From positions 24,043 through 88,042 of the forward strand of contig JAGWLG010000002.1 of the NCBI GenBank assembly GCA_028864975.1: a stretch of 64,000 nt of DNA. Direction: 5' to 3'. Positions 1-64,000 of the stretch are shown in pieces. Positions within the stretch are counted from its first letter, which is position 1; each line of letters begins with the position of its first letter. The position numbers and the translations under genes were made by a program. Source of the DNA: Thermoplasmata archaeon. GTDB lineage: Archaea > Thermoplasmatota > Thermoplasmata > Lutacidiplasmatales > UBA184. The notes under the pieces were generated by a model, which had not been told where the DNA came from, did not search any database, and saw nothing but the letters and a program-made list of their open reading frames with translations.

Positions 1-1773
1 CTCCCCGCCTATGGCCTGCTCGCCGCCGCCCTCTATCTTTCCTGGACCCCGGTCCTCTCCTCGAACCTCTACGATTTCCATCTCGAGGCGTTCGTTCCGC
101 TGGAGCTCTTCCTCTTCCTCTGGCTCTGGAGGAGAGCGAAGTACCTTCCTGCGGCGGTCGTGGCTGCGCTCGGTGCCCTGACGTTGGAAGTGGTCCCCGT
201 CTTTACGGCCCTTCTCGCCATCTTCTTTCTCCTGCCCCCCCTCCACCCGGTGTTCGACCGGCTCCGGGAGGCTCTCCGTCGATCGGACCGAACGATGGGT
301 AGGGAGTATCGCAGGGCCCTGCTCGCGCACCTCCGCGCGTACCTGCGTGACCGTCGGGCCGTCATGTCGCTGGTCCTGCTCCTCGGATCCTTCGTCGGCT
401 ACTACGGCCCTCGTGCGCTCCAAGAGTATGGGATTGGTCCGCACCTCGGGGTGGCCCCGCCCTCGGTGGGAACCTTCCTTCTGGGAACCCCGGACGGACG
501 ACCGCTGCTTCTCGCGAACGCGTTGCCGACCCTCTCGACGCGGCTGGAGTTCTGGGTGCTCCTCTACGCGCTGACCGGGGGTATCGGGCTTCTCGCACCG
601 AGGACCCTCGTGCTCTCGCTGCCCTGGATGACCTACACCGTGCTCTGGCCCTATCCTTCCATGACGACGCTGGGCTACCAGTACGGGTTCCTCGACGCCG
701 TCCCGCTCATGATCGGGTTCGCCTTCGGGCTGGTTCGGGTCCAGGCGCTCTCCCGCCCGCGCGCGCCGAGGGGTGACCCCGGGAGCGACAACTCGGGGAC
801 GTGGGGGGAGGCCCCGAAGGGCCTGGCCCCCTCCCTAGGGGCGCTTCGCGCCACCGGTACCTCGCCCCTCCTTCGTATTCCTGGGGCGGCGTGGATCGCT
901 CTTCTCGTCCTGAACCTGGCCCTGAGCCCGCTGAATCCCCTCTTGCAGGACCAGGGCCCTGCTGCCGGGTACCAGGTCTCCTACCAGCTCTCGGGAGGGT
1001 TCTCGCAGGTCCAAGCGCTCGCGGATCGGATCCCTTCAGGCGCCAGCGTGGTCGCGACCCAGGACCTCTTCCCTTTCGTCGCGAACGGGCTCGGCAGCTA
1101 CCCTCTTTCGCCGTCCAAAGGGGACCAAGTGCTGCCTTTCAACCTCACCGACCTCCCATCCTATGTCCTCGTTTCTCAGGGAGAGGCGGCCACGGTCCCG
1201 GACTTCCTTTCGCTCGGGCTCTACAGCCGCTCCGAGTTCGGGCTCGAGGGGATCGTCTGGAGCACGACCCAGGGGTCGGTGTTGCTCTTCGCCCGCGCGT
1301 TCCACGGAACGACACAGTTCGCAGGGGTCCCCCCTCAAGGGCCCCAAGTGTACGGCGCAGAGAACCTCGCGATCGGGACTTCGGGACAGGTCGTGAGCAC
1401 TCAGGGGGCCCCGACCCCCACGGCCATCGAGAGCCTCCCCGGCTCGACCGGGACCGTTTGGTACGGACCCTACGTCTCTCTTCCGCCCGGGAACTACACG
1501 GCGAGACTGTGGCTCGATGCGTGGAGCTGGGGCGGAGGCGTGGCGAGGGGGTCACCGGCCCTCTACCTCGACGCGAGCGGGTTCGCGACGCCCCTTCTCC
1601 TCTCCGACAATCTGAACCTCTCCTCGCTCTCCTCTCTCGGCAGCTCCTCCTACGTCGAGGTCGACGAACACTTCACCCTGCCCGAGGCGGTGACGAACTT
1701 CGAGCTCCGTGGTTACGCCTTGGACCCCAGGATCGGCGTCGCGCTCTCCTCGATCATCCTGGTCCCGGCGTGA
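1..1773 (+). CDS. polytopic membrane protein, 5'-truncated at window edge; frame 1 is open from nt 1, and the listed Met at 160 is internal
   Basis: Multiple hydrophobic segments (LLAAALYLSW, LFLFLWLW, VVPVFTALLAIFFLL) then a long Ser/Gly/Pro-rich probable extracellular region; third-position GC is high throughout; no recognisable catalytic motif. Confidence 0.5.
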   Translation, partial: LPAYGLLAAALYLSWTPVLSSNLYDFHLEAFVPLELFLFLWLWRRAKYLPAAVVAALGALTLEVVPVFTALLAIFFLLPPLHPVFDRLREALRRSDRTMGREYRRALLAHLRAYLRDRRAVMSLVLLLGSFVGYYGPRALQEYGIGPHLGVAPPSVGTFLLGTPDGRPLLLANALPTLSTRLEFWVLLYALTGGIGLLAPRTLVLSLPWMTYTVLWPYPSMTTLGYQYGFLDAVPLMIGFAFGLVRVQALSRPRAPRGDPGSDNSGTWGEAPKGLAPSLGALRATGTSPLLRIPGAAWIALLVLNLALSPLNPLLQDQGPAAGYQVSYQLSGGFSQVQALADRIPSGASVVATQDLFPFVANGLGSYPLSPSKGDQVLPFNLTDLPSYVLVSQGEAATVPDFLSLGLYSRSEFGLEGIVWSTTQGSVLLFARAFHGTTQFAGVPPQGPQVYGAENLAIGTSGQVVSTQGAPTPTAIESLPGSTGTVWYGPYVSLPPGNYTARLWLDAWSWGGGVARGSPALYLDASGFATPLLLSDNLNLSSLSSLGSSSYVEVDEHFTLPEAVTNFELRGYALDPRIGVALSSIILVPA

Positions 1774-2522
1774 GGCGTCAGAGCGAGGGCCTTGACCGGC
1801 GCCGCGAGCCCCTCACGCCATGAGGATCTCGTCCGCTCGTGGCCGGGCCATCCGAGCTCAAGGAGGAAGTCACGGGTCGCTCGCGGGACCCACGAACGGT
1901 CCCGATGAGAGGTCCTTCCGCGGAGCTGAGAAGAGAGACGGTGGAGGTCCGCGGGAACGTCGATGTCGAAGAACGACGGGAGCATCCGAGGTGGCCGACC
2001 CGCCTCCCTAAGGATCCGCACGACCTCCTGGCGCTCCCGGGGATGCTTGAACGCCTGGCGAACGGGCACGGGAGGTCCTCGGAAACCGAGCAGATAGAAC
2101 CCCTCACGCTGGCAGGGGCCCAGGACACTACGGACCCGGGACCCGCGCAGCGCACGCAGAGCCCGGGCGATCCTCGAGGGAGCAAGATGGGGGGTGTCGG
2201 CACCCACGATCACGTAGGGAGAGCCCGGGGGAAGGGTGCGGTGGAGGTCCTCCAAAGCCCCATCCATGCGTTCCCCGAAACCGACCCCGCGCTGCCACAG
2301 GACGCGGTCGGCGAGGGCGGCCTCCGGAGGCCGCGGTCCCGGGGTGAGCGCGATCGCCACGCGGGCCCCCGACTCCCGGGCCGCTTGGAGCGTGTCGCGG
2401 AGGAAAGCGCGGTAGAGTCCGAGGGTCCCCTCCTCCCCCAGCTCAACGGAAAGGCGGGTCTTGACCCGGCCCCTCTGGGGATTGCGAGCGAAGACGATCA
2501 CGGAACCGTCGCGCCCGCTCAT
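1713..2522 (-). CDS. DUF2064 / TIGR04282-like protein (glycosyltransferase-associated)
   Basis: N-terminus 'SVIVFARNPQRGRVKTRL' matches the DUF2064 hallmark (IVFAKxPxxGxVKTRL); internal ATG at 2522 overlaps the upstream GT2 stop codon (ATGA), indicating operon coupling; the six-frame ORF extends spuriously to 2675. Confidence 0.5.
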   Translation of the reverse strand: MSGRDGSVIVFARNPQRGRVKTRLSVELGEEGTLGLYRAFLRDTLQAARESGARVAIALTPGPRPPEAALADRVLWQRGVGFGERMDGALEDLHRTLPPGSPYVIVGADTPHLAPSRIARALRALRGSRVRSVLGPCQREGFYLLGFRGPPVPVRQAFKHPRERQEVVRILREAGRPPRMLPSFFDIDVPADLHRLSSQLRGRTSHRDRSWVPRATRDFLLELGWPGHERTRSSWREGLAAPVKALALTPHAGTRMIEESATPILGSKA

Positions 2523-3226
2523 CCCCCCTCCGAAGCGGAGAGACGGAGGGCCACGCCGACCCTCACCATGCGCAGGAAGGCCCGTATCGTTGCCCCCGCA
2601 TGACCGGAGACCTTGCTCCGTCCGCTCTGCCGCGGTCGGCACGTGACGTCCACCTCCCGGACCCGGGCTCCGCATAGGGCCGCGCGAACGAGCATCTCCA
2701 CAGGGAGGCCGTAGGTGGTCTCCGAGAGGGCGAGCGAAGGCACGAGCGAGAAGCGGAGGGCCCGGAACGAGGAGACGTCATGGAGACGCAGACCGTAGAG
2801 CGCGTGCAGCAGGAGCACGACTGATCGGTTCCCGGCGCGTTGATGAGCTGGGAGGGCGAGAGGACCGACGGGTACACGGCGACCCACCACCAGGTCCCCG
2901 ACCCCCTCTTGGATCGGGGTCAGGAGCCGAGGGAGATCACGCGGATCGAGGCTTCCGTCGCAATCCGCGAAGACGACGATCTCCGGTGGGTCCGGGGCGA
3001 TGGCCAAGTAGGAGATCCCGTTGAGGCACGCCCGACCGTACCCGCGCCGCGGCTCTTCCGCGACCTCGGCGCCCGCCTCGGCGGCCCGGCTCGCGGTCCT
3101 GTCGCGGCTGCCGTTGTCCACGACGATCACACGGACCCCTTGTGCCAGGAAGCCCCGGACCACGTCGCCGACGGAGCCTTCTTCGTCCAGCGCGGGGAGC
3201 ACGACCGCGACCTCCCCCCGCTTCAT
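2519..3226 (-). CDS. family 2 glycosyltransferase (dolichyl-phosphate hexose synthase-like)
   Basis: 'VVLPALDEEGSVGDVV...VIVVDNGSRDRTA...VVFADCDGSLDP' are GT2 DxD-type motifs; true start MKRGEV at 3226, and the 461-aa six-frame ORF upstream of it is an Arg/Gly/Pro-rich artefact; ATGA overlap with the epimerase gene. Confidence 0.7.
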   Translation of the reverse strand: MKRGEVAVVLPALDEEGSVGDVVRGFLAQGVRVIVVDNGSRDRTASRAAEAGAEVAEEPRRGYGRACLNGISYLAIAPDPPEIVVFADCDGSLDPRDLPRLLTPIQEGVGDLVVGRRVPVGPLALPAHQRAGNRSVVLLLHALYGLRLHDVSSFRALRFSLVPSLALSETTYGLPVEMLVRAALCGARVREVDVTCRPRQSGRSKVSGHAGATIRAFLRMVRVGVALRLSASEGG

Positions 3227-4308
3227 GCGACCGCCTCCAGCGCCGCAGGGCGCTCTCGCAGGGGGTCGTGCGCAAAGCGGAGCATGCCTTCCTCCCAGCC
3301 GATCCTCGCTTCGAAGCCCAAGAGGGCCTGGGCCTTCGCCACGGAGGCGAAGACATGTCGGGCATCCCCGTGACGGAACGTCCCGGGCAGCTCGGGCTCC
3401 CGTTCGGGGGCGAGCTCGTGGGTCAAGAGGCGGGCCAGGTCCAAGATGGTCCGGGGCCGCCCCGTCCCGATGTTGAACGCCTCGTAGGCGACCTTCTCCT
3501 CGGGGGCCTCGGCGGCGAGGAGATTGGCCTCGGCCACGTCCTGGACGTGGACGAAGTCGCGCAGCTGCAATCCGTCCTCGAGGACCTGGGGGGCTTCCCC
3601 TCGGGCCAGGGCGCTGCGGAAGATCGAGGCGACCGCGGCATAGGGGGTGTCGCGGGGCATGTTCGGCCCGTAGACGTTGTGGTAGCGCAGAGCGACCAGA
3701 GGCAGGGAGCGCGCGCGGGCCATCTCGAGGGCGAGGCCCTCCTGCATCTCCTTCGAGCGCGCGTACATCGTGGCCGGCGCCGGGGGATGCTCCTCGACCA
3801 CCGCCTCGGGTCGTAGCGGGGCCGAACAGCGAGAGCACCGAGGTTCCCATCTCCCCTCCGAGAGGTCGGAGGAGGACCGTCGCCCCGTTCGGGACTCTTG
3901 GCATCGAGGGCAGCGGTAGGCCCCCTCCCCGTAGATGGCCATGGAAGAGGCCAGGACCACGCGACGAGGGGCGTGAGAGGCGGTCGAGGCGTCGCGAAGG
4001 AGGTCCAGGGTCGAGAGCACGTTCGCCTCCAGGAAGTCTCGGACATCCTCGACCCCTCGGCCCAGCCCGCAGAGCGCGGCCTCATGGAAGATCACATCGA
4101 TACCACGAGAGAGCGCACGGGCGCGGACCGTTGGCGAGCGCAGGTCCCCCCTGAGCCACTCCACGCCCTCAGGCAGCTGGGGCGGACCGGGCCCGTGCAC
4201 GCGCCGGTCCAGGCTGTCGAGCACCAGGACCTCCCAACCGCCTTGCTTCAGGCGATCCGCCACGTGGTAGCCGATGAACCCGGCACCTCCCGTGACGAGC
4301 GCCCTCAT
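3223..4308 (-). CDS. NAD-dependent epimerase/dehydratase (UDP-sugar 4-epimerase family) with a Cys4 zinc-ribbon insertion
   Basis: Rossmann 'MRALVTGGAGFIGYHV', catalytic 'YARSKEMQE' (YxxxK); inserted 'CPRCQ...CSRC' pair; start at MRALVTGG (4308). Confidence 0.75.
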   Translation of the reverse strand: MRALVTGGAGFIGYHVADRLKQGGWEVLVLDSLDRRVHGPGPPQLPEGVEWLRGDLRSPTVRARALSRGIDVIFHEAALCGLGRGVEDVRDFLEANVLSTLDLLRDASTASHAPRRVVLASSMAIYGEGAYRCPRCQESRTGRRSSSDLSEGRWEPRCSRCSAPLRPEAVVEEHPPAPATMYARSKEMQEGLALEMARARSLPLVALRYHNVYGPNMPRDTPYAAVASIFRSALARGEAPQVLEDGLQLRDFVHVQDVAEANLLAAEAPEEKVAYEAFNIGTGRPRTILDLARLLTHELAPEREPELPGTFRHGDARHVFASVAKAQALLGFEARIGWEEGMLRFAHDPLRERPAALEAVA

Positions 4309-4324
4309 CTCCTCGCCCCGAACC

Positions 4325-4612
4325 TCATCGATAGGCGACCAGGAACTGGACGCCCAGCCCCCCCGCTTCGAGCACCGAGAGACCGAAGAAGAGCCAGAGG
4401 ACGGCACCGCTCAGAGCCGGGAGCATCACGTAACACCCGTAGGTCAGGAAGGCCCCCTGGAGGAGGAAGATCATGGCGAAGGCGGCCAGGCCCGCGGTGA
4501 AGGGGGCCCGCACCTTCCGGTACGTACGAAGGAAGATGACCAGGAGTCCCAGCGAGAGGGCCGTGACGACGAGGGCCGCGGCGAGCGTGGCCCATACGAG
4601 CGGGTCCGCCAC
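4325..4612 (-). CDS. small membrane protein (2-3 TM), hypothetical
   Basis: 95 aa, strongly hydrophobic, same strand and tightly spaced between regulator and epimerase genes. Confidence 0.45.
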   Translation of the reverse strand: MADPLVWATLAAALVVTALSLGLLVIFLRTYRKVRAPFTAGLAAFAMIFLLQGAFLTYGCYVMLPALSGAVLWLFFGLSVLEAGGLGVQFLVAYR

Positions 4613-4627
4613 AGGGGTCTAGCGAGC

Positions 4628-4960
4628 TCAGCCCACTTGGCGCTTTGCCAGAATTTCGTCGGAGACCTTACCGGAACGCTCCCGGACCACGTGCACGCGG
4701 ATGCGTTCCAGGAGCTCGGGGTGACCCTCCAGCCAGGGGTTGAGGAAGTAGACGGACCCGTAGGCTTCCACCCGAGGGTTGACGAGCACATGGTTGCCGA
4801 GAAGGAGGTCGAGGTGGTGGCAGACCGTCCTGTAGTCCAGATGCAGCTCGACCGCCAACTGGTGCGCGTTCGCCGGACGCGACTCCAGCGCGTCCAGGAT
4901 CCGCAGACGGTTGTACCCGCCGCGGGTGCCGGCCAGGAGGTACCAGAGCAGCTTCTCCAT
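4628..4960 (-). CDS. winged-helix transcriptional regulator (ArsR/MarR-like)
   Basis: 'RLRILDALESRPANAHQLAVELHLDYRTVCHHLDLLLGNHVLV' is a wHTH pattern; start taken at MEKLLWYLL (4960); first gene of the glycosylation operon. Confidence 0.55.
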   Translation of the reverse strand: MEKLLWYLLAGTRGGYNRLRILDALESRPANAHQLAVELHLDYRTVCHHLDLLLGNHVLVNPRVEAYGSVYFLNPWLEGHPELLERIRVHVVRERSGKVSDEILAKRQVG

Positions 4961-5157
4961 CCCCTTACCTGTAAGGGAGGGTAGCGCCAAGGTCCCCATT
5001 AAACCCTGGGTCGCGCGCCGGGCCATCGTCCGAGGGCGGGCCGAACGAGCCACCCGACAAAGGGCTCGTGAAAGCCCGTCGAGGAGGGCGCGAGCATCCT
5101 CGGCAAGGCGGCATCAGGGCTTTGGAGCCAGGCCTTCTTCCCGAGGAGGGTAGCGAT

Positions 5158-5622
5158 TCACAGTTCCTTGGCCATCTGGACGTTGGTCTCGAGGTAACCG
5201 AGATCACGGTACAGCGCGCGGGCGGGGGCATTGTCGCCGAAGACGTGGAGGGCGATCCTCTTCGCCCCGAGGCGTCGGGCGATCGGCTCGGCGGCGAGCA
5301 TCGCCGCGCGTCCGAAACCGTTCCGACGTTGGGGCTCGTCGACCTGCAGCTCGTAGACGAACGCCTTACCATCCTTCGCATGGAGCCAGAGGACGCCGAC
5401 CCGAGGGCGCCCGCGGCCGACATGGATGGTGAAGAGATGCTCGTTCGGGGTCTCGAGCCCCTTCGGCAGGATGTTGTCGATCTCCTTCCGGGAGGCCTCG
5501 AGGGACTCCTCCTTGGACCAACGTCCGGTCCGGACGTGGCTCTCTGCGTAGCTAGGAACGAGCTGAGCGAGGTACGGACCGAACTCCTCGGGGGTCATGG
5601 GGATGAGCTCCACGTCGACCAT
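5158..5622 (-). CDS. GNAT family N-acetyltransferase
   Basis: 'QRRNGFGRAAMLAAEPIARRLGAKRIALHVFGDNAPARALYRDLGY' is GNAT motif A/B. Confidence 0.7.
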   Translation of the reverse strand: MVDVELIPMTPEEFGPYLAQLVPSYAESHVRTGRWSKEESLEASRKEIDNILPKGLETPNEHLFTIHVGRGRPRVGVLWLHAKDGKAFVYELQVDEPQRRNGFGRAAMLAAEPIARRLGAKRIALHVFGDNAPARALYRDLGYLETNVQMAKEL

Positions 5623-5884
5623 CCGGGACGGGAGCCGCCTCCTTCCCCATGAGGATTTGCGAGCCGAGCGGTGGACCGCACCGATATAGAGCGCGACCGC
5701 TCCGCGCGAGGCGATGCCAAGACGGCCCGGTTCCGGTGGCCTCGCGGCGGCACCGCGGGAAGAGGCCGGCCCTCCGAGCCCCCTCCTTCCCTCTCGGTCC
5801 GTCTCCCGGGCTCCGCGTGGCCCTGCTCCTCCGGTGGCCCCCGCGGGCCTGGAGGAGGGGAGCGCTCCGAGCTCGGCTCCCTCG

Positions 5885-6553
5885 ATGGAGGGAGAACGCT
5901 ACGACTTCCACTCCCACACCCTGCTCACGGATGGCAGCGCGATGCCCATCGACATGTGGCACCACGCGGTGCTCCTGGGCCACCGAGCGCTCGCGATCAC
6001 CGACCATCTTTACGGGGAGGACCCCCGCCCGATGATGACGCGTCTCCTCGCGGACCAGGAGGCCTTCGGTTCAGGTGGGCTCACCACCCTCGTAGGGGTC
6101 GAGGTCTCGATGCTCCGCCCGGATCGTATCGCCGCGGCGGCCAAGGCCGCGCGCAAGGCTGGGGCGCAGATCGTGATCGTTCACGGGGAGACCCCTGTCG
6201 AGCCGGTGCCGCCGGGAACGAACCGCGCTGCGATCGAATCGAACGAGGTCGACCTCCTCGCCCACCCGGGACTGCTGTCGGAGCCAGAGGCCGAGCTCGC
6301 GAGGGCCCACGATGTCATCCTCGAGCTCTCCTCCCGACGTGGGCACGGGCTAGGGAACGGGATCGTCGCGGTGCGGGCGCTCGCGGCAGGCGCCCAGCTC
6401 GTCGTGGATTCTGACGCGCATTCCGCCCACGACCTCATCCGCCAGGAGTTCGCGCGGAAGGTCGCGCTGGGAGCGGGGGTCCCGGTGTCTCAGGTGGAGC
6501 GGGTGATCACCGAAACCCCGCAAAAGCTGCTGAAGCGGCTAGGGCGCGCCTAG
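5885..6553 (+). CDS. PHP-domain metal-dependent phosphoesterase (histidinol-phosphatase-like)
   Basis: 'YDFHSHTLLTDGS' PHP motif I, 'ALAITDH', 'VVDSDAHS'; start at MEGERYDFHSHT (5885); upstream part of the six-frame ORF is Pro/Ala-rich filler. Confidence 0.65.
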   Translation: MEGERYDFHSHTLLTDGSAMPIDMWHHAVLLGHRALAITDHLYGEDPRPMMTRLLADQEAFGSGGLTTLVGVEVSMLRPDRIAAAAKAARKAGAQIVIVHGETPVEPVPPGTNRAAIESNEVDLLAHPGLLSEPEAELARAHDVILELSSRRGHGLGNGIVAVRALAAGAQLVVDSDAHSAHDLIRQEFARKVALGAGVPVSQVERVITETPQKLLKRLGRA

Positions 6554-7830
6554 CGCAGTCCAGGGATCGGGAAGCGCCGCGCCCAAGCGCCCACCCGCGA
6601 TCCGAGTGGCCCGGTCGCAGGGTCTGGCGCCTGGAGACGCGTCGCCGCGATCCACAGAGGGATCGACAGCGCGAGGCTCCCGACGGCAAGGTAGTAGCGG
6701 TGGAAGAGCGCGAGCGTGAGGGGGGCGGTCCCCACCAGGAGGAACGTGAAGCCCACGTTCGCGAGCCTCCCCAAGTTCAGGCTCATCTCCCGCACGGTGG
6801 CCGCCGAAGCGAGCGATCCTTTGGGGAAGAGGTTCGTGTACGCTCGGAGGAGCGCCACCTGTAGCCCCCCTGCACACCCTGCGAGCCCGAGGACCGCGGC
6901 CTGCCAGAGCTCGTTGATGGTGCCCAACGCGAGGAGCGTAACGGCCGCGACCACGTAGCCGAGCATCGCGGGGACCCACGCCGTCCTCTGCCGGTCCGCC
7001 CACCGAGCGGTGAGCGGGCTGACGAAGGCCCCGAAGAGGGAGATCGCTGAGACGACGAGACCAAGATAGAGGAGTGAGCGGCCGGCGAGGGCGTAGAGGT
7101 AGAGGGGATAGATGATCCAGCTGGTGTCGGTGAACCCGAGCAGAGCGTAGGCGATCGCGAAGCGCGATACCCCACGGACCCGCAAGGCGTGCGGGGCAGC
7201 GGCGCCCCCGTGACCTTCCTCCAGCCGCGGGAGTTGAAGGGACAGGAGGCAGGCGGCGAGGAACAACCCGCCCGCCAGCAGGAAGATCGTGTGGAATCCA
7301 AGGCCCGGCGTGGAGGCAATGAGCCCCCCGATCGCAGGTCCTGCCACCCCGGCCAACGCTGGGATCGCGACGGCGATGACCGTGATCTCCTGGATCTTCT
7401 TCGCTCCCGACGTCACGCTGTAGAGGTAGGTGTTGAACGGCGGCCAGAAGAGCGCAAGGCCGAGCCCCCACGAGAGGCCGAGCAGGACCGGGAGATGGAG
7501 GACCGGAAGGGAGAGCTGGAAGGCGCCTAGGGCCAGGATCCCGGAGGGGAGGAGGCGTGGGAACCTTGACGCGAGCCTCCACTGGAGGAGCAAGGGAGCG
7601 ACCCCCAGGGTGAGGAAGACCAGCGTCAGGACCCCCAGGACGAAGAGGAGGGAATCCCCTCCCACACCGTAGAGGTAGATCGGGACGAACGTCGAGCTCA
7701 ATCCCGAGGCCAGGAAGAAGACCGAGGCCACCGCGAAGAGCCTGCGACCATCGCCGCCCGGGAGCCATTCGGCGAGTCGAGGTCCGAAGGTGCCCGACGC
7801 GGGAGGGTCCGTCCCGGAGGATAGCTGCAA
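6550..7830 (-). CDS. MFS transporter
   Basis: About 12 predicted TM segments with MFS-like organisation; TTG start at 7830 directly preceded by an AT-rich island (7831-7865). Confidence 0.7.
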   Translation of the reverse strand: MQLSSGTDPPASGTFGPRLAEWLPGGDGRRLFAVASVFFLASGLSSTFVPIYLYGVGGDSLLFVLGVLTLVFLTLGVAPLLLQWRLASRFPRLLPSGILALGAFQLSLPVLHLPVLLGLSWGLGLALFWPPFNTYLYSVTSGAKKIQEITVIAVAIPALAGVAGPAIGGLIASTPGLGFHTIFLLAGGLFLAACLLSLQLPRLEEGHGGAAAPHALRVRGVSRFAIAYALLGFTDTSWIIYPLYLYALAGRSLLYLGLVVSAISLFGAFVSPLTARWADRQRTAWVPAMLGYVVAAVTLLALGTINELWQAAVLGLAGCAGGLQVALLRAYTNLFPKGSLASAATVREMSLNLGRLANVGFTFLLVGTAPLTLALFHRYYLAVGSLALSIPLWIAATRLQAPDPATGPLGSRVGAWARRFPIPGLR

Positions 7831-7983
7831 TCCTTTTGGTTAGTACGTTACGCATATGTAGGGATTCTGGGGTCCCGGGAGGACCCCGCCCGCCGGAACG
7901 CGCCTCTCCGGCTCAGCTCGCCGATTCTCGTGAGACATTCCGGTCGAGTTGCCGGAAGTTCGTCGGCACGGGAGCGCCCAAGA

Positions 7984-10548
7984 TCACGCGGAGCGCCCCC
8001 CGCTTCTCGGCGGGCGTTCTGCCTCGGGAGGAGACGGACCTCCTGCCACGGCACGCTCCGAAGCGATGCGACGGGAGGGCGCGACGAAGCGGGCGGCATA
8101 GAACCAGGCCCGCGGGGATGGGAGATGGAGATGCGAGCGGTGAGGAGCGGACGGGCCCCTGCGCTCCAGTCTTCCGTACACCCGGCTCTTCAGCTGGTCG
8201 AAGACCACGAGGTCCAGGCAGGAGAAAGCCCAGGCGACCCCCACCCAGACGAGAGGGAGCGGGGTGATCAGGAACCCCGACACGGCGATGAGCGTCGCGA
8301 CGGCCTGGGTCCCCACGACGGCGACGAGCAGGAGGTTCGCGGGGCGTGAGGACCAGAACGGGCCCTTGGTCCGCGTCGCGAAGATCCCCAGGTGGCCCGC
8401 GACGGAGAGCTTGAGGTAAAGGAGCGTCTGGATCGCGGCGAACGGTAGCACCCAGACCTTCAGCGCCAGGAAGAAGAGCAGGAAGGAGAAAGCGACCCCC
8501 ACCATCCCGAGCAGGAAGGCCTGGACGAGGACCGTGCGCATCTCCCATCGGACCGGTCGGGGGGCGACGGTGGCGTTGTCGTACGCGATGGAGAGGATCG
8601 CTCCGTCGTTCAGCACGGCCAGGAGCACGATCATGATCGCCGTGACGGGGTAGAGCGCGAAGGCGAGGATCGAGAGCGAGAGGAGGAGGAGGATACGGAT
8701 GGTCTCGCCCACGCGGTAGATCGCGTAGGAGGTCATCCGCTGGAAGATCCTGCGGCTCTCTTCGACGGCGCGGACCAGCACCCGAAGCCCCGGGGTCAGG
8801 AGCACCAGGCTCGCCGCGCCGCGCGCGACGTCCGTGGCGCCGGAGACCGCGACCCCGGCATCCGCCTTCTTCAGCGCAGGAGCGTCGTTGACGCCGTCCC
8901 CGGTCATGCCGACGATGCGGCCCTCCGCCTGGAGGCGCTCGACGATCGCGTACTTGTCCTCGGGAAAGACCTGAGCGAACCCGTCCGCCCGGTCGATGGC
9001 CTCCGAGCGGACCGAAGCTCCCTGTCCTGGGGAAACATGCAGGACCTCCGCGGGAAGGATGTTCGTCCCCAGCCCCAGCTGCCGCGAGGTCTCCTTCCCG
9101 ATCGCGAGCTGGTCCCCGGTCAGCACCTTGACCTGGACCCCGAGGGCCTGGGCCCCGCGGACGACCTCTCTGGCGTCGGGCCGCAGGGGGTCGTAGAGCG
9201 GGAGGACCCCGAGGAAGTGCCATGGCCCGGTGCCCTCCCTGCGGGCGACGCCCAGCGTACGGAACCCACGGGCCGCGAAGTCCGAGACGACGGACTCCGA
9301 CGCATGGAGCTCCTCGCCTCTCAGGTGGGTGAGCTCGAAGAGCACCTGGCAGGCCCCCTTCGACACCGAGAGCTCGGTCCCCTGCGACGTCTGGATATGG
9401 ACCTCCGTCCGTTTCACCTTCGGGTCGAAGGGGGTGAACGCGAGGACCGAGAAGGGAGCGCGTTCCGGCGCAGGGACCTTCGAGAGGATCGCAAGGTCGA
9501 TCGGGTCCTGGTTCTCCTCCCGCGAGGCCAGGGCGGCCATGAGGAGCACCTCCCGTGGGTCGTGGCCGCTCAAGGCGTAGGGGTCGCCCACCGTGAGCTT
9601 GTTCTGGGTCAGGGTCCCGGTCTTGTCCGAGCAGAGGACGTCCATGCCCGCGAGCTCCTCCATGGCGGAGAGCCGGGTGACCACCGCCTGCTCGCCCGCG
9701 AGCTTCCTCGCCCCCACGGCCATCGTGACCGAGAGCACGGTCGGCATGGCGACCGGTATCGCGGCCACCGTGAGGATGAGGGCGAACTGCAGGCTGTCAA
9801 GGAGCCGCTCCCCCCGCAACAAGGCGGCGATCTCGATGACCGCGGCCAGCGCCGCGGCCGTCACGATGAGCGCGTTCCCGATCCGAAGCACGGCGTGCTG
9901 GAAGTGGCTCACGGTGTGCGCGACCTGGACCAGCTCGCTCGTTCTTCCGAAGAACGTGTGAGGCCCGGTCCCCGAGACCACGCCGGCCGCCTCGCCTCGA
10001 GCGACCAGGGAACTGGAGTAGGCCGTGTCGCCGCCGTTCTTGGTGACAGGAAGGGATTCCCCCGTGAGCGTGGACTGGTCGAGCTCGAGCTCCGAACCCG
10101 CCGCGAGGACCGTGTCGGCGGGGACCACGTCGCCCATGCGCAAGCGGACCCGGTCGCCGGGGACGAGCTGACGCGCGGGGAGCAGGGCCCAGGCCCCGTC
10201 GCGAAGCACGCGCGCGTTCACCGCGAGCTTTGCACGAAGGGCGGCCACCGCGTTGCCGGCCTGGTGCTCCTCCCAGAACCCGACGACCCCGTTCACCACG
10301 AGAAGGACCAGGATGATGCTCAGGTCGTCCCAGTTCTCCACGAGGAGCGCGAGCGCCGCCGCGACCTCGATCATCCAGGGGATCGGGCCCCAGAAGTACC
10401 CGAGGAAGACGAGCAAGGGGTTGCGATGCTTCTCCGGGATCTCGTTGGGACCGTACCGACCCAGGAGCTCCTTGGCCTGGGCCGAGCTGAGCCCAGGCCC
10501 CTCCGCGGAGGGGGGCGACGTCGGGGCCGGCCCGGTCCCTTTCACCAC
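7984..10548 (-). CDS. P-type ATPase, plasma-membrane H+/cation-transporting type (P3A-like)
   Basis: 'CSDKTGTLTQNKL' phosphorylation motif, 'TGDGVNDAPALKKADAGVAV' hinge motif, N-terminus 'LGRYGPNEIPEKHRNPLLVFLGYFWGPIPWMIE' typical of P3A ATPases. Confidence 0.85.
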   Translation of the reverse strand: MVKGTGPAPTSPPSAEGPGLSSAQAKELLGRYGPNEIPEKHRNPLLVFLGYFWGPIPWMIEVAAALALLVENWDDLSIILVLLVVNGVVGFWEEHQAGNAVAALRAKLAVNARVLRDGAWALLPARQLVPGDRVRLRMGDVVPADTVLAAGSELELDQSTLTGESLPVTKNGGDTAYSSSLVARGEAAGVVSGTGPHTFFGRTSELVQVAHTVSHFQHAVLRIGNALIVTAAALAAVIEIAALLRGERLLDSLQFALILTVAAIPVAMPTVLSVTMAVGARKLAGEQAVVTRLSAMEELAGMDVLCSDKTGTLTQNKLTVGDPYALSGHDPREVLLMAALASREENQDPIDLAILSKVPAPERAPFSVLAFTPFDPKVKRTEVHIQTSQGTELSVSKGACQVLFELTHLRGEELHASESVVSDFAARGFRTLGVARREGTGPWHFLGVLPLYDPLRPDAREVVRGAQALGVQVKVLTGDQLAIGKETSRQLGLGTNILPAEVLHVSPGQGASVRSEAIDRADGFAQVFPEDKYAIVERLQAEGRIVGMTGDGVNDAPALKKADAGVAVSGATDVARGAASLVLLTPGLRVLVRAVEESRRIFQRMTSYAIYRVGETIRILLLLSLSILAFALYPVTAIMIVLLAVLNDGAILSIAYDNATVAPRPVRWEMRTVLVQAFLLGMVGVAFSFLLFFLALKVWVLPFAAIQTLLYLKLSVAGHLGIFATRTKGPFWSSRPANLLLVAVVGTQAVATLIAVSGFLITPLPLVWVGVAWAFSCLDLVVFDQLKSRVYGRLERRGPSAPHRSHLHLPSPRAWFYAARFVAPSRRIASERAVAGGPSPPEAERPPRSGGRSA

Positions 10549-10610
10549 GCCTCGGCGGAGGAGCGGGCCGAGCGATGAAGCTCACGTGGGGCGCGCCTCG
10601 GGTCGGCCCT

Positions 10611-11858
10611 TCAGAAGTGGACGAAGGGCCGCGCCTTCTGCTGCTCGTGTGGGCGCCCCTCGCCTCCCGGGGGTAGCGAGGTCCGACGCGTGGCTAGGTA
10701 GGTGAGCAGGACGAAGACACCCAGGGCGAGCCCGAAGGCCGTCCCTGAGGCCGCAGCCCCGACGTGGTCCGCAAGGAAGGCCGTCCCGAGGGTAGGGACC
10801 GCCAGCGAGAGGTAGCCGGTGAGGAAGAACCCCGAGAGGACCTCGCCTCCCACCGCGTCGGGGGCGACGCGGTCGACCAGGGTGACGGCCCCCATGTAGA
10901 CGTAGCCGACGGCGACCCCCATCAGGACCCCCGATCCGAGCAGGACTGGAAGGGAGGCCAGCGGAAGGGAGAGCACGAAGAGGAGAAGGGAGAGCGCGAG
11001 CATCGGAAGTCCGAGGAGGAGGGCGTCCCGGTCCCGCACCTGACCGAGGAAGATCTGCACGATCGCGGCACCCGCGAACATGACGGAGACGAACGCCGAA
11101 GCCTCGAACGGGGCGATCCCCGTCGCCTCCCGGACCGCCGCGGGGGCGAGCGAGGCGAAGAACCCGTAGATCGCGTAGCACGCGGCGACCCCTCCCGCCG
11201 AGATCCAGAACGGCGCCCGGATCGACCGAGGGACGGAGATGTGGCGGATGCGCAGCCGGGTCGCTCCAGGACCAGGGTGGTAGTGGGGCGGGGTGACCCG
11301 GATCGCGAGCAGGCCCAAGAGGGCCGAGGCGACCAGGAAGACATAGACGAGCTGCCGCGGGTCGGGCAGGTACGCGACCGAGAGGCTGCTGACGAGGATG
11401 CCGGTGGCGACCGCGCCGAAGTTCGCACCAACGGCGACGCGGGCGACGTGGTGCTTGTCGAGGTGGGGCTCGCGATGGGTCATCGAGACGGTGGCCGTCC
11501 CGGTCGTCGCCCCCACGGCGAGGCCGGAGACGAAGCGCGCGGCGGCGAGCGCAAGGACTCCGTTCGCGAGGAGAAAGAGGACCCCGGAGAGGACCGTGAG
11601 GAGCATGCCCACGTAGAGGATCGGCCGGGTCCCCACGAGGTCCGCCTGAGGGGCCAACAGGAACATCGTCAGGAGGACGCCCACGGTGTACGAGGCGAAG
11701 ATCGCCGCCAGGACGGTCGACGAGAACGCATACTCCCGCTGGTAAATCGAATAGAGCGGCGTGGGCACTCCGGCCCCGAAGGCCGTGACGGCGAGCACGT
11801 AGGCGATGCGGCGGAAGGGACCCCGGGTCCGCTCCGCGACCCCGTCCGTCGGCGACAT
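10611..11858 (-). CDS. MFS transporter
   Basis: 12 hydrophobic segments, Gly-rich MFS-type loops ('FVSGLAVGATTG'). Confidence 0.75.
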   Translation of the reverse strand: MSPTDGVAERTRGPFRRIAYVLAVTAFGAGVPTPLYSIYQREYAFSSTVLAAIFASYTVGVLLTMFLLAPQADLVGTRPILYVGMLLTVLSGVLFLLANGVLALAAARFVSGLAVGATTGTATVSMTHREPHLDKHHVARVAVGANFGAVATGILVSSLSVAYLPDPRQLVYVFLVASALLGLLAIRVTPPHYHPGPGATRLRIRHISVPRSIRAPFWISAGGVAACYAIYGFFASLAPAAVREATGIAPFEASAFVSVMFAGAAIVQIFLGQVRDRDALLLGLPMLALSLLLFVLSLPLASLPVLLGSGVLMGVAVGYVYMGAVTLVDRVAPDAVGGEVLSGFFLTGYLSLAVPTLGTAFLADHVGAAASGTAFGLALGVFVLLTYLATRRTSLPPGGEGRPHEQQKARPFVHF

Positions 11859-11964
11859 GCGGCAACCTTCCGTGGGGCCCTAACCGCGGCCTGGGGGCCT
11901 CCGACCGCGGCGGCATGTTCGAAGCCGTTCTTGATGCTTGGCGAGCGGGTCGGCGAAGGGCCCT

Positions 11965-12975
11965 TCAAAGGTCCGGCAGACGAACGCCGAGCACGTGGAG
12001 ACCCAGCGCGAGGACCAAGCCCACGGCGTACCACCCTGCAAAGCTGCGGTTGAGGAGGAACCCGAAGCCCACGAACCAGAGAGGCCAGGCTCCGGCCGGG
12101 TATCCCGGCGGAGGGTTTTCGGGATGGGGCCCCCGTAGCACTCGCCACGCGGGTACGGCCACCGGCAGGGAAAGAAGGGCCAAGAGAGAAGGGACCGGCA
12201 GCCGACCCCCCAGCACGAGGGCAACGACCGAGGCCGGCATCGCGACCAACAGGACCCGCATCGCGAAGCGGGCACGGGGTTCGCCCAGGATCACGGGGAG
12301 CGTGCGGATCCCCCTGCGGGCGTCGTCCTGGAGCTTGTCGATGTGCTTGCCCAAGATGACCAACGTGGCCCCCAGACCACTGGGGATCGCCCCGAGGAGG
12401 GCGAAGAGCGAGAGCGCCCCCGTCAACACGAACGCGCTTCCGGCGACCATGAGCGGCCCCCAGATGAGGAAGACCGCGACCTCTCCGAGACCGAGGTACT
12501 TGAGCCCAGGCCGGCTCGCGTAGCCCAGCGCCAGGACGAGGCCGACCAGGGCGAGAAGTCCGACCCAGGGTCCTCGCACCCAGACCAGAAGAGCTCCGCA
12601 CGCCAGCGCGGCCGCGGCGGTCGTTGCCGCCCAGGTGCGGAGCTCCTTCTCCGTCAGGAACCCTGAGAGGATGGGATGCGGGCCGTACTGGACCCGGAAG
12701 TAATTCCCTTCGTCAACGCCACTGTGGAAGTCCTCCAGGTCATTGATGAGGTTGCTCGCGGCGTGCGCGAGGACAAGACCCAGGGCGAGCGGCGGGAGGA
12801 GCCACCAGTCGACCGGGCCCTGAAGCGCCGCGAACAACGTCCCCAAGGCCACGCTCAGGACCGTGAGCAGCAGCACGGCGCCCCGCGACACGAGCAGCCA
12901 TCGCGACAGCAGGCCGCAGCTCGCCCACTCCTCTCGGCCCACCTTGGGGATCGTGGTCAAAGCCCTTCGCCACAT
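11965..12975 (-). CDS. UbiA-family prenyltransferase (MenA/DHNA-octaprenyltransferase-like)
   Basis: 'ASNLINDLEDFHSGVD' is the NDxxDxxxD prenyl-diphosphate binding motif; polytopic membrane protein. Confidence 0.75.
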   Translation of the reverse strand: MWRRALTTIPKVGREEWASCGLLSRWLLVSRGAVLLLTVLSVALGTLFAALQGPVDWWLLPPLALGLVLAHAASNLINDLEDFHSGVDEGNYFRVQYGPHPILSGFLTEKELRTWAATTAAAALACGALLVWVRGPWVGLLALVGLVLALGYASRPGLKYLGLGEVAVFLIWGPLMVAGSAFVLTGALSLFALLGAIPSGLGATLVILGKHIDKLQDDARRGIRTLPVILGEPRARFAMRVLLVAMPASVVALVLGGRLPVPSLLALLSLPVAVPAWRVLRGPHPENPPPGYPAGAWPLWFVGFGFLLNRSFAGWYAVGLVLALGLHVLGVRLPDL

Positions 12976-13036
12976 GGGAACCCCGTCGAGGTCGCGCCAG
13001 CGTAGGAAGTTCCGACCTCACGGGGGAGGGAGGAGC

Positions 13037-14182
13037 TCAGCTCGGGAGCGGGGTCGCCCGCTTGCGGCTGACCAGCGTCGGGAGCTTCCCGAGCTCGGAG
13101 AGCTCGGAGGGGCTCAACTGAAGCTGGAGCGCCCCGGACGGAAGCATCCTCAACGAACGACGGTGAGGGTCGCCCCGCAGCTGGACCGAGAGTCCCTCGG
13201 GCCCCCCGGTGGCCACGAGAGGAAGCTTGGAGCCCTTCCACTGGGTGAGGAGGGTCGACAGGAAGGCCTCGAGCGCCTCCCCCTTACCCACCGCGAAGAA
13301 CGCCTGCTGGGCGACCGACCGTCCATCGGAGCCCAGGAACAGGACCGGGACTGAAGGGAGCAACTTCGGAAAGCTCTTGGCGGGAGCCGCCGGCGAAGGC
13401 TCGCTCGATGCGGGGGGCTTCGGGGGAGCGGCGTGGGCCGCTTCCAGCTCGCCCTGCAGTCGCGCCGTATGCGACCGGGACTCCGACAGGTCGTGTGTGA
13501 GGCGCGCCACCTCGGCCTTTGCCGCCTCGAGCTCCGCCTCCGCTCGGGACCGTGCCTCTTCGCCCCGCTCCTTCTCGGTCCTCATCGTCTCGAGCTCCGC
13601 CTCGCGCGCGCGAAGCTCCTGCTCGGCCTTGTCCCAGCCGACCCGCATCTTCTCCGCCTCCGCTTTCCCTCCTCGGTGCGCTCCGAGCTCCTGGAGGGTG
13701 CGCTGAAGCTCCTCTCGGGAGGAGCTGAGGTCGTTCTCGAGCCGACCGCGGGCGCCACGTTCCTCCTCGACCTCGCTCCTCCGGAGCGCCTTCTCCCGCT
13801 CGAGGCCCGCGGTGGCCAGGGTGAGCTTGGAGGAGAGCTCCCGCGATTCGCTCGCCAACTGCTCCGCATCCCCCAGGGCGGCCTCCCGTTCCTTGACCGC
13901 AAGAACGAGCTCGGCGCGAAGATGAGCGACCTCGGCCATCAGGTCGGATAGGGCCAGGGTGGCAGGTCTCTCGACCAAGGCCCCACCGTCCGACCCGCTG
14001 GAGGGGCCCGAAGGGGCGAGCGACACTGGCTCCGTGGCGGAGACATCCTGGGCGAGGGAGGTCAGCTCTTCGAGCTCCCGCGCGAGAGAGCCCTGCTCCC
14101 CATCGGTGGTACCTGCGGGAGGTACCGTGGCTCCCTCCGGCGGGCGAGGCCGGGGCGGGGTCCGAGGGTCCTCGTCGGGCAT
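13037..14182 (-). CDS. coiled-coil protein with Pro-rich N-terminus and globular C-terminal domain, hypothetical
   Basis: About 200 aa of heptad-like E/R/L/A-rich sequence (REKALRRSEVEEERGARGRLENDLSSSREELQRTLQEL...) flanked by Pro-rich segments; start at MPDEDP (14182). Confidence 0.45.
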   Translation of the reverse strand: MPDEDPRTPPRPRPPEGATVPPAGTTDGEQGSLARELEELTSLAQDVSATEPVSLAPSGPSSGSDGGALVERPATLALSDLMAEVAHLRAELVLAVKEREAALGDAEQLASESRELSSKLTLATAGLEREKALRRSEVEEERGARGRLENDLSSSREELQRTLQELGAHRGGKAEAEKMRVGWDKAEQELRAREAELETMRTEKERGEEARSRAEAELEAAKAEVARLTHDLSESRSHTARLQGELEAAHAAPPKPPASSEPSPAAPAKSFPKLLPSVPVLFLGSDGRSVAQQAFFAVGKGEALEAFLSTLLTQWKGSKLPLVATGGPEGLSVQLRGDPHRRSLRMLPSGALQLQLSPSELSELGKLPTLVSRKRATPLPS

Positions 14183-14371
14183 GATGCCTACCACCTGGCG
14201 CAGTCCTTCGCCAGGGCGGTCCTTCGGCTTAAACCTGGGGGGAGGGCGCCGCCCCCCTGCCGGGCACGGATGCGGTGGACCCCGGTTCACCAAGGGCTCT
14301 TGGGGGACGGGCCGGGTAGTGTCCCTCGAGGGAGGTTCGCTTCAAGGGCTCCCCCTCGGGAGGATGGGTCG

Positions 14372-14746
14372 ATGATGGAGCATCGTCATCTGATCGTGGG
14401 GAGCTGGTACGAGAACGGCCCTCCCTCCCGCACCGTCGAGGTCGTTTCGGAGGTGCTCTCCCACGTACGGGACCCCCCTCCAAGGGGAGAAGGGTCCCCC
14501 CGTGGGGGATTGCTCTACCGGGAACGCACGTTGTACCGGTGCGAGGGCGACAGTCCCTTCGCGGTCCACACCCTCGAGGAGTACGGCGACGATCCGCCGC
14601 GGAAGGTGGGGCTTCTGCAGCGCTACGCGTCCTGGGGCGAGGTGCTCGGGGACCACCCCGACCTCGCCCAGCGCGTCGCGGCGAACCTCCACCGGGTCGC
14701 GCGGTCGTCGTCGGCTCCTCGGCCGTTGGCGGATGCGGCCGCATAG
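14372..14746 (+). CDS. hypothetical protein
   Basis: ORF with good GC3 starting MMEHRHLIVGSWYENG; no recognisable motif. Confidence 0.3.
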   Translation: MMEHRHLIVGSWYENGPPSRTVEVVSEVLSHVRDPPPRGEGSPRGGLLYRERTLYRCEGDSPFAVHTLEEYGDDPPRKVGLLQRYASWGEVLGDHPDLAQRVAANLHRVARSSSAPRPLADAAA

Positions 14747-14842
14747 CTCTCTCCGGGACCGCGGCCGCGGGAGGTCTCGGCCCTTCAGTCGATTGTCTGG
14801 GTCGGCCCGTCGGAACGGATGCGCGGGGGGGCGGAACCCGCA

Positions 14843-15385
14843 TCAGATGATCTTCGCGTGGGTCGCGTTCAGCGGTCGGAACCCTCGCTTCGCATAGAAG
14901 CGTGCGGCGATCTGGTTCTGCGCGGGGAACTCGGCTGTGACGATGCCCGCCCCCTTTTCCTTCAGGATCCGGACCGTCTCCGCCAGGAGGTACTCTCCCA
15001 CGTTCTTACGCCGGAAGGCCGGCAGGAGGTAGATGTCCAGGATGACCCCCTCGACCTCGGGCGTGTAGAAGATCCGGTCGCGCAGCGCGGCCCGAACGAC
15101 CCCGACGACCCGGCCCTGGTCGGGCCCCGTCCCTTCACCGGCCAGGACCAGCATCTTCGGGTCCTTCACGGCGGTTTCCAGCACTCGCGTCGCGTGCGCT
15201 TCCGCGTCCATACGGACCTTGAGCAACGGGTCGAACTCCTCGTTCAGGCGCTTGAGCCGGACCAGAAGCCCGGCGAGCGCGGGGACGTCCTCCGCCTGCG
15301 CCGGTCGCACCGTGATGCGGTGGGCGGTCTCCTTGTGGCCCGCGGCGGCCTCCTCGATCAATCTGGCGGCTTTGCTGTCCGACAT
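14843..15385 (-). CDS. GNAT family N-acetyltransferase
   Basis: 'VGVVRAALRD...LLPAFRRKNVGEYLLAETVRILKEKGAGIVTAEF...ARFYAKRGF' GNAT motifs. Confidence 0.65.
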   Translation of the reverse strand: MSDSKAARLIEEAAAGHKETAHRITVRPAQAEDVPALAGLLVRLKRLNEEFDPLLKVRMDAEAHATRVLETAVKDPKMLVLAGEGTGPDQGRVVGVVRAALRDRIFYTPEVEGVILDIYLLPAFRRKNVGEYLLAETVRILKEKGAGIVTAEFPAQNQIAARFYAKRGFRPLNATHAKII

Positions 15386-15461
15386 CGTGTTTCGCTCCCC
15401 CACCCTTCGCACGCTCCTCGCTGCTCTTCTCCTCGCTTTCGTGGGTGAACTTCGATGGTCC

Positions 15462-16898
15462 CTAGTCGCTCTCCTGCCCCGGCATCGGGGGCAGCAAGCC
15501 GTTCTTCATGAGGACGCGGGAGAGCTCCTTGGGTCGGGCCATCCGCGACTGCGCGAGCTGGAGGAACTCCTCCTTCGTGCGCTTCGCTCGGGCGATGCCG
15601 AGCTCCACGGCCTTCGTGGCCACCGAGGCCGCGACCTCGGGAAAGACCCCTTCCTCGGCCATCGTGGGGAGGATGTGCTCTCGCGTGAGCCCCTTGACCT
15701 TCGCCTGGCGGGCGAGGGCCTGGGCGGCCTCCAGGGCGAGCACGTCGGGGATCCCCTTCGCGTGGGCGTCCAGGATCCCTCGGAAGACCGGGGGGAAGAT
15801 CAGCGAGTTGTTGACCTGGTTCGGGAAGTCGCTCCGCCCCGTCGCGACGATCGCCGCGCCCGCGTCCCGCGCGACATGCGGCCAGACCTCGGGGTCGGGA
15901 TTGGCGAGCGAGAAGACGATGGCCTCCGGGGCCATGGTCGAGATCCAATCGGGCTTGACCATGCCGGGCTGGGGGGTCGAGGCGGCGATGAGCACGTCCG
16001 CCCCGCGAAGGGCCTCCTTGAGCCCCCCTTGGGTCCGGGCCTCGTTCGTCGTCAGCGCGAGCTCGTACTTCCATCGGTTGCGGAGCATGAGCTCGTCGAT
16101 GTCCTCCCGCTCCGAGTGCAGGATCCCCCGGTGGTCCACGACGGTCAGGGCCCCCATGTCGCAGTTGAGCGCCTTCAACAGTCGGGCGGTGGCCAGGTTT
16201 GCCGCCCCCGCCCCCAGGAGGACGATCCCCGTCTGCCAGATCTTCCGGCCCGTGAGCTCGAGGGCGTTCAGGAGGCCGGCGACGGTGGCGGCCGCGGTGC
16301 CCAACTGGTCGTCGTGCCACACAGGGATCGAGAGCGAGCGCTGCAGGTCGTCCAGGATCTGAAAGCACTTGGGGCTCGCGATATCCTCGAGGTTCACCCC
16401 GCCCAGGGCAGGCTCCAAGCGCTGGACCGTGGCGACGATCTCTGCCGGGTCCTTGGTCCGGATCGGGATCGGGAAGGCGTCGACCCCACCCAGGTACTTG
16501 AACAGGAGCGCCTTGCCCTCCATCACCGGGAGCGCCGCCTCCGGTCCCACGTCGCCCAGACCCAGGACCCGCGAACCGTCGGTCACGATGGCGATGGTGT
16601 TCCATCGCCCCGTGAGCTCGAAGGCGAGCTCGGGGTCCTTGTGGATCTGCCGCGAGACCTCGGCGATCCCCGGGGTGTACCAGTACGAGAAGTCCTTGAG
16701 GGTCCGCACGGGGACCTTCGGGATGACCTCGATCTTCCCCGCGAAGTGGCGGGCGAGGTCGACCGCGCGTTCGGAGAGGCCCCGCGTCTCCTCCTCGGCC
16801 TCCCGGGAGCGGGCCTCCTCGAGCTCCTGGTCCGTCTTGCGCCCGCCTTCCTCGACCCCGGGGCGGGAGCGGGGGAGGACTTCGACCATGAGGGCCAC
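15462..16898 (-). CDS. NAD(P)-dependent malic enzyme (small prokaryotic form)
   Basis: 'DFSYWYTPGIAEV', 'VTDGSRVLGLGDVG', 'FKYLGGVDAFPI', 'VLLGAGAANLATARLL', 'FSLANPDPEV' are malic-enzyme signatures; N-terminal approx. 40 aa may be over-extended. Confidence 0.85.
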   Translation of the reverse strand: MALMVEVLPRSRPGVEEGGRKTDQELEEARSREAEEETRGLSERAVDLARHFAGKIEVIPKVPVRTLKDFSYWYTPGIAEVSRQIHKDPELAFELTGRWNTIAIVTDGSRVLGLGDVGPEAALPVMEGKALLFKYLGGVDAFPIPIRTKDPAEIVATVQRLEPALGGVNLEDIASPKCFQILDDLQRSLSIPVWHDDQLGTAAATVAGLLNALELTGRKIWQTGIVLLGAGAANLATARLLKALNCDMGALTVVDHRGILHSEREDIDELMLRNRWKYELALTTNEARTQGGLKEALRGADVLIAASTPQPGMVKPDWISTMAPEAIVFSLANPDPEVWPHVARDAGAAIVATGRSDFPNQVNNSLIFPPVFRGILDAHAKGIPDVLALEAAQALARQAKVKGLTREHILPTMAEEGVFPEVAASVATKAVELGIARAKRTKEEFLQLAQSRMARPKELSRVLMKNGLLPPMPGQESD

Positions 16899-16994
16899 GA
16901 CCCGAGCCCCCGTCAGGGGCGCGCGCCTAGGGATGGCCGTGGGAGACGAATAAAACGTTGGTGACGGGATTGGACGCCGCCGTCGGACCTAGGC

Positions 16995-17633
16995 TTGAAG
17001 AGCCCCCGACGGCATCCGTGGTCCGCGGGGTCAATGCCGGCGGATTCGACGCTGCCTGCGACAGCGCCTCCGGCGCCACTTGCCCTCCCCTTCACCGCCC
17101 GCGACGCGCGCCGCGAACAGCTCCAGCGAGAGTACGAGGAGGCCGTCGCCCGCCTTCGGCGGGTGCGCCAGTACCGCTTCGTGATCTATGGCGAGGTCCG
17201 CCGTTGTCTCGCCGTCCTGGGCGACCAGGCGAGCGAGCTCGTCGGGGGCGAGAGGTACGAGGAGCTCAAGCGTGAGAGCGAGATGCTCTCGACGGACCCC
17301 GTCCCGATCGAGGGGATGGAAGGTGAGGAGCCCCTCACGGACCCGGCCCTGGCCTGGATGGAACCGGAATCTCTGCCGGAGGCGGTGGAGGGGCCACCCT
17401 CGCTCCCGCCCGCCCCTAGTTCGGAGGAGACGGGCCACGCGGCGAGGACCCTTCGGGAGTGCCTGGAGTACTTGGATGCCGCGGACCGCTCGATCCCGGA
17501 GTTCCACGTAGCGATCCTGCAGGCCGAGGCACGTCTCAAGGAGCTCGGCGAGACCCCGACCGTCGCCGTCGAGGTCGTGACCAGCCCGGTCTCGCCCCCC
17601 CCGACGACCGCGCCGCCAGCTTCGACCAGCTGA
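16995..17633 (+). CDS. hypothetical acidic/Pro-rich protein
   Basis: Coding-like GC3; no motif; start may be further downstream. Confidence 0.35.
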   Translation: MKSPRRHPWSAGSMPADSTLPATAPPAPLALPFTARDARREQLQREYEEAVARLRRVRQYRFVIYGEVRRCLAVLGDQASELVGGERYEELKRESEMLSTDPVPIEGMEGEEPLTDPALAWMEPESLPEAVEGPPSLPPAPSSEETGHAARTLRECLEYLDAADRSIPEFHVAILQAEARLKELGETPTVAVEVVTSPVSPPPTTAPPASTS

Positions 17634-17699
17634 GCGCGCCCTTCCCCCCCGTCGCCCTCGGGTTCAAGTGGCCTCCCCTCTCTCCGCGACGGTCCTGCC

Positions 17700-19670
17700 A
17701 TGGCCTCGCGCTCTGCCTCCTATCTCCGGGACCCGATCTACGGTCTGGTCCCGCTCTCGCCGGGGGAGGTCGACCTCCTCGGTATCCCCTTGCTGACCCG
17801 CCTCAAGAGCATCCGCCAGATGGGTTTCGCCTGGTCGATCTTCCCCGGGGCCAATCACACCCGTTTCGAGCACTCCGTGGGGGTCATGCACGCGGCGGGT
17901 CTCCTCGTGCGCGACCTTCCGGGGTTCGACGAGCGCCGTACCCGGATGGTCCGGCTCGCCGGCCTCCTGCACGACGTGGGGCACCCTCCGTTCTCCCACA
18001 CGCTCGAACTGGCCGCGAGGCTCTACGGAAAGGAGGTCAACGCCCCCGAGCTCTCCGCGCTCTCCTCCCATGAGGCGGTGACGGAGCGCCGTGTCGCGAC
18101 GGACCGAGACCTGCGCGAGGTCCTGGAGCGGCACGCGGAGTTCCGGGAGATCGACCCGAAGGAGCTGGCCACCCTCGCCGTGGGACGCCACCCCGACACG
18201 TCAATGAGCCTGATCGTCCACGGGGAGATCGACGCGGACCGCATCGATTACATCACGCGCGACAACCTCCACTGCGGGTTCCCCTCGGGCCTCGACATGC
18301 ACGTCATCCCCTCCCTCTTCCTTCGCCGGGAGGATGGGGAGATCGTCCTCAACGAAGAGCGGGCCTACTTCGCGGAGCAGCTCCTGCTTGCACGCCACCA
18401 TCTCCAGGTCAAGATCCACGACGAGCCCAGGGACCGGCTCGCGGACCTTCTGCTGGCTCGCGCCCTCCGGGCCTTCTTCCTCATCGGCGAGAAGGTCCGT
18501 CGGAAGGAGTTCACCCGCATCGCAGAGATGGCCGGTGACGCCGAGCTCATGGCGCTCCTGCGCGCCTCGGTCCCCGAGGAGACCGCGGAGCTCGAGGCGT
18601 TGCTCGCCGGCCGACCGACGTGGAACGAGCTCGCCGAGATCTCCTTCCCCGAGATCTCCCCGCCCGCCAGGTACGCCGTCAGCCTCCTGCTCTCGGAGTC
18701 CCACCGCGACCTTTCCTCGCGTCTCGCCTCCACCCTCGGGGAGTGGTTGGGGACCGACGTGATCGCGGACGTGTGGGGCGCGACGCCCCCCGGGGCGTCG
18801 CTGCGAGCCGCTGCCCCGGACAGCCCCCGTCCCCCGGTGCCCCTGACCTCGCTTCCCCTGATCCGCGGCACGGTCGCCGCCACCCATCGCGCCATGGGGG
18901 TGCGACTCTACGTTCGGGCGAAGGGGCCCTCGCCCAAGCTCCTGCTCCCTCGGGCCCACGAACGCTACGCTTCGCGTGTGGACGCCGGGTTCGACCTGCG
19001 GAGGGCGAAGAACTTCCACGACCGCCTCTCCAAGGAGGAGGCCCAGGGTTTCATCGTCTCGCTCGAGCTGGAGTCCGCGCTGCTCGCGACCGTCTTGGAC
19101 GCGCACGCCGGGAGGACCTTCACGCCCGATGCCGCGCTCCTCATGCTGAGCGCACTCTTCGAGGCGTTCTCGGCTCCCCCCCTTGAGGAGGTCCGGGTCT
19201 ACCTGGAGGGGGAGACCGGGTTCGCGTCGATCGCCCGGGCCTCGCGCCTACCCGACCGCTGGAAGGAGCTGCTCGGCTCCGCGTTCCCGTATACGGTCCC
19301 CCTCGAGGAGGGCCCACGTCCGACCGTCCTCTCGCGTCCCGACCCGGACCTGGAGGCCGACCTGGACCGTCTCGAGGCCTTCGGCCTTGTGGTTCGCCTT
19401 CCTCGTGAGGAGCGGCGGGGCCGCCACTTTGCTTCGCTCGACCGATATGCGCTCGCGGGATGGGGGCGGGGGCTCGTCCGACAGCTCCTGCTGCGTGACG
19501 AGCGGCTCTCGAAGCTCCACGCCGAGGTCACGAGCGCGCTCTCCCACCTCGTGGCCGAGAACGAAGAGGTCTTCCGCGCCTTCTTCGGACTCGCTGGCCG
19601 TAGCGGGGCCGCCGCGAAGAAGGCCCGTCGCGGGAGCCGAGGGGAGCTTCCCCTACCGGTCAGCCGGTGA
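17700..19670 (+). CDS. HD-domain phosphohydrolase (dGTPase/SAMHD1-like N-terminal domain) with approx. 330-aa uncharacterised C-terminal extension
   Basis: 'LGIPLLTRLKSIRQMGFAWSIFPGANHTRFEHSVGVMHAA' and 'GLLHDVGHPPFSHTLE' are HD motifs of dNTP triphosphohydrolase-type enzymes. Confidence 0.75.
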   Translation: MASRSASYLRDPIYGLVPLSPGEVDLLGIPLLTRLKSIRQMGFAWSIFPGANHTRFEHSVGVMHAAGLLVRDLPGFDERRTRMVRLAGLLHDVGHPPFSHTLELAARLYGKEVNAPELSALSSHEAVTERRVATDRDLREVLERHAEFREIDPKELATLAVGRHPDTSMSLIVHGEIDADRIDYITRDNLHCGFPSGLDMHVIPSLFLRREDGEIVLNEERAYFAEQLLLARHHLQVKIHDEPRDRLADLLLARALRAFFLIGEKVRRKEFTRIAEMAGDAELMALLRASVPEETAELEALLAGRPTWNELAEISFPEISPPARYAVSLLLSESHRDLSSRLASTLGEWLGTDVIADVWGATPPGASLRAAAPDSPRPPVPLTSLPLIRGTVAATHRAMGVRLYVRAKGPSPKLLLPRAHERYASRVDAGFDLRRAKNFHDRLSKEEAQGFIVSLELESALLATVLDAHAGRTFTPDAALLMLSALFEAFSAPPLEEVRVYLEGETGFASIARASRLPDRWKELLGSAFPYTVPLEEGPRPTVLSRPDPDLEADLDRLEAFGLVVRLPREERRGRHFASLDRYALAGWGRGLVRQLLLRDERLSKLHAEVTSALSHLVAENEEVFRAFFGLAGRSGAAAKKARRGSRGELPLPVSR

Positions 19671-20198
19671 AAGGAGCGAACCCTCGTCCGCGAACCTCCG
19701 GGCGGCGATCCTCAGCGATCCCCAGAGGACCAGCGCGGCAAAGGCGTAGAAGGCAAGGGCATACCTGCCCAGGTCGTACTGCACGGCGGGGGAGATCGAT
19801 GCCAGAGCGGCCCCGGAGATGAACAGGGCGAGGAGGGTCGGCACGAGCGTTCCGCAGCAGAGGGAGGGGAGCAACCCTGCGACAAGCGCGGCGAGCGGCC
19901 CTCCCTTCGGGGCCCGACCCGGGCTCGCGCAGCTTGGGTGCCGAAGGAGAAAGAGGTTGACCAGGAAGACTAGGGGAAGCAGGAGTCCCATGAGGACCGC
20001 GAAGCCGGCCTCCTCCGGCTCGATCTCCCCCAATGCCCAGGGGGCGAGCGTCCCCAGGCGGAGGCCGGGAAGGAGGAGGGCGTAGGTGATCCCGACCAAC
20101 GGAACGCCCACCGAGTAGCCAAGCAGGTAGCTCCGTTCGCGAAGCACGCGCCGCACCGCGAGCACTTCGGGGAAGCGGCGACGCGCGGGAACCGCCAT
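19653..20198 (-). CDS. hypothetical membrane protein
   Basis: 4-5 hydrophobic helices, adjacent to the thioredoxin-like gene. Confidence 0.4.
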   Translation of the reverse strand: MAVPARRRFPEVLAVRRVLRERSYLLGYSVGVPLVGITYALLLPGLRLGTLAPWALGEIEPEEAGFAVLMGLLLPLVFLVNLFLLRHPSCASPGRAPKGGPLAALVAGLLPSLCCGTLVPTLLALFISGAALASISPAVQYDLGRYALAFYAFAALVLWGSLRIAARRFADEGSLLSPADR

Positions 20199-20208
20199 CG
20201 CCGGGCCC

Positions 20209-20926
20209 TCAGGTGCCTTGCGCTTCTTGGAGCGCGGCCGGGAAGGAGGCGGGGAGGTTCGTCCCCGTGTCGATCACCGTGCCCCCGGAGTTGATCACAT
20301 AGTACGCGTCCATGTAAGAATCCGGGTTGTAGGTCGTCGTTCCGCCGGAGGAGCCCGCGCCCAGCACCCAGAGGGGGCTCGCCACGTACCCGTTCTGGGA
20401 GGCGAAGGAGCTCAAACTGGGACCGGGCTGTCCCAGGTCGTTGTAGGACTCCACCTCGAGCAGCGTGATCCCTGCCGAACCGTATTGAGCGGCGTAGTTC
20501 GTCGCGAAGTATTGTGTGCCTTGCCCGCAAGTGCTGCAGTAGGTCGCGACCCACCAAAGTACGATCGGGTGGCCCTCGTACGCGGCCAGCTGGTGGTTGT
20601 TCCCTGAAAGATCGGTGAAGGAGAAGTCCGGGGCAGTCTTGCCGACCTGGGCTTGGGGCAATCCTGAGGGGGGCCGCACGAGGACCCAGGCCAGGACAAC
20701 GGCCAGGAGGACCGCGACCCCCACGAGCACCCACGCCCTCCGTGAGCCAGGGACCTTCCACGGGCGCCTCGCACGTGAATCGTTCCGCGACGGGCCGTCC
20801 GCCTCCTCCTCCCAGGTCTTGCCGGGGTGAACGTCACGGATATGACCCCGCAATCGGTCGCGCCGGACCGAGGAGCGGCAATGCGGGCATCGAGCGGTCG
20901 TTCTTGCCCTAGGTCGCTCCCCCATG
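20209..20926 (-). CDS. membrane-anchored thioredoxin-like (TlpA/redoxin) protein with N-terminal cytoplasmic zinc ribbon
   Basis: 'CPHCRSSVRRDRLRGHIRDVH' zinc-finger-like, one TM (WVLVGVAVLLAVVLAWVLV), then 'GKTAPDFSFTDLSGNNHQLAAYEGHPIVLWWVATYCSTCGQ' redoxin fold with CxxC. Confidence 0.65.
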
Positions 20927-21065
20927 ATCGGCCCAGGTGTCACCAGCAACGAGCAGAAGAAGCCGTTTTCCTCTGCGGACCCCACCCGACAGCGCCCTGC
21001 CCCCCCCGTTCCCCGACCGAGGCAGGAGGGTCCGTCCCAGGAGCGCTCATCGCCTCCTCGAAGGA

Positions 21066-22115
21066 TCAAGGGTGGGTCGCAGAAGCTCGGGGTAAGGCCC
21101 TTGGCTCGGCGGGGGACCCGGTCTCACGCCGACCGGACCCACACACCGGAAGTCCTTCGTAGGCATCGATGCGCTCTGGCACGCGCTGCCATCGAACGTG
21201 GTCGTGTCGAGACAGGAGGCGGTCCCCGACAGAGAAGAGGAAGGCGGCGGTCTCGATCGAGGCCAGGAAGAAGAGGGAGCGAAGACCCCGAGGTCTTACG
21301 AGCGTCGTTCGGAACAGGAGCCGTAAGGCCTCCCCGGGCGATGCTCGGGCGAACCGGGGGAAGGTCGAAGGCGGCAGGCCCACCGCCGCGGCTACCTGGT
21401 GGTGTCCGAAGAGGATGCGACGCCGTTGTACGAGGTGGTCGCGGAAATTCCCTGGCACGCTCAGCGCGACCTTCGCTGCGGGCGCGTACCGAAGCGCCCC
21501 TCCGGCCCTCGAGATGCTGGCCGCGAGGTACGAACCGTCGTTGATGGTCCCCGGAGGGAGGGCGGGGAGCGAACGCGTGGACAGGAGCATCAGCTCATCC
21601 GATAGGTGGGTACCGCGCGCCGTGCCGAGCAGTCGAAGGTGGAGCTCATGGTGCAGCTCCCAAAGAAGGGAGAGGGCTTCGAACAGACGGCCCGTTCCTT
21701 GGGGTGGCACGGGTCGCGCCATCGCGCCAAAGGGGGGCGCGAGATCGGTCGTAACCCGGAGCAGGGCCGCAATGGCCCCCGGCTCCGCGCGCGCGTCGCC
21801 GTTGAGGAGGACGACCCTGTCTCCGCGCGCACGCGCGAGGACCTGCCGGATCGCCGCGGACTTGCCCTGGCGGTGGTGCTCGACCACCAGGTGCACCCTA
21901 GGGTCCTGCCGGGCGATCTCCTCGACGATCGGCACGGTACGGTCCGTGCAACCGCTGGCCACGACCCAAAGGTCCGACCAGGCGAAACCCCGCGGCAGTT
22001 CCTGAGCGAGGAGCGATACGATAGCTCCCCGGATGGTCCTCTCCTCGTTGCAAGCGACCACGCCTCCCGAAAGGTCGGTGTTGGGGGTTCGAGCTCCAGG
22101 TCCCACAAGATGCAT
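21066..22115 (-). CDS. family 2 glycosyltransferase
   Basis: 'GGVVACNEERTIRGAIVSLLAQ...VVASGCTDRT' GT2 N-terminal motif, 'LLNGDARAEPGAIAAL' DxD-like region. Confidence 0.65.
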   Translation of the reverse strand: MHLVGPGARTPNTDLSGGVVACNEERTIRGAIVSLLAQELPRGFAWSDLWVVASGCTDRTVPIVEEIARQDPRVHLVVEHHRQGKSAAIRQVLARARGDRVVLLNGDARAEPGAIAALLRVTTDLAPPFGAMARPVPPQGTGRLFEALSLLWELHHELHLRLLGTARGTHLSDELMLLSTRSLPALPPGTINDGSYLAASISRAGGALRYAPAAKVALSVPGNFRDHLVQRRRILFGHHQVAAAVGLPPSTFPRFARASPGEALRLLFRTTLVRPRGLRSLFFLASIETAAFLFSVGDRLLSRHDHVRWQRVPERIDAYEGLPVCGSGRRETGSPAEPRALPRASATHP

Positions 22116-22124
22116 GGGGTCCCC

Positions 22125-23111
22125 CTAGAGGTCGGAGGTGACCGCGAGGACCAATGGCCCGCGCGGTCGCGCAAGCGCCTCGTCCCCATGGGTCGGTCCC
22201 TGTCCGCGATCTCGCGCGTACGTCTGTCGAAGCTGGTCGAACTTCCCGGAAAGGAGGAAGAACTTGCGAAGGCCAGTCACGGATCGGAAGGCCTCCTTGG
22301 TCCTCCCCATGCGACGCTGCCTGCCCGAAATCCATGTCCCCTTGAGCTGCAGGTAGGTCGCCAGGAGAGGGAATCCCACCAAGTTCAGGAGGCGCACGAG
22401 CACCGGGGCCGGATGCGCTGGCGCAGGCCTACCACATGTGGGGAGCCTCCACCGAGCGTAGAGCCGAGGTAGTGCTTCCTGGACCCAGGGCGTGGAAGCG
22501 AGGAACTGACGGTAGAACGCCTCCCCGACGACCGGACGAGCGACCAGGAGCTCCCGCGCCTCCAGCACGCCTCGGCGCGATGCCAGGTATCGTTCGACCT
22601 CATCCTCGTCCACCACATGGTTGAAACACCAGACCCGGCCGCCCGCGCGCGGGTGGAACCGTAGCGCGGCGTAGACGTAGAGAAGGAACGGCCAGAGAGC
22701 GCCGCGACGGGTGATCACGAAGAGGTCGAGGTCGCTCTCGTCCGCCGCCTCCCCATAGGCCACCGAGCCCGTCACGACAACGCACCGCACCAGGCCGAGC
22801 GAAGGGCCCAGCACCTCCGGGAGCTCCTCGAGCGCATGCTTCCACTGTTCCTCAGCCACCGCCCTTCGACCCTCGAGGACGGCGCTGGAAGCGAAAGTCC
22901 CGGCGGGACGAACCCGGTCCTCCTCGAACGACCCTGTTCCCGGGTGGGCACTCAACCACACCTTGAGGTCCTCCGACGTGCGGACCGGCCCTTCGGGGAG
23001 GAGAGCGATCAGGTCGTCGGGCGCGATGGCGGTCTGGAGCATAGCCGCGACCTGGAGCAGGGTCCTCACGCGGTGCTCTTGGTCCTTGAGCTGGTCGGGC
23101 GGTCCTCGCAT
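22125..23111 (-). CDS. nucleotidyltransferase-domain protein (Pol-beta superfamily)
   Basis: 'VVVTGSVAYGEAADESDLDLFVI' is the GS...DxD minimal NTase motif; start at MRGPPDQ (23111); upstream 100 codons of the six-frame ORF are filler. Confidence 0.5.
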   Translation of the reverse strand: MRGPPDQLKDQEHRVRTLLQVAAMLQTAIAPDDLIALLPEGPVRTSEDLKVWLSAHPGTGSFEEDRVRPAGTFASSAVLEGRRAVAEEQWKHALEELPEVLGPSLGLVRCVVVTGSVAYGEAADESDLDLFVITRRGALWPFLLYVYAALRFHPRAGGRVWCFNHVVDEDEVERYLASRRGVLEARELLVARPVVGEAFYRQFLASTPWVQEALPRLYARWRLPTCGRPAPAHPAPVLVRLLNLVGFPLLATYLQLKGTWISGRQRRMGRTKEAFRSVTGLRKFFLLSGKFDQLRQTYARDRGQGPTHGDEALARPRGPLVLAVTSDL

Positions 23112-23429
23112 CGCGTGGCCCTCTGCGTCCACCTTTTGCAGGGGAGTCCGCGTCGCGGTGCGACCATCCGAAAGAGCGGACCGGGCCCTCCCGCGTCGAA
23201 GGCGAGGGTGTCGGTGACCCCATCCAGGGGCACCCGTAGGCGTCGCGCCTACGAAGCCTTCGCCGCCGTCGACGGCGCACATCACCACGGAAGTCTCTCC
23301 CCGAGCCTTTGAGGTAGGCCGAGGGAGAAGCTGGTTCTCCTGATTCTCAAGCGTGGAAAGCGGCGGGCCCTGGAGCGGGCTCGACCCCCATATCCCCCCC
23401 GGGGGAGCGCTCGGCACGGCGACCCTGCC

Positions 23430-24098
23430 CTACTTCGCGGCCCTAGGTGCGGCCTCGCTCGCACGTGGAGGACCCGTCCCCCCACGTCGACGGGCAGCGC
23501 GAAGGCAGAGGACGAGCGCGGTGACGACGACGACGACGGCCGCGACGACCGCGATGATCGCGAACGTGTCCCCGTCCAGCTGGGGCGAGGAGGGGTTCGC
23601 TGAGGTCCCGGGAAGGACAGAAACCAGGCCCTGCATCGAGGGGTAGTGGTACCGGCAAATGAACTGATAGGTCCCCCAGTTCGGGAACGTCACCGTGAAC
23701 GACGCGGTCTGCGAACCGTTCAGGGATCGGTCGGCGAGAAGGTTGGGCCACGTGAACCAGTCTCCCGGTGCGGTCCCCGGACTGGTGCCGGAAGGTGCGG
23801 TCTGATTAACGAGCGAGGAGAGCGTGAACGTGTGGGAGGCCGTTCCCGCATCGGTGACGGTGAAAGTGACGGTCCGTGAGCTGACGCTTGGGCTGGAGGG
23901 AACGAAGCTCAGTTGGTCCGTCACTTGAAGGCTGATGGTTGCGGTAGCCCCGCTGCCGGCCGAGGGGACGTACCTCGGCGGCGCCCCCGGCCCCATACCC
24001 TGAGAGAGGGTCGGGACGATGAGGAAGAGTAGGACCAGAAAGGCGACCGCTCCCGTCTTGAGGTGGAGAGACCGGGTGAGGGGTTCCGGCGGCATCAT
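23430..24098 (-). CDS. type-1 (blue) copper cupredoxin-domain protein, membrane-anchored (halocyanin/plastocyanin-like)
   Basis: Signal/TM 'AVAFLVLLFLIVPTLS', 'ASHTFTL' (His ligand), 'GTYQFICRYHYPSMQGLV' (Cys-x2-His-x3-Met ligands), C-terminal TM 'FAIIAVVAAVVVVVTALVLCL'. Confidence 0.65.
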   Translation of the reverse strand: MMPPEPLTRSLHLKTGAVAFLVLLFLIVPTLSQGMGPGAPPRYVPSAGSGATATISLQVTDQLSFVPSSPSVSSRTVTFTVTDAGTASHTFTLSSLVNQTAPSGTSPGTAPGDWFTWPNLLADRSLNGSQTASFTVTFPNWGTYQFICRYHYPSMQGLVSVLPGTSANPSSPQLDGDTFAIIAVVAAVVVVVTALVLCLRAARRRGGTGPPRASEAAPRAAK

Positions 24099-24263
24099 GG
24101 CGCTTCCCTGCCCTTCCCACGCGCAGCGGAGGAGGGGCGCTCTCCCCAGGGGAGGGTGACTGGCCCGGAGGGGGCGGGCGACGTGGACGTCACGAGGGTG
24201 GGTTCGCCATGAAGGTCTTCGTCGCAGGTCTCCACCGGATCGCTCGCGGCATGACCTCTCCAC

Positions 24264-24932
24264 TCACGAGGTGAGAGATAGTTCGGGCGATGATTCTCGA
24301 ATGTGAGGACGCCCGCGCCCTCCTCGTGAACGGTATGGCCTTCCTTCTCCGAGCACGCTTGGGTCCCGTATCGTGACCACCGCGAGGGTTCCGCCCCACA
24401 GCAGTCCTGGGTAATCGATGAGCCGTTCCGCCCCTCCCGCTCCCACCGTGCCGTACGCCCCCGTGAGCGTCATCAGCAACCCCACCGAGGCCACTCCTAT
24501 GATGGATGCCGTGAAGATCGTGAGCCTGCGCCGCCGATCATGCAGGAAGGTCCAGAAGAAGGCCCAGATCGCGATCGCCGGCAGAACATAGAGGAGGAGG
24601 CCGAAGACCCAGTGGACCTCGGTGCCCTCGGGGAAGACCCCGGCCAGCACAAGATCGGAACCGAGCACGGTCACGACCGGTCGCCCGTATCGGAACCTAC
24701 CCGGGAGGCCTTGGGCGAAGAGGGCGGTCGTCAACCCTAGCCCCGCGAGCGTTCCGTTGAAGAGGGAGGCCAGGGTGGGGTCCCCCACGCCGAGCGCGGC
24801 GATGGGTCCGACCGTGGTTGAATAACCGACCCGGATGGCCTGCTCGAACATGAGGACCGCGGCGAAGAGCACGACCCCTACCAGGAGGACGCTCGGGCCC
24901 AACCTCGGGGCTCTCATCCAACACGTCATCAT
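24264..24932 (-). CDS. hypothetical membrane protein (4-5 TM)
   Basis: Hydrophobic, same strand between small membrane protein and cupredoxin. Confidence 0.4.
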   Translation of the reverse strand: MMTCWMRAPRLGPSVLLVGVVLFAAVLMFEQAIRVGYSTTVGPIAALGVGDPTLASLFNGTLAGLGLTTALFAQGLPGRFRYGRPVVTVLGSDLVLAGVFPEGTEVHWVFGLLLYVLPAIAIWAFFWTFLHDRRRRLTIFTASIIGVASVGLLMTLTGAYGTVGAGGAERLIDYPGLLWGGTLAVVTIRDPSVLGEGRPYRSRGGRGRPHIRESSPELSLTS

Positions 24933-24958
24933 CGTACCCACCCTTAGAGCGGGCCTGC

Positions 24959-25255
24959 TCAGCTGGTTCGCATCTCCACGGAAGCGACGAGGAGCGAAAC
25001 CCCCGCGAGAGATGCCCCGGAGCTGATCGCCGTGCACCAGAAGAGGTCCCCTGTCGCGAAGTACATCGTGGTCCACGCGAGCGGCGTTCCGATTGCCATG
25101 ACGGCCAAGCCGAGCCCGAGCAAGAGCATGGGACGCGAGTGGCGGGACCGGTACGCCACGACCGCCCGTACCACGAGGAACCCGCCAAGAGCGGCCAGGG
25201 CCACGAAGAGGACCCAAAGCGGCCAGAGCGCGAGGATCTCAACGACTTCGCTCAT
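24959..25255 (-). CDS. small membrane protein (3 TM)
   Basis: 98 aa; 4-bp overlap with upstream ArsR gene stop, suggesting co-transcription. Confidence 0.4.
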   Translation of the reverse strand: MSEVVEILALWPLWVLFVALAALGGFLVVRAVVAYRSRHSRPMLLLGLGLAVMAIGTPLAWTTMYFATGDLFWCTAISSGASLAGVSLLVASVEMRTS

Positions 25256-25677
25256 CGCTCACCACCCTTCCTCAGCTCCTCCCAAAGGTCCGCCATCCGC
25301 TCGGACGCAAGGACCCGGAACTTCGCCAGGACCTGCACGCCCCCGCCCCCGAAATGGACCGTTCCTTCGGCAAGGAGCGAGCGGAACAGGTCCGTGCGCC
25401 TCCCCTCGGTCGAGAGCACGGAACGTTGGACCCCCACCAGTCCTGCCCCCTGAAGCTCCCCGAGCTTGCGATAGACCGAGCTCTGGGGGACCGAGAGCTC
25501 CCGCAAGAGATCTTGGACCGTACGGGGCCGGTCGTTGAGCAACGTGAGGATCGCACGGCAGGAAGGGTCTCCCAGGGCCGCCAAGATCGCCTCCTCACGC
25601 TCGACGGAGACTCTGCCGAGCTGGGTAGCGCCAAGGTCCTGCGCTTCATGCTGTCCATCGTTACCGGGATCGGACAT
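25252..25677 (-). CDS. ArsR-family winged-helix transcriptional regulator
   Basis: 'CRAILTLLNDRPRTVQDLLRELSVPQSSVYRKLGELQGAGLV' ArsR HTH. Confidence 0.65.
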   Translation of the reverse strand: MSDPGNDGQHEAQDLGATQLGRVSVEREEAILAALGDPSCRAILTLLNDRPRTVQDLLRELSVPQSSVYRKLGELQGAGLVGVQRSVLSTEGRRTDLFRSLLAEGTVHFGGGGVQVLAKFRVLASERMADLWEELRKGGER

Positions 25678-25901
25678 GATGCACCTTCGGATGGTTCCCG
25701 AATCTGGTAACGGTCTCCCCGACGAGGTCCGAAGCTTCCCACCTCTTATTCCTCACGTGGCGACCAACACGGGTTCAGAGGCGGGACGGGGCCTCGAGCC
25801 CGCGAAGCTGAGCTCGCTTGCGTCTTGAGGTCGCGGACCTGACCTCCCTCCATCCCCTTTTTCGGGTCGGTGACGGTCCCCCCACCGACTTGGAGCGGGG
25901 C

Positions 25902-26795
25902 ATGGAGGGAACGGGCCCCGTCGAGCTCACGCGGGAGGTGAACGGCGCTCCCGCTCACTTCGTGGAGGAGGGGGCCGGTCCCTCGCTGCTCTTCGTGCAC
26001 GACCTGATGGAATCCCTCGTGGCGTTCGGCCCCCTGGTGCACGAGCTAGGGCCCCGCTATCGGAAGGTCTTGGTGGACCTCCCGGGTCTGGGGAAGACCC
26101 CGGTGCCAGAAGGTTGGGACTACACCCTCGCTTCGTACGGCGCGTTCCTGAACGGGGCGTTGCGAGAGTCGGCGTGCCGCGACACGACCCTCATCTTGCA
26201 TGGGTTCGGGGTCCTGGTGGGGTTGGAAGCGCTCTCGGTCGAGGCGGGCGAGGCCTCCCGACGCGTCTCCCGCGTGGTGCTCCTGAACGGCCCGCTCTAC
26301 GACGACGACTCCGCGAGCGTGCTCTCCTTCCTGAAGCGGGGGCCCTTCGAGGCGTTGACCTCGGCACCGCCCATGGACCTCGGGACGTACCGACGGCTCG
26401 TCCTGAAGCGGTTCGGGGACCCGACCTACTTCGACGAGGGCCAGGTCGAGGACCTCTACCACGGCTGGGGACGACACGGGCCCTCGACCGTGCGTGCCGT
26501 CGCGCGACACCTACCGGAACTGCGGGAAGCCCTTCCCCGCCTCCGCTCGAGCCTCTCGAAATGGGGAGGACCGGTCTACGTGTACTGGGGAGAGGACGAC
26601 CCCTTCCTCGGGAGCGAGGCCGCGCACCGGCTGGGGCGCGAGGTGCGCCGGGCGAAGGTCCTGATCTTCCCCGAGGTCGGGTACCTCCCGCACGAGGAGG
26701 CTCCACGCTCGATCTCCGACCATCTGCGGAAGGTCGTGCGCGTGGCGAGGCCCCGTGCCCTTCCTCCCGGACCCTCGGCGCCTCCTGTCGCGTAG
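25902..26795 (+). CDS. alpha/beta-fold hydrolase
   Basis: 'GPSLLFVHDLMESLVAFGPLVHELGPRYRKVLVDLPGLGKT' then 'LILHGFGVLVG' nucleophile-elbow-like region; start at MEGTGP (25902). Confidence 0.65.
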   Translation: MEGTGPVELTREVNGAPAHFVEEGAGPSLLFVHDLMESLVAFGPLVHELGPRYRKVLVDLPGLGKTPVPEGWDYTLASYGAFLNGALRESACRDTTLILHGFGVLVGLEALSVEAGEASRRVSRVVLLNGPLYDDDSASVLSFLKRGPFEALTSAPPMDLGTYRRLVLKRFGDPTYFDEGQVEDLYHGWGRHGPSTVRAVARHLPELREALPRLRSSLSKWGGPVYVYWGEDDPFLGSEAAHRLGREVRRAKVLIFPEVGYLPHEEAPRSISDHLRKVVRVARPRALPPGPSAPPVA

Positions 26796-26796
26796 C

Positions 26797-27591
26797 ATGC
26801 CCGAGTTCGACCTCGTCGCGCCGCTCTACGACGCCACACGTCGGCCGCCCTCCCCGGCCGAGCTGGGGGCCGTCGCGGAAGCCTTGCAGACGTGCACCGA
26901 GGTTCTCGAAGCCGGCGTAGGGACAGGGAGGTTCGCGAAACCGCTCTCCGACCGAGGCTTCCACCTCACGGGGGTCGACATCTCCCGGGAAATGCTGAAG
27001 AGGGCCGGCGAGAAGGGCCTGCCGCGGCTTCTCCAGGCGGACGTCCACCGGCTCCCGTTCCGTGATGGGGCCTTCGAGGCGAGCCTCATCATCCATGTCC
27101 TGCAGCTCATCCCGGAGCCTGCGCGCGCGCTCGAGGAGCTCGCGCGGGTGGCAAGGGAGCGCGTGGTCGCCCACCTCCCCGACCACCGATCGGGGGGGCT
27201 CGCGCTGCGAGGAGAACTGCTGCAGCGCTACGGCGAGATCGCCGCCGAGATGGGGCACCCACTCCCCCCACGTCGTCGCTTTTGGGAGAACACCGAGCGC
27301 GTGCTGAGGGACCTCCCACCGGAGCGCGTCTTCGTGGTGGAGGAGGACATCAGCCCTCCGACGGACCCCGAGATGCGATGGAGGGACCTGCGCGGGTTCG
27401 GGGGGCTCATCACGGTCCCCCCCGAAATGCACGAACGGATCGTGGCAAGGCTCCTGGAGGAAGGTCGAGGGGATGAGCTCCCGCTCGGACCGCGGACGCG
27501 CACCCTCCGTGTGGCGGTCTGGGAAACGTCAGGGCTCCGTCAGCTCATGAAGAACCGTTCTGAACGACGCAACGGGGGTTTGCGCTTCTGA
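26797..27591 (+). CDS. class I SAM-dependent methyltransferase
   Basis: 'VLEAGVGTGRFAKPLSDRGFHLTGVDISREMLKRA' motif I/II, 'FEASLIIHVLQLIPEP'. Confidence 0.65.
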   Translation: MPEFDLVAPLYDATRRPPSPAELGAVAEALQTCTEVLEAGVGTGRFAKPLSDRGFHLTGVDISREMLKRAGEKGLPRLLQADVHRLPFRDGAFEASLIIHVLQLIPEPARALEELARVARERVVAHLPDHRSGGLALRGELLQRYGEIAAEMGHPLPPRRRFWENTERVLRDLPPERVFVVEEDISPPTDPEMRWRDLRGFGGLITVPPEMHERIVARLLEEGRGDELPLGPRTRTLRVAVWETSGLRQLMKNRSERRNGGLRF

Positions 27592-27668
27592 CGGGGCTCC
27601 GGGCGCGTGTCTCCTCGATCGCAGCCTGCCAGGGCGACCACTTCTGGTTGCCCCAGATGGCCGTCCTT

Positions 27669-27684
27669 CAACAACGCTCAACCC
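27669..27684 (+). promoter_or_regulatory. putative TATA-like element (ACCCTTTAATGCAATG) upstream of antitoxin gene
   Basis: AT-rich island about 25 nt upstream of ATG 27702, consistent with a leaderless archaeal transcript. Confidence 0.3.
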
Positions 27685-27701
27685 TTTAATGCAATGTAGT
27701 C

Positions 27702-28064
27702 ATGTGTAGTTCCGTGGTAGAGGATCAGGTCACGACGATCCGTCTTGGACGCGACATGCTCGCGCTCTTCGACCGCATGGCCAAGAAGCTGGAGGTTGAG
27801 CGTTCCACCCTCCTTCGGCGGGCCCTGATCAAGGGGGCGAGGGCTGTCCTGCTGGACGAAGCCCTGTCGCAGTACCTCCGAGGGGACCTGAGCGCAGGGG
27901 CGGCCTCCGAGTGGGCCGGCGTGAGCTACATCGAGTTCCTGGACGAACTGAAGGCACGACGGCTCCCCTATCTCGCCGACAACGAGGGCATCGCCGAGGA
28001 GCTGGCCGAGTTCAGGTCCAAGACCAAGACCCAGGTGAGTTCGGGTGCGCGCCGTCATCGTTGA
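27702..28064 (+). CDS. UPF0175-family antitoxin (partner of DUF3368 PIN)
   Basis: RHH-like 'TTIRLGRDMLALFDRMAKKLEVERSTLLRRALIKG' then 'GDLSAGAASEWAGVSYIEFLDELKARRLPY' typical of UPF0175; overlaps the next gene by 20 nt; AT-rich TATA-like element about 25 nt upstream. Confidence 0.6.
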   Translation: MCSSVVEDQVTTIRLGRDMLALFDRMAKKLEVERSTLLRRALIKGARAVLLDEALSQYLRGDLSAGAASEWAGVSYIEFLDELKARRLPYLADNEGIAEELAEFRSKTKTQVSSGARRHR

Positions 28065-28539
28065 CACATCTGCCCTCATCTTCCTGGGACGGCTCCACCG
28101 CCTCCGCCTCGCCCAGGTCCTGGGCAGCGTGGTCGTCCCAGGACCTGTGATGGAGGAGTTGGTCCGCGGACGTGGCAAGGATCCTGACACGGTCGGCCGG
28201 GTGGAGGACTGGATCCGGCGCGAGCGTCTGGAGGTGCGCGCCGTGCGGCTACCTCCGGGGTTCCACCCCAGCCTCGGCGTGGGGGAACGCGCGGTCCTGC
28301 GCGCGGCTTCCGAGGAGAAGGACCCGGTCCTCCTCGTCGACGAAGGACCCGCTCGCCGGGTCGCCAAGCATCTTGGATATCGGGTCTTGAGCACCCCCTA
28401 CGTCCTGCTGGAAGGCGTTCGCGTGAGGGCCATCACTCCTCTCGAAGGGCAGATGGACCTCGACCGGTTGGTCGCCTTGGGCTACTTCCTGGATGCCCGC
28501 CTCTTTGCGGAACTCAAGACGATCCTCGGGGAACTCTGA
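28045..28539 (+). CDS. DUF3368-family PIN-domain toxin
   Basis: 'VIVDTSALIFLGRLHRLRLAQVLGSVVVPGPVMEELV', 'GVGERAVLRAASEEKDPVLLVDEGPARRVAKHLGYRVLSTPYVLL' match DUF3368 PIN (acidic D6, E38, D-rich core). Confidence 0.7.
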   Translation: MRAVIVDTSALIFLGRLHRLRLAQVLGSVVVPGPVMEELVRGRGKDPDTVGRVEDWIRRERLEVRAVRLPPGFHPSLGVGERAVLRAASEEKDPVLLVDEGPARRVAKHLGYRVLSTPYVLLEGVRVRAITPLEGQMDLDRLVALGYFLDARLFAELKTILGEL

Positions 28540-28659
28540 GCCGCGCGTTCTTCGACTTCCGCGCGTTGGAAGCATCCGCAGCCAGGACCGCGGCTCAGAG
28601 CGCACGGGACTTCTATCAACCGATGTGAGTGGAGCAGGGTAGGGCGCTGGCCAAGCTCT

Positions 28660-31011
28660 ATGGAGAGGACCCGCGCTCCTCCGTTCGTGAACGAGGATGC
28701 ACCGCCAGGCTCGGGGGGGCCCCCTCATGCCGTCGCCTTCCCGTCGGAGCTCCTCGAGGAGCTTGACCGGGGCAGGGGCTCCCTCCTGCTCCTCCACGGG
28801 GGCACGGAGGTCTCTCGTGGTCGTGAGCTCGATGACCTCGCCAACGCCGCACGGAGGCGCGGCCTGGAGGCGGAGATCCTCGTGGCCGACCCGTTCGAGC
28901 AGGAAGTGCCCTTCGGTGCGCTCCTCCCTTGGCTCTCGCGGCTGCTTCCATCCCACCACCACGTGAGCGGCCGGGACGCCCCGGCGGAGGCCTGGCTTCC
29001 GCTTGTCGCGCTCTCCGGCCTTCTGGCCACCGAGGGGGCACGCCAGGCAACGCTGGACCTTTCCCCCGCCGCTTCCGCCGTCCCAGAGCCTTCCCACGAG
29101 GGGGCCGAGAACGGTCCCACCGGGGCGCGGGGCTCGGAGAGGCCGGGTCCTCCCCCCGACCTCGAAGCTGAATGGCAGTTCGTGCCACCGGAGGACCTAC
29201 GCGCGGTCCTTCTGGAGCTGGTCGAGGGCCGGGCGCGCAAGGGCCCGACGGTGGTCTGCGTTCGCCACGCCGAGCACTTGGACTTGGCGGGTCGGGAGTG
29301 GTTCCAGCAGCTCGCCCGCGGGCTGGAGCGGCTCCCCCTCCTTGTCTCCCTCTCCTTCGATACGGAGGGGCCCGAGCTCGCCGGGTGGCGTGGCGTGGGA
29401 CCCTCCGCCGGCCCGTGCGAGCAGACCCTCCCGCCTGACCCGGGTCGTTCCCCATCCTCCTCCCCGGGACCCCACCCTACGCCGCCGCGGGCCCTCTCGG
29501 CCGAGGACGGAAGACTGCTCGGGGCGGTCGCGCTGGCAGGTCCGGACGCCCATCCCGTCGCGCTCTCCCAAGCGCTGGGCACGCCTCCCGATTGGACGGA
29601 GGCGGGACTCTCCCATCTTGCCGCCCAAGGCTGGATCGAGAGGGAAGGGGGCGTCTGGCGTCTTTCCTCCCCCGACCGACGTGCGGAGGTGCTCAAAGAG
29701 CTAGGCCCCGCCACGGTCGCCCAGCTGCACCGTGGGCTAGCGGCCATGCTGGAGAAGCTCCATCCGGTCCCCCGAGGGAAGGTCCTCTTTCGCCTGGGGG
29801 ACCACTGGGCGGAGGCGGGGGGGGTCGAGTCGGGGTTCCCCCGGCTCCTGGCGTCGGCCGTGGAGTGTGAGCGCTGGGGCGCCCCAGTCATGGCGGAGAC
29901 ACGCCTGAGGCGAGCTCTTCTTCTGGCCCAAGGGGAGGCGGGAGCCCGGGGTCGTGAGCTCGAGGAGATCGCCTACTCGCGGATCTCTGCGGTCCGCTAC
30001 CGTTCCTCCGATCCGTCGGGTGCCCTCGAGGCGGTCCGCCGCGCCCTGGCGCTCGCCCGGGGGCGGGGGACGAGCGTCCATCAATGGGCCTTGTACGTCG
30101 CTCGTGCTGGGATGGCCCAGGTGGACCTGGGAGAGGACCCCGAGGCCGAGCTCACCGCGACGCTCGAGAAGGTGCGGGGTCAGTTCCCCGAGGTGGAGGC
30201 CGAGCTGCTGAGGGTCCGAGCGGTCAATCGATTCTCCCACGGCCGCTCGGGGGAGGCGATCGATGATGCGGAGCGGGCGTGCGCGCTGCTGGAGGGTTCC
30301 CCGAACGCTGCGGCGCGCGTGCGCGTCCAGATCGCGGCGGCGGGGACCTGCCTCTTCAGCGGTGGAGACCCGGAGAAGGCCCGGGAACACCTCTTGCAGG
30401 CCCTCGACCTCCGCGGGGGCGTGGAAGGTGGGCCCGACCAGGGGCTCATCGTCGCGGTGCTGGACCAGCTCTCCCAGGTGGAGTTCAACCTAGGACGGTA
30501 CGCCCCGGCCCTCGCGCGAGGGGAGGAGGCCATCCGGGAGGCGCGACGGCTGGGGACGCGACAGGGCCTGGCCGACGCCCTCGGGAACACCGCGGAGGCG
30601 GCCTGCGCGGCGGGGGACCCCGCCCGCGCGGCGGCCCTGGCCGAGGAGCTCCGTGGGCTCTGCTCTCGGTACCGCATCCCCGAGCCGGACGCGAGCCACC
30701 TCCAGCTCCTCCTCGTCGAGGGGCTGGTCGCCGAGGCGGGGGGGGACCCGAAGGAGGCCCTCGTGAGGTTCGAGCGCCTGGTCGCGGTGGCAGAGAAGGC
30801 GGGGAAGTTGAACTACCTCGGCCAGGCCCTGATCCAGAAGGCCCTCCTCCTGGAGCGGACCGGGGACCGGAACGGGGCGCGGGCCCTGATCGGCCGTCTC
30901 CACCGGGGCGGGTTGGTGAGGAACCTCCCCGCGGACAACCGGAAGAAGCTCGCCGGTCTCGAGGCGAGGTTAGCCCCCGCGGCATCCGAAGGATCGACCC
31001 GACAGCGATAG
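28660..31011 (+). CDS. AAA_16/STAND-like protein with degenerate P-loop and C-terminal TPR-like array (pseudo-ATPase paralogue of the 39663 gene)
   Basis: Aligns with the N-terminus of the 39663 ORF (ELLEELDRGRGSLLLLHGGTEVSRGRE vs EAERSRLQEGVDRARGGQGNSWVISGPAGVGKTR; PFEQEVPFGALLPWL vs PFFPFEQILHRL; TVVCVRHAEHLD vs LLLLLDDFQWAD) but Walker A Lys and Walker B Asp-Asp are replaced; C-terminal approx. 400 aa Ala/Leu/Arg-rich helical repeats. Confidence 0.6.
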   Translation: MERTRAPPFVNEDAPPGSGGPPHAVAFPSELLEELDRGRGSLLLLHGGTEVSRGRELDDLANAARRRGLEAEILVADPFEQEVPFGALLPWLSRLLPSHHHVSGRDAPAEAWLPLVALSGLLATEGARQATLDLSPAASAVPEPSHEGAENGPTGARGSERPGPPPDLEAEWQFVPPEDLRAVLLELVEGRARKGPTVVCVRHAEHLDLAGREWFQQLARGLERLPLLVSLSFDTEGPELAGWRGVGPSAGPCEQTLPPDPGRSPSSSPGPHPTPPRALSAEDGRLLGAVALAGPDAHPVALSQALGTPPDWTEAGLSHLAAQGWIEREGGVWRLSSPDRRAEVLKELGPATVAQLHRGLAAMLEKLHPVPRGKVLFRLGDHWAEAGGVESGFPRLLASAVECERWGAPVMAETRLRRALLLAQGEAGARGRELEEIAYSRISAVRYRSSDPSGALEAVRRALALARGRGTSVHQWALYVARAGMAQVDLGEDPEAELTATLEKVRGQFPEVEAELLRVRAVNRFSHGRSGEAIDDAERACALLEGSPNAAARVRVQIAAAGTCLFSGGDPEKAREHLLQALDLRGGVEGGPDQGLIVAVLDQLSQVEFNLGRYAPALARGEEAIREARRLGTRQGLADALGNTAEAACAAGDPARAAALAEELRGLCSRYRIPEPDASHLQLLLVEGLVAEAGGDPKEALVRFERLVAVAEKAGKLNYLGQALIQKALLLERTGDRNGARALIGRLHRGGLVRNLPADNRKKLAGLEARLAPAASEGSTRQR

Positions 31012-31140
31012 GAGGTGGGGGGCCACCGTGCCCCTCGGTGCGCCCCCCCTTCGACCCACCTCGCGCTCCGACGTGCCGGCCGGAACGTGACGATGACGCC
31101 CCACGGCTCCCCGGGAGCGTCGCGTCCCTCACCCGTGCCG

Positions 31141-33552
31141 TTACGCCGGGAAGCGTCGCTGGAGCCCGGAGTAGATCGCGAGCAGGTCCATTCCCTTCGT
31201 GAGCCCGCTCTGACCTTCCCCCACGGGATTGGTCTCGAAGTAGGTCTTGATCTCCTTCTCGCGGCCCAGGCCGAGGTAGGGTACCGACCACTGCAGCAGG
31301 ATCGGGACGATCCCCGTTCCTCCGAAGTTTTGGACGATCACCGGGAAGAACTGCTGGAACGCTTCCCACATCACGTCGTGCGCATCGACGTTCTGGAGGA
31401 GGGAGACGAGGACCTCCAGTCCTGTCGTGGGGTTCACTTGCCCGCTGAAGGGCAACGCGACGGACCGCTCCAGCGCCACTCGATCGGTGAACGCGCCCAA
31501 AGCGTGGGCGAGCCGCCCCTTCTCCTCATCGGTCTTGGAGTTCTGAAGCCTCTGCAGGATCTCGTCGAAGACCGCCGCTCCGCGCGTTCGAGCGTACGCG
31601 ACAGCGATCGCCTGGCGCAGCGAGGGATCGGAACTCTCCCAATCGGTGAAGCGAGAGGCCATCGCCTCCGCGAACGAGGGCTCGAGCTGGACCCTGAAGC
31701 TGCTCATGCGCTGGCGGAGGACCGCGTTGTGGGAGGGCTCTCCCGCGCGGGCCGAGAGACCCAGCCGGTCGCTCTGGGCGACCACCGTCCCTCGCAGGGC
31801 GTCGAAGAACGACGGGCGGTCTCGCAGGACGGGGAAGAGGATCCCTCCCTCGCTCCCGAGCTCGTTCAAGACCAAGTAGTCCGACTCGCTCTTCGCGGCC
31901 CGCACCAGCTCGAGGTACGTCGGGGGGTCGACCTCCCCCGCCAGAAGGAACGCGTAGGTGTCCTGGAGAAGACCGTAGCGGTCCCACGGCGCGAGGGACG
32001 GGAACCTCTGACGGATGGAGGTCCCGAGCTTCCCCTCGTACCGGATACGCAGGAAGCTCCGGCGGCCGTGGTTGAGCACCAGAGTATTCGGGTCATGGAG
32101 GGGGAGCTTCAGGGTCGTCCCCCTCATCAGGTGGCCGACCGCCTTCCCGTCCGCGAGCACGTTCAGGGGGATCGACCAGGTCGTGTCGTGCTTCCCTCCG
32201 TTCTCCGGAGGGGTCAGGAAGAAACGCTTCTGGGCGAGCTCGAGCTCCTCCCCTTTGACCTCGGCCCGAAGGGCGGGGTAGCCGGGGCGGTTCAACCAGT
32301 CGCCGAGGATCACCGAGACGGGCTCCTTGGCCTCTTCATCGAGCGCCGCCCAAAGGTCCTCGCCCTTCGCGTTCCCGTAGGAGAACTTCTTCAAGTACCG
32401 GGCGACCCCGGTCCGAAAGACCTCCTCCCCCAGGTACGCTTCGAGCATCCGTAGGATGCTCCCGCCCTTCGCGTAGCTGATCTCGTCGAAGATCGAGTTG
32501 ATCTCGTTCGGGTCCTCCACCGGCACGTTCACGGGGTGGGAGTGGGGGAGCGCATCCCATAGCAGGGCGTTCGAGGACCCGACCGCGAAATCGCTCCAGA
32601 CCTGCCAGTCGGGGTAGAGATGGCTCGTCGCCTTGTAGTCCATGAAGGTCGCGAAGCTCTCGTTGAGCCACAGGTCGTTCCACCAAGCCATCGTGACGAG
32701 GTCGCCGAACCACTGATGGGCGATCTCGTGGGCCAGGACGCCCATGACCTGGCGCTTGGTCGACTGGCTCGCGTCGGGCCCCACCAAGAGCGCCCGCTCC
32801 CGGAAGGCGATCGCGCCCCAGTTCTCCATGCCCCCGACAGCGATGTTGGGGATCGCGATCAGGTGGAGCTTCGGGAGCGGGAACGGGAGACCAAAGTACT
32901 CCCCAAAGAAGTCGAGGACCTTCCCCGCGTGGTCCAACGCGAAGCCCGCCTGGTCCCCACGTCCCGGAGGCGCGGCGACGATGATCTCGGTCTTCCCGTG
33001 CTTCCGGCTGCATTCCTCGAACTTGCCGATCCCCAGGAAGAGCAGGTAGGTGGACATCCGGGGCGTCGGTTCGAAGACGTAGTGGACGCGGCCACCCTTC
33101 TCCTCGTGCGCCTTCGCGGGAGTGTTGAAGATCACCTGCAGCCCCGCGTCCGTCGTGACCTCAACGTGGAACTCGGCTTTTTGCGCAGGATGGTCGATGC
33201 AGGGGAGCACGTGGCGAGCGCCGAGGGGCTCGAGCTGGGTGACGATGGCGTGCGTCGCTCCGTAGTCCGTGCGGTAGATGCCCGTGAGGGCGTTCTCGGG
33301 GACCTTGGCGTGGAAGGCGACCTCTACGGCGACCTTCCCCCGGCTCACGCCCTCGATCTTGAGCTCCTCCTTGGTGGGGACGAGCTCATGGGAGAGTTGG
33401 GAGCCACCTGAGGAGACCCCGTCAATATCGAGGCCGACCGAGTTCAGGGTGAGCGGGCCACCGTCGTGGTCCAGGTGGAGCGCGACCTTGCCGGAGTAGG
33501 TGAGCTTCGCATGGTCGACATCGAAGGCGACCTCGTACCGGTGGACCTTCAT
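31141..33552 (-). CDS. M1-family zinc aminopeptidase (tricorn-interacting factor F2/F3-like aminopeptidase N)
   Basis: 'GGMENWGAIAFRE' GAMEN motif, 'VLAHEIAHQWFGDLVTMAWWNDLWLNESFATFM' HExxH-x18-E; 803 aa. Confidence 0.9.
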   Translation of the reverse strand: MKVHRYEVAFDVDHAKLTYSGKVALHLDHDGGPLTLNSVGLDIDGVSSGGSQLSHELVPTKEELKIEGVSRGKVAVEVAFHAKVPENALTGIYRTDYGATHAIVTQLEPLGARHVLPCIDHPAQKAEFHVEVTTDAGLQVIFNTPAKAHEEKGGRVHYVFEPTPRMSTYLLFLGIGKFEECSRKHGKTEIIVAAPPGRGDQAGFALDHAGKVLDFFGEYFGLPFPLPKLHLIAIPNIAVGGMENWGAIAFRERALLVGPDASQSTKRQVMGVLAHEIAHQWFGDLVTMAWWNDLWLNESFATFMDYKATSHLYPDWQVWSDFAVGSSNALLWDALPHSHPVNVPVEDPNEINSIFDEISYAKGGSILRMLEAYLGEEVFRTGVARYLKKFSYGNAKGEDLWAALDEEAKEPVSVILGDWLNRPGYPALRAEVKGEELELAQKRFFLTPPENGGKHDTTWSIPLNVLADGKAVGHLMRGTTLKLPLHDPNTLVLNHGRRSFLRIRYEGKLGTSIRQRFPSLAPWDRYGLLQDTYAFLLAGEVDPPTYLELVRAAKSESDYLVLNELGSEGGILFPVLRDRPSFFDALRGTVVAQSDRLGLSARAGEPSHNAVLRQRMSSFRVQLEPSFAEAMASRFTDWESSDPSLRQAIAVAYARTRGAAVFDEILQRLQNSKTDEEKGRLAHALGAFTDRVALERSVALPFSGQVNPTTGLEVLVSLLQNVDAHDVMWEAFQQFFPVIVQNFGGTGIVPILLQWSVPYLGLGREKEIKTYFETNPVGEGQSGLTKGMDLLAIYSGLQRRFPA

Positions 33553-33610
33553 GGCGGGCGGGAGGGAGCGCCCCTCCCTCTTGAACCTCTCCTTGCCGGG
33601 AGCGCGGAGC

Positions 33611-34450
33611 TCAGATCGGGGGTCCGGAGGAGGTCGCCCAGCGCTTGCGCAGCACGAGCGATGCGTCGCTGAACCCTTCCTGGGTGAGGAACTTCCGGCT
33701 CTCTTCCCGGTGGAGGCCGATCACCGTGGAGAGATGAGTCACGCCCTCCCGTCGGGCCCAGCGCTCGACGTACTCCAGCAAGCGGTGGCCGACCCCCTTC
33801 GTGCGGAACTCGGGGTCGACGACCAGGTCCTCGACGTGGCCCCTTCGGCCGAAGCGCATCGTGGGGTAGGTGGTCGCAGTGGCGAAAGCACTCACCCGCC
33901 CACCGACCTCGGCCACGAAGAGGCCGCTGTCAGGGTCTCCCAAGTACTGACGGAACGAGGAGCGCGCCTGGGCCTCGGTGAACCCGGGGGGGGCTGTGCC
34001 ACGGTCGAAGAGGTGCTTCAGGAGCGTCAGGACGGCGTTCTCGTCCGCGGTGGTCGCCGCGCGGAGCATCAGGTGGAGGTTCCCGCCGACGACGGCGGCT
34101 TCGCTGGGGGCGATCGGCGCCCTGAGGTCGTCCAACACCTCGAGGGTCGAGCGCTTCAGGTTGGAGGCGTGGCCGAACTTCTGGTCGTGCTGCGCCGCGA
34201 GACGCATCGCCGCGGGGCTCTGACGGTAGGCCTGGAGCGCGTCCGCGCTTTCCAGGTCGTAGAGGGTCCAGTAGCGGTGGGGCTCATCGCCCTCGACCAT
34301 CCGGAGCCGTCGAGCACGTCGGAACCCCCGCTCGGCGAGGACCTCGGGCACGTGGGACTGGCGGTGCCACTGGTCCCACTCGGCCTCCCTCTCCGGGGCG
34401 ATCTGCGTTCGTACGAGGTAGACGACACCTTTGGGCACGTCGGGATGCAC
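33611..34450 (-). CDS. GNAT N-acetyltransferase fused to an N-terminal Dabb/ABM-like alpha+beta barrel domain
   Basis: C-half 'VGGRVSAFATATT...RRGHVEDLVVDPEFRTKGVGHRLLEYVERWARREGVTHLSTV' GNAT motifs; N-half 'VVYLVRTQIAPEREAEWDQWHRQSHVPEVL' resembles stress-responsive Dabb domain; GTG start. Confidence 0.65.
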   Translation of the reverse strand: MHPDVPKGVVYLVRTQIAPEREAEWDQWHRQSHVPEVLAERGFRRARRLRMVEGDEPHRYWTLYDLESADALQAYRQSPAAMRLAAQHDQKFGHASNLKRSTLEVLDDLRAPIAPSEAAVVGGNLHLMLRAATTADENAVLTLLKHLFDRGTAPPGFTEAQARSSFRQYLGDPDSGLFVAEVGGRVSAFATATTYPTMRFGRRGHVEDLVVDPEFRTKGVGHRLLEYVERWARREGVTHLSTVIGLHREESRKFLTQEGFSDASLVLRKRWATSSGPPI

Positions 34451-34691
34451 ACGGTCCCCCTATTCCCCGTTTTCGGTGACCTCTCTGTCGACCCTCAGCA
34501 CTCGCTGGAGCCCTCGAACGGCAAAGACCGCAACGTCCGCGCTTCTCCACAGCGAAGGAACGCTTGCGTCCTCGAGGGCAGAGCCTCGGCGGACGGATGG
34601 CTTAGGTTCAGCGCGCCGCGCGTTGCGTGCACCTCAGGGCGTAGCGAGGGCGCCCGAACCTTCGGGAGAGGCCGTTCGCCCCTTGCGTGCG

Positions 34692-35885
34692 ATGCAAGAC
34701 CTCCCTCCCCCCATTCCCCTCGGAGCCATTTTCTATCTCCTCCGCTCGGGACCGGCCGTGCCGCAGGTCAGGCTCGGGCTCACCTCCTCGTTCCCTCGAC
34801 CCGAGGAGCTGGTCGCAGCGACGCGCGAGCTCGACCGCGGTCGCCGGACCGCCGAGGAGGTCCAGGGACTCTACGAGTCGTGGACCGGCCGGGTCGTCGA
34901 CCTGGAGTCCCGCCTGGGCTTCTCCACGGTGTTGGGCGGGGACCTCGGTCGCCAGGACCTCTTCCGCCCTTTCAGCGAGTCGACCCCCGGTCTCGAGGTC
35001 GGGCCGCTCACCCGCTGGTTCGAGACCAACACCTTCTTCCGGCAACCCATAGTCAACGCTCCCCCCCAATGGGCCCCCGGGGCGTTCGCGCGACAGGTCC
35101 CGTTCGAACGGCTCCTGGCGTCGAAGATCGCCCCTCGCGTGATCCTACCAGGGCCCTATACCTTCACCGCGCTCGCGGACAACCGTACCGATCTCTCGCG
35201 TCAGGAGCTCGCCGTTCGCTGGTCCGAACTGTTGGCGCGCGAGGTCGAAGACCTCTCCGCCCATGGCGTCAAGGTCTTCCAGCTCCAGGAACCCTCGCTC
35301 GTCGTGGACCCTCCCTCGGTCGAGGAGGAGTCGTGGGTCCGCGAGGCCTACGAGCCGCTCGCCCCCGCGCTCTCTCAGGTCGATAGTGTGCTCTGGACCT
35401 TCTTCGGCGACGGGGCGCCCGTCCTTCCGCTCCTCGCTTCCCTTCCCGTGGAAACGGTGGGCGTCGACCTGACCGACACGGACCCCACGCGGCTCACCGA
35501 GCTGGCCCCGGGGAAGGGGCTCGGCCTGGGATGCCTGGACTCCCGCACGACCCTCGTCGAGGACCCGAAGGAGATCGCCCGGATCGTTCGCGATCTCTTC
35601 GATCGGCTCGAGCCGTCCGAGATCCTTCTCGGTCCCGGGACCCCGCTCGACCTCGTTCCCTGGGAAGTGGCCGAGAAGAAGCTCTCCGTCCTGCCTCAGG
35701 TGAGGAAAGTGCTGGAGGGGGCCCCCGCGGCCCGGCCCCGCCAGGTCGCACCCGCACGCCGCCCAGCGCCTGCGAAGCGGTCCAAGCCCCCCGCGCCCCG
35801 CGCAAGGTCCAAGCCGAAGCCTAAGGTCAAGCTCAAGGCGAGCTCGAAGAGGGCACCGGCGAAAGGAGGCAAGAAGCGCCGATGA
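34692..35885 (+). CDS. MetE N-terminal-like (non-catalytic UroD/MetE-fold) protein with Lys/Pro/Ala-rich C-terminal tail
   Basis: MetE-like fold blocks ('GAIFYLLRSG', 'QLQEPSLVVDP', 'LGLGCLDSRTTLVEDPKEIARIVRDLFD') but lacks the PDCGL zinc-ligand motif; tail 'PAPAKRSKPPAPRARSKPKPKVKLKASSKRAPAKGGKKRR'; ATGA overlap with catalytic metE. Confidence 0.65.
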   Translation: MQDLPPPIPLGAIFYLLRSGPAVPQVRLGLTSSFPRPEELVAATRELDRGRRTAEEVQGLYESWTGRVVDLESRLGFSTVLGGDLGRQDLFRPFSESTPGLEVGPLTRWFETNTFFRQPIVNAPPQWAPGAFARQVPFERLLASKIAPRVILPGPYTFTALADNRTDLSRQELAVRWSELLAREVEDLSAHGVKVFQLQEPSLVVDPPSVEEESWVREAYEPLAPALSQVDSVLWTFFGDGAPVLPLLASLPVETVGVDLTDTDPTRLTELAPGKGLGLGCLDSRTTLVEDPKEIARIVRDLFDRLEPSEILLGPGTPLDLVPWEVAEKKLSVLPQVRKVLEGAPAARPRQVAPARRPAPAKRSKPPAPRARSKPKPKVKLKASSKRAPAKGGKKRR

Positions 35886-37021
35886 GCGAGGAGGAGAGGC
35901 TCTTCCCGACCCAGGAGGTCGGCTCGATCGCGAAGCCCCTGTGGTTGGTGCAGGCCCTCAAGGGCCAGAAACCGAGCCCGAACGCGCTCTCGGACCTCGA
36001 GCGGTGGCGAGGGCGTGTCCCTTTCGTGCCCGAGCACGACCCCCGTCTGAAGAAGCTCCTCAAAGGGGAGGTCGACGAGGTCGGGCCCCATGGCCTGCGG
36101 GACCTGGGGGCGCTCTTCGGGCTCCGCTACCTCGAGGCCGCGGGGCTCGACATCGTGTACGATGGGGAGGCGCGACGGATGGAAATGTACGAGTTCCCGA
36201 TCCGTCAGATGACCGGGTTCAAGCTCCTTGGACACGTCCGGTCCTTCGACAACAAGTACTACCTGAAAGGGGCGTGCGTGGGGAAGGTCGGTCTACCCGA
36301 ACCTTACCACCTGGACGAGTTCGAGTTCCTGAAGCGTGAGGCTCGAAGGTCGCTCAAGGTCCCGATCACCGGAGCCTACACCCTCGCGGACTGGTCTTGG
36401 AACGAGTACTACCTGGGGAAGCAGAAGGGGTGGAAAGGGCGGAAGGCCCGACGCGCGGCCCAGAGAGAGCTGCTCGTGGACATCGCACGGAACGCGATCC
36501 GTCCCACGCTCAAGGCGCTCATCGACCGCGGGGCGAAGTTCCTCCAGGTCGATGAACCCGCCGCGGGGACGCACCCCGACGAGGCGGAGCTCGTGGTGGA
36601 GGCGTTCAACGAGAGCGTCGAAGGGCTCGACGCGAAGTTTGCGATGCACATCTGTTTCTCCGACTACCGCTGTCTCTTCCCGGCGCTCCTGGAGGCGAAG
36701 AAGTGCTCCCAGTTCCTCTGGGAGTTCGCGAACCGCGACACGCCGGAGAAGGACGGGTACCGGGACCTGGAGCTGTTCAACGAGTTCGAGGACCACCGGG
36801 AGATTGGGCTGGGGGTGACCGACATTCATCGTGACGTGCTCGAGTCCCCCGAGCTCATCCGCGACCGGATCCTGCGCGCGTCGAAGATCCTAGGGGACCC
36901 CAAGCGCCTCTACGTGAACCCGGACTGCGGGCTCCGCACGCGGTCGTTGGATGTGGCGTGGGAGAAGCTCACCCGGATGGTGCGGGGGGCCGACCTCGCT
37001 CGTGCCTCCCTCGCGGGCTGA
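35882..37021 (+). CDS. metE: cobalamin-independent methionine synthase, catalytic (MetE C-terminal) domain protein
   Basis: 'FLQVDEPA', 'HICFSDY', 'YVNPDCGLRTRS' zinc/homocysteine-binding motifs. Confidence 0.85.
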   Translation: MSEEERLFPTQEVGSIAKPLWLVQALKGQKPSPNALSDLERWRGRVPFVPEHDPRLKKLLKGEVDEVGPHGLRDLGALFGLRYLEAAGLDIVYDGEARRMEMYEFPIRQMTGFKLLGHVRSFDNKYYLKGACVGKVGLPEPYHLDEFEFLKREARRSLKVPITGAYTLADWSWNEYYLGKQKGWKGRKARRAAQRELLVDIARNAIRPTLKALIDRGAKFLQVDEPAAGTHPDEAELVVEAFNESVEGLDAKFAMHICFSDYRCLFPALLEAKKCSQFLWEFANRDTPEKDGYRDLELFNEFEDHREIGLGVTDIHRDVLESPELIRDRILRASKILGDPKRLYVNPDCGLRTRSLDVAWEKLTRMVRGADLARASLAG

Positions 37022-37093
37022 GTCCCCGACAGCTTGGGGGGACCGACCTCGCCGCCAGCGGGCGACGAGTAAGACGTGAACCGGAGCAAGCCG

Positions 37094-37654
37094 ATGGTTG
37101 AGCCACTACCTGTGGGGGTCTACTGGGGCCGTTTCAACCCGCCCCATCGCGGCCACCTCTCGGTCGTGCGTCGGTTCCACCGCGACTTCCGCCTGACCGT
37201 CGTCATCGGGAGCGCGGAGCACCGCGACGAGCGAAGGAACCCGTTCAGCGGCCGCGAGCGCCAGCAGATGTTCGAGGCCTACCTGGCCGAGGTGGGCATC
37301 CTTGACGTTCGCGTTACCACCTTGAGGGATGGTCCGACGTTGGACGGGGCGATCCATCGGCTGGTCCGTCGGTGCCACCCCGATGTGATCCTGCTCTCTT
37401 CCGACAAGGGTCGATTCGCGAGCACCGTCGCCCGAAAGGTCCGCGTCGTGAGGTTCGCGAGGAGGGGAGTGGTCTCCTCCACCCGGATACGGGCGGCTAT
37501 CGCGACCGGGAGACCGGATTGGGAACGGCTGACCGGGCGGTCCGTGGTTCGCCTGATCCACCAGTTCGGGGGTCCCGCTCGTATCCGAAGGGCCCATCGT
37601 TCCCGGAGGAGGAGCGCGGGGGTCCGTGAGGGACGCCGCCGTCGAACTCGGTAA
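37094..37654 (+). CDS. nadM: nicotinamide-nucleotide adenylyltransferase, archaeal type
   Basis: 'GVYWGRFNPPHRGH' (H/T)xGH motif, 'VVSSTRIRAAI' ISSTxxR motif; start taken at MVEPLPVG. Confidence 0.8.
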   Translation: MVEPLPVGVYWGRFNPPHRGHLSVVRRFHRDFRLTVVIGSAEHRDERRNPFSGRERQQMFEAYLAEVGILDVRVTTLRDGPTLDGAIHRLVRRCHPDVILLSSDKGRFASTVARKVRVVRFARRGVVSSTRIRAAIATGRPDWERLTGRSVVRLIHQFGGPARIRRAHRSRRRSAGVREGRRRRTR

Positions 37655-37661
37655 TGGTCCC

Positions 37662-38045
37662 CTACTTCGAAGGAAGGAGCTTCTCCTTCTTCCGGGAGCC
37701 CCGCAGCGCGAACGGGAACCGGAACGGGGGCGGAGGCACCCCTCCGCGAGCGACGAGCGCGCGTCGCCATCGGACCTCGTCGAGGGCTGCGAGGGCCAGG
37801 AGGATCGGGAAGATGCCCATCGTCACCACGGCGAGTCCGCCCCCCGTGATCCCTACCGTGTGAAGCCCCACGAAGGAGAGGAGGGCCCCCAGGGCCAGGA
37901 GCGCGATCACGACCAAGAGGTTCCTCGTCGTTCCACGCTGGAAGGCCTTGGGATCGGACTTGAAGCGCTCGAGCAGACCTTGGTCCAGCTTCTGCGTCGG
38001 GCCGGGCCGACCAGGGGCCGACGACCAGGACCTGGGCGCGCTCAT
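37662..38045 (-). CDS. small membrane protein, hypothetical
   Basis: 2 TM helices; coding-like GC3. Confidence 0.35.
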   Translation of the reverse strand: MSAPRSWSSAPGRPGPTQKLDQGLLERFKSDPKAFQRGTTRNLLVVIALLALGALLSFVGLHTVGITGGGLAVVTMGIFPILLALAALDEVRWRRALVARGGVPPPPFRFPFALRGSRKKEKLLPSK

Positions 38046-38112
38046 GGAAGAGCGCGAGAATCCTCTCCCCTTTTGAAGACGCAGGTCGAGCGGCGGACGC
38101 CCTGACCGTGAG

Positions 38113-38766
38113 GTGACGGGCCGAGGCCATCGATTTGTACCTCAAGGGATGGGAAGGTGGAGGAGTTCCGTGCTCGCTCTCCCTTCTGGCCTCCCGGCGG
38201 CGTCCTTCCTGCTGATCCTGATAGGGGACGTCCTGGTCTTCCTGCTGATCGGGCTCACGTTCCGCCTGCTCTCTCCACGCAAGCTGACCCCGATCATCTG
38301 GGCCTCTCCCGTGGCCCACCTGTACACGCTCTTTGCCGTGTTCCTGGCGCTCTATACGGCCCTCTCCTCACAGCCCCTCCTCTCCCTCCTCGGGTCCTTC
38401 GCCTCCTTCGGGGTCGCCGGGGTGATCGGCGCGTTCCTCGGCCGACCGGTCGGGCGAAGGATCCCCGTCTCGCTCCACCAAGATGGCCGCGCGACGTTCG
38501 TCGGTGGGAAGGTCCTGGTCTCCCTCCTGGTCCTGCTCCTTCTTCCTCTTGCGCTCGAACAGGCGGTGGTGCTCTTTGGCTCCCTCGCGCAGGTGCAGTC
38601 CCTGGTGGGCGCGCTCACCGGCAACCCTCCGTTCAACTTCCTGCTCGTGGGGGTAGGGTTCCTCTTCGTCCTGGGGACGTTCCTCTCCATCACATGGAGG
38701 TTCGAGGTCTGGGAGAAGCGCTCCCGCCAGGTTTCGGCGCGGAACGGAGGGACCTCGAAGCGCTGA
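38113..38766 (+). CDS. hypothetical membrane protein (approx. 6 TM)
   Basis: Hydrophobic periodicity; no motif. Confidence 0.45.
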   Translation: MTGRGHRFVPQGMGRWRSSVLALPSGLPAASFLLILIGDVLVFLLIGLTFRLLSPRKLTPIIWASPVAHLYTLFAVFLALYTALSSQPLLSLLGSFASFGVAGVIGAFLGRPVGRRIPVSLHQDGRATFVGGKVLVSLLVLLLLPLALEQAVVLFGSLAQVQSLVGALTGNPPFNFLLVGVGFLFVLGTFLSITWRFEVWEKRSRQVSARNGGTSKR

Positions 38767-38966
38767 ACTCGCCGACCGTCCTGGGCCAATCCCCTGACGC
38801 GCGGCCACTCAGGTTCGGGAGGCCCCGACCGCGCGCGCCGGTCTCCCGCTCGAGCGCGCTGGACGAATCCACTTGAGGCTTGGAGGGCCCCTGGCCATAG
38901 ACCTCCGCCCAAGGGTTTTAAGGCGCCAGGGCTGAGTAGAATGGACGATTAGGTCCCCTAACTATC

Positions 38967-39482
38967 ATGGCGACCAGCGTCAGAACCCTGCCCCCGACGG
39001 TCGCCCGCCGCCTCCCGCCGGAGGAGGTCGCGCTCTGGGGGTCGCTGGTCTCGGTGACGCGGAGCCTCTTCCGCCACCTTCAGCACGACCTTCGGCGTGT
39101 CGGGGTGAGCGTCCAGCAGTACTGGGTGCTGCAGTGCCTGGATGTCCATGGGCCGCTCACCGCGGGGAAGCTCTCCCAGTGGCTCGAGGTGACCCTGCCC
39201 ACGGTGACGGGCATCGCCGACCACTTGGAGTCGATCGGCTACGTCCATCGCTCTCCCGCGCCGGAGGACCGGCGGCGCGTGCTCGTCCGGCTCACCCCGA
39301 AGGGGATGCGGATGCTCCGCTTGCTCCACCAGCACCACGCGGACATCGGACGGGACCTCGCCCAGCTCGTGCCGGACGAGGAGCGCGCCGAGCTCACGCG
39401 GGCCCTGGTCCGCATCGCTGCGCGCCTGACCCCGGACCACGGCCCCTGTCCGGGCTGCCACGGGGAGACCGACCTCACCTGA
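38967..39482 (+). CDS. MarR-family transcriptional regulator with C-terminal CxxC-H tail
   Basis: 'VSVQQYWVLQCLDVHGPLTAGKLSQWLEVTLPTVTGIADHLESIGYVHRSPAPEDRRRVLVRLTPKG' is canonical MarR wHTH; 'CPGCHGE' at C-terminus; AT-rich TATA-like 'GGTTTTAAGG' about 45 nt upstream. Confidence 0.75.
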   Translation: MATSVRTLPPTVARRLPPEEVALWGSLVSVTRSLFRHLQHDLRRVGVSVQQYWVLQCLDVHGPLTAGKLSQWLEVTLPTVTGIADHLESIGYVHRSPAPEDRRRVLVRLTPKGMRMLRLLHQHHADIGRDLAQLVPDEERAELTRALVRIAARLTPDHGPCPGCHGETDLT

Positions 39483-39662
39483 AACGGCGCAGTTCGTCGG
39501 GCCGCTCCTACGGCCGCCCCGGTGGAGCGAGCCTGAGGTCTGGCGCGGATAGCTCTCGAACGGTCGCCTGCGAGTTCGGGAGGGGCGGTCCATCCCTCAA
39601 GAACCGGGGTCGGAACTCCGGCCCGACGCTCCGTTGCGCTGGAGAGTCGCCACTATCCTTAC

Positions 39663-42600
39663 GTGGAAGAGGGCCTGCCTCTCGAGGATATGTCGCCCAC
39701 GCCGTCGGGGCCCGCCGCGGCCCCCGTCTTCGTCGGCCGTGAGGCGGAGCGGAGCCGGCTCCAGGAAGGGGTCGATCGTGCCCGCGGAGGGCAGGGGAAC
39801 TCTTGGGTGATCTCGGGCCCCGCGGGAGTCGGGAAGACGCGATTGATGCAGTGGCTGGAGGGGGAGGCCCAGACCCAGGGGTTCCGGGTCCTCTGGGGGT
39901 ACTGCCTGAAGGAGGACGTCTCCCCGTTCTTTCCCTTCGAGCAGATCCTCCATCGGCTGGGCCCTCGGGGTGGGTCCCGCGGTGGGGCCGGCGCGGCCGA
40001 GGCGGGGGTGGGGGACGTCCCGTTCCAGGTCGACGAGGCGGCCGCCGTGGTCATCTTCGAAGAGGAGAAGCCGAAGCGCATCTTCGACCACGCGTCGGCG
40101 CTCTCGAAGGCGCATCCCTGCCTCGTGCTGGGCCGGGACCGTCCTCAGTCGGTGCGGCAGAGGTTCCCCGAGCTCGCTCCCTCCTCGCGAGTCCTTTGGC
40201 TGTCGAGGACCGAGGGGGAGGAGGTGATCCCTCCGAGCCAGCTGGACGCGTTGGGCGAGCTCGCGGAGAAGCACCTCCGCCAGCACGAGGGAGGCGTCGT
40301 CGCGCTCGCGGGCATCGAGTACCTGGTGAGCCAGAATACGTTCCTCCCGGTGCTGCGGCTCTTGCAGTTCCTGAGAGACGTCGCTGAGGGGACAGGGGGG
40401 AAGCTGCTCCTCTCGGTCCACCCCGCGGCCTTCGATGCCCGGGAGTTCTCGCTGCTCGAGGCCGAGGGGGAGGTGGTGAAAGCCCCGTCGGCGGCGTCGC
40501 CCACCGGAGGGAGCGCCGAGGAGCGGCCGTCGGGCCGGGGGACGAGCGAGCCCTCCTCCGCCACGCTCCTCCGATACGTCCAGACGTTCGAGGCGGAGTC
40601 CCGCAACCGACCGCTCCTGCTCCTGCTGGACGACTTCCAGTGGGCGGACGAAGGCTCGGCGCTGGCCTTCCAGTTCCTCTCTCGGAACCTTCGGCGGGCC
40701 CCCGTCATCCTCGTGGCGGGCGTCCGCGACGCCGAGACGCGGACCACGGTCGCGGCGGGAGGCGGGAGCCCCCAGGAGGGGGTCGTCGTCGATGTCATGG
40801 ACAACCTGGACCGCGAAGGGATCCTGCGGAGGCTGCCGCTGCGGGGGCTCGACCCGGGGGAGGCGCGCGACCTCCTCGAAGGCTACCTGGGGGCACCGCT
40901 CGCGCCGGGGGACGTCGAGGGGGCGGCGCAGACCCTGGTCGAGCTCACCGGAGGGAACCCGTACCACCTCCTGCAGGTCGTGAGCCAGCTCAAGGAGGAG
41001 GGGCTCGCCCGGGTCGAGGGGGGCCGGGGGCTCATCTCGCTCCCTGCTCCGACGGAGGTTGGGTCGTCGTTCGCGGGCTCTCGGGGGCGCACCTCGCTCC
41101 CGACGATCCGGCGCCTGGTCTCTCGGCAGCTCGAAGGCCTGCCGAAGGAGGACCGCGCCCTTCTCGAGACCGCGTCCCTCGTCGGGCGGGAGTTCGACCT
41201 CCCTCCCCTGGCGGACGTTCTAGGTCGCTCCCGGGAGGACCTGAAGGCCCGTGCCGAGAAGCTCACCACGCGGCCCCCGCTCCTCACGGCACGGGAGGAC
41301 GGGAAGCGCTACGCCTTCCAGAACCCGATCGTCTGGGAGGTGGCGAGGGAGGAGCTCTCGGCCGAGGACCGACGCCGGTGCTCCCGGACCCTCGCGGACT
41401 GGTTCACCTCGCGTCGTCCAGAGGAGACCGAGACCATCGCGCGCCTCTACTACGAGGCCCGGGACCGGACGAAGGGGCTTCCGTGGATCCGCAAGGCGGC
41501 CGACAAGGCGCTCCGGACGCAGGCGAGCGATGCGGTCGAGCGTTACGTTCGGTGGGCGGAGGACCTGCTGCGCGGGAGCGGGGAGGACTGGGAGGGACGC
41601 GTGATGGAGGGGGTACGGCTCGCGGAGGGGATCCGCGAACAGGGGGCTATCCGCGACGCCCGACGGCTCCTGCAAGGGTTGCTGGAAGCGGGGCCCCCCG
41701 ACAAGCTCCGTTGGCGGGTCCAGAGGGCGCTGGTCATGGCCCAGGCGGACATCGATGCGCGCGAAGCCCGCACGCGGCTCGAGGAGCTCGAACGCAGCCT
41801 CCAGGCAATGCCCGAGGCGAAGATGCCGGAGTGCCGCTCGCTCCTCGCGGTGACGCGGGCCCACGTGCTGACCCTCGCGGGCTCGTGGGAGGAAGGGCTC
41901 GCCGCGGCGCGCGAGGCCCTCCAGCTGCTCTCGGAGGTAGGAGGGGGAGACCCGGCCGAACGTGCGCAAGCCCTCTACGCGGCGGGGTGGTGCCTGAAAC
42001 AGCTGGGACGGCTCGAGGAGGCGCGCGAGCAATTCGCCCAAGGTCGCGCCGCGGCGGCGGTCGCCGAGCGACCGGGGCTGCTCGCCTCCCACATGAACGG
42101 CGAGGGGGCGGTCGCCCTCCTTCGAGGGGACCTCCCGGCCGCGCGCCGGGCCTTCGAGGACGCGGTCGAACAGTGCCGCAAGACGGGGAACGTCGCGAGG
42201 GTCGCCTCGATCCTGCTCAACATGGCCGAGGTCGCGTTGAACCTGGGGGACCTGGAGGCCGCCCGGAAGGCGGCCGAAGAGGCGCAGGCGCTGGGGGAGC
42301 GCTTCGACGTCCCTCGGGTCGCCGCCAACGCGACCTTCCGCATGGGCGTGATCCACCAGAAGGAGAAGCGATGGGAGGAGGCTCGCACGGCGTTCCAGGC
42401 CGCGCTCGAGCGCTACGACCGCTTGGGCCTGGCCGACCTCGCCTACTCCGCCCGGATCAACCTCGCGCTCCTGCGCGGGATCATGGGCGACCCTCAGTCC
42501 GCCCTCGTCGAGCTCGAGGAGATGGTCCGCAAGAGCGTGGGCGTCGACCTCAGGAACCTACCGCTCTATCACCAGGCCCGGGCGGAGCTCAAGGGGTTCA

Positions 42601-42815
42601 CCGGCGACTCCGACGGAGCGAAGCGCGAGCTCGAGCGGGGGCTCGAGGCCGCGCGTTCGACGCAGAACCTCCTCTCGCAGGCTTCCCTGCACGAAGCCCT
42701 GGGGGCGTGGGAGGATGCGCACGGGGACCCCGCGCGGGCCCGGGTCCAGCGCGAGCAGGCCGAGGCGCTCTTCCGTCAATGCGGACTACCGAAAGGGAGC
42801 ACCTCGCGCGGCTGA
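39663..42815 (+). CDS. STAND-type AAA_16 ATPase with DUF835-like domain inserted between Walker A and Walker B, and C-terminal TPR array
   Basis: 'PVFVGREAERSRL...WVISGPAGVGKTRLMQWL' (AAA_16 start plus Walker A), 'PFFPFEQILHRL'; residues approx. 150-270 'RVLWLSRTEGEEVIPPSQLDALGELAEKHLRQHEGGVVALAGIEYLVSQNTFLPVLRLLQFLRDVAEGTGGKLLLSVHPAAFDAREFSLLEAE' match the DUF835 pattern; then 'LLLLLDDFQWADEGSALAFQFLSR' (AAA_16 Walker B/hhhhDDxhWaD); about 550 aa of TPR-like helical repeats follow. Confidence 0.8.
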   Translation: MEEGLPLEDMSPTPSGPAAAPVFVGREAERSRLQEGVDRARGGQGNSWVISGPAGVGKTRLMQWLEGEAQTQGFRVLWGYCLKEDVSPFFPFEQILHRLGPRGGSRGGAGAAEAGVGDVPFQVDEAAAVVIFEEEKPKRIFDHASALSKAHPCLVLGRDRPQSVRQRFPELAPSSRVLWLSRTEGEEVIPPSQLDALGELAEKHLRQHEGGVVALAGIEYLVSQNTFLPVLRLLQFLRDVAEGTGGKLLLSVHPAAFDAREFSLLEAEGEVVKAPSAASPTGGSAEERPSGRGTSEPSSATLLRYVQTFEAESRNRPLLLLLDDFQWADEGSALAFQFLSRNLRRAPVILVAGVRDAETRTTVAAGGGSPQEGVVVDVMDNLDREGILRRLPLRGLDPGEARDLLEGYLGAPLAPGDVEGAAQTLVELTGGNPYHLLQVVSQLKEEGLARVEGGRGLISLPAPTEVGSSFAGSRGRTSLPTIRRLVSRQLEGLPKEDRALLETASLVGREFDLPPLADVLGRSREDLKARAEKLTTRPPLLTAREDGKRYAFQNPIVWEVAREELSAEDRRRCSRTLADWFTSRRPEETETIARLYYEARDRTKGLPWIRKAADKALRTQASDAVERYVRWAEDLLRGSGEDWEGRVMEGVRLAEGIREQGAIRDARRLLQGLLEAGPPDKLRWRVQRALVMAQADIDAREARTRLEELERSLQAMPEAKMPECRSLLAVTRAHVLTLAGSWEEGLAAAREALQLLSEVGGGDPAERAQALYAAGWCLKQLGRLEEAREQFAQGRAAAAVAERPGLLASHMNGEGAVALLRGDLPAARRAFEDAVEQCRKTGNVARVASILLNMAEVALNLGDLEAARKAAEEAQALGERFDVPRVAANATFRMGVIHQKEKRWEEARTAFQAALERYDRLGLADLAYSARINLALLRGIMGDPQSALVELEEMVRKSVGVDLRNLPLYHQARAELKGFTGDSDGAKRELERGLEAARSTQNLLSQASLHEALGAWEDAHGDPARARVQREQAEALFRQCGLPKGSTSRG

Positions 42816-43029
42816 CGGCAAGGGCCCGTCGGGGCGTGGGAGAGAGCTCCCTCCGGCACCCGGTCGAGCGCCTCGACCATCAGGGAGGCCTCCGATCCGG
42901 GTGGCCGGCGGACCCCTGCCACGTCGGAACGGAGCACACGACGCCGCTCTTGGCCGCCCATTTCCGGCGTCGACCTGACCTGTCCATGAAAGGGTTATTC
43001 TGCAGGCCCCGCGGTGCCTGGCCAAGCCC

Positions 43030-43812
43030 ATGTCCGGCGCTCTGGCCTCCGCGCTCCGGTGTCCCAAGTGCGGGACAGGAACGCTCGCCAAGCTCGCCAC
43101 CGGATGGACCTGCGAGCAGTGCGGGTTCGCTCCCTTTGCAGGGAGGGAGAAGGAGAAGGTGCCGCCACCGTCGCCGATCAATCCCCGCACGGTCGACCCC
43201 GCAGGCCGCCCCTTCTCCGCGTCCGACCTGGCGGCGGACGCCCCGCCGAAGGTACGGTTCAACTCCCTCGAGAAGCGCCCGGAGGCCCTTCGGGTGCAGT
43301 GGATGCCGGCGGGCGCGGGCCTCCGCTACGCTTCCCGCGTTTCCCTCCAGACCGTCCCCCCGGGGGAGAACGTGCCCCTCGAGCTCCTCGCCCACAATCA
43401 AGGGCCCCATCCCCTCTCGCTCGAGTACTACGTCCAGCTCACCGGGAGAAGCGGGGTGGTCGCGGTCTCGCGCGTCTACTCGGGCGACCTTCCTCCCGAG
43501 GGCGTCCTGGACGCGACGGTCCTACTGCCCCCTCCCGACGACCCGGAGGGCTGCCGGGTCTCCACCTATTGCCGGGCGCTACCGGCCACCGGACGCCTGC
43601 AACCCGAGCTCCAGCCGCCCGGTGTGGCCCCGGTCCAGGGGAGCGTGAGCCTACCGGTCCAGCCGACCGACCCGGACGTCAAGTTCCTCACGTCGGTCCG
43701 CTGCCCTCGCTGCGAGAACAGGATGGCGTGGGTGCCCGGAGGGCCCCGCAGGGCCCGGGCGTGGGTGTGCGACGCCTGCCAGCATCGGGTCGAGACGGGT
43801 CTGCTGGGTTGA
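43030..43812 (+). CDS. double zinc-ribbon protein (N- and C-terminal CxxC-x(n)-CxxC), hypothetical
   Basis: 'CPKCGTGTLAKLATGWTCEQCG' at N-terminus and 'CPRCENRMAWVPGGPRRARAWVCDACQ' at C-terminus flank a approx. 200-aa Pro-rich middle. Confidence 0.55.
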   Translation: MSGALASALRCPKCGTGTLAKLATGWTCEQCGFAPFAGREKEKVPPPSPINPRTVDPAGRPFSASDLAADAPPKVRFNSLEKRPEALRVQWMPAGAGLRYASRVSLQTVPPGENVPLELLAHNQGPHPLSLEYYVQLTGRSGVVAVSRVYSGDLPPEGVLDATVLLPPPDDPEGCRVSTYCRALPATGRLQPELQPPGVAPVQGSVSLPVQPTDPDVKFLTSVRCPRCENRMAWVPGGPRRARAWVCDACQHRVETGLLG

Positions 43813-44218
43813 GCGGGACGACGAGCGACCCCTCCTGCTCAACCTGACCCGGACAGGTCCTGAGCGTGGCCGATAGGGGTTCTTGCTCGCGACGCGGCCG
43901 GGACAGGTCGAACTCTGCGGGATCAGACCGACCGTCGGTGAGAGACGGGATCGACCCGGGTGCGACCCACCTTCCCACGCTCCGTCGGGAGGGCCCTCAA
44001 GCGACCATCACCGCCCCCCACACGGATCTCCTCGCGCCCTTCACAGGCCGTTGATCGGTAGGCCAGGGTCGCGCGGCCCCCACGGGGGCCAGAGGCGAGG
44101 TCTCCGCCCCCTATCGGACAGATCCCTTGGGGGAGCCTCAACGGAGGAGGGGGATCCTTGCTGGACCCTTCTTCCCCGCCGCCGGTCTTCCGTCCGAAGG
44201 GGAGGGGCTCCCGCTAGG

Positions 44219-44236
44219 GCACCTTTATAGAGAATC
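44219..44236 (+). promoter_or_regulatory. putative BRE/TATA promoter element (CACCTTTATAGAGAATCG) for marR-ABC operon
   Basis: AT-rich island in 70% GC background about 35 nt upstream of ATG 44260; same CCTTT(T)ATAGAGA core recurs at 61621-61634. Confidence 0.35.
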
Positions 44237-44259
44237 GAATATTTCCATTATCGAAACAA

Positions 44260-44772
44260 ATGAACGCTGTCGCCGACCCCCGGGCGTCGCGCGCCACGCC
44301 GGAGGAGAAGCTCTCCCGGGCCCTTGGAGAGCTCACGCGCTGGCGATTGAGGCTCGGAAGGGAACTGGGCCGCGCCCGGGGGATGACGCTCCCTCAGGTC
44401 TTCCTTCTCGCGGGCCTTGTCGAGAACGCCCGGATCCCGGTCACGCGATGGGCGGAGGTCACAGGGTCCTCCCCGTCGACGACGACGGCGCTCCTGGATG
44501 GTCTGGAGGACGCGGGGCTGGTCCGCCGGGAGCACGACGAGGAGGACCGCCGACAGGTCCTGGTCTCGCTCACTCCCAAGGGGCTCAGGATCGCCGAAGA
44601 GTTCCGGCGGGAGGGGCGCCGCCAATGGGAAGCGCTCTGTCGAGGCATCCCTGCCGCGGAGCTGGACCGGAGCTCCGCCACCCTCCGACGGATCCTTCTC
44701 AAGGTCGATCCGGAGCCTGCGGAGGACCCCCTTCGACCCCCCTTGAGGTCAGAACGCTGGAGGAACGCATGA
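44260..44772 (+). CDS. MarR-family transcriptional regulator
   Basis: 'MTLPQVFLLAGLVENARIPVTRWAEVTGSSPSTTTALLDGLEDAGLVRREHDEEDRRQVLVSLTPKG' MarR wHTH; 5-nt overlap with the downstream ABC ATPase; TATA-like 'CCTTTATAGAGAA' about 35 nt upstream. Confidence 0.75.
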   Translation: MNAVADPRASRATPEEKLSRALGELTRWRLRLGRELGRARGMTLPQVFLLAGLVENARIPVTRWAEVTGSSPSTTTALLDGLEDAGLVRREHDEEDRRQVLVSLTPKGLRIAEEFRREGRRQWEALCRGIPAAELDRSSATLRRILLKVDPEPAEDPLRPPLRSERWRNA

Positions 44773-45716
44773 CCGCCCCTACGATCGAGGCGACCGGCCT
44801 GACGAAGAGGTTCGGGAACTTCACCGCCCTCGACCACTTGGAGCTCAAGCTCGAGGGGGCCAAGTGCGTGGGCTTCCTGGGACCGAACGGTGCCGGGAAG
44901 ACGACCACGCTCAAGATGCTCACCGACATGATCTTCCCCACCGCCGGGGAGTGCTTCATCAACGGTATCTCGGTGCAAGCCGAGCGCAAGGTCGCGCTCG
45001 CCGACGCGGGTGTGCTGATCGAGAGCCCGGAGATCTATCCGTCCCTCACGCCCCGCCAAGCGCTCCAGATGATCGCCGACCTTCGCGGGCTGCCCGCCAG
45101 GGACACCAAGGGGAGGATCGACGAGGTGCTCTCCGAGGTGAAGATGGCCGACTGGGCGGACAAGCGCGTCGGACGTTTCTCCAAGGGGATGAAGCAACGG
45201 ATCAACATCGCTGCTGCCCTTGTCCACGACCCCGACGTCGTGATCTTGGACGAGCCGGCGACGGGGCTCGACCCGCGGGGGATGGCCGAGGTCCGCGACA
45301 TCGTCCGCGGTCTCAAGAAGCGCAACCGTCTGATCTTCATGTCGAGCCACATCCTTCAGGAGGTGGTCGACGTCTGCGACGAGGTGGCCCTGATCGACAA
45401 GGGCAAGCTGCTCTTCTACGACACCCTGGCCAACGTCACCTCGAAGTTCGCGGGGGGCAACCCCACGATCGACGTCGGGCTCGCCCGCCCGCTCGGCAGC
45501 GAATCGGCCCTCCAGGACATCGGGGCCCTTCCGGGCGTGACCTCCTGCACGTTGCTCGAGCCGAAGCGGATCCGACTTAGGTTCAACGGCGGCCCGGACG
45601 GACGGGAGCAGCTCCTGGCGAGCCTCGTGGAACTCCGGATCGGGGTCACGAGCCTCTCCGAACCTGTCAGCGCGCTCGAAGAGATCTATCTCAAACAGAT
45701 CGAGAAGGGAGACTGA
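44768..45716 (+). CDS. ABC transporter ATP-binding protein (ABC-2 exporter type)
   Basis: Walker A 'GFLGPNGAGKTTT', signature 'FSKGMKQRINIAAAL', Walker B 'VVILDEPATGLDP', H-loop 'IFMSSHIL'; start at MTAPTIE (44768) inside a longer six-frame ORF. Confidence 0.9.
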
Positions 45717-45720
45717 GGAC

Positions 45721-46626
45721 ATGGCCGCGCACGAGGCTTCCGCCGTCGCCAAGCTGCCGACCGCACCGCGCACCCGCTTACAGGTCCCCGGGTCCGTGAA
45801 CCAGGTCCTCAAGCTCACCCGGGCGCAGTTCGGCGAGTACCTCTCGTCGCGGCGGTTCGTGATCCTCGTGGGGATCGTCATCGCCATCGGGGGGATCCTG
45901 ACCGCGGTGGTGGCCTACTTCCGCTCGAGCCTCGTCTCCTCGAGCTCGCTCGCCTTCTACGGCTCCCTCTGGGGCGGCGCGGCAGGTTTCGTCATCGTCC
46001 TGGCCGCCGTCTTCTTCGGCGGGGACGCCATCGCCGGGGAGTTCCAGAACAAGACCGGCTACTTCCTCATGGGCCTTCCCATCCGCCGTTCTGTGGTCTA
46101 CGTGGGGAAGTACATCGCGGCGCTGCTGGCCTCCCTCTGCGTGCTCTTCCTCTTCCTGGTGATCCTCCTGGCCAACGGCGCCTACTACTACGGCGGGAAC
46201 GCCCTGCCCTGGCAGCTGCTCCCCTCGGTCCTTCTGGCCGTGGTCTACCTCTTCGCGGTCCTGGGAACCACCTTCTTGTTCAGTTCGCTCTTCAAAACGA
46301 GCGCGTACGGGTTCGTGCTGACGGCGATCCTCTTCCTCTTCGGGTTCACGCTCCTCCAGGACCTGGTCCAAGGCCTCGTGAAGATGGAGCCCTGGATGGT
46401 CATCTCCTACGCGAGCAGCGCCATCGGGGAGGTCTTCGCCCCGACGGTCAACTGGGGGCTCGGAGGAACGATCGTGTCGACGAGGATTCCCACCGGACCG
46501 GGTAGATTCGACACCGTGACCTCCTACACATCCGGCGTGGCCGAAGGTCTGGCGATCATGCTGGCCTACTTCCTGATCACCGGGGTCGTCGGCCTCCTCC
46601 TCTTCGAGAAGGAAGAGTTCGCCTGA
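45721..46626 (+). CDS. ABC-2 family transporter permease
   Basis: 6 TM helices, immediately downstream of the ATPase. Confidence 0.75.
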   Translation: MAAHEASAVAKLPTAPRTRLQVPGSVNQVLKLTRAQFGEYLSSRRFVILVGIVIAIGGILTAVVAYFRSSLVSSSSLAFYGSLWGGAAGFVIVLAAVFFGGDAIAGEFQNKTGYFLMGLPIRRSVVYVGKYIAALLASLCVLFLFLVILLANGAYYYGGNALPWQLLPSVLLAVVYLFAVLGTTFLFSSLFKTSAYGFVLTAILFLFGFTLLQDLVQGLVKMEPWMVISYASSAIGEVFAPTVNWGLGGTIVSTRIPTGPGRFDTVTSYTSGVAEGLAIMLAYFLITGVVGLLLFEKEEFA

Positions 46627-46676
46627 CCTCTCGCGAACCTGTCAAGGACTCCACGGGCAGGTCGCCCGCCGATCGC

Positions 46677-47543
46677 TCAGGGCGTCAGGAGCTCGCAGCC
46701 GCCCTCGACAACCAGAAAGGTCCGTTCGGCCTGCGAGACCCAGCCGTGCCCCTCTTCAACGAACACGGGGTAGGTCTGCAACCGCTTGCGGGCTTTGAGC
46801 AGCGCCGAGCGCAGCTCCGGCTCAGGCACCCAGCGGGCGCAGAACGGTAGGGTACGGAACCGACCGAAAAGCTCCGAGAGTTCAGGGAACTTCTTCGCGG
46901 AGGGCGGCTCGCGGAACCTCATGATGTTCCCGAAGGCCCCGTTCCCGATACGCCCTGCGCCGTTCGTCGCGAACGGCTCGATCGCGACTACCTCCCCTGG
47001 TTCGAGACGGGCGGTGCTCATGCCCGTGACGTTCGGCACGGACTTGCCGGCGTGCAGGAGGTAGCTCTCGATGGTATGTCCCGTCAGGTTCTCGACCGGC
47101 TTGAACCCCAACGCGTGGATCGTTCGCTCGATGGCGCGGGAGAGGGTCATCGTCTCGACCCCGGCCCGGAGCTCGCGCTCGGCCGCCTCCACCGCGCTGC
47201 GCGTCGCGGCAACGAGCGAGGCGTACTTTGTTGCGCCGACCTCGACCGTTGCGGCCGTGTCCGAGATCGCCCCGTCGAGATGGGCGCCCACATCGACCTT
47301 CACGACGTCCCCGACGGCGAAGCGCCGCATGTCCTCGGGGTCGGGGGTGAAGTGGGCGGCCTCGTCGTTGATTGACAGGTTCACGGGGAAGGCCGGCTGC
47401 CCGCCCTGGGAGCGGATGTACTTCTCGACCTCTTCGGCGACGTCCCGGCGCGAGGCCCCTTCGCGGATCATCCCGGCGCCCAGGTCCCGGGCCGCCCCTC
47501 CGATCTTGCCGGCCCGACGCCAGCGGTCCAGGTCCTTAGGCAT
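46677..47543 (-). CDS. map: methionine aminopeptidase, type 2 (archaeal)
   Basis: 'FPVNLSINDEAAHFTP', 'DVVKVDVGAHLDG', 'GHTIESY', 'VVAIEPFATNG' metal-ligand blocks of MetAP2; start at MPKDLDRW (47543). Confidence 0.85.
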   Translation of the reverse strand: MPKDLDRWRRAGKIGGAARDLGAGMIREGASRRDVAEEVEKYIRSQGGQPAFPVNLSINDEAAHFTPDPEDMRRFAVGDVVKVDVGAHLDGAISDTAATVEVGATKYASLVAATRSAVEAAERELRAGVETMTLSRAIERTIHALGFKPVENLTGHTIESYLLHAGKSVPNVTGMSTARLEPGEVVAIEPFATNGAGRIGNGAFGNIMRFREPPSAKKFPELSELFGRFRTLPFCARWVPEPELRSALLKARKRLQTYPVFVEEGHGWVSQAERTFLVVEGGCELLTP

Positions 47544-47575
47544 GGGAGGAGCGCGAGCGGTCCTCGCCCTTATGA

Positions 47576-48136
47576 CTACCGTCGGGGGCGACGATGAGGG
47601 TGTGACCTCGTCAGATCGATGATCGTGGAGGGGCGCCCCGAGGGCGGAGGCGGCCCCGTCAGGTAGACCGCGACCTTGGCGCCGAACTGTCGACGCGCCT
47701 GCTGCACCGTTCGGCACGGAGGTCTTCCGTGGAGATTGGCCGACGTGGACGTGATCGGCCCCGCCCGCCGGGCGAGCTCACGCGCGATGGTGTGGTCAGG
47801 GACCCGAAGCCCTAGCGCGCCCCGCTTCCCGAAGAGGCCCGGTGGGAGTCGCCGTCGGGCGAGGGGGGTGGGCATCACAAGGACCGTGTAGGGACCAGGA
47901 AGGAGGGAACGTAGCTCACACCGCTGTCGGACGGTGAGGCGGGCATACTCCTCGACCTCCTCGACCGAGGAGAGGCCGACCGACATCGGGGCGCCCTCGG
48001 GTCGACGCTTGACCTGGACCAGGGACCTGACCGCATCGCTGCGAGGAAGAACTGCGAGGCCGAGGAGCGTATCCGTGGGGTAGAGCACGATCTTCCCCGC
48101 GCGCAGCGCCGTCAGGGCTCGGTCCATCTCGCTCAT
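47576..48136 (-). CDS. tsaC: L-threonylcarbamoyladenylate synthase (YrdC/Sua5 family)
   Basis: 'KIVLYPTDTLLGLAV', 'TSTSANLHG', 'STIIDLT' YrdC-domain motifs. Confidence 0.8.
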   Translation of the reverse strand: MSEMDRALTALRAGKIVLYPTDTLLGLAVLPRSDAVRSLVQVKRRPEGAPMSVGLSSVEEVEEYARLTVRQRCELRSLLPGPYTVLVMPTPLARRRLPPGLFGKRGALGLRVPDHTIARELARRAGPITSTSANLHGRPPCRTVQQARRQFGAKVAVYLTGPPPPSGRPSTIIDLTRSHPHRRPRR

Positions 48137-48176
48137 GCGACGATCTCCCCCACGAACCCGGGTGGGGAGCTCCTCC

Positions 48177-48638
48177 TCAGAAGTAATCCTCGTCCACGCG
48201 GTGGTAGGAGACGTACTCCTTTTCGGAAAAGTACAGCGGAAGCTCCCGCTGGGCCGTGGGGACCGAGTCGGAGGCGTGGACCACGTTCGGCGTCAGCGCG
48301 AGGGCCAGGTCGCCACGGATCGTGCCGGGGGCGGACTCCCACGGCTTGGTCGCGCCGTTCATGGCACGCACGACCGCGACCGCGTTCCTCCCTTCCACCG
48401 CTAGGGCGAGCACCGGGGCCGAGGTGATGAACTTCACGAGCTCGGGGAAGAAGGGCTTCGCCTTGTGCTCCTCGTAGTGCTTCTCGGCGAGATCCTTGGG
48501 GATCTGCATGAGCTTCGCGGCGACGACCTTGAGGCCCCGCCGCTCGTAACGGGAGAGGACCTCTCCCATGAGGCCGCGGCGGACGCCGTCGGGTTTGACC
48601 AGGACGAGGGTTCGCTCCTTCGCCGCTTCGCCGGGCAT
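48177..48638 (-). CDS. ndk: nucleoside diphosphate kinase
   Basis: 'ERTLVLVKPDGVRRGLMGEVLSRYERRGLKVVAAKLM', 'NVVHASDS' (active-site His) full-length NDK similarity, 153 aa; the remaining 295 codons of the six-frame ORF upstream are artefact overlapping a plus-strand methyltransferase. Confidence 0.9.
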   Translation of the reverse strand: MPGEAAKERTLVLVKPDGVRRGLMGEVLSRYERRGLKVVAAKLMQIPKDLAEKHYEEHKAKPFFPELVKFITSAPVLALAVEGRNAVAVVRAMNGATKPWESAPGTIRGDLALALTPNVVHASDSVPTAQRELPLYFSEKEYVSYHRVDEDYF

Positions 48639-48725
48639 GGCCCGCCGAGGAGTGACCTCCCTCAAGAGGTTTCCGACCTTCGGGCCACCTAGGCTCAAAT
48701 CCTCCGGGCCCGCTCCCGCGGCTCT

Positions 48726-49556
48726 ATGTCCGGGACGGGTTCGCCCCTCTCCCCAGAGCAGGTCAAGGAGCGGACACGCGAGATCTGGTCCTCGGGCGAC
48801 TTCCAAGCGATCACCGACATGGTGACCATCCATGTGGTCCCGGAGCTCGTTCGCTTCGCTGGGATTAGGAAGGGCCAGAGGGTCCTCGACGTGGGGACGG
48901 GCACGGGAGCCGTGGCGCTGGCCGCGCGCCGGGCAGGGGCCGAGGTGACCGCCTGCGACCTCACCCCGAGCATGATCGAGCGGGCGAGAGAGAACGCAAG
49001 GCTCGCCAAGCTGGACGGGATCCACTTCGAGGTGGGGGACTGCGAGGCCCTGGCCTTCCCCGACGCGAGCTTCGACCAGGTCCTCTCGCAGTTCGCCCAC
49101 ATCTTCGCGCCCCGACCCGAGACCGCCGCGAGCGAGATGCTCCGCGTGCTCAAGCCCGGTGGGAGGATCGCCTTCGCGGCCTGGACACGCGAGGGCGGGC
49201 ACGCCGCGACGGCCGCGGTGGCCAAGAAGCACGGGCTGGTGCCGAAGGGCGTGCCCGACATGCTCCATTGGGGGGACGAGAGGACCGTGCGCGAGCGGCT
49301 CGGGCCCGGGGTCCGCGACCTCCAGTTCCGGCGCGGAGCGTTCCGGTGGCGGATGATGAGCCCCCGACACCTCCTGGAGTTCAACCTGAAGAACACCGGT
49401 CCCGTGGCCAGATCGTACACCTCGTTCGGAGAGGACGTTGCGCGGAGGGAAGCGTGGCTCCACGACCTGGAGCTGGCCTACGCGACAGGCGCCGACCACG
49501 TCGGCGCGAACTTCCCGATGCACTACCTCTTGACGCGGGCAACGAGGGCCGGGTAG
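48726..49556 (+). CDS. class I SAM-dependent methyltransferase (UbiE/COQ5-like)
   Basis: 'VLDVGTGTGAVALAARRAGAEVTACDLTPSMIERA', 'FDQVLSQFAHIF', 'LKPGGRIAFAAW' motifs I-III. Confidence 0.7.
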   Translation: MSGTGSPLSPEQVKERTREIWSSGDFQAITDMVTIHVVPELVRFAGIRKGQRVLDVGTGTGAVALAARRAGAEVTACDLTPSMIERARENARLAKLDGIHFEVGDCEALAFPDASFDQVLSQFAHIFAPRPETAASEMLRVLKPGGRIAFAAWTREGGHAATAAVAKKHGLVPKGVPDMLHWGDERTVRERLGPGVRDLQFRRGAFRWRMMSPRHLLEFNLKNTGPVARSYTSFGEDVARREAWLHDLELAYATGADHVGANFPMHYLLTRATRAG

Positions 49557-49565
49557 GGAAGCCGC

Positions 49566-50063
49566 CTACGCGGCGGGCTTCTCGTCCTTCTTGGGCTCTG
49601 CCGCGGGCGTTGGTTTCTTCGCGACCGGGGCGGGCTTGGGCGCCGCGGGCTTCGCCGCCGCGGCGGCCGGGGCGGCCGCGGGAGCCGTCTTGTTGACGGT
49701 GGCCGGAGCGGCGGAAGGCTTCGGGGCGGCGGGCTTGGTCGCAGGCGCAGATGACCCCTTAGGTGCCGCAGGCTTGGCGGGCACGACCACCTTGGGCTTC
49801 GTGGCGGCGGGCGCCGCGGGCTTCGCCCCGGGTTTGGCGCCCGGCTTGGCCGCCGCGACATGCGTCCCTTTCGCCTGCTCGACCTTCAAAGCGTGGGCGC
49901 GCGTCCACTTCCACTGGTGGCCCACCCGATGGTAGGTGAGCTGGTGCTTTCGGCATGTCCCCGAGCAGAAGTAGAAGACCGACCCGTCGCGCTTGACGAA
50001 CATCACGCCGCGACCAGGTTCGATCTCTCCCGCGCAGAAGCTGCATTGGCGTTTCGCGACCAT
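49566..50063 (-). CDS. rpl24e: 50S ribosomal protein L24e with approx. 100-aa Ala/Lys/Pro-rich C-terminal extension
   Basis: 'CSFCAGEIEPGRGVMFVKRDGSVFYFCSGTCRKHQ' TRASH/L24e zinc-ribbon; tail 'AAKPGAKPGAKPAAPAATKPKVVVPAKPAAPKG...KKPTPAAEPKKDEKPAA'. Confidence 0.85.
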   Translation of the reverse strand: MVAKRQCSFCAGEIEPGRGVMFVKRDGSVFYFCSGTCRKHQLTYHRVGHQWKWTRAHALKVEQAKGTHVAAAKPGAKPGAKPAAPAATKPKVVVPAKPAAPKGSSAPATKPAAPKPSAAPATVNKTAPAAAPAAAAAKPAAPKPAPVAKKPTPAAEPKKDEKPAA

Positions 50064-50099
50064 GGTCCGACCCCGATCTCTCCTTCTCGTGGAATTGGC

Positions 50100-50312
50100 T
50101 CACCGTACGGTGAGCTTGCGGGCCTCGCGCGCGGTCTCGCGCAGGATCAGAACGTCGCCGATCCGGACCGGGCCCATGACGTTGCGTGTGATGATCTTCC
50201 CGCGGTCGCGCCCGGCGAGGACCCGGACCTTGACCTGCGTCGCCTCCCCGGCCATGCCGGTCCGGCCGACGAGCTCGACCACTTCCGCGGGGGAACCTTT
50301 CTCTTCGGGCAT
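50100..50312 (-). CDS. rps28e: 30S ribosomal protein S28e
   Basis: '[59 protein letters not shown]' near-canonical S28e. Confidence 0.9.
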
Positions 50313-50353
50313 CGGGCGACCTCAGGACCTCGATCGTGCGTGGGGAGCTCCGC

Positions 50354-50725
50354 TCATTTCTTGAGCGAGCCGAAGGACTGGGAGAGCTCCTCGAGCAGGG
50401 CCTTCCCCTCGCCGGGCTCGACGACAGCGACGCTGGCCGCGCTCTTCGAGAGACCGGCGACCTGGCCCAGCCGCTGCTTCTTCTGGACGTAGAGGTAGGG
50501 GATGTGCTTCTCCTCGCATAGCATGGGGATGTGGACCAGGATCTCGGCCGGGTCGACGTCCTCGGCCATGACGACCATCTTGGCCTCGGAGCGCTCCGAG
50601 CTCTTCGTGACCTCGTTGGTCCCCACGCGGACCTTCCCGGTCTCGCGGGCGACCTGCACGAGCTGCAGGGCCTTGTCGGCGATCTCTTGGGGCGTCTCGA
50701 AGCGAACGAATACGGGTCGCGCCAT
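50354..50725 (-). CDS. rpl7ae: 50S ribosomal protein L7Ae
   Basis: 'KALQLVQVARETGKVRVGTNEVTKSSERSEAKMVVMAEDVDPAEILVHIPMLCEEKHIPYLYV' L7Ae/L30e family. Confidence 0.9.
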   Translation of the reverse strand: MARPVFVRFETPQEIADKALQLVQVARETGKVRVGTNEVTKSSERSEAKMVVMAEDVDPAEILVHIPMLCEEKHIPYLYVQKKQRLGQVAGLSKSAASVAVVEPGEGKALLEELSQSFGSLKK

Positions 50726-51013
50726 GGTGTTCCTCGCGTCAGCGGGACCCCCTCTCGAGGGTTCCTCGGCTCACGGGACGGGTCGCTAGGTCGATTCGTA
50801 TTTAACGGCTAGGAGAGCGACCTCCTCGGGGGGCGCCGGGGCTTCGGAGGGGCCCCCGTCCCGGACCACGACCGCAGGCTCCCCGTTTCGAGGAGAGTCG
50901 GCGCCCGGGCCTCACCGGTCCGAGGGTATGGCCTGCCGAGACCCGGTTCGACAAAGGAATCGCGTTATCAAGGGGAAGTTGGATGGGCCTCGGCGGCCAG
51001 CGTCTGACCCGGG

Positions 51014-54000
51014 ATGGCAAGGAACATGCAGAGGACAAGAACGAACTACGCCGAAGTTGCGACGATCGCGCTCCTGGGCCTGGTGCTCCTGGGACTCCTC
51101 ACGCCTGGACCGCTCCGTTCCATGGTCGCCCAAGGCGCGCAAGGGGCCGCTCCCACGCCCGTCGCCGTCGGGGCGCTGCAGGCCGCCTCGGCCGGCGCGG
51201 GGCAGGGGGCCCCCTACGCGGTACATGGGGTCTCGCTCCACCCGCTCAGCGTCGGGGCTTCGGCCTCGGTAGGGACCTCCCGGGCCCCCCTGGCCTCCGG
51301 GGCTTCCCTCGCGGCGGAAGGACCTTCAGCCTCCGTCCCGAACGCCATCAGCCTGGGAAGCAGCTGGGCCGGGATCAACGCGGCCACCGGTTGCGCCTGT
51401 TTCCCACCAGATGGAGCGGAGGGGGAAGGCAACGGCTACGTCGTCCAATCGGTGAACCTGTGGTACCATGTCTGGACCACGGGAGGGACGTCGCAGTGGA
51501 GCGAGTCCGCGTCGACCTTCTTTGGCACGAGCGATGGCCTCTCAGACCCCAAGGTCTTCTACGACAACCAGACCTCGCGCTGGTTCACCTCGTTCCTTGA
51601 TGTGACCAACAACCACCTGTGGATTGCGGTCTCCAAGACCTCGACGCCCACGCAGGGAACGAGCAACTGGGTCATCTCCGACCTTCCAGGACCATCGAAC
51701 GGGGACCTCCCGGACCAACCGATCCTCGGGGTGGACGCGAACAACGTGGTCCTTTCCACGAACGATTTCTCCTCGACGGCCTTCGACGGCGCCGAGGTCT
51801 TCGTTGTCAACAAGACCGCCGTAATGGGGTCCGCCCAGACCGCGTGGGGCTGGACGTGGGGTCCCAACAATAACTATGGTTCGATGCATCCTGCCTACCA
51901 CCTCGACGCGACGAACACGATGTGGTTCGCCACCACCTGTGGAGGGGCTGGGACCAACTGCACCTGGCCGATTGCTGTTGGGAAGCTCACGGGCTCGCCT
52001 CCCGCGACCCCGAACTTCGTGGTCTACAACTACTGGACCTGGACGAACTCGTCTTCACAGCTCCCGCCCGCCGTGGGATTCCAGAAGGGGAGCACGGTCA
52101 AGCTCGACACCGGCGATGACCGGGTGAGCTCCGCCACCTGGACGAACGGGGTCCTCTGGGTCGCCGCGGACGACAGCTGTCGCGCCAGCACCGGCTTCGC
52201 GAGCTGCCTGCACCTCTGGTCCTTCTCCACCTCCGCCGGCACGCCGAGTAAGGTCCAGGACTTCAAGTGGGAGGACAAGGCGAACAGCTTCGACGGCTAC
52301 CCTTCCGTCATCATCGACAAGTACGGGAACGTCGGCGTCTCCTTCGAAGAGGCGAGCAACGCGACGTTCCCCAGCACGTACGTCACGGGGCAGGCCACGA
52401 GCGACCCTGTCAATACCCTAGAAGCGGCTACGCTCGCGAAGGCGGGGGGCGGAGCGATCACCGCGACCCAGAGCAACTTCTGCGCCGGGGTGATCACCTG
52501 CGCCCGATGGGGGGACTATTCGGGCTCGTCGGTCGACCCCACCAACCGGAATCAGTTCTGGATGGAAGCAGAGGACGGCCCGGGGGCCGGCGATAGCTAC
52601 TGGGCGACGTGGGTCCAGGAGTTCCAGTTCCCATACCCAAGTGGTACCCCCACGGTCAACTTCGCCCTCTCCCCGGCGAGCGGGGCGGGCTCGATCTCCT
52701 TCAACAGCGTGACCTACTACAACGGCGGCTCGACCAGCATCGCGACGGGGTCCTACCCTCTGTCCGCGACCACGAACGCCGGATGGCACTTCTCCTCCTG
52801 GTCGACGACGGGAGGTCTCTCCGTGGGGGCGAGCGGGCTCACCGTCTCCTCCTCCGGTACGCTTACCGCGACCTACACGCAGTACGCCAAGGTGACCTTC
52901 GCGATCAACCGTGCCGCCTGCGGGCCGATCACGTTCAACAGCACGACCCAGGCCAACGCTTCGAGCGCGTCGTACTACACGTCGAGCTCGCCGTTCACGG
53001 CGAGCATCCCTGCGTGCGGAGGTGAAACGTTCAGCTCTTGGGCCGTGACGGGCGGAGTGAGCGTCGGCTCGCCGACCGCGCTCAGCACCTCCGTCACGCT
53101 CACGGACAACGGGACGCTCACCGCGAACTTCGTAACGGGCTCTGTCGACGTGGTCACGGTGGCGATTGCCCCTGGTGCGGGGGACGGTTACGTCACGCTC
53201 AGTGGAACCCCCTACTTCAACGGGAACACGGCGAACCTCGCCGCGGGGAGCTACCCGCTCGCGTTCGCAGCGTCACCGGGTTGGGCGTTCTCGACGTGGT
53301 CGGCCACGGGCGGCCTCACCATCGGGGCCGGGACCCTGGCTGTAAGCTCCTCGGGGACCCTCACGGTCACCTTCGTGCAAGACCCGACGCTCAGCTTCAC
53401 GGTGAGCCCAACCTCCTGCCAGCCGATCACCTTCAATGGCAGCACGCCCTGGAACAGCGGGACGTCGGGGAGCTTCTACACCTCGGGGAGCCCGTACACC
53501 GCGTCCGTCGCGGCGTGCTCCGGGTACAGCTTCAGTTCGTGGAGCACTACTGGAGGAGTAGCCGCCGGCAGCCCCTCCGCCACGAGCACGCCGGTCACGC
53601 TGACCGACAACGGCACCCTGACCGCGACGTTCACCGCTTCGTCGGGTGTGACGGTGTCGTTCACGATCTCCCCCGCGTCGCCCTCGTCGGGCGGATCGGT
53701 CACCCTGAACGGCGTGACGTACTACAATGGAGGGTCGGTCTCTATCGCCACGGGGACCTACACGCTCTCCCAGACCCCCGCCCCCGCCTTCCGGTTCTCC
53801 TCGTGGGCCTTCGCCGGTGGGGTCGCGCTCTCGGGCGGCAGCTTGGTCGTGACCGGCGCCGGGACGGTCACTGCGAACTACGTAGCGGTCTACGGGGTGG
53901 CCTTCTCCGTGGCCCCCGCCGCGTGCGCCGCCACCTCGGAGGTCCAGTTCAACGGGACGAACTGGGCGAATGCCGGGAGCGGCACGTTCGCGGGCCTGAC

Positions 54001-55438
54001 CACGAGCGCGCTCGCGGAGCACTGCAACGGCTACCACTTCTCCTCCTGGACCAACTCGGGGGGCGTCACGGTATCCGGGAGCGCTTCCAACCCCACTTCG
54101 ACCACGCTCGCGGGGAACGGAAGCCTGGGCGCGACCTGGGCGGTGAACGGCACGACCACGTTCTCGATCACGCTCGTCGCTTCGCCCGCGAGCTGCGGAC
54201 CGATCTCCTTCAACGCGGGGAGCTATGCGAGCGGGTCCTCGGTCACGATCGCAGCAGGAACCTACGCCCTCTCGGTGGGCTCGTGTTCCGGGTACTCCTT
54301 CTCGAGCTGGTCGGCGACGGGATCGAACGTCGTGGCGTTGCCCTCCGCGTCGAGCACGAGCGTGACCATCGCCTCCGCCGGGACCCTCACGGCGACCTTC
54401 AGCTCCGCGACCACCTATGCGGTCACCGTCTCGACCGCGCCCGCCAGCTGCGGGTCGGTGACCATCAACGGCAACACCTACACGAACGGGATGACCGCCA
54501 ACCTGGCGGCCACCACGTACCCCATCACGACATCGGCCTGCTCGGGCTACTTCCTCGTCCCGAGCTTCGCCTTGACCGGCGGGGTCAGCCTGAATGCCGC
54601 GCATACCCAGCTTACGGTCTCGAACGCGGGCACGCTCGCGATGACCTTCGCAACGACCTTGACCGGTCAAGTGAGCGCCACCCCCGCCAGCACCACCACG
54701 GGCTCTGCCGTCTCCTTCACCCTGACCTTGAGCGGCGGGTTGGGCCCCTACGTGGCCACCTGGAACTTCGGTGATGGTAGCTCGTGGGCCACCACGAACC
54801 TCACCTCGACGAGCGGCACCGAGAGCCACACATTCGGTAGCGCGAACACGTTCACGGTCACGGTGACCGTCCGCGACAGCGTCGGTCAGGTCATCAGCGG
54901 CTCCGTGCCGATCCAGGTCAGCTCGAGCTCCGCGGCAGGCTCCCCCATCCCGCTCTGGGCCCTCGGACTGCTCCTGCTGGTCGTGGTGGCCGCTATCGTC
55001 GCCACGGTGTTGCTCGTCCGACGGCGCAAGAAGTCCCAGGAACTCCTCGCAGGTCCCAACGCGGCCGCCGGAGCTGCCTACGAGCCTGTGCCGTTCCCGT
55101 CCCCCGCCGGCGGCGCTCCGCCGCCGCCCCCGCCGACCTACGGTGCCACGATGGCTCCGGCGCCTCCACCGCCGGTCACGAGCGCCCCTCCCCCGGTGGC
55201 CACGCAGGCGGTCGCGCCCATGCCAGCCCCCGCGCCATTGCCACCGCCCGCTCCGGTCACTCCACCGCGCCCGAGCGCGGCCCCTCGGCCAGGTCCCTAC
55301 CTCACCGAGCGGCAGCGAAGAGCGCAAGAGGCGGCCGCCGCGGCCCCCGCCACGGGATCCGCTGCGACGGAGCCTCCCCCCTCGACCTCGACCCCTTCCG
55401 AAGGGAGCGGGGGGGCGACCGACGGGAACTCGGGCTGA
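51014..55438 (+). CDS. large cell-surface protein: signal peptide, approx. 500-aa N-domain, about 12 divergent InlB B-repeat domains, PKD domain, C-terminal TM anchor, Pro-rich cytoplasmic tail
   Basis: Signal 'VATIALLGLVLLGLL'; repeated approx. 85-aa units '...SPASGAGSISFNSVTYYNGGSTSIATGSYPLSATTNAGWHFSSWSTTGG...TLTATYT'; PKD 'WNFGDGSSWATTNLTSTSGTESHTFGSANTFTVTVTVRDSVGQ'; TM 'LWALGLLLLVVVAAIVATVLLV'. Confidence 0.8.
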   Translation: MARNMQRTRTNYAEVATIALLGLVLLGLLTPGPLRSMVAQGAQGAAPTPVAVGALQAASAGAGQGAPYAVHGVSLHPLSVGASASVGTSRAPLASGASLAAEGPSASVPNAISLGSSWAGINAATGCACFPPDGAEGEGNGYVVQSVNLWYHVWTTGGTSQWSESASTFFGTSDGLSDPKVFYDNQTSRWFTSFLDVTNNHLWIAVSKTSTPTQGTSNWVISDLPGPSNGDLPDQPILGVDANNVVLSTNDFSSTAFDGAEVFVVNKTAVMGSAQTAWGWTWGPNNNYGSMHPAYHLDATNTMWFATTCGGAGTNCTWPIAVGKLTGSPPATPNFVVYNYWTWTNSSSQLPPAVGFQKGSTVKLDTGDDRVSSATWTNGVLWVAADDSCRASTGFASCLHLWSFSTSAGTPSKVQDFKWEDKANSFDGYPSVIIDKYGNVGVSFEEASNATFPSTYVTGQATSDPVNTLEAATLAKAGGGAITATQSNFCAGVITCARWGDYSGSSVDPTNRNQFWMEAEDGPGAGDSYWATWVQEFQFPYPSGTPTVNFALSPASGAGSISFNSVTYYNGGSTSIATGSYPLSATTNAGWHFSSWSTTGGLSVGASGLTVSSSGTLTATYTQYAKVTFAINRAACGPITFNSTTQANASSASYYTSSSPFTASIPACGGETFSSWAVTGGVSVGSPTALSTSVTLTDNGTLTANFVTGSVDVVTVAIAPGAGDGYVTLSGTPYFNGNTANLAAGSYPLAFAASPGWAFSTWSATGGLTIGAGTLAVSSSGTLTVTFVQDPTLSFTVSPTSCQPITFNGSTPWNSGTSGSFYTSGSPYTASVAACSGYSFSSWSTTGGVAAGSPSATSTPVTLTDNGTLTATFTASSGVTVSFTISPASPSSGGSVTLNGVTYYNGGSVSIATGTYTLSQTPAPAFRFSSWAFAGGVALSGGSLVVTGAGTVTANYVAVYGVAFSVAPAACAATSEVQFNGTNWANAGSGTFAGLTTSALAEHCNGYHFSSWTNSGGVTVSGSASNPTSTTLAGNGSLGATWAVNGTTTFSITLVASPASCGPISFNAGSYASGSSVTIAAGTYALSVGSCSGYSFSSWSATGSNVVALPSASSTSVTIASAGTLTATFSSATTYAVTVSTAPASCGSVTINGNTYTNGMTANLAATTYPITTSACSGYFLVPSFALTGGVSLNAAHTQLTVSNAGTLAMTFATTLTGQVSATPASTTTGSAVSFTLTLSGGLGPYVATWNFGDGSSWATTNLTSTSGTESHTFGSANTFTVTVTVRDSVGQVISGSVPIQVSSSSAAGSPIPLWALGLLLLVVVAAIVATVLLVRRRKKSQELLAGPNAAAGAAYEPVPFPSPAGGAPPPPPPTYGATMAPAPPPPVTSAPPPVATQAVAPMPAPAPLPPPAPVTPPRPSAAPRPGPYLTERQRRAQEAAAAAPATGSAATEPPPSTSTPSEGSGGATDGNSG
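52648..54650 (+). repeat. intragenic tandem array of about 12 x approx. 255-bp units encoding divergent InlB B-repeat domains
   Basis: Recurring peptide motif F(S/T)SWS(T/A)TGG(L/V)...G..L.V...GTLTA(T/N)(F/Y) at approx. 85-aa spacing in the translation. Confidence 0.6.
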
Positions 55439-55441
55439 GGC

Positions 55442-56722
55442 TCAGGAGGGGCGAGGCTCCGCGGTCCCGTCGAGCCTCCAGAGGGCTCGGCCCACCGTGG
55501 AGAGGGCCCCGGTCAGCAACAGTCCTCCCCCGGCCACCTCGAGCGCGAACGAGATCCCTCGGTAGGTGATGAGGAGCGCCCCCACGACCTGGGCCACGGG
55601 CATCACGGCATAGCTCAGGATCCCATCGATGGAGAAGTAGCGCCCGCGCATCCGCTCGGGGACGATGGTCTGGGCCGTCGTGAGCCAGGTCGTTCCCGCG
55701 ACCTGCATGACCAGGCTGAAGGCGAAGACGATCGGGACCGAGAGGTAGAAGGAGCCTGACCGCGAGAGGGCGAGCAGCAAGACCCCGCACACGACGCCGT
55801 ACCCAAGGGTCCAGACCTTGCCCGCGTGCTTGACGGCGCGGGTCCTGCCCACGAGCAGGCCGCCTGCGGCGGTCCCCCCGGTCATGGTCGCGAGGAACAG
55901 CCCGAAGGTGAGCGGAGTGCCGTGGAGCCCGAGCGTGACGTAGACGACGATGAACCAGAGGAAGATCGAGGAGAAGAAGTTCATGAAGAGGGCGGAGATG
56001 GAGAGCTCGAAGAGCCCCTTCGAGGAGAGCAGCCAGCGCCCGCCTTCCGCGATCTCCGATAGCATTCGCCGACGTGGTACGGACGCCTCCTCGAGCTTCC
56101 GAGGGAGGCGCTTCGTCCCGACGCTCACCGTGAAGACCAGGGCGGCGGAGAGCAGGAACGTGAGCGTGTTGTACAGCAGGCTCAGGACGACGCCCGCCAC
56201 GAGGAGGAACGTCCCCGCGATGGAGTTCGACAGCATCGAGATGATGGACCGGGAGGAGCGGACGAGACCGTTCGCGTCCGCGAGCTGATGCTTCGGGAGG
56301 ATGGAGGGGATCAGCGACTGCTCGGCCGGGGTGAAGAGCGTACCGACGCACCCTGAGACGAAGGCCACGACGAGGAACATTGGGAGGCTGAACCCCCAAC
56401 GCCAGAACGTGAACGCGAGGGCGCCGATGGCCCCCGCGCGCGCGAGGTCGCTCGCGACCATGACCCGTCGACGGTCGTAGCGGTCGACCCACACGCCCGA
56501 GGGGAGGCTCATGACCACGATCGTGACCGTGGTGACGATCCCCACGAGGGCGATCGCGAAGGCGGACCGGGTCGAGGAGAAGACGATCCACGAGATCGTG
56601 ACGCTGGCGATGGCGCCGCCGCTGATCGAGGTCGCGCCGGCGAGGAAGAGGCGCAGGAAGTTGCGGTCCCGCAGGACCGAAGCGAGCCCCACGCCCGGCG
56701 CGGAGGAGGGGGACGCGCCCAT
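55442..56722 (-). CDS. MFS transporter
   Basis: 12 TM; 'DRYDRRRVMVASDLARAGAIGAL' loop 2-3-like motif. Confidence 0.75.
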   Translation of the reverse strand: MGASPSSAPGVGLASVLRDRNFLRLFLAGATSISGGAIASVTISWIVFSSTRSAFAIALVGIVTTVTIVVMSLPSGVWVDRYDRRRVMVASDLARAGAIGALAFTFWRWGFSLPMFLVVAFVSGCVGTLFTPAEQSLIPSILPKHQLADANGLVRSSRSIISMLSNSIAGTFLLVAGVVLSLLYNTLTFLLSAALVFTVSVGTKRLPRKLEEASVPRRRMLSEIAEGGRWLLSSKGLFELSISALFMNFFSSIFLWFIVVYVTLGLHGTPLTFGLFLATMTGGTAAGGLLVGRTRAVKHAGKVWTLGYGVVCGVLLLALSRSGSFYLSVPIVFAFSLVMQVAGTTWLTTAQTIVPERMRGRYFSIDGILSYAVMPVAQVVGALLITYRGISFALEVAGGGLLLTGALSTVGRALWRLDGTAEPRPS

Positions 56723-56759
56723 GCACCCCTCTCACGGAGGTGGAGGGTGACCGTGCCCC

Positions 56760-57482
56760 TCACACCTCGAGCCGGACGACCTCGCGCCCTCCTTCCTTCC
56801 CCAGGAGGCGTGCGACGAGCCCCTCGGCGTCCTTCGCCTTTCCGCGGTGGTAACCTTTGAGCGCGGCTTCGCGCAGCCCATCCGCCCCCATCCCGATGAC
56901 CTCGGCCTCCATCTCTCCGATGGACCCGCTGGGGTCGACAGCGAATAGGCGAGGCTCGTGGGCGAGCGTCGAGGCGATGAGGAGCGAGCAGCCGAGGGGG
57001 CGATCCTCACGCTTCAACGTGTGTTCCCAGAAGTACCGCGAGGCCTCGTCGACGAGCTCGTCCGCGCTCTTCCAGGACTGGCGGCGAAGGTGCCGCACGA
57101 CCGAGCGCCCGTCGGCGACGAGCCCGACCTTGAGGACCGCCACGTGAGGCGAGAGACGGTCGATCTTCCCGCCCGACCTCACGGTGGGGTTCGGTCCCGC
57201 GCTGTAGGCAGCGCCAAGGACCACACCTTTGTCGAAGACCGCCCCTGCGATAGGAAGGCCGCGCCGGGAGGACTCCCGGGCGTACTCGATCTGGTAGATG
57301 CGGCCGTCGGGGGAGAAGTGGTTCACCTTGTCGAAGTCCTGGGCCATCGGGCCGGCCTGCTGGGCGTACGCCACGATGGCAGCGCGGACGAGCTCGGCCT
57401 TGGTGCCGAAGGGGCCCGTGCGGACGAGGGCGTCCAGGTAACGGTCTATCTCGGGTGGGACGGCGAGTCGAATCTCTGCCAT
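56760..57482 (-). CDS. psmA: proteasome subunit alpha with in-frame N-terminal ribbon-helix-helix-like extension (core alpha 56760-57347)
   Basis: 'FDKVNHFSPDGRIYQIEYARE', 'LKVGLVADGRSVV', 'RPLGCSLLIASTLAHEPRLFAVDPSGSIGEMEAEVIGMGADG' are alpha-subunit signatures; upstream in frame 'AEIRLAVPPEIDRYLDALVRTGPFGTKAELVRAAIVAYA' has an RHH (CopG/Arc) pattern with high GC3 and no intervening stop; ATG at 57482. Confidence 0.7.
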   Translation of the reverse strand: MAEIRLAVPPEIDRYLDALVRTGPFGTKAELVRAAIVAYAQQAGPMAQDFDKVNHFSPDGRIYQIEYARESSRRGLPIAGAVFDKGVVLGAAYSAGPNPTVRSGGKIDRLSPHVAVLKVGLVADGRSVVRHLRRQSWKSADELVDEASRYFWEHTLKREDRPLGCSLLIASTLAHEPRLFAVDPSGSIGEMEAEVIGMGADGLREAALKGYHRGKAKDAEGLVARLLGKEGGREVVRLEV

Positions 57483-57507
57483 ACGTCGAAGCTCCGCTAG
57501 GACGTAT

Positions 57508-57544
57508 GTTTCACGTAGTCTTGAAGGATGATGTACGTGAAACA
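57508..57544. promoter_or_regulatory. perfect 10-bp inverted repeat GTTTCACGTA-N17-TACGTGAAAC in an AT-rich island upstream of psmA
   Basis: Read directly from sequence 57508-57517 and 57535-57544; lies 25-60 nt upstream of the ATG at 57482; local AT content far above genome background. Confidence 0.35.
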
Positions 57545-57599
57545 CGGCGTATTCGCGGAGACTTCCTCCGACCCGCTGACGCTCCCGAGGAGCGATCGC

Positions 57600-58391
57600 C
57601 TACCTTCGGGCGACGAGGATCACGTTGGAGAGCTCTCGCCATAGCACGGCGGACTCCCGGAACCCCGCCGCCCGCAGGTACCGCCGGTGCTCCTCCTCCG
57701 ACGGTTCGACCTCGTGGTGGGTCGGCTCAGGGAAGAGGGCGTTCCGTCTCTTGAGCGCCTCGTGCAGCGACGGGTCGCGGCCGGCCTCGCGCCACCATTC
57801 GCGCCACTCGAGGGCGGACCGGCGGACCTCAAGGACCCGTTGTCGTCGATGCAACGTCTCGGAAGCGAGTTCGCGAAGACGGGGGCTCTCCTCTCCCAGA
57901 GGGGCCTTGTCGCCGTTGAGCAGGACCCCTCCGGGGCGGAGCAAGGTCCGAAGGTCTCGGTAGACACGCCGAAGTTGTGGGGGAAGGAACCAGTGCAGTG
58001 CCGTGGTCGAGAGGACCGCGTCGAAGCGCCCCGGGGGCAGGGCGCGGGCCCACGTGGGAGAGCGCAGGTCGCTCTCCACCCAGCGCAGCCGTTGGGCGAC
58101 CGAGGGGGGCGCCGACGTCCTCCCGATCGTGAGGAGGAGCGGGTCGATGTCCACGGCGACCACGCGGGCCCGTGGGAACCTCGCGAGCAGGCGGAAGGAA
58201 AGCGAGCCCGGGCCGCATCCCACGTCCAGGGCGCGGAACGTCGAAGGAAGACCGGCCTCGAGCAGGTCGAACATCGCCGTGAAGCGAGCTTCGCGGGAGG
58301 GAATGTAGCGCGTCTGCATCCGGTCCCACGAGGTCAGGAGGGCCCGGGCACGGGCCCGGGTGAGCGGGGGAGTAGGGGGAGGAGGGGACAT
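57600..58391 (-). CDS. class I SAM-dependent methyltransferase
   Basis: 'FRALDVGCGPGSLSFRLLARFPRARVVAVDIDPLLL', 'FDAVLSTTALHWF', 'LRPGGVLLNGD'. Confidence 0.65.
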   Translation of the reverse strand: MSPPPPTPPLTRARARALLTSWDRMQTRYIPSREARFTAMFDLLEAGLPSTFRALDVGCGPGSLSFRLLARFPRARVVAVDIDPLLLTIGRTSAPPSVAQRLRWVESDLRSPTWARALPPGRFDAVLSTTALHWFLPPQLRRVYRDLRTLLRPGGVLLNGDKAPLGEESPRLRELASETLHRRQRVLEVRRSALEWREWWREAGRDPSLHEALKRRNALFPEPTHHEVEPSEEEHRRYLRAAGFRESAVLWRELSNVILVARR

Positions 58392-58398
58392 GCGACCC

Positions 58399-59451
58399 CT
58401 ACCCGGGGGCCTTGAGCGCGGAGAGCGCCTCGGGATGCTCGGCGAAGTAGCGGTTCGCGGGGGCCATGATCCGCTGGAGGCCGACGGCGACCGAGGCCTT
58501 CAGGTCCTGCGGGTGGAGCTTCCCCTCCTTCCAGGTCGCGAGGAACTCCTCCTCCTTCGAGAAGGAGAGAGGGCCCCCATACTTGGCCGGGCGCTCCACC
58601 TCGAGCTTTCCGAGCCACGGGAGCACCACGTAGCGCGCGAGCTCGAGGACCGGGTTCCCCTCCACCTCCTTCACGGGGCAGAAGGCTCCCTTGAGGCGGT
58701 CCTCGACGACGGCGTCAGGGGACGGGACGGGGATCCCCGAGGTGGGGTCGCTCTTCGACATCTTCCGTTCCATGAGGCCCGGGTCGTCGATGTTCATCCG
58801 GCCGCCGCCCTTGAGGGACGAGATCAGAGGGGTATGGAGGGCGACGGGGACGGGCCATCCGTAGTGGTGGGCCACCTCGCGGGCGAGGACATGGGCCCGC
58901 CGCTGGTCGATCCCCGCGTAGGCCAGGTCGACGGGGAGCTCGAAGATGTCCGCCACCTGCATCGCGGGATAGAAGAGCTTCGCCGCGTCGACCTCAGCCT
59001 CGTCCTCCTTCCTCCCCATGATGGTCACCGCGCGCTTCGCGCGTGCGAGGCTCATCGCCTTGGCGCAGCGGATGACGCGTGCCCAGTAGTTCTCCGAGGC
59101 GACCAGGTCCTTGGCCCATCGGAACCGGACGCCTTCCGCCGCCTCCAGGGCGCGGAAGGTCTCCGACATGGCGCGACCGGCCAGACGGATCCTCTCGAGG
59201 GAGCCTCCGAGCTTGTCGTTGATGAGGGCGTGCCAGTCCGCGAGGAAGACCGTGACCTGGAACCCTGCGTGGGCGAGGTCGCGGACCTTCGCGATCGTGA
59301 CGAGCTGGCCCACGGTGAAGAGCCCGCTCGGTTCGTAGCCGATGTAGGCCTTCGGGTGGTCCTCCCGTGCGAGGAGTGCACGCACCTCTTCGTTAACGAG
59401 GACCTCCTGGGCGTTGCGGAGCACCAGGGCGACGCGCTCTTCGAGGTCCAT
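58399..59451 (-). CDS. tyrS: tyrosine--tRNA ligase, archaeal type
   Basis: 'YIGYEPSGLFTVGQ' (HIGH-region equivalent), 'KMSKS' motif, approx. 350 aa class-I archaeal TyrRS architecture. Confidence 0.9.
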   Translation of the reverse strand: MDLEERVALVLRNAQEVLVNEEVRALLAREDHPKAYIGYEPSGLFTVGQLVTIAKVRDLAHAGFQVTVFLADWHALINDKLGGSLERIRLAGRAMSETFRALEAAEGVRFRWAKDLVASENYWARVIRCAKAMSLARAKRAVTIMGRKEDEAEVDAAKLFYPAMQVADIFELPVDLAYAGIDQRRAHVLAREVAHHYGWPVPVALHTPLISSLKGGGRMNIDDPGLMERKMSKSDPTSGIPVPSPDAVVEDRLKGAFCPVKEVEGNPVLELARYVVLPWLGKLEVERPAKYGGPLSFSKEEEFLATWKEGKLHPQDLKASVAVGLQRIMAPANRYFAEHPEALSALKAPG

Positions 59452-59492
59452 GTCGGGGGGTGGGAGCTCTCCCTGATGAAGAACCTTGGCCG

Positions 59493-60674
59493 TCAGCCGG
59501 GGGGACGGGCGACCGACTCGTCCACCGTCGAGTCGTAGACCTCTCCCGGGGGGACAGCTTCCGCCTCCTCCGGGGAGAGGGCGGAGAGGACCGCCCGCTC
59601 GGTCGCGAGCTCGGCCCGTTGGGTCGCACGACGGAAGGCTAGGACCTCGAAGAGGAGCGCGGCGGCCGGCACCAGGAGCACGAGGACCGCGCTGTCAAGG
59701 AACTCCGTCGCGGGCGAAGGGGAGGACGGGGTGCTCACGCCGGGGACGTCGGCGACGCTCAAGTTCGCCGTAACGGGCTCCGAGGCGGTCGGAGCACGGG
59801 AGGTGGCCTCGAGCGCGCGGTAACCCGAGATGGAGGGGTCGTAGAGCCCCTGGAGCGTCCACGCCGCGAGCGGGCCGGAGGAGAGGGTGCGGAGGACGAC
59901 GGAGAGGGTCGTCGCGTACTGCCGGTAGGAGTTGCAGACGTAGAGCACGCACGAGGTGGAGCTCCCCGGGGGGTAGAGGCGCTGGTAGGTCGCGTTGACC
60001 TGGGCGAACGTGCTCGCGATGGCGCTGCTGCAGGCGCCGCCAACGACGGCGGAGACGGTCGTCGACCACACCCCTCCCGCCCCGAGGGGGAAGGAGAGCC
60101 CTCCGGGCACCGGACGCGAAAGGTTCGCCCAGGAGGTTCCGTTGGGACATTGCCACGCGATCCCCTCCAGGTATCCGTTGACCCCGTCCAGGACCCAACC
60201 CGCGAAGGGCCAGGTCGACGCGACGGGACCGCGGGCGCTCCAGTTCCATCGCTCGAGCACGGGAGTATCATGGGCGCCCGTGAGGGCCAGGTTCAGCGCC
60301 ACGGTCCCCCCGTTCGGAAGGACCGACCCCTCGTAGGTCGAGTCCGCGACGTACGTCCAAGTTGCGGTCCCGAGGACGGGTGGGGGCCCGTAGGTGGGGT
60401 CCCGCGCGGGGGGAAGCAGGAGGGGGAGCACGACGAGCGAGGCGACCCAGAGGGCGAGGTAGAGGAGGAGGCGGCGCCGGGCCTGCACGTGGTGGGCAAG
60501 GGAAGGGCGCCCATACCCTTTCTCGCCGCACGTCGCACCGAAATCGGGGTGCGAGCGCGCCTCGGGGCCGAGCGTGGGCGACCGACCTCGGCCCCCCAGC
60601 GCGGCCTGAGCCTCCTGAAGGAGCCTTGCGACGGGAGGACTTGCGCCCCGGGGCCCACCTTCCACCCTCCCCAT
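59493..60674 (-). CDS. bitopic membrane protein with Cys-containing extracellular domain, hypothetical
   Basis: N-terminal TM 'LLLYLALWVASLVVLPLLL', approx. 270-aa Ser/Thr/Gly-rich ectodomain with 4 Cys, C-terminal TM 'AVLVLLVPAAALLFEVLAF'. Confidence 0.45.
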   Translation of the reverse strand: MGRVEGGPRGASPPVARLLQEAQAALGGRGRSPTLGPEARSHPDFGATCGEKGYGRPSLAHHVQARRRLLLYLALWVASLVVLPLLLPPARDPTYGPPPVLGTATWTYVADSTYEGSVLPNGGTVALNLALTGAHDTPVLERWNWSARGPVASTWPFAGWVLDGVNGYLEGIAWQCPNGTSWANLSRPVPGGLSFPLGAGGVWSTTVSAVVGGACSSAIASTFAQVNATYQRLYPPGSSTSCVLYVCNSYRQYATTLSVVLRTLSSGPLAAWTLQGLYDPSISGYRALEATSRAPTASEPVTANLSVADVPGVSTPSSPSPATEFLDSAVLVLLVPAAALLFEVLAFRRATQRAELATERAVLSALSPEEAEAVPPGEVYDSTVDESVARPPG

Positions 60675-60762
60675 CGGCTTCGGGGAGGACCCGCCGACCG
60701 CCCAGTCGAACGGCGGGATTCAAATACCGGTCCGGGGCGTGAATGCCCCGCGGAGCGCAACA

Positions 60763-61424
60763 TGAGGAAGGGACTGGTGATCGTGGGGGTCGTCCTGCTG
60801 GCCTTGGGAGCGGTGCTGATGTTCGTCCCGCTGATCCCTTCGACGATAAGTTCGACGGCGAGCAACCCTTCGGCCAACGGCGGAATGATCGGCTACAACA
60901 TCTACCAGTCCAGCTTCTCCCTGACCGGGGGAACCACCGGCAAGTTCTCCTTCTCCTCTTCCTCCCCGGTGGACATCGCGGTCATCACCTGCTCCCGCGC
61001 GGTCACCACCTCGCAGCTTCAGCAGGCCACCACCAGCGCCCAGTTCAATGCGGCCTGCGGGACCAACACCACATACGGGACGACGCAGGTCGGAGGCTTC
61101 TCGTTCTCGAACGGCACGAGCGGTCCCTTCTCCGTGACCATCCCCTCCGGAGGGACCCTCATCTGGTTCGCGCTCTCGGGACAGAACTCCCCTCCGACCG
61201 TGACCGTGACGACGACGTACACCTCCCCGCTGCTCGGGCTGGTGCTCTTGGTCATCGGCGTGCTCCTCCTGCTCTTGGGGGTGGCCCTCAAGTCGAAGAA
61301 GCAGAAGCAGGCCGCGACCTCTCTGCCTCCGCCCCAGCCGTGGGGCCCTCCTTCCGGCCAAGGTGTGGCGTCGCCAGGAGCTCCCCCACCGGCCTGGCAA
61401 CAGCCTCCTCCACCCTCGCGATAG
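60763..61424 (+). CDS. bitopic membrane protein, small Cys-pair ectodomain, Pro-rich cytoplasmic tail (paralogue family member B)
   Basis: TM 'LVIVGVVLLALGAVLMFVPLI', ectodomain with 'ITCSRAV...NAACGTN', TM 'LLGLVLLVIGVLLLLLGVAL', tail 'PPPQPWGPPSGQGVASPGAPPPAWQQPPPP'. Confidence 0.5.
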
Positions 61425-61618
61425 TCGAGGCGAGGGGCCGCTTTCGCGTCGCAGCGCAAGCGCAGCGGCGGCGCCCCGTGAAGGGCTCAGGCCCCTGGCC
61501 GCCCCGTATGGGGCGATCCTCCCATCCCGTCCTGTCCATCGGTCCGCTCCAAGCCCCGATGGGGGGAGCGCGGCAGAGGGACCGGAGCGTCGTGGCGCGG
61601 AGGTGCACCTTCCCCCGG

Positions 61619-61636
61619 GGCCTTTTATAGAGAGCA
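61619..61636 (+). promoter_or_regulatory. putative BRE/TATA promoter element (GGCCTTTTATAGAGAGCA)
   Basis: Shares core CCTTT(T)ATAGAGA with 44221-44233; only about 12 nt before ATG 61642, so the real start may be slightly downstream or the transcript leaderless. Confidence 0.3.
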
Positions 61637-61641
61637 GAGCC

Positions 61642-62322
61642 ATGGCTCGCCCTGGGGAGCCCTCAGTGCGACCCGTCTTCGCCCTTGTCGGTTCGGCTAT
61701 CCTGGTCCTTCTCGCGCTCCTCTCTTACTTCGTTGCGGCGGGGTTCCAGCAGCAGAACAGCCTCTACCTCTCCTCTGGGCCCCTCTACACGGGAGGGGCG
61801 GGGTCGGCGGTGGTCGATCCCACCTCGTCGGAGGACACTTTCCTTCCGAACATCCCGGTGAACGTCACCGTGACCGACCTCCCGGCTGGGGCGACGGTCT
61901 ACGCCTTCCCGTGTCCCACGGGGGTGACGAACTCGACCCAGTGTGCCAAGAGCGCCCCCTCGTTCATCGATTCCTGGACCGGCAACGGGGACGGGCACCC
62001 GGTCTTCCTCCACTTCAACGTCAACGTCGGGCACGCTTTCGTGCTCACGACCAATGCCGGCCGGGGTGCCCAGGTCGCCTACACGGCGAAGGTCCCGCTG
62101 TGGGCCCTCCAGACGTGGGTGGTCGTGATCGTCATGATCGTGGGGATCGTTCTGGTCGGGGTGGGCCTCTCCCGGGGGCACTCCTCGGGGTCGGCGGCCT
62201 CCTATGGCGAACCGGCCGGATACTCCTCACCCCCCCTTCGGCGGTTCTGCGAGACCTGCGGGAGCCGCTTCCCCGACGACATGACAATGTACTGCCCCTC
62301 CTGCGGCGCGCCCCGGATGTGA
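61642..62322 (+). CDS. bitopic membrane protein, Cys-pair ectodomain, C-terminal cytoplasmic zinc ribbon (family member C)
   Basis: TM 'VFALVGSAILVLLALLSYFVAAG', 'FPCPTGVTNSTQCAKS', TM 'WVVVIVMIVGIVLVGVGL', 'CETCGSRFPDDMTMYCPSCG'; TATA-like 'CCTTTTATAGAGAG' just upstream. Confidence 0.5.
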   Translation: MARPGEPSVRPVFALVGSAILVLLALLSYFVAAGFQQQNSLYLSSGPLYTGGAGSAVVDPTSSEDTFLPNIPVNVTVTDLPAGATVYAFPCPTGVTNSTQCAKSAPSFIDSWTGNGDGHPVFLHFNVNVGHAFVLTTNAGRGAQVAYTAKVPLWALQTWVVVIVMIVGIVLVGVGLSRGHSSGSAASYGEPAGYSSPPLRRFCETCGSRFPDDMTMYCPSCGAPRM

Positions 62323-62323
62323 G

Positions 62324-63598
62324 GTGGGAACGGTGAGAGAAGGTCTACTGTTCCCCGGTGTGGTCCTCACGGTCCTGATGATCCTGTTCGCCTTCGCTCC
62401 TCTCCCGAACGCTCCGTCCGGGCAGGTGAGCTCGGCCCGGGCGCTCACGGTGAAGCCCCCCGCCTTCCCCTACTCGGAGGAGACGCCGATCAGCGTCAGC
62501 TGGAACGGGGGGAACGCTAGCACCTTCCTCGAGATCATCCCGTGCCTGGACTCGAACTGCTCTGCCGGGCCGAAGGCCCCCGTCACCGCGCCGCTCACGG
62601 TCAACGGAGGGGCCGTTGTGGCCAACGGGAGCTCGGGCGGCTTCACGGTCTGGGTCTCCACGACGCTGAGCCTGCTCATCGTGACGAACTCTCTCGCGCC
62701 GCTCAGCGTCACCGTGACGTGGAACGAGATGCCGGAGTTCGGGTTGCTCTGGGAGATCCTGACGGTCGTGGGCATCCTCCTCACGATCGGCGGGATGGTG
62801 CTCCCCGAGCACGGGGCCCCCCGCGGGCACCACCGGCGGCTTTCCTACGCCCACTGGAGGCACCACGCCTTCGCGCTCCCCCCTCACCTTCCCTCGACGG
62901 GGCTGACCTGCTCCGCCTGCGGGCTCTCGGACATCCCGCACGAGGACGACTTCTGCCCGCGTTGCCAAGCCCCCTTGCCGCGGGCCTCGACGGTCGTCCC
63001 CGGTCCTCCGTCGACCGCGGCGGCCGCCCCGGCCTCCCCCGCACGCCCCCGTGGCGCGGAGATGGCGGCGGGGACCGCCGCGGCGGCGTCGGCGGCCGGC
63101 ACGGTGGCCGCCGTGCCCCCCAAGAAGCGCGTCGCGGTGAACAAGTCGAAGGTCGCGGGGCAGTCGCTCTCCGTCGCCGACCCCGACCCGCTACGACCCT
63201 GGCGCGTGATGAAGGGCCTCGGGTTCGCTCCCGAAGAGGCCGTCGTCTTCACCCGCGAGGACCCGGTGGTCCTGGAGGAGAAGTACCACCTGACCGCTCA
63301 GCAGGTCCACATCATCAGCCGCACCGAAGGGGAGGGGACGATCTCCCCCTCGGAGTGCGACAAGATCGCGGACCTCGCCGACCAGCATCTTCGCAGCCAC
63401 GCGGGGGGCGTCGTGGTCCTGACCGACCCGAACTACTTCGTGACCCACGGTGGGTTCGACGTGCTTCGTAGGTTGGTGCTCGCGATCCAGGACCACGCCC
63501 GCGAGCAACGCGGGACCTTCATCCTCGCCTTCAACCCGTCGGTCTTCACGCCCGACCAGCGAGCGCAGCTCGAGGAGCGGATGCGCAAGGTCGTGTGA
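62324..63598 (+). CDS. bitopic membrane protein with Cys-pair ectodomain, cytoplasmic zinc ribbon, Ala/Pro-rich linker and C-terminal DUF835-like domain (family member D)
   Basis: TM 'LLFPGVVLTVLMILFAFAPL', 'IPCLDSNCSAGPK', TM 'LLWEILTVVGILLTIGGMVL', 'CSACGL...CPRCQAP'; C-terminus 'VVFTREDPVVLEEKYHLTAQQVHIISRTEGEGTISPSECDKIADLADQHLRSHAGGVVVLTDPNYFVTHGGFDVLRRLVLAIQDHAREQRGTFILAFNPSVFTPDQRAQLEE' aligns with the DUF835-like segment of the 39663 ORF. Confidence 0.6.
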   Translation: MGTVREGLLFPGVVLTVLMILFAFAPLPNAPSGQVSSARALTVKPPAFPYSEETPISVSWNGGNASTFLEIIPCLDSNCSAGPKAPVTAPLTVNGGAVVANGSSGGFTVWVSTTLSLLIVTNSLAPLSVTVTWNEMPEFGLLWEILTVVGILLTIGGMVLPEHGAPRGHHRRLSYAHWRHHAFALPPHLPSTGLTCSACGLSDIPHEDDFCPRCQAPLPRASTVVPGPPSTAAAAPASPARPRGAEMAAGTAAAASAAGTVAAVPPKKRVAVNKSKVAGQSLSVADPDPLRPWRVMKGLGFAPEEAVVFTREDPVVLEEKYHLTAQQVHIISRTEGEGTISPSECDKIADLADQHLRSHAGGVVVLTDPNYFVTHGGFDVLRRLVLAIQDHAREQRGTFILAFNPSVFTPDQRAQLEERMRKVV

Positions 63599-64000
63599 CC
63601 GACGGCATTACCCCTGCTGCACCGCTCCGATTCCGTCCGACCCGACGCCTCGAGCGCTCCCCCCATGGGGAGCGGCTGTTGGAGGCGGCGCTCGAGGTCG
63701 CTCCGGCCTTCCCCGAGCTTGCGGGAGAGGTCCGGTTGGACCTGCTCCCCAGCTCCTCCCGCTACCGTGGGCTGACCTTCGCGCTGGAGCGGCCGCCGAG
63801 GGTGGCCGTTCGACCTCACAGCCGGACGCCGATCGCGCTCCGCGCGACGTTGGCGCACGAGTTCGTCCACCTGCTGCAGCCCCCCCATGGGGACATCCCC
63901 GGAGGGGAGCGCTCGTGCGACCTCTACGCGATGGCGAGAGTGGGGAGCCGATACCCGCACCCCCCCGCCTATCTTCGACTTCCCCGGGGGCTCGCCCGCG
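63595..64000 (+). CDS. SprT-like/zincin-like metallopeptidase-domain protein, 3'-truncated at window end (not in ORF track)
   Basis: Frame 1 open from GTG overlapping the upstream stop (GTGTGA) to the window end with high GC3; 'RTPIALRATLAHEFVHLLQPPHGD' contains HExxH in a SprT-like context. Confidence 0.4.
   Translation, partial: MTDGITPAAPLRFRPTRRLERSPHGERLLEAALEVAPAFPELAGEVRLDLLPSSSRYRGLTFALERPPRVAVRPHSRTPIALRATLAHEFVHLLQPPHGDIPGGERSCDLYAMARVGSRYPHPPAYLRLPRGLAR

Follow-up and report, generated by a model that had tools for sequence, protein, structure and literature searches.

A toxin–antitoxin cassette of the COG2886–COG2405 family adjoining a probably separately inherited pseudo-NTPase STAND-TPR gene in a Thermoplasmata archaeon

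The window (the whole stretch of 64,000 nucleotides that was analysed) contains three neighbouring open reading frames, which are described here together with a comparator gene located further downstream, outside the unit:

27714–28064, + strand: antitoxin with a ribbon-helix-helix (RHH) and a UPF0175 domain, 116 aa (Pfam RHH_1 and UPF0175 above cut-offs)
28045–28539, + strand: PIN toxin (COG2405/DUF3368/PADLOC PDC-S70), 164 aa (PDC-S70 match, PIN fold model)
28660–31011, + strand: pseudo-NTPase STAND-TPR protein, 783 aa (TPR_12, clade alignments, library-wide profile search, AF2/Foldseek)
39663–42815, + strand: comparator STAND ATPase, called here the 39663 protein, 1050 aa (Pfam AAA_16, DUF835, TPR_MalT)

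All three ORFs are present where an earlier, sequence-only reading of this DNA had placed them. They are coding-like (GC3 of 0.80–0.84, GC2 of 0.43–0.54) and have homologues with 38–77% identity. The toxin ends at 28539 and the STAND-TPR ORF begins at 28660, which gives the spacing of about 120 nt reported earlier; an alternative NCBI start of the latter (GTG at 28687) yields a protein of 774 aa. The features of the first two genes are the following:

27685–27710, + strand: promoter/operator-like motif, conserved upstream of the antitoxin in loci L004–L008
27732–27830, + strand: ribbon-helix-helix domain, N-terminal in the antitoxin
27846–28007, + strand: UPF0175/COG2886 HTH-like domain of the antitoxin, followed by a C-terminal tail
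28063–28065, 28285–28287 and 28339–28341, + strand: toxin catalytic residues D7, E81 and D99, invariant in 11 sequences
28534–28600, + strand: perfect 12-nt inverted repeat (CTCTGAGCCGCG / CGCGGCTCAGAG), the two arms 43 nt apart, spanning the toxin stop into the spacer

A local Pfam scan of the antitoxin detects RHH_1 (29 bits for a cut-off of 20.5, residues 11–43) and UPF0175 (PF03683; 34.2 bits for a cut-off of 27.9, residues 49–102). Both domains exceed the curated cut-offs, and the description of the protein as an RHH-containing UPF0175 antitoxin holds. The ORF proposed earlier also stands, but its start probably does not: translation most likely begins at GTG 27714 (116 aa) rather than at ATG 27702, the start of the mechanical ORF of 120 aa. 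The homologues, of about 112 aa and with the same two domains, begin at the position of V5, and the NCBI annotation of the source genomes gives a product of 116 aa.

The upstream motif is composed of a TATA-like TTTAAT (27685–27690) and two TGTAGT direct repeats (27695–27700 and 27705–27710), which are 10 nt apart from start to start; it ends 3 nt 5' of the GTG start. The sequence TTTAATGCNNTGTAGTNNTNNGTAGT occurs once in the window, compared to 0 occurrences expected from shuffles. The 26-nt motif is placed identically 5' of the antitoxin in L004–L008, and the DNA similarity between the TA loci starts exactly at this motif and ends at the toxin stop codon. The motif is a putative promoter and operator. 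An essentially leaderless bicistronic mRNA would be transcribed from this short conserved element, in which the two TGTAGT repeats are spaced by one helical turn. The RHH domain of the antitoxin most likely binds the TGTAGT repeats and would repress its own promoter; the UPF0175 domain and the C-terminal tail are the parts that most likely bind the toxin and inhibit it.

The toxin starts at GTG 28045, which results in a 20-nt overlap with the antitoxin ORF. This overlap had been pointed out before and is confirmed; the genes called in L004–L008 overlap to the same extent. Through the overlap, toxin translation would be coupled to antitoxin translation. In the local Pfam scan, the PIN model (PF01850) remains below threshold for the window toxin (E=0.0096, 17 bits for a cut-off of 23.6), DUF3368 gives no match and no model reaches its cut-off. 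DUF3368 is matched locally in 4 of 11 toxin homologues (best 3.5e-10), and PF11848 (PF11848.14) is precomputed in the database for the identical toxin protein and all 10 homologues. Six PADLOC PDC-S70 models match the toxin, the best being PDLC05071 (E=1.1e-20, residues 1–160 of 164). The AF2 model has a pLDDT of 96.4, and a Foldseek search against the PDB returns the PIN domains of 1o4w, SMG6, VapC and 2mdt at probability 1.0; 2mdt is the structure that represents COG2405.

The catalytic acidic residues of the PIN domain, whose absence had been named as an argument against the toxin, are all intact. In the model, D7 follows strand 1, E81 lies at the N-terminus of helix 4 and D99 follows strand 4; these are the three structural sites of the near-invariant positions of PIN domains (Matelska et al. 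2017, PMC5499597). Auxiliary residues are E38, E100 and S116/T117. Unbound toxin would cleave RNA as a Mg2+-dependent PIN endoribonuclease through D7, E81 and D99. The inverted repeat at the end of the gene folds as RNA with −39 kcal/mol, a value whose z-score is only −1.8, and it is not conserved 3' of the toxin in L004, L006 or L008.

Apart from the sub-threshold local Pfam result for the toxin, the pair shows every sequence feature of the COG2886 (UPF0175)–COG2405 (DUF3368 PIN) family, which bears out the type II TA arrangement proposed initially; judged on these features, it is a member of this already known TA family. UPF0175 has been reported solely beside COG2405 PINs and is a predicted antitoxin (PMC5499597; PMC2701414). 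As in the VapBC-like COG2886–COG2405 systems (Makarova et al. 2009; Matelska et al. 2017), which are common in archaea, the antitoxin gene precedes and overlaps that of the toxin, and UPF0175 is combined with a COG2405-type PIN that has the three core acidic residues. Unlike in these systems, the antitoxin has an extra N-terminal ribbon-helix-helix fused to UPF0175, conserved in the subfamily, and a conserved promoter with a TATA box and TGTAGT repeats is defined here. PDC-S70 is a PIN-encoding, mostly archaeal defence candidate whose validation is pending (PMC12988326). It is defined as a single gene, whereas here the gene encodes the toxin of a two-gene module located among housekeeping genes. 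The pair, its 20-nt overlap and the 26-nt motif are kept together in L004–L008 despite differing flanking genes. By its sequence, the TA pair is an autonomous type II cassette (27685–28539); in PADLOC, its family is entered as candidate defence system PDC-S70.

The third gene encodes a protein with the following parts, all on the + strand:

about aa 29–260: degenerate NTPase domain
aa 46–54, nt 28795–28821: degenerate Walker A, HGGTEVSRG
aa 80–170, nt 28897–29169: disordered low-complexity linker
aa 198–203, nt 29251–29268: degenerate Walker B, VVCVRH
aa 281–348, nt 29500–29703: winged helix
about aa 350–770: TPR array

The TPR array is retained, as had been stated, with a significant TPR_12 match (E=1.8e-14). 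The match to AAA_16 (PF13191) is below the cut-off (24.1 bits for 32.6), whereas the relatives P0034, P0035 and P0037 exceed it (60.1, 46.9 and 43.4 bits). Beyond the AAA_16-like, winged-helix and TPR domains, Pfam reveals no other domain in the protein, in particular no effector domain, and PADLOC gives no match for it. DUF835, which the 39663 protein contains (E=4e-22), is indeed absent. In the AF2 model, a beta-alpha-beta core precedes a winged helix, the latter having pLDDT 81–93. The NTPase domain is modelled with moderate confidence (mean pLDDT 63), and little sequence lies between its core and the winged helix, which leaves no clear helical lid in the model. The best PDB matches of the model in Foldseek are the winged helices of ORC/Cdc6 and of the MarR type (also Crp); those of the NTPase domain are weak (best E=2.6e-4, TM 0.27). 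Alignment to relatives with intact motifs shows that the substitutions described earlier in Walker A and Walker B are correct: arginine takes the place of the Walker A lysine, the Ser/Thr of the same motif is missing, and so is the acidic pair of Walker B.

An N-terminal profile of the clade was searched across 1.8 billion proteins and retrieved 1359 of them at E<=1e-3. The closest, about 18 sequence clusters that form the clade of the 783-aa protein, lack GxxxxGK[ST]; the next shell has it. STAND proteins with a Walker A motif are among the matches of the profile (E 1e-16 to 1e-7), and the N-terminal module is therefore homologous to AAA_16/STAND NTPases, as the sequence-only reading held. 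In a rough NJ tree the clade is monophyletic, and its nearest neighbours include GRS and GK[ST] forms. The Walker motifs were compared with those of 21 aligned relatives of about 750 aa which keep the Walker A lysine. At Walker A position 7, arginine is found in 17/17 clade members and lysine in 21/21 relatives. Position 6 is a glycine in one of the 17 members (19/21 relatives), and position 8 is serine or threonine in six of them (21/21 relatives). The first Walker B position is acidic in 11/18 members and 21/21 relatives, the second in 7/18 and 20/21, respectively. On this alignment, Walker degeneration is a trait of the clade and not private decay of the window protein. To date, the clade has been seen only in archaeal metagenome genomes of the Thermoplasmata type, the members with a named source organism being all from Thermoplasmata or unclassified euryarchaeal metagenome genomes.

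The invariant arginine in place of the lysine, the loss of the Mg-binding Ser/Thr and of the second P-loop glycine, and the unconstrained Walker B should make canonical ATP hydrolysis impossible, and the 783-aa protein is thus predicted to lack it. It most likely acts as a TPR scaffold or sensor independent of nucleotide hydrolysis. Since an arginine is invariant at the lysine position, phosphate or nucleotide binding is possibly kept, and "dead" may overstate the state of the protein.

The sequence-only reading considered this protein to be an inactive copy of the 39663 ATPase, with an N-terminus that aligns with the NTPase region of the latter. The 39663 protein has intact Walker A and B motifs (GPAGVGKT and LLLLLDD) separated by a DUF835 insert, and Pfam matches to AAA_16 (E=4.3e-19) and TPR_MalT. 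The alignment is upheld through a bridging family profile, which matches the 39663 protein at E=1e-23 in two pieces flanking the insert (aa 31–99 and 265–638), but not by direct pairwise comparison: for the N-terminus, BLASTP gives non-significant E values of 0.17–0.35, only the TPR region being significant (4e-6), and hhalign aligns the Walker B segment only (E=1.4e-3, probability 17%). The profile match makes the two proteins distant paralogues in one superfamily, not a recent duplicate. The idea of an inactive copy is not supported: the 783-aa protein belongs to a separate conserved clade whose closest intact relatives are other STAND-TPR proteins of about 750 aa and not the DUF835-bearing 39663 type.

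Like AAA_16 STAND/TPR proteins (MalT/LAL/AfsR-like, including the 39663 protein), the 783-aa protein has an NTPase-like domain, a winged helix and a TPR array in this order, and it shares with them the conserved "EVPFGALLPW" and "xxLD" motifs around the Walker B strand, the homology being at the profile level. It differs from them by a Walker A of the form GGTxxxR instead of GxxxxGK[ST], a non-acidic Walker B, and the lack of a DNA-binding or enzymatic effector and of the DUF835 insert. It also resembles the antiviral STANDs (Avs) and bacterial NLR-like defence proteins, which belong to the STAND superfamily and have a TPR-like C-terminal array. Unlike Avs, it has no N- or C-terminal effector (nuclease, SIR2, TIR or protease), no PADLOC match and degenerate NTPase motifs, and its gene lies outside a defence neighbourhood.

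The linkage between the two units was examined at eight STAND-clade loci (the window, L001–L003 and L009–L012) and in four TA contexts (the window and three others). In L001–L003 and L009–L012, the 5 kb around the clade gene (or as much of it as the contig covers) contain no TA homologue, and no STAND gene is found near the TA pair in L004–L008, which represent the three other genomic contexts. The compared loci share no synteny. The co-localisation that was to be looked for in other genomes is thus absent at the seven other STAND-clade loci and in the three other TA contexts; it recurs only in near-identical genomes and in short contigs carrying the identical toxin protein. In L001, L003 and L009–L012, the nearest called flanking genes on the side(s) of the clade gene are on the opposite strand, which suggests that the clade gene is monocistronic. 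Active STAND genes are not conserved neighbours of clade members at the inspected loci.

These observations make it quite probable that two independent units adjoin here, an autonomous type II TA cassette and a separately inherited pseudo-NTPase STAND-TPR gene. A mobile TA module would have landed beside an independently transcribed STAND-TPR gene. No obvious terminator is found in the 120-nt spacer between toxin and STAND gene, and read-through transcription from the TA pair may cross it.

Another reading concerns the function of the 783-aa protein, which could be a switch that binds nucleotide but does not hydrolyze it, with Arg53 in contact with a phosphate, and that pairs in trans with intact STAND paralogues in an NLR-like manner. 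Walker A K→R mutants often bind ATP without hydrolyzing it. The arginine is invariant (17/17) while adjacent P-loop positions drift, and the clade, its five nearest neighbours and the 21 Lys-bearing relatives of about 750 aa all have D208 of the "DDxxxxD" region. GxxxxGRS forms adjoin the clade in the tree; a second member of the clade (KGJ23_06160) is encoded in this genome, as is at least one intact STAND-TPR protein (39663). However, most members lack the Mg-coordinating Ser/Thr as well as the glycine preceding the lysine position, the Walker B pair of the window protein is Arg-His, and gene adjacency to intact STANDs is not conserved. We consider this reading unlikely.

In plants, P-loop-degenerate sensor NLRs work with intact helper NLRs, and the P-loop of the sensor is dispensable. 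The clade resembles these sensors in that its degenerate nucleotide-binding motifs are conserved as a lineage and intact paralogues exist in the same genome; it differs by its archaeal host and has neither head-to-head genes nor an integrated decoy domain, and its pairing is hypothetical. A broader proposal, that the K→R clade consists of non-hydrolyzing STAND sensors which signal via intact paralogues such as the 39663 protein, with read-through from the TA cassette feeding the sensor gene, is more doubtful still. If true, archaea would have in this clade and its partners an equivalent of the sensor/helper NLR pairs, and the inserted cassette would, in this population, add read-through transcription into the sensor gene.

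Compared with the preferred reading of two independent units, a single defence unit or island, in which the TA pair and the dead STAND-TPR protein belong together and the inactive paralogue regulates, decoys or scaffolds the 39663 ATPase or the PIN toxin, is very improbable; such a role toward the active ATPase is speculation. The three genes are co-directional with only 120 nt between toxin and STAND gene, the toxin fits a PADLOC candidate defence model, and three toxin homologues weakly match Pfam PIN-TPR-GreABC (PINs of TPR systems; E=0.015). An active STAND-TPR gene lies 8.6 kb downstream, and L006 has another kind of TA pair, VapBC, after a TPR protein that is similar to the C-terminus of the 39663 protein. 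On the other hand, the adjacency is missing at 7/8 STAND-clade loci and in 3/4 TA contexts, no active STAND paralogue adjoins any clade member, the conserved DNA of the cassette stops at the toxin stop codon, and the 783-aa protein has neither a PADLOC match nor an effector domain. The neighbours in the window are of the housekeeping type (alpha/beta hydrolase, methyltransferase, M1 aminopeptidase, GNAT, MetE, MarR), which lends no support to the defence-island context suggested earlier. Among ten neighbours, PADLOC gives five Csa3/CARF matches, all to an ArsR-type HTH protein (25252–25677), and one mad2 match (E=9e-9) to a methyltransferase (26755–27591); these are read as shared generic HTH and methyltransferase domains.

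That the 783-aa ORF is a functionless decaying pseudogene, or was mis-called in GC-rich DNA, has a close to negligible probability: its catalytic motifs are lost, it contains a 90-residue low-complexity, low-confidence segment, and spurious long ORFs are plentiful in high-GC DNA, but full-length homologues of 700–780 aa with 28–47% identity occur in many metagenomes and at four loci from three Thermoplasmata genomes, motifs are conserved along the whole length, and its codon-position GC is typical of the genes of the window.

The proposed association between the toxin–antitoxin (TA) pair and the STAND gene that follows it does not hold. The arrangement is probably best explained by a type II TA cassette that is mobile and regulates itself. 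The cassette would comprise a promoter/operator, an RHH-UPF0175 antitoxin and a predicted PIN RNase toxin, and would have inserted itself ahead of an unrelated gene that is expressed independently. This gene encodes a pseudo-NTPase STAND-TPR protein, which probably acts as a hydrolysis-incompetent scaffold or sensor. The outcome is mostly the correction of an over-reading. The features concerned are the following.

27685-27710, upstream of the antitoxin gene: motif TTTAATGCNNTGTAGTNNTNNGTAGT, common to the TA loci
27714-28064, + strand: antitoxin (RHH and UPF0175 domains)
28045-28539, + strand: PIN toxin, 164 aa
28534-28600: perfect 12-bp inverted repeat
28660-31011, + strand: 783-aa protein (degenerate NTPase-like domain, winged helix, TPR array)
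39663-42815, + strand: 1050-aa STAND ATPase with intact Walker motifs ("39663 protein"), used for comparison

The window (GC content 66–72%) is archaeal, since the toxin and the 783-aa protein are 100% identical to proteins of NCBI MAGs labelled "Euryarchaeota archaeon" (locus tags KGJ23_). The gene order in GCA_028866665.1 and GCA_028867515.1 is identical to that of the window, and within the species-level genome set the closest relatives of the 783-aa protein all come from "Thermoplasmata archaeon" genomes. The antitoxin, toxin and 783-aa ORFs have a GC3 of 0.80–0.84 and a GC2 of 0.43–0.54, which is the codon-position pattern of real genes in the window; the numerous overlapping ORFs in other frames are the usual high-GC artefact.

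The 783-aa protein belongs to the known STAND superfamily, where it falls in a degenerate, lineage-specific branch. Pfam detects TPR_12 (E=1.8e-14), and AAA_16 matches residues 31–229 below threshold (24.1 bits for a cut-off of 32.6), a cut-off that several relatives pass. The model of the N-terminal part has an overall pLDDT of 63, which is moderate; the values are 82–87 for the strand–helix–strand core at the degenerate P-loop, about 70–84 for the Walker B strand and 81–93 for the winged helix (residues 281–348). The PDB structures that it matches best are AAA+ proteins of the ORC/Cdc6 type, with their winged-helix domains, and the winged helices of MarR or Crp. The N-terminal STAND profile, searched against PDB sequences, retrieves only weak Crp/MarR winged-helix matches.

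The sequence-only reading described this protein as an inactive paralogue of the 39663 ATPase, with the Walker A lysine and the Walker B acidic pair replaced, no DUF835 insert and a conserved TPR array. The description of the motifs and domains is correct. The kinship survives as distant homology: a profile built from degenerate and intact proteins of about 750 aa matches the 39663 protein with E=1e-23, over residues 31–99 and 265–638, two segments which flank its DUF835 insert. The idea of a copy does not survive. The pairwise similarity of the two proteins is significant in the TPR region only, a comparison of small profiles aligns the Walker B strand alone, and neither BLASTP nor hhalign gives a significant match between the two N-termini, so that the wider family profile is needed to see the relation. 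The position equivalent to DUF835 is taken up in the 783-aa protein by a low-complexity linker of 90 residues, disordered in the AlphaFold model. The 39663 protein is a distant relative of the 783-aa protein, not its parent copy.

In the 39663 protein, DUF835 (aa 134–268, E=4e-22) sits between the Walker A and Walker B motifs of AAA_16. Near the end of the window, another ORF (63242-63607) shares 34% identity with this insert (tblastn E=1.9e-13). The 260-aa protein encoded just downstream of the 39663 gene (43030-43812) contains several zinc-ribbon motifs of the CxxC type and weakly matches a Cas12f1-like TNB zinc ribbon (28.5 bits).

A word-based database search with the 783-aa protein returns four homologues (38–46% identity), and an exhaustive profile search with its N-terminal 373 residues returns 1359 proteins at E<=1e-3. 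The closest matches, about 18 clusters of 700–780 aa with the same architecture, lack GxxxxGK[ST]. The motif is present in almost every one of the more distant matches, which include a large set of proteins of about 750 aa, with GPPxSGKS around residue 27, as well as numerous multidomain STAND proteins of greater length.

Walker residues in the degenerate clade (17 or 18 sequences) and in 21 relatives of about 750 aa that have the Walker A lysine.
Walker A Lys position: Arg in 17/17 of the clade; Lys in 21/21 relatives
Gly preceding the Walker A Lys: kept in 1/17 of the clade; kept in 19/21 relatives
Walker A Ser/Thr: kept in 6/17 of the clade; kept in 21/21 relatives
Walker B first acidic residue: 11/18 of the clade; 21/21 relatives
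Walker B second acidic residue: 7/18 of the clade; 20/21 relatives

The 783-aa protein is among the most degenerate members: it reads S-R-G in place of G-K-S/T, and its Walker B pair is R-H. In a rough neighbour-joining tree the degenerate sequences form one clade, whose nearest neighbours include both GxxxxGRS and GxxxxGK[ST] forms. Walker degeneration is a conserved character of the clade and not private decay. The source genome encodes a second member outside the window (P0165, KGJ23_06160, 744 aa) and the Thermoplasmata genome WH2.bin11 also has two (L010 and L011), which indicates that the clade expands by paralogy within genomes. To our knowledge, this degenerate, lineage-specific STAND branch has not been described before. 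It is a conserved pseudo-NTPase branch of the AAA_16 STAND proteins, and its invariant Lys to Arg replacement offers a natural experiment on STAND function without hydrolysis.

We infer from these motifs that the 783-aa protein is probably catalytically dead. The invariant arginine at the Walker A Lys position may nevertheless leave room for some phosphate or nucleotide binding, which is the argument for seeing in this protein a nucleotide-binding, non-hydrolysing switch that works with intact paralogues elsewhere in the genome. We consider such a switch rather unlikely, although it is the chief alternative; it bears on this gene alone and is compatible with the insertion of a TA cassette upstream of an independent gene, our preferred reading.

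The two antitoxin domains, the predicted PIN fold of the toxin and the 20-nt overlap agree with the first description. In the antitoxin, RHH_1 (29 bits, residues 11–43) and UPF0175 (34.2 bits, residues 49–102) both exceed the Pfam cut-offs. A weak match to aCcr1 (NCBIfam, 23 bits for a cut-off of 60) was set aside as generic RHH similarity. The toxin starts at GTG 28045, and its N-terminus, MRAVIVDTSALIF, is typical of PIN domains. In the local Pfam search its PIN match is weak (E=0.0096) and DUF3368 is not detected; DUF3368 is matched locally by 4/11 members of the toxin family (best 3.5e-10), and in a large protein database the identical protein and 10/10 homologues are annotated with PF11848 (DUF3368). 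The PADLOC PDC-S70 models cover the toxin end to end (E=1.1e-20). PDC-S70 is a PIN-encoding, predominantly archaeal candidate defence gene whose validation is still lacking (PMC12988326). Among such candidates it is one of those with the strongest archaeal enrichment.

The AlphaFold model of the toxin, obtained from an 11-sequence alignment, has a pLDDT of 96.4. It matches PIN domains of the PDB with a probability of 1.0, including AF0591 (1o4w), SMG6 and the VapC toxins of Shigella and M. tuberculosis, and also SSO1118 (2mdt), the structure representing COG2405, again with a probability of 1.0. Searches of PDB sequences with the toxin or its family profile gave nothing meaningful, and no toxin relatives were found in viral contigs. 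The catalytic acidic residues of PIN domains are present: D7, E81 and D99 do not vary across the family alignment; in the model, D7 directly follows strand 1, E81 is at the N-terminal end of helix 4 and D99 directly follows strand 4. According to Matelska et al. (2017, PMC5499597), exactly these three positions carry an acidic residue in nearly all PIN-like nucleases. Makarova et al. (2009, PMC2701414) predicted that UPF0175/COG2886 serves PIN toxins as an HTH-type antitoxin, and it was reported exclusively adjoining COG2405/DUF3368 PINs (PMC5499597). The pair is a new representative of this known, bioinformatically predicted family.

Homologous TA pairs occur in other metagenomic contigs (L004-L008), with antitoxins 73–75% and toxins 67–70% identical to those of the window; the two antitoxin domains and the 20-nt overlap are always kept. 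The DNA similarity to the window sets in sharply some 30 nt before the coding region, and nothing is in common downstream of the toxin stop codon. Motif TTTAATGCNNTGTAGTNNTNNGTAGT is found once in the window (0 expected by chance) and as a single copy at the matching offset in each TA locus. It can be read as a TATA-like box with two direct repeats of TGTAGT, 10 nt apart, after it. These repeats are probably the site to which the RHH domain binds as its operator, in a position from which it would prevent initiation. The ATG at 27702, a mechanical ORF call, falls within this conserved non-coding motif; since, in addition, the homologous antitoxins start at the residue equivalent to V5 and the NCBI product has 116 aa, the start is most likely GTG 27714, 3 nt past the motif. 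This position would fit a leaderless or near-leaderless archaeal transcript. For the archaeal RHH-UPF0175/PIN module this provides a well-defined, conserved candidate for the promoter/operator, and the start codon is corrected. The promoter/terminator scan is bacterial, and uninformative for an archaeal window.

The 12-bp inverted repeat extends across the stop codon of the toxin, and its 43-nt spacer holds two CCGCGCGTT direct repeats. It was not interpreted as a terminator or recombination site because its folding is thermodynamically unexceptional (z=-1.8) and it is not conserved in the homologous TA loci.

The sequence-only reading suggested a defence-island context for the pair and the STAND gene. 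In seven further loci of the degenerate clade, from metagenomes (L001-L003) and three Thermoplasmata genomes (L009-L012), no antitoxin or toxin homologue is found within 5 kb of the clade gene or up to the contig end (7/7 loci), and none has another STAND paralogue nearby. In L001, L003 and L009-L012, the clade gene looks monocistronic, since the nearest callable flanking genes are on the opposite strand. Conversely, no clade member lies near the TA pair in three other contexts (L004/5, L006/7, L008). Only near-identical genomes, and short contigs with an identical toxin protein, show the adjacency. The window neighbours are an ArsR-type regulator, an alpha/beta hydrolase, a SAM methyltransferase, an M1 aminopeptidase, a GNAT protein, two MetE-like genes, an NMN adenylyltransferase and a MarR protein. 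None of them lies beside either unit at other loci; the one exception is a weak match to the hydrolase (24% identity), some 5 kb away from the TA pair of L008. PADLOC gives only Csa3/CARF matches to the ArsR-type regulator and a mad2 match to the methyltransferase, which we read as shared generic domains. An integrated TA-STAND defence unit, suggested by the adjacency in the window, is therefore very improbable, given the lack of linkage at these loci, neighbours without specific defence matches, and a 783-aa protein with no PADLOC match and no effector domain (Pfam, PADLOC).

A TA pair beside a STAND/TPR gene is by itself no evidence for a defence island. L006 (1-1978) encodes a TPR protein that shares, at its C-terminus, 32% identity with the C-terminal TPR region of the 39663 protein; a VapB/VapC pair follows directly, and then comes an array of tRNA-repeat cassettes. 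As in the window, a TA pair lies beside a STAND-like TPR gene, but the TA family and the STAND lineage are different.

The window TA pair is not within such an array: the window has no tRNA gene (Rfam detects a tRNA in L004 only, and nothing in the window), and the tRNA-Val 3'-end repeat has 20 matches for 21 expected, none near the pair. In the related Thermoplasmata contigs L004 (1621-8900; GCA_027328905.1, DAHWSL010000128.1), L006 (2000-6600) and L008 (80-6600), the homologous TA pair sits in an array of units of about 1 kb, mostly other TA pairs such as MNT/HEPN and VapBC, with small unknown pairs as well. The fetched part of the L004 array yielded no integrase. Every unit has at its end a copy, on the same strand, of the last 13–24 nt of tRNA-Val(TAC), TCCGCCCCGGCCCA, with two longer repeat flavours, and the tRNA-Val(TAC) gene itself (1621-1693) stands at the head of the L004 array. 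These arrays look like tandem site-specific integrations or an integron-like cassette array, and TA pairs in such a setting point to a mechanism of TA mobility in these archaea.

Follow-up and report, generated by a model that had tools for sequence, protein, structure and literature searches.

STAND proteins, including MalT, Apaf-1, NLRs, and Avs, are described as effector-NOD-sensor chains in which the effector is terminal. Among the known systems closest to the protein described here are MalT and PH0952 from Pyrococcus horikoshii (PDB 6MFV). The tip of the NTPase core (NBD) of PH0952, consisting of ISM, ISMb, and H2, is covered by its TPR sensor, and STAND effectors are usually located at a protein end (PMC6468293). 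DUF835, the second component of the protein, is an inactivated KaiC/RecA-like domain, named 'iKaiC' by Galperin et al. 2018 (PMC5847659). It also follows REC domains in archaeal response regulators (PMC5847659), and its role as an 'output domain' is a published inference.

The window analyzed is a stretch of 64,000 nucleotides from a Thermoplasmata archaeon, and a gene at positions 39663..42815 of the forward (+) strand encodes a protein combining the two: 1050 aa in the ORF list when counted from GTG 39663, as in the residue numbers below. GC3 was 0.90 and uniform along the intact frame. Since the corresponding NCBI protein (P0001; 100% identical to the ORF product) starts at Met10 (ATG 39690), and since the equivalent Met is also the start of the homologues in the family alignment, the true start is probably ATG 39690, giving 1041 aa. 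Nothing was annotated N-terminal to residue 23 or C-terminal to the TPR region by Pfam profiles or in the AlphaFold model.

The NBD of this protein is split into two parts, whose topology was assigned by comparison with PH0952 (PMC6468293). The N-terminal part (residues 23-100; 39729..39962, +) contained S1, Walker A (GPAGVGKT, residues 52-59; 39816-39839 by motif search), H1, and, from the AlphaFold secondary structure, S2 (residues 75-80) and the ISM helix (residues 90-99, PFFPFEQILHRL). The C-terminal part (residues 297-395; 40551..40847, +) contained H2 (residues 298-315), S3 with Walker B (LLLLDD, residues 319-324; 40617-40634), S4, which terminates at the invariant R355 of the alignment, and S5; the distance from Walker A to Walker B was therefore 267 residues (52 to 319). 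A helical domain (HD; residues 396-460, with the GxP motif as invariant GNP at 431-433) and a winged-helix domain (WHD; residues ~480-553) followed at 40848..41321 (+), completing the NOD together with the NBD. The remaining C-terminal region (41325..42782, +) consisted of a helical arm (residues ~555-720) and the TPR sensor (residues ~721-1040), in which TPR_12 (82 bits) and TPR_MalT (54.5 bits at 729-1003) were found by Pfam. The folds nearest to that of the TPR domain were MalT domain III and the Rap/NprR/AimR receptors, which bind peptides.

In the native protein, AAA_16 (PF13191) was matched with 70.1 bits in two stretches (cutoff of 32.6). When residues 106-294 were excised, a single match of 78.7 bits was obtained, which covered positions 2-167 of the 167 in the profile; searched separately, the N-terminal piece matched positions 2-75, and the C-terminal piece 124-167. 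Therefore, this is one interrupted NTPase domain, rather than two remnants. The NTPase looks catalytically competent because the Walker A glycines and lysine (G52, G55, G57, and K58), the aspartates of Walker B (D323 and D324), R355, and GNP 431-433 were invariant in the alignment of 18 sequences, together with W327 and D329. The features of STAND proteins were present as a P-loop NBD with both Walker motifs, an NBD-HD-WHD arrangement (NOD) with GxP and an ISM helix after S2, and, C-terminal to the NOD, an arm and then a sensor of the repeat type. Only an effector at either protein end was lacking; the sole domain not belonging to this chassis was nested in the NBD. These results suggested a STAND signalling NTPase of the MalT/PH0952 type, with the order NBD-HD-WHD-arm-TPR sensor, for which switching between ADP and ATP and multimerisation triggered by an inducer are predicted.

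The nested domain (residues 122-274; 40026..40484, +) was matched by DUF835 (PF05763) at residues 134-268: profile positions 5-135 of 136, 78.9 bits, and an E value of 4e-22 (cutoff of 33.1). The segment searched alone gave 84.1 bits, and the motif G[IL]EYLVSQNxFLPVLRLLQFLRD was kept. The initial annotation had read from the letters of this ORF an AAA_16 opening with Walker A, a Walker B some 260 residues later, a DUF835-like segment between them, and a C-terminal TPR array, and each of these elements was recovered, Pfam profiles giving the order AAA_16, DUF835, AAA_16, and TPR. It had also named two outcomes that would speak against it, namely two separate NTPase remnants and a middle segment without a DUF835 match; the excision and the Pfam search yielded neither.

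The insert folds autonomously: an AlphaFold model of it in isolation had a pLDDT of 96.1 and a pTM of 0.90. It is flanked by two disordered segments: linker 1 (residues 101-121; 39963..40025, +), which is rich in Gly/Ala/Ser (pLDDT <50 at residues 101-120), and linker 2 (residues 275-296; 40485..40550, +), which is rich in Ser/Pro/Gly/Glu (pLDDT <50 at residues 275-294). Across the family, their lengths ranged from 13 to 27 aa and from 9 to 27 aa, with pairwise identities of 0.17 and 0.20, respectively. By these linkers of roughly 10-25 residues, the insert is tethered between the ISM helix and H2, namely, at the place of ISMb in PH0952. Flexible linkers are equally compatible with a tethered regulatory domain, and the autoinhibitory-tip site also suits cis-regulation.

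In a PDB sequence search, the whole protein gave matches at the level of TPR only, and the insert gave a single non-significant match (FlaH); the insert was thus placed by fold comparison. It has a KaiC/RecA-like alpha/beta core, with 146 of 155 residues aligning to FlaH. The place of Walker A, the loop after the first strand, is occupied by EEEKPKR, with no GxxxxGK[ST] anywhere in the insert, and the Walker B Asp of FlaH aligns with Ala216, a position at which Ala, Ser, or Thr is found. Because the Walker A loop and the Walker B Asp are both replaced, the insert is most unlikely to bind or hydrolyze ATP: it is a structural relative of the KaiC/RecA ATPases, not an active member. That DUF835 might combine with the preceding Walker A segment into one complete RecA-like ATPase was considered and rejected: the insert alone spans the RecA core, and the flanking pieces alone rebuild a complete AAA_16.

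The layout was not confined to the window. The homologues formed 20 clusters at 90% identity, and a scan of GTDB genomes using a 7-sequence insert alignment as the query found it at 13 loci in about 9 Thermoplasmata genomes. When clustered at 50% identity, the STAND-iKaiC-TPR family (Thermoplasmata) fell into no fewer than 46 clusters, with 2-3 paralogues per genome, and HMMER, run exhaustively with a profile of the insert, yielded 3033 DUF835 relatives. Pairwise identity was 0.50 in the insert and 0.45-0.52 in the NBD, but only 0.27 in the TPR region; the insert is conserved on par with the NTPase core, whereas the TPR sensor is far more divergent. The distance between Walker A and Walker B was 248-279 aa in insert-bearing proteins and 88-132 aa in the insert-less sister family described below. 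We know of no STAND/AAA_16 protein with a domain inserted between Walker A and Walker B. No account of DUF835 nested in an AAA_16/STAND NBD was found in the literature searched, in agreement with the initial annotation, which knew of no such architecture.

The nearest relatives of the chassis belong to an archaeal family consisting of AAA_16, TPR_MalT, and a C-terminal wHTH (P0021 and P0261-P0275), without DUF835: about 30% identity over NOD and TPR, with E values of about 1e-80. The next-best matches were bacterial kinase/cyclase/SARP AAA_16 proteins (about 1e-30). In P0021, exactly the insert segment is absent and the AAA_16 match is contiguous, and its tail, a winged helix of ~90 aa, matched MarR_2, HTH_Crp_2, and PadR. 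The wHTH tail was found in 0 of 64 insert-bearing proteins and in 12 of 12 insert-less relatives, and insert and tail occurred together in none, these being counts of related proteins and not of independent events. When a tree was built by neighbour joining from the NOD with the insert excised, only 1 of 100 bootstraps recovered the nested group as monophyletic, and the insert-less P0274 fell within this group; the tree did not distinguish a single gain of the insert from its loss in the wHTH lineages. Since the insert and the wHTH tail are mutually exclusive among the closest relatives, and since the insert is conserved while the sensor diverges, we infer that the nested insert is probably the output (effector) of the protein, replacing the usual terminal effector. 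In other proteins, DUF835 occupies a C-terminal output place behind 7TM receptors, propeller/PEGA ectodomains, and TPRs. It had initially been suggested that DUF835 may be a common interaction or sensor module; in view of this C-terminal placement and the exclusivity with wHTH, an output/effector role of the insert is favoured over that of a sensor.

The genes around the locus were as first annotated, with a MarR gene upstream (38967-39482) and a double zinc-ribbon gene downstream (43030-43812), but they did not form a conserved neighbourhood: L008 was the sole close relative in which MarR recurred, the zinc-ribbon gene was absent from all of those examined, and a conserved operon of the two was rejected. 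Other family members adjoin unrelated housekeeping genes. Since the neighbourhoods are not conserved, they give no hint at a partner. A second, ordinary DUF835 protein is encoded at 62324..63598 (+), as had also been noticed. It contains membrane segments and a C4 zinc ribbon, and its DUF835, which is C-terminal (residues 305-418; nt 63236-63577), scored 53.9 bits and was 30% identical to the nested insert. This protein resembles the STAND-iKaiC-TPR protein in domain type alone, and a functional link between them is putative.

The best explanation as a whole, to which we give about an even chance, is a MalT/PH0952-type STAND protein with a nested iKaiC effector gated by the sensor. [quoted passage not shown] Binding of an inducer, probably a peptide or protein, at the TPR sensor would free the clamp, and opening of the NOD would then allow ADP to be swapped for ATP and the protein to multimerise head-to-tail. 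The multimer may expose and cluster the iKaiC domains for docking with a downstream partner; the likeliest putative candidates belong to the KaiC-centred signalling network of archaea, being either KaiC-like ATPases or further DUF835 proteins. Paralogues with distinct TPR sensors would thereby route distinct inputs to one conserved output. A stronger form of this scheme is conceivable but rather unlikely: at the hub of the inducer-driven oligomer, the nested pseudo-KaiC domains would come together as a ring or platform resembling that of KaiC, which would recruit or regulate genuine KaiC-like ATPases or other DUF835 receptors.

The nested iKaiC may also be a cis-acting regulatory or input module, with the oligomerised NOD-TPR scaffold itself as the output; we regard this as a serious minority possibility. 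As such, it could cover the oligomerisation surface as an additional autoinhibitory lid, or inhibitor or activator proteins could dock on it. MalK and MalY, which act on MalT, provide a model for such docking of regulators. The insertion lies at the ISMb place, which is the autoinhibitory contact between the NBD and sensor in PH0952 and MalT, two flexible linkers speak against rigid mechanical coupling, no other effector is recognizable in the protein, and STAND proteins that act as scaffolds without an effector are conceivable. However, the insert-less nearest relatives all carry a wHTH effector and the insert-bearing proteins never do, which fits a swap of the output and not an added regulator, and DUF835 elsewhere occupies the transmitter or output place behind receptors and REC domains.

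It appears improbable that the insert is mainly an oligomerisation scaffold, the self-assembly of which into a ring sets or stabilizes the stoichiometry of the STAND protein with no separate partner. The closest structures, FlaH, KaiC, RecA/RadA, and DnaB-type helicases, act as rings or filaments, and the 2-4 tandem copies of DUF835 in many other proteins suggest packing between DUF835 domains. On the other hand, the NODs of STAND proteins oligomerise unaided, the nucleotide sits at the subunit interfaces of KaiC/RecA whereas the insert is without both Walker motifs, and the protein would be left without any output.

Some defence proteins are STAND NTPases that have a TPR sensor, and the initial annotation had drawn a parallel with Avs/NLR-like immune or signalling switches. 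In a defence role, the TPR would recognize a viral protein, and growth arrest or cell death would be set off by the nested domain. The several divergent paralogues per genome are reminiscent of immune receptor families, but the best PADLOC match was BrxD at 18.2 bits, limited to the P-loop and not significant, and no nuclease, protease, TIR, SIR2, or pore-forming effector was found by Pfam. Furthermore, the family members lie next to housekeeping genes and not in defence islands, and the proteins of the sister clade, with their wHTH, resemble transcription factors. With no signal in PADLOC profiles, effector domains, or neighbours, this parallel was not upheld, and we consider a defence role very improbable. 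Although the source is a metagenome-assembled genome, an artefact (mis-assembly, fusion error, or two degenerate NTPase remnants around an unrelated domain) has a negligible probability, given that dozens of assemblies, made independently in separate studies, show the same architecture and junctions (33-100% identity), that the frame is intact with uniform GC3, and that excision restores a single full-length AAA_16.

Several modules nested between Walker A and Walker B are known in other NTPases: the coiled coil of Rad50/SMC, the insertion domains of UvrA, and the helical domain of G-alpha. These share with STAND-iKaiC the principle of a module placed in a surface connection of the NTPase core and coupled to the nucleotide state, but differ in the class of NTPase and in the inserted module. 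FlaH/ArlH, PH0284, KaiC, and RecA/RadA have the same superfamily fold as the insert, at identities of only 6-14%, and the insert differs from them in the loss of both Walker motifs. Ordinary DUF835 proteins (REC-DUF835 and 7TM-, propeller-, and TPR-DUF835), in which DUF835 also appears to be a signalling module, are 29-40% identical to the insert and share the EYL...F...LR.L motif; however, in these proteins the domain lies at the C terminus behind a receptor or receiver, often repeated in tandem (2-4 copies), whereas the nested family has one copy inside a P-loop domain. A widespread archaeal signalling domain is found here on a well-understood switch, and MalT-style assays could reveal its binding partner. 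Sister proteins alternate cleanly between the nested iKaiC and a wHTH at the C terminus, which would be a rare swap of output, open to dating and dissection.

PH0952 and MalT are, like the nested family, STAND NTPases with a TPR sensor, but each has a terminal DNA-binding effector (N-terminal and ArsR-like in PH0952, and C-terminal and LuxR-type in MalT), of which the nested family has none. Between ISM and H2, they have a helix or loop (ISMb), in contrast to the iKaiC of ~150 residues on two linkers. [quoted passage not shown] If the ring or platform proposed above were formed and acted on such partners, this would be the first STAND protein with an effector built into the NBD, at the sensor-capped ISM tip, and the family would physically join two signalling systems that have hitherto been treated separately, the STAND switch and the KaiC-centred network of archaea.

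The gene at 39663..42815 (+ strand) was recovered by ORF search exactly where the initial annotation had placed it, and comprised 1050 codons from GTG with a strongly coding codon-position GC pattern (GC3 of 0.90). Since the NCBI protein of the same MAG (100% identical to the ORF product) begins at Met10 (ATG 39690), and the equivalent Met is the start in all homologues, ATG 39690 is a likelier start than GTG 39663, from which residues are numbered here. Pfam reproduced the proposed AAA_16-DUF835-TPR order: AAA_16 in two stretches (70.1 bits), DUF835 at residues 134-268 (profile positions 5-135 of 136; 78.9 bits, E 4e-22), TPR_12 (82 bits), and TPR_MalT at residues 729-1003 (54.5 bits). Walker A (GPAGVGKT) was located at residue 52, and the sole Walker B-like block (LLLLDD) at residue 319, 267 residues later. 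When the N piece, the C piece, the excised segment, and the protein minus residues 106-294 were each scanned with Pfam, the N and C pieces matched AAA_16 profile positions 2-75 and 124-167, respectively, and the spliced construct gave one uninterrupted match over positions 2-167 of 167 (78.7 bits vs 70.1 bits for the native protein); the excised segment by itself scored 84.1 bits for DUF835. Therefore, the protein contains one AAA_16 domain interrupted in its variable middle region. The spliced match ruled out an assignment of Walker A and Walker B to two separate domains, and the score of the excised segment showed that the middle does match DUF835.

A full-length AlphaFold2 model, using an 18-sequence family alignment as input, was confident (mean pLDDT 84.2, pTM 0.70). 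Strand S1 (residues 46-52), helix H1 (58-71), and strand S2 (75-80) were followed by a helix (90-99; PFFPFEQILHRL), a disordered stretch (linker 1, 101-120), an alpha/beta domain (the insert, 129-272), a second disordered stretch (linker 2, 275-294), a further helix (298-315), S3 with Walker B (318-323), S4 (348-355), and S5 (388-392); then came a three-helix domain with the GNP motif, a winged-helix domain (WHD), and a helical arm with approximately sixteen TPR-like helices. DUF835 was predicted to fold independently between the P-loop and Walker B strands. In the STAND protein PH0952, S2 leads to the ISM helix, next to another, variable helix (ISMb), and then to H2 and the Walker B strand, and a loop takes the place of ISMb in Apaf-1 and NLRC4 (Lisa et al. 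2019, PMC6468293). By the order of elements, the helices at 90-99 and 298-315 were assigned as the ISM helix and H2, so that DUF835 and its two linkers would fill the ISMb position. [quoted passage not shown] By this parallel, the insertion site would be both a surface-exposed, evolutionarily variable element and a sensor-NBD autoinhibitory contact. GxxxxGK[ST] was absent from the insert, in which the loop after the first strand was EEEKPKR, and the Walker B Asp of FlaH aligned with Ala216 (best sequence alignment, non-significant). The insert is therefore a domain of RecA fold in which neither nucleotide motif is retained, and it is presumably catalytically dead (an inactivated KaiC-like, or iKaiC, domain).

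The nested layout defines a family. A word-indexed search gave 20 clusters (at 90% identity) with 34-100% identity to the main protein, all of ~950-1075 aa, each with PF13191, PF05763, and TPR, and all from Thermoplasmata or 'Euryarchaeota' MAGs; the 157-aa insert as a query gave no match and missed even its parent protein, so that negatives from short queries are unreliable in this search. In GTDB species representatives, the insert profile detected 13 nested-type loci in approximately nine Thermoplasmata MAGs, each with Walker A 60-70 residues ahead of the DUF835 match and DDxxW 40-50 residues past it, together with 19 loci for ordinary 220-460-aa proteins with C-terminal DUF835. An exhaustive HMMER search with the same profile (1.84 billion 50%-identity representatives) yielded 3033 DUF835 relatives, 66 of which were at E<=1e-30, and most full-length proteins among these top matches were of the nested type; a strict nested-motif test was passed by 46 representatives, and ~57 fitted by length and position. 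A protein with 40% identity (P0007) is encoded on another contig of the source MAG, and two nested-type copies 3.5 kb apart were found at locus L004 and three copies in DBS1-1.bin134. At L004 (1-2500; ENA k141_1512644), a 1510-aa member with the order AAA_16-DUF835-AAA_16-TPR and ~500 extra residues is a tandem paralogue 3.5 kb upstream of the 1026-aa P0014. Mean pairwise identities across 17 members were 0.52 (N-terminal NBD part), 0.50 (insert), 0.45 (C-terminal NBD part), 0.43 (WHD), 0.36 (helical domain), 0.31 (arm), 0.27 (TPR sensor), and 0.17-0.20 (linkers, of 9 to 27 residues across the family); Walker A, Walker B, R355, and GNP were invariant in the family alignment. By this measure, the insert is as strongly conserved as the ATPase core, with fast-evolving linkers and a divergent sensor, a pattern expected if paralogues have different inputs and one common output.

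P0021, the sole close relative without the insert that the first search returned, lacked exactly the segment from the ISM helix to H2, gave a contiguous AAA_16 match (84 bits), and ended in a tail of ~90 residues matching the MarR_2, HTH_Crp_2, PadR, and TrmB winged-helix (wHTH) models. A search with P0021 revealed a sister family (P0261-P0273) and the more distant P0274 and P0275, all with AAA_16 and TPR_MalT and most with the winged-helix tail; the nested family was next-best (E ~1e-80), and bacterial AAA_16 proteins whose effectors are of the kinase, cyclase, SARP, or LuxR type followed at 1e-30 or worse. The distance from Walker A to Walker B was 88-132 residues in sister proteins vs 248-279 in nested ones. 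When all retrieved proteins of this chassis (NBD-HD-WHD-arm-TPR) with at least 850 aa were scored by HMMs of the insert and of the tail, 64 had only the insert, 12 only the wHTH tail, and none both, these counts not representing independent events; among the ten with neither, two were probably C-terminally shorter or truncated sister members, and eight were bacterial, with other effector types or none detected. The simplest reading of this strict alternation is a single chassis with either of two outputs. In a neighbour-joining tree of the insert-excised NOD-WHD (100 bootstraps), the archaeal proteins formed one clade and the main wHTH group was monophyletic (100/100); the nested group was monophyletic in 1/100 only, with the insert-bearing P0169 basal and the insert-less P0274, which has a wHTH tail and the RPEEVE.[IV]A.LY motif of the nested family, inside it. 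These placements in a non-robust tree hint that the iKaiC/wHTH swap may have occurred more than once.

In all of the nearest non-nested relatives of the insert, DUF835 was the cytoplasmic module at the C terminus, frequently as 2-4 tandem copies, behind a HisKA_7TM-type seven-helix receptor, PQQ or NHL propellers with PEGA, a TPR array, or a HerA-like ATPase. Archaeal response regulators include REC-DUF835 and REC-PAS-PAS-DUF835, with DUF835 as the output, and, according to a proposal cited in the same article, inactivated KaiC domains connect to a signalling network centred on KaiC (Galperin et al., PMC5847659). The second DUF835 domain noted in the window was present in an ordinary protein (62324-63598, + strand; 30% identical to the insert) with membrane segments and a C4 zinc ribbon. 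Its gene nearly abuts another membrane-protein gene (61363-62322, + strand); both products carry a DZR-like C4 zinc-ribbon motif, a C-terminal DUF835 is present in the 62324-63598 product alone, and they may form a receptor pair. Separately, genes for ~310-aa C-terminal-DUF835 proteins (Thermoplasmata, Methanomassiliicoccales) consistently had a divergent ABC-type ATPase gene ~1.5-2.2 kb upstream on the opposite strand (L021, L023, L025, L026, L028, L029, L031, L033, and L034), whose product shares 30-35% identity with the ABC ATPase encoded in the window at ~44.8-45.7 kb; for that DUF835 subfamily, the neighbourhood seems to be conserved.

The main protein is a motif-intact MalT/PH0952-type STAND NTPase with a single autonomous iKaiC domain tethered at the ISMb tip. 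With as much doubt as conviction, we regard the insert as the effector of the nested family, acting via sensor release, NOD opening, multimerisation, and iKaiC-partner engagement. An inducer would bind the TPR sensor and thereby release the NBD tip from the clamp formed by arm and sensor; the NOD would open, swap ADP for ATP, and multimerise; and the iKaiC domains, exposed and clustered, would then interact with a downstream partner, for which KaiC-like ATPases or other DUF835 proteins are plausible candidates. A cis-regulatory or inhibitor-docking module would also fit the location at the NBD tip and the flexible linkers, but the effector swap speaks against it, and we consider it rather unlikely. 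That the insert is purely an oligomerisation scaffold seems improbable.

The MarR-family regulator (38967-39482, + strand) upstream and the double zinc-ribbon gene (43030-43812, + strand; 260 aa) downstream were both present, with gaps of ~200 bp to the main gene; they did not form a conserved neighbourhood. The MarR neighbour recurred only in a close relative (L008, 85% identical) and was absent at the two closest relatives (L006 and L007), and the zinc-ribbon gene was found at no relative's locus compared. Neighbours of other members were a macro-domain gene and an acyl-CoA dehydrogenase, acetyltransferases and PKD proteins, or an H+-pyrophosphatase. Operon membership was rejected because of the gaps and the neighbours not kept in relatives; the main gene behaves as a stand-alone signalling gene. 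PADLOC profiles gave no defence-family match for the main protein, and its surroundings in the window (ribosomal proteins, NDK, methionine synthase, and M1 peptidase) were housekeeping. A defence-island context was rejected on these grounds, which also speak against the Avs-like immunity parallel of the initial annotation and make such a defence role of the nested family very doubtful. An artefactual layout is practically negligible.

The 43030-43812 protein had two CxxC...CxxC zinc ribbons, one at either terminus (residues ~8-33 and ~223-252), with a faint Cas12f1-like TNB/IS1595 zinc-ribbon match and no recognisable middle domain. Along with the MarR gene at 38967-39482, a second MarR-family regulator gene (44260-44772, + strand) flanks the region; genes for an ABC ATPase and an ABC-2 permease come directly after it, and the three are likely an efflux operon under MarR control that has no relation to the STAND gene. 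A second STAND-like protein (28660-31011, + strand; 783 aa), 8.6 kb upstream of the main gene, had TPR_12, an AAA_16 match below the cutoff (24 bits), and a degenerate P-loop region, and resembled the main protein at the TPR level only (BLASTP E 4e-05). This protein probably represents a paralogue type that is inactive or highly divergent.

Both components, STAND-TPR proteins and DUF835/iKaiC, are already known, and family members are deposited under generic names ('tetratricopeptide repeat protein', 'DUF835 domain-containing protein', and 'AAA family ATPase'). Our literature search found no description of an effector-type domain nested within a STAND NBD, in line with the earlier claim of an undescribed split architecture, and no reported link between STAND switches and iKaiC modules. 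A nested iKaiC domain in a STAND would surprise STAND or archaeal-signalling specialists, and the family, with a putative function and uncultivated hosts, provides an experimental handle on DUF835. Other P-loop classes (Rad50/SMC, UvrA, and G-alpha) offer familiar examples of nested modules, and the principle is therefore not new; these share it with the main protein but are not STANDs, and the novelty is that a STAND has the nested module, placed at the ISM tip that the sensor would cap. STAND effector domains are located at either protein end (PMC6468293), as in PH0952/MalT-type STANDs, whereas the main protein carries its candidate effector nested in the NBD at the ISMb position.

Follow-up and report, generated by a model that had tools for sequence, protein, structure and literature searches.

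A gene on the reverse strand of the window, by which we mean the whole 64,000-nucleotide stretch of DNA analysed here, encodes a single protein in which a domain of the ribbon-helix-helix (RHH) type precedes a proteasome alpha-like domain. This fusion is a real, conserved archaeal gene, and it suggests that parts of the proteasome are linked to gene regulation in a way that has not been described. Upstream of its start codon lies a position-locked T[A/C]C[G/A](T) array in 11-bp steps (one helical turn), which is conserved from Asgard archaea to Thermoplasmatota. The known role of proteasome alpha subunits is structural, as keepers of the gate of the 20S particle, and they are not known to form part of DNA-binding proteins. 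Full-text searches aimed at an RHH-proteasome alpha fusion found no account of one. The coordinates of all features are collected in Table 1.

Table 1. Features of the fusion gene and its upstream region (window positions; offsets are counted from the ATG).
Feature	Position	Strand	Evidence or remark
ORF	56760..57545	(-)	ORF list; existence confirmed
RHH-alpha-like fusion CDS	56760..57482	(-)	240 aa plus TGA stop (56760-56762); ORF list
RHH domain, aa 1-44	57351..57482	(-)	Pfam on relatives, AF2, Foldseek
Diverged proteasome alpha-like domain, aa 46-240	56763..57347	(-)	Pfam, NCBIfam, AF2/Foldseek, residue mapping
Inverted box copy over start codon, GACGTATG	57480..57487	(-)	Reverse complement is CATACGTC
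GGAG Shine-Dalgarno	57492..57495	(-)	-13..-10
-24 box, CATACGTC	57499..57506	(-)	ACGT core 57502-57505
Inverted repeat, downstream arm, TACGTGAAACA	57507..57517	(-)	Family box at -35; ACGT core 57513-57516
16-nt spacer, CATCATCCTTCAAGAC	57518..57533	(-)	Aligned by eye with the TATA box position of relatives
Inverted repeat, upstream arm, TGTTTCACGTA	57534..57544	(-)	ACGT core 57535-57538 (-56..-53)
Extra TACG box, GAATACGCC	57548..57551	(-)	-69..-66, one base off the 11-bp phase; weak, read from sequence

A fusion gene shared by two archaeal phyla

The ATG at 57482 is the realistic start of the gene and yields a protein of 240 amino acids. An N-terminal alignment shows that M-x-E-[IVL]-R opens every homologue, and a GGAG is found at -13 in 41 of 59 non-redundant upstream regions of the family. 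The alternative upstream GTG at 57545 falls inside an arm of the inverted repeat. An internal start at Met46 (57347) was rejected, as relatives carry leucine, isoleucine or phenylalanine at this position. The frame is open and its composition uniform across the junction between the two domains, with a GC3 of 0.84 in codons 1-45 compared with 0.87 in codons 46-240. The first-pass annotation was right to call the first 45 codons coding-like, although the GC3 of about 90% that it gave for them is slightly too high.

The protein is identical (100%) to a protein from an NCBI MAG (P0001, 'hypothetical protein KGJ23_03160, Euryarchaeota archaeon'), and the identical fusion protein occurs on four contigs. 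Among the matches listed we counted about 110 full-length homologues with 38-68% identity, all of them with an RHH N-terminus and all from uncultured Thermoplasmatota. The architecture was found at 13 loci in GTDB genomes. When metagenomes were scanned with the RHH domain alone as the query, 65 of 66 relatives proved to be fused to an alpha-like domain. Asgard MAGs (Hodarchaeota/Promethearchaeota) encode a longer fusion form of 278-301 amino acids, of which there are about 45 among the matches listed. The same architecture recurs on well over 150 independent contigs, which stem from many samples and belong to two phyla. Current annotations of these proteins are uninformative ('hypothetical protein', 'peptidase' or '20S proteasome alpha/beta subunit'), and some Asgard long forms are named 'proteasome subunit alpha' by NCBI.

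About 175 independent homologous fusions bear out the initial reading that the RHH module and the alpha-like domain form one translated protein. They also exclude the alternative raised with it, namely a hidden stop or frameshift separating a small RHH gene from psmA, and 65 of the 66 relatives found with the RHH query are fusions instead of separate small RHH genes. Because of these comparative data and the uniform codon composition, we conclude that neither a frameshift nor merged genes underlie the fusion. An assembly or sequencing artefact, or the false merger of psmA with a small RHH gene such as a ParD-type antitoxin, deserves practically no credence: nothing was found in its favour, and it is refuted by the same protein on four contigs, the recurrence of the architecture in more than 150 contigs of two phyla, the even codon composition, the non-conserved Met46 and the lack of a toxin-like ORF next to the gene in the window ORF list and on inspection of the neighbours.

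In the window, the neighbouring genes encode an MFS transporter and a methyltransferase of class I. MFS transporters also lie downstream in five family loci, and the window MFS gave no BLAST match to the MFS proteins of the other family loci. Across 60 family loci no small neighbour gene recurs, and the family has no conserved gene neighbourhood except for a PAC2 gene in one subclade. The PAC2-family gene of that subclade, whose product ends in ...VMYG (HbYX-like), directly follows or overlaps the fusion gene. The PAC2 or PbaA-PbaB assembly chaperones would be a partner of the fusion protein and not a homologue; the two genes form an apparent operon in this subclade, and PAC2 is absent next to the fusion gene in the window and in most family loci.

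An RHH domain joined to a diverged alpha paralogue

The RHH domain consists of an extended strand (residues 1-9), helix A (10-22), a G23-x-F-x-x-K28-A-E30 turn and helix B (28-43). AF2 returned these same extended and helical elements for the isolated domain with a pLDDT of 89, and they recur in the full-length model. In a Foldseek search against the PDB the top 18 matches were all RHH proteins (ParD, NikR and Reg576), with TM scores of 0.63-0.84 (most 0.72-0.84) and an rmsd of 1.1-3.2 Å (at most 2.1 Å for all but one), but with E-values of 0.4-4. The weak sequence and fold E-values against the PDB (about 0.1-4) follow from the small size of the domain. Pfam searches with 24 family N-termini identified RHH_1 in 17 (best E 3.4e-5) and ParD_antitoxin in nine. 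The 44 residues of the window protein itself have no Pfam match at E≤1, and the full protein gives weak matches to VapB (E 0.1) and ParD CC2985 (E 0.015). One relative (P0102) carries a precomputed PF01402 match. The RHH fold initially proposed for the 45-codon module is upheld by the Pfam matches of relatives, the AF2 model and the exclusively RHH Foldseek matches.

RHH domains are binders of double-stranded DNA, and members of the superfamily form a dimer whose antiparallel beta-ribbon is inserted into the major groove. For the fusion protein such a dimer is a prediction, to which the short, phased and in part palindromic boxes of its own promoter lend indirect support. In the superfamily, the motif G-x-x-x-[STN]-[KR]-[SA]-E contacts the DNA phosphate backbone; this glycine turn and helix-B N-cap motif is present in the fusion, whose RHH domain aligns with ParD in register. 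M1, E3, R5, D13, G23, K28, E30, L31 and R33 are invariant in the family, with F25 and A29 at least 90% conserved. E3 and R5 lie on the predicted ribbon strand.

Residues 46-240 match the Pfam Proteasome family (PF00227, 67 bits) and contain the alpha N-terminal signature PF10584 at residues 54-70. AF2 predicted an H0 helix and a beta-sandwich, the Ntn-hydrolase-type proteasome fold, with a pLDDT of 85, and the best Foldseek matches were the alpha subunits of T. acidophilum and A. fulgidus (E 1e-16, TM 0.7). Nine residues after H1 are missing, as are the C-terminal strand and helix in the 240-residue forms, so that the last strand of the protein is the one that aligns with IASITV of T. acidophilum. 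The alpha part is about 35-40 residues shorter than the T. acidophilum alpha subunit, which agrees with the shortfall of about 35 noticed at first.

Residues were mapped on a T. acidophilum alpha reference sequence that agrees with the ranges of the HMMER alignment to 1pma. In 105 members, Y8 (as F or Y), D9, P17, G19, R20, Y26, R28 and G80 are 100% conserved, E25 and D84 99%, K33 (as R) 95% and K66 (as K) 93%. The gate-switch and HbYX-pocket set in these members (Y8, D9, P17, G19, Y26, K33, K66, G80 and L81) is 93-100% conserved or conservatively replaced. The roles of these residues, and the docking of HbYX tails in alpha-ring pockets, have been described (PMC10349882). Compared with PsmA, the fusion shares the fold, the PF10584 signature and the H0 helix, and it keeps a YDR-like gate motif, the P17/G19/Y26 switch and the pocket lysine K66, with one residue fewer between the F/Y-D and FSP motifs.

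The designation of the gene as psmA in the first-pass annotation needs correcting, since this is not canonical psmA. Besides the truncation, the window protein scores 83.6 bits against a cut-off of 287 with the NCBIfam archaeal alpha model TIGR03633 and 90.7 against 219 with PRK03996; other family members, long forms included, reach 80-190 bits, below both cut-offs. The free gating N-terminal tail of PsmA is replaced by a folded domain of 45 residues. Additionally, linkage to psmB is missing: neither psmB nor psmA adjoins the fusion gene at any of 88 loci (the window, 84 family and 3 Asgard loci), tblastn of the window and of the surroundings of family genes yielded no canonical copy of either gene, and no locus seen shows psmB or exosome operon linkage. 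A more fitting name for the gene is that of a diverged paralogue of alpha.

A phased array of boxes upstream of the gene

A perfect inverted repeat upstream of the gene had been reported with a spacer of 17 nt. The repeat is real and perfect, with arms of 11 nt, but 16 nt separate the arms; their ACGT cores are 22 bp apart. The 10-mer of the repeat occurs four times in the window with at most one mismatch (0.52 expected), and ACGTA-N8-30-TACGT occurs in the window only at the repeat (0.02 expected). When upstream regions were aligned by eye, the closest relatives had a TATA box at the position of the spacer (TTAAATATACTTCAAGAC in L087 and TATAGAATACTTCAAAAC in L001), which is consistent with a promoter role for this region. 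A scan for sigma-70 promoters and intrinsic terminators, models that do not apply to archaea, returned nothing.

The repeat belongs to a motif array that is conserved family-wide, which supports its suggested role as a plausible operator. Across the family, T[A/C]C[G/A] boxes stand exactly 11 bp apart at -46, -35 and -24 from the ATG, and an inverted copy covers the start codon, where the context [GA]CGT-ATG is conserved throughout. TAC[GA] starts at -46 in 23, at -35 in 34 and at -24 in 19 of the 59 non-redundant upstream regions, among the distances between paired boxes those of 11 (45 cases) and of 22 (18 cases) prevail, and the information content of the aligned regions is periodic. At least one pair of boxes spaced by 11 bp was found in 44 of 62 family upstream regions, compared with 7 of 262 same-locus controls and 0.6 of 62 shuffles; these motif counts are taken over related sequences and kinship is not weighted. 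All high-scoring three-box arrays in about 500 kb lie upstream of a family gene, as scored with a matrix trained on the same sites. A second array, which would indicate other regulon members, was absent from the 64-kb window and from about 500 kb of flanking DNA. The layout holds from 22% to 65% GC and also in Asgard loci, where the boxes read TCCGT or TCCAT. The type of box varies in step with the inverted copy at the ATG, and both track the sequence of the ribbon strand.

Possible roles of the fusion protein

We think it somewhat probable that the fusion is a self-regulating DNA-binding protein, with an RHH domain of the NikR/ParD type on the N-terminus of a diverged proteasome alpha paralogue. 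Its DNA binding, oligomeric state and signal are inferred. RHH dimers would bind the boxes on one face of the DNA. Because the box positions fall between TATA box and start codon, bound protein would block the recruitment of TBP, TFB and RNA polymerase, and the gene would be repressed. Judging from residue conservation, the alpha-like domain may supply higher-order oligomerisation and hence cooperative binding. Since it retains the inter-subunit HbYX pocket and the gate-switch residues, it probably also receives a signal, which might be the C-terminus of a PAC2 chaperone, of PAN or of Cdc48, or else a contact with proteasome subunits.

Several known RHH proteins resemble this arrangement. ParD/CopG-type RHH proteins are typically autorepressors that act on repeats in their own promoters. 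Antitoxins and repressors of this type are the best sequence and structure matches for residues 1-44, but the fusion has no adjacent ParE/RelE-like toxin gene as in their two-gene operons, no disordered toxin-binding tail and an RHH domain that sits on a globular domain of 195 residues. MetJ and omega-type RHH repressors bind short in-phase boxes, on which neighbouring dimers are presumably cooperative. Like theirs, the fusion loci have several short in-phase boxes with an ACGT-like core; the period, however, is 11 bp rather than the 8 or 7 bp of MetJ and omega, and cooperativity in the fusion would need the alpha-like domain. The nickel-responsive RHH repressor NikR carries an N-terminal RHH domain whose sequence type, G-x-x-x-[NS]-[KR]-[SA]-E-x-[IV]-R, closely resembles that of the fusion, and NikR chains are among the best structural matches. 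In both proteins a C-terminal domain follows, which oligomerises and receives the signal in NikR and is proposed to do so in the fusion. The NikR operator is GTATGA-N16-TCATAC (PMC7055735), and the window's ...ACGTA-N16-TACGT..., with cores 22 bp apart, has the same geometry; the likeness is one of working and not of membership. The C-terminal domain of the fusion has the proteasome alpha fold, and that of NikR is an ACT-like tetramerising, nickel-binding domain. Additionally, most family loci have two or three direct boxes at 11-bp spacing where NikR has one palindrome.

Some observations fit a self-regulating factor less well. The boxes are locked to the ATG and the Shine-Dalgarno sequence and not to the TATA box, which an mRNA-level element would fit too, and another factor could bind them. 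An obligately dimeric RHH domain sits uneasily with an alpha ring that has an odd number of subunits. The strict conservation of gate and pocket fits a structural role in the proteasome at least as well as a sensor, and the window N-terminus lacks a Pfam match at E≤1 and has weak E-values in the PDB. The alpha docking pocket and gate switch have long been kept across Thermoplasmatota and Asgard archaea alongside a DNA-binding-type domain and an operator-like array. If it is a regulator, the protein would be an archaeal transcription factor with a proteasome part as its sensor and would offer a testable route to the control of proteasome-related genes in archaea, whose regulation is poorly understood.

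The strongest competitor, although we regard it as unlikely, is that the fusion serves in 20S particles or alpha rings as the sole alpha subunit or as an alternative isoform, with RHH domains over the pore that serve as a cap or for dimerisation or docking and possibly tether the particle to DNA; the upstream boxes would then reflect mere autoregulation or the sites of another factor. The almost invariant gate and HbYX-pocket residues, the alpha N-terminal signature and the subclade operon with a PAC2 assembly-chaperone homologue bearing an HbYX-like C-terminus are all consistent with such a role, as are the long forms, which keep full alpha length, have archaeal alpha model scores of up to 190 bits and in some Asgard members bear the NCBI name 'proteasome subunit alpha'. 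Against it, every member falls under the equivalog and subfamily cut-offs, the window form lacks both the C-terminal elements and the nine residues after H1, neither psmB nor psmA is ever adjacent, and a folded domain has taken the place of the gate-forming tail. The conservation of the cis-element across phyla further argues that the RHH domain is used for DNA binding. As a true alpha isoform, the fusion would be without precedent among alpha subunits in having a folded domain at its N-terminus over the pore.

It is likewise unlikely, if slightly harder to credit, that the protein forms alpha-type rings or joins the canonical alpha subunit in mixed rings and that its retained HbYX pocket senses free C-termini of PAC2, PAN or Cdc48, or unassembled proteasome subunits, and so switches DNA binding by the RHH domain on or off, or alternatively that it brings a proteasome-like particle to specific DNA sites. 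Sensing of this kind would amount to an archaeal feedback loop from proteasome assembly or load to transcription, with a logic like that of Rpn4 or Nrf1 in eukaryotes. With either sensing or recruitment, the presence of the fusion in Hodarchaeota/Promethearchaeota would put the link in the archaeal lineage closest to eukaryotes.

We consider it improbable that the boxes act in the mRNA leader, as a hairpin that hides the Shine-Dalgarno sequence and AUG or as a phased protein site on RNA. The single-nucleotide locking of the boxes to the ATG and Shine-Dalgarno sequence speaks for such an element, as does a hairpin in the window, in which boxes 3 and 4 pair (-14 kcal/mol, z = -3.15) and which contains the GGAG and the AUG. 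Across the family, however, the leaders fold no better than shuffled sequences (median z -0.79, with only 9 of 59 below -2), no more than 4 of 59 have a fully paired AUG, and no symmetric pairing register is shared; sequence is conserved and not pairing. Probably the -46 and -35 boxes are situated at the transcription start or upstream of it, and binding of double-stranded DNA is the general rule for RHH domains. With no Rfam match for the leader either, a conserved RNA structure or a known RNA family is not supported.

Fusion of an RHH module to a proteasome alpha-like domain

The functional start of the fusion gene is the ATG at 57482, with GGAG at −13 to −10, yielding a protein of 240 aa. 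The motif M-x-E-[IVL]-R at this position opens all homologues. Pfam identified Proteasome (PF00227, 67 bits) and the alpha-specific N-terminal signature (PF10584, aa 54–70) in the window protein, and GC3 is 0.84 for codons 1–45 and 0.87 for the remaining codons. An NCBI MAG protein ('hypothetical protein KGJ23_03160, Euryarchaeota archaeon'), found on four contigs of which the longest has 248,739 bp, has exactly the same sequence. Translation of a ribbon-helix-helix (RHH) module in frame with the alpha-like part, as proposed in the first-pass annotation, was borne out, the fusion being kept in every full-length homologue. At Met46, where the first-pass annotation put the start of the alpha core, many relatives carry L, I or F; translation of the alpha part on its own is therefore not a conserved feature. 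These comparisons exclude an artefact of sequencing.

Among the homologues listed, at least ~110 of 233–253 aa cover the whole query at 38–68% identity, every one with the N-terminal module. Species-representative genomes contained 13 fusion loci, none in a cultured organism; 12 are labelled Thermoplasmata, Thermoplasmatota, Methanobacteriota, Methanomassiliicoccales or DHVE2 MAGs, and one Nitrospirae. The latter contig (L011, VBOD01000062.1, binned as 'Nitrospirae bacterium') is probably mis-binned, since all other members are archaeal. A metagenome scan using the 44-aa N-terminal alignment alone found the alpha-like domain attached in 65 of 66 loci, and not the separate small RHH gene considered at first. 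When the module profile was searched against 1.84 billion cluster representatives, fusions ranked first and stand-alone RHH proteins with the same signature (48–89 aa) appeared only below E ~1e-9. Longer fusions of 273–301 aa have full alpha length, and those related to the homologue P0136 carry the NCBI names Candidatus Hodarchaeota or Promethearchaeota, that is, Asgard archaea. The fusion is real and old.

Stand-alone RHH proteins of 55–75 aa (P0147, P0151, P0153, P0156, P0158, P0160, P0162 and P0174) share with the fused module the signature MPELRV... and G-[LA]-[FY]-x-[ST]-K-A-[ED]; such proteins may be relatives of the fused domain's ancestor.

Of 24 representative N-termini, 17 matched Pfam RHH_1 (best E 3.4e-5) and nine ParD_antitoxin, while the window's own N-terminus, taken alone, fell below the Pfam threshold. 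Two ParD structures, 7b22 and 3kxe, align in register with the family profile at a weak E of ~0.1. AlphaFold predicts an extended segment (residues 1–9) and helices at 10–22 and 28–43 (pLDDT 89), and the best 18 PDB structural matches were all RHH proteins (ParD, PrpA, NikR, Reg576), with TM 0.63–0.84 (most 0.72–0.84), rmsd 1.1–3.2 Å (all but one ≤2.1 Å) and E-values of 0.4–4, weak because the domain is so small. Together, the relatives' matches and the predicted fold, despite its weak E-values, uphold the initial RHH call. Invariant residues are M1, E3, R5, D13, G23, K28, E30, L31 and R33; the predicted ribbon strand carries E3 and R5, and G23...K28-A-E30 forms the usual RHH turn and helix-B cap.

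A model of the whole protein (pLDDT 85) can be superposed on alpha subunits from T. acidophilum and A. fulgidus (E 1e-16, TM ~0.7). A single conserved polypeptide combines RHH and alpha-like folds. The main rival reading, a working alpha isoform with an RHH cap, we consider unlikely: against the NCBIfam archaeal alpha models the window protein scores 83.6 and 90.7 bits (cut-offs 287 and 219), the long forms at 115–190 bits are also below cut-off, and, compared with T. acidophilum alpha, the window form is missing nine residues that follow H1 as well as the final strand and helix. For residue comparisons we used what we take to be the T. acidophilum alpha sequence, whose alignment agrees with HMMER ranges to 1pma. 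Among 105 family members, D9, P17, G19, R20, Y26, R28 and G80 (T. acidophilum numbering) are unchanged in 100% each and Y8 is F or Y in 100%; E25 and D84 are unchanged in 99%, K33 is R in 95% and K66 is K in 93%. On the rival's side, gate-switch and inter-subunit HbYX pocket residues, whose roles in alpha subunits have been described (PMC10349882), are almost invariant. Since the conserved pocket forms between neighbouring subunits, this suggests that the alpha-like domain retains ring-type neighbour contacts and C-terminal peptide binding.

Coordinates of the features (window positions unless a locus or the ATG is named)
Feature	Position	Strand	Remark
Fusion ORF	57545 to 56760	−	from the ORF list
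Perfect inverted repeat	57534-57544 and 57507-57517		arms TGTTTCACGTA and TACGTGAAACA
Imperfect inverted repeat	57480-57508		13-nt arms, 85% complementary; encloses Shine-Dalgarno and ATG
ACGT cores	−56..−53, −34..−31, −23..−20, −4..−1		from ATG
393-aa ORF upstream of TyrRS	59493-60674	−	no Pfam match at E≤0.001
TyrRS gene	58399-59451		
Class I methyltransferase gene	57600-58391		
MFS transporter gene	55442-56722	−	
PKD-domain protein gene, 1474 aa	51014-55438	+	also InlB B-repeat-like domains; convergent with MFS gene
PAC2 genes	L012:5740-6507, L128:3723-4508, L133:3698-4498, L136:1431-2084, L137:3736-4509		L135 copy cut off
Long-form fusions, 278–283 aa	L153:8001-8852, L154:8001-8837, L155:4041-4892		Asgard MAGs (Promethearchaeota, Hodarchaeota)

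The box array upstream of the fusion gene

The perfect inverted repeat noted in the first-pass annotation is present with fully matched arms, separated by 16 nt instead of 17. It corresponds to the first two ACGT cores (−56 to −53 and −34 to −31), 22 bp apart; in the alignment, L087 and L001, the closest relatives, have their TATA box at the position of its spacer. Elsewhere in the 64-kb window, no pattern based on the ACGTA/TACGT cores occurs (expected 0.02–0.12).

When 59 non-redundant family upstream regions (GC 22–65%) were aligned at the ATG, TAC[GA] starts peaked at exactly −46 (23 cases), −35 (34) and −24 (19), with GGAG at −13 in 41. Boxes of a pair most often lie 11 bp (45 cases) or 22 bp (18) apart. 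The information content varies periodically along the columns, and each unit follows the consensus RAMTAC[GA]YYAW. [GA]CGT directly before the ATG is also conserved; its opposite strand reads CATACG, an inverted box copy that includes the start codon. At least one pair of T[AC]C[GA] boxes at 11 bp was found in 44/62 family upstream regions (a triple in 18), compared to 7/262 control regions from the same loci (Fisher p = 3e-32, uncorrected for relatedness) and a mean of 0.6/62 after shuffling. In ~500 kb (window and flanks), three-box arrays above ~11 bits all lay at the fusion gene's own upstream region, of which only the absence elsewhere is informative because the matrix was trained on the same sites. 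The three Asgard long-form loci are organised in the same way, their TATCCGT/TATCCAT boxes being spaced by 11 bp just 5' of GGAG. The conserved array extends across two phyla and is specific to the fusion gene's upstream region; the candidate operator of the first pass is part of this family-wide, position-locked array, binding itself being putative.

In lineages whose boxes are TCC[GA]T, the ATG tends to be preceded by GACGG/GATGG, not GACGT, and the ribbon strand tends to be of the P2/V6, not the T2/T6, type; this hints at protein-site co-variation, though with phylogeny as a confounder. Because the main clade has an AT-rich TATA-like element near −60 to −52, the −46 box would come after TATA but ahead of the transcription start, the −35 box would coincide with that start and the −24 box would be part of the leader.

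An element acting at the RNA level was also considered. The window leader can fold a hairpin (−14 kcal/mol, z = −3.15) enclosing GGAG and AUG. However, family leaders fold no better than shuffles (median z −0.79, below −2 in only 9/59), the AUG is fully paired in 4/59, the family leaders have no conserved pairing register and the leader had no Rfam match. What leaders conserve is sequence and phase, as would be expected for protein-DNA recognition.

Proposed regulatory role

We moderately favor the reading that the fusion protein is an autoregulated DNA-binding alpha paralogue. RHH dimers would occupy the boxes, which are partly palindromic, along one face of the DNA and so repress the promoter, with higher-order contacts supplied by the alpha-like domain. 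The retained pocket would take an input, for which HbYX tails are the obvious candidate; that the protein further couples proteasome status to transcription is doubtful. The NikR operator, GTATGA-N16-TCATAC (PMC7055735), has the same 22-bp half-site spacing as the ACGT cores of the window repeat.

Full-text literature searches found no description of an RHH-alpha fusion, and database names for the proteins are generic only. Precedents exist both for RHH regulators with C-terminal effector domains and for alpha paralogues. An alpha-subunit fold as RHH effector domain, together with a conserved putative operator, appears to be new.

Genomic neighbourhood

Across 60 loci, no conserved neighbourhood was found save in one subclade. 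Neither psmA nor psmB was found in the window, nor in the surroundings of the family genes. In that subclade (L012, L128, L133, L135, L136 and L137), a PAC2-family gene (PF09754, E 2e-42), absent from the window, lies directly 3' of, or overlaps, the fusion gene; the product in this Thermoplasmata subclade ends ...VMYG, an HbYX-like tail. Genes typical of Asgard archaea (Arf/Roc GTPase, TackOD1) are among the neighbours of the Asgard long forms.

The window MFS gene, on the same strand as the fusion gene, begins 37 nt past the fusion stop and has GAGGGG ahead of it, so that the pair may share a transcript. An MFS gene is also 3' of the fusion gene in L005, L009, L014 and L018, with no BLAST match between these and the window copy. 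The 1474-aa PKD protein is probably a surface protein. With no T-run behind them, short GC-rich palindromes or hairpins occur directly past the methyltransferase stop (57560-57599, minus strand): GCGATCGC, GCTCC-TCG-GGAGC and GGAG-GAAGT-CTCC.
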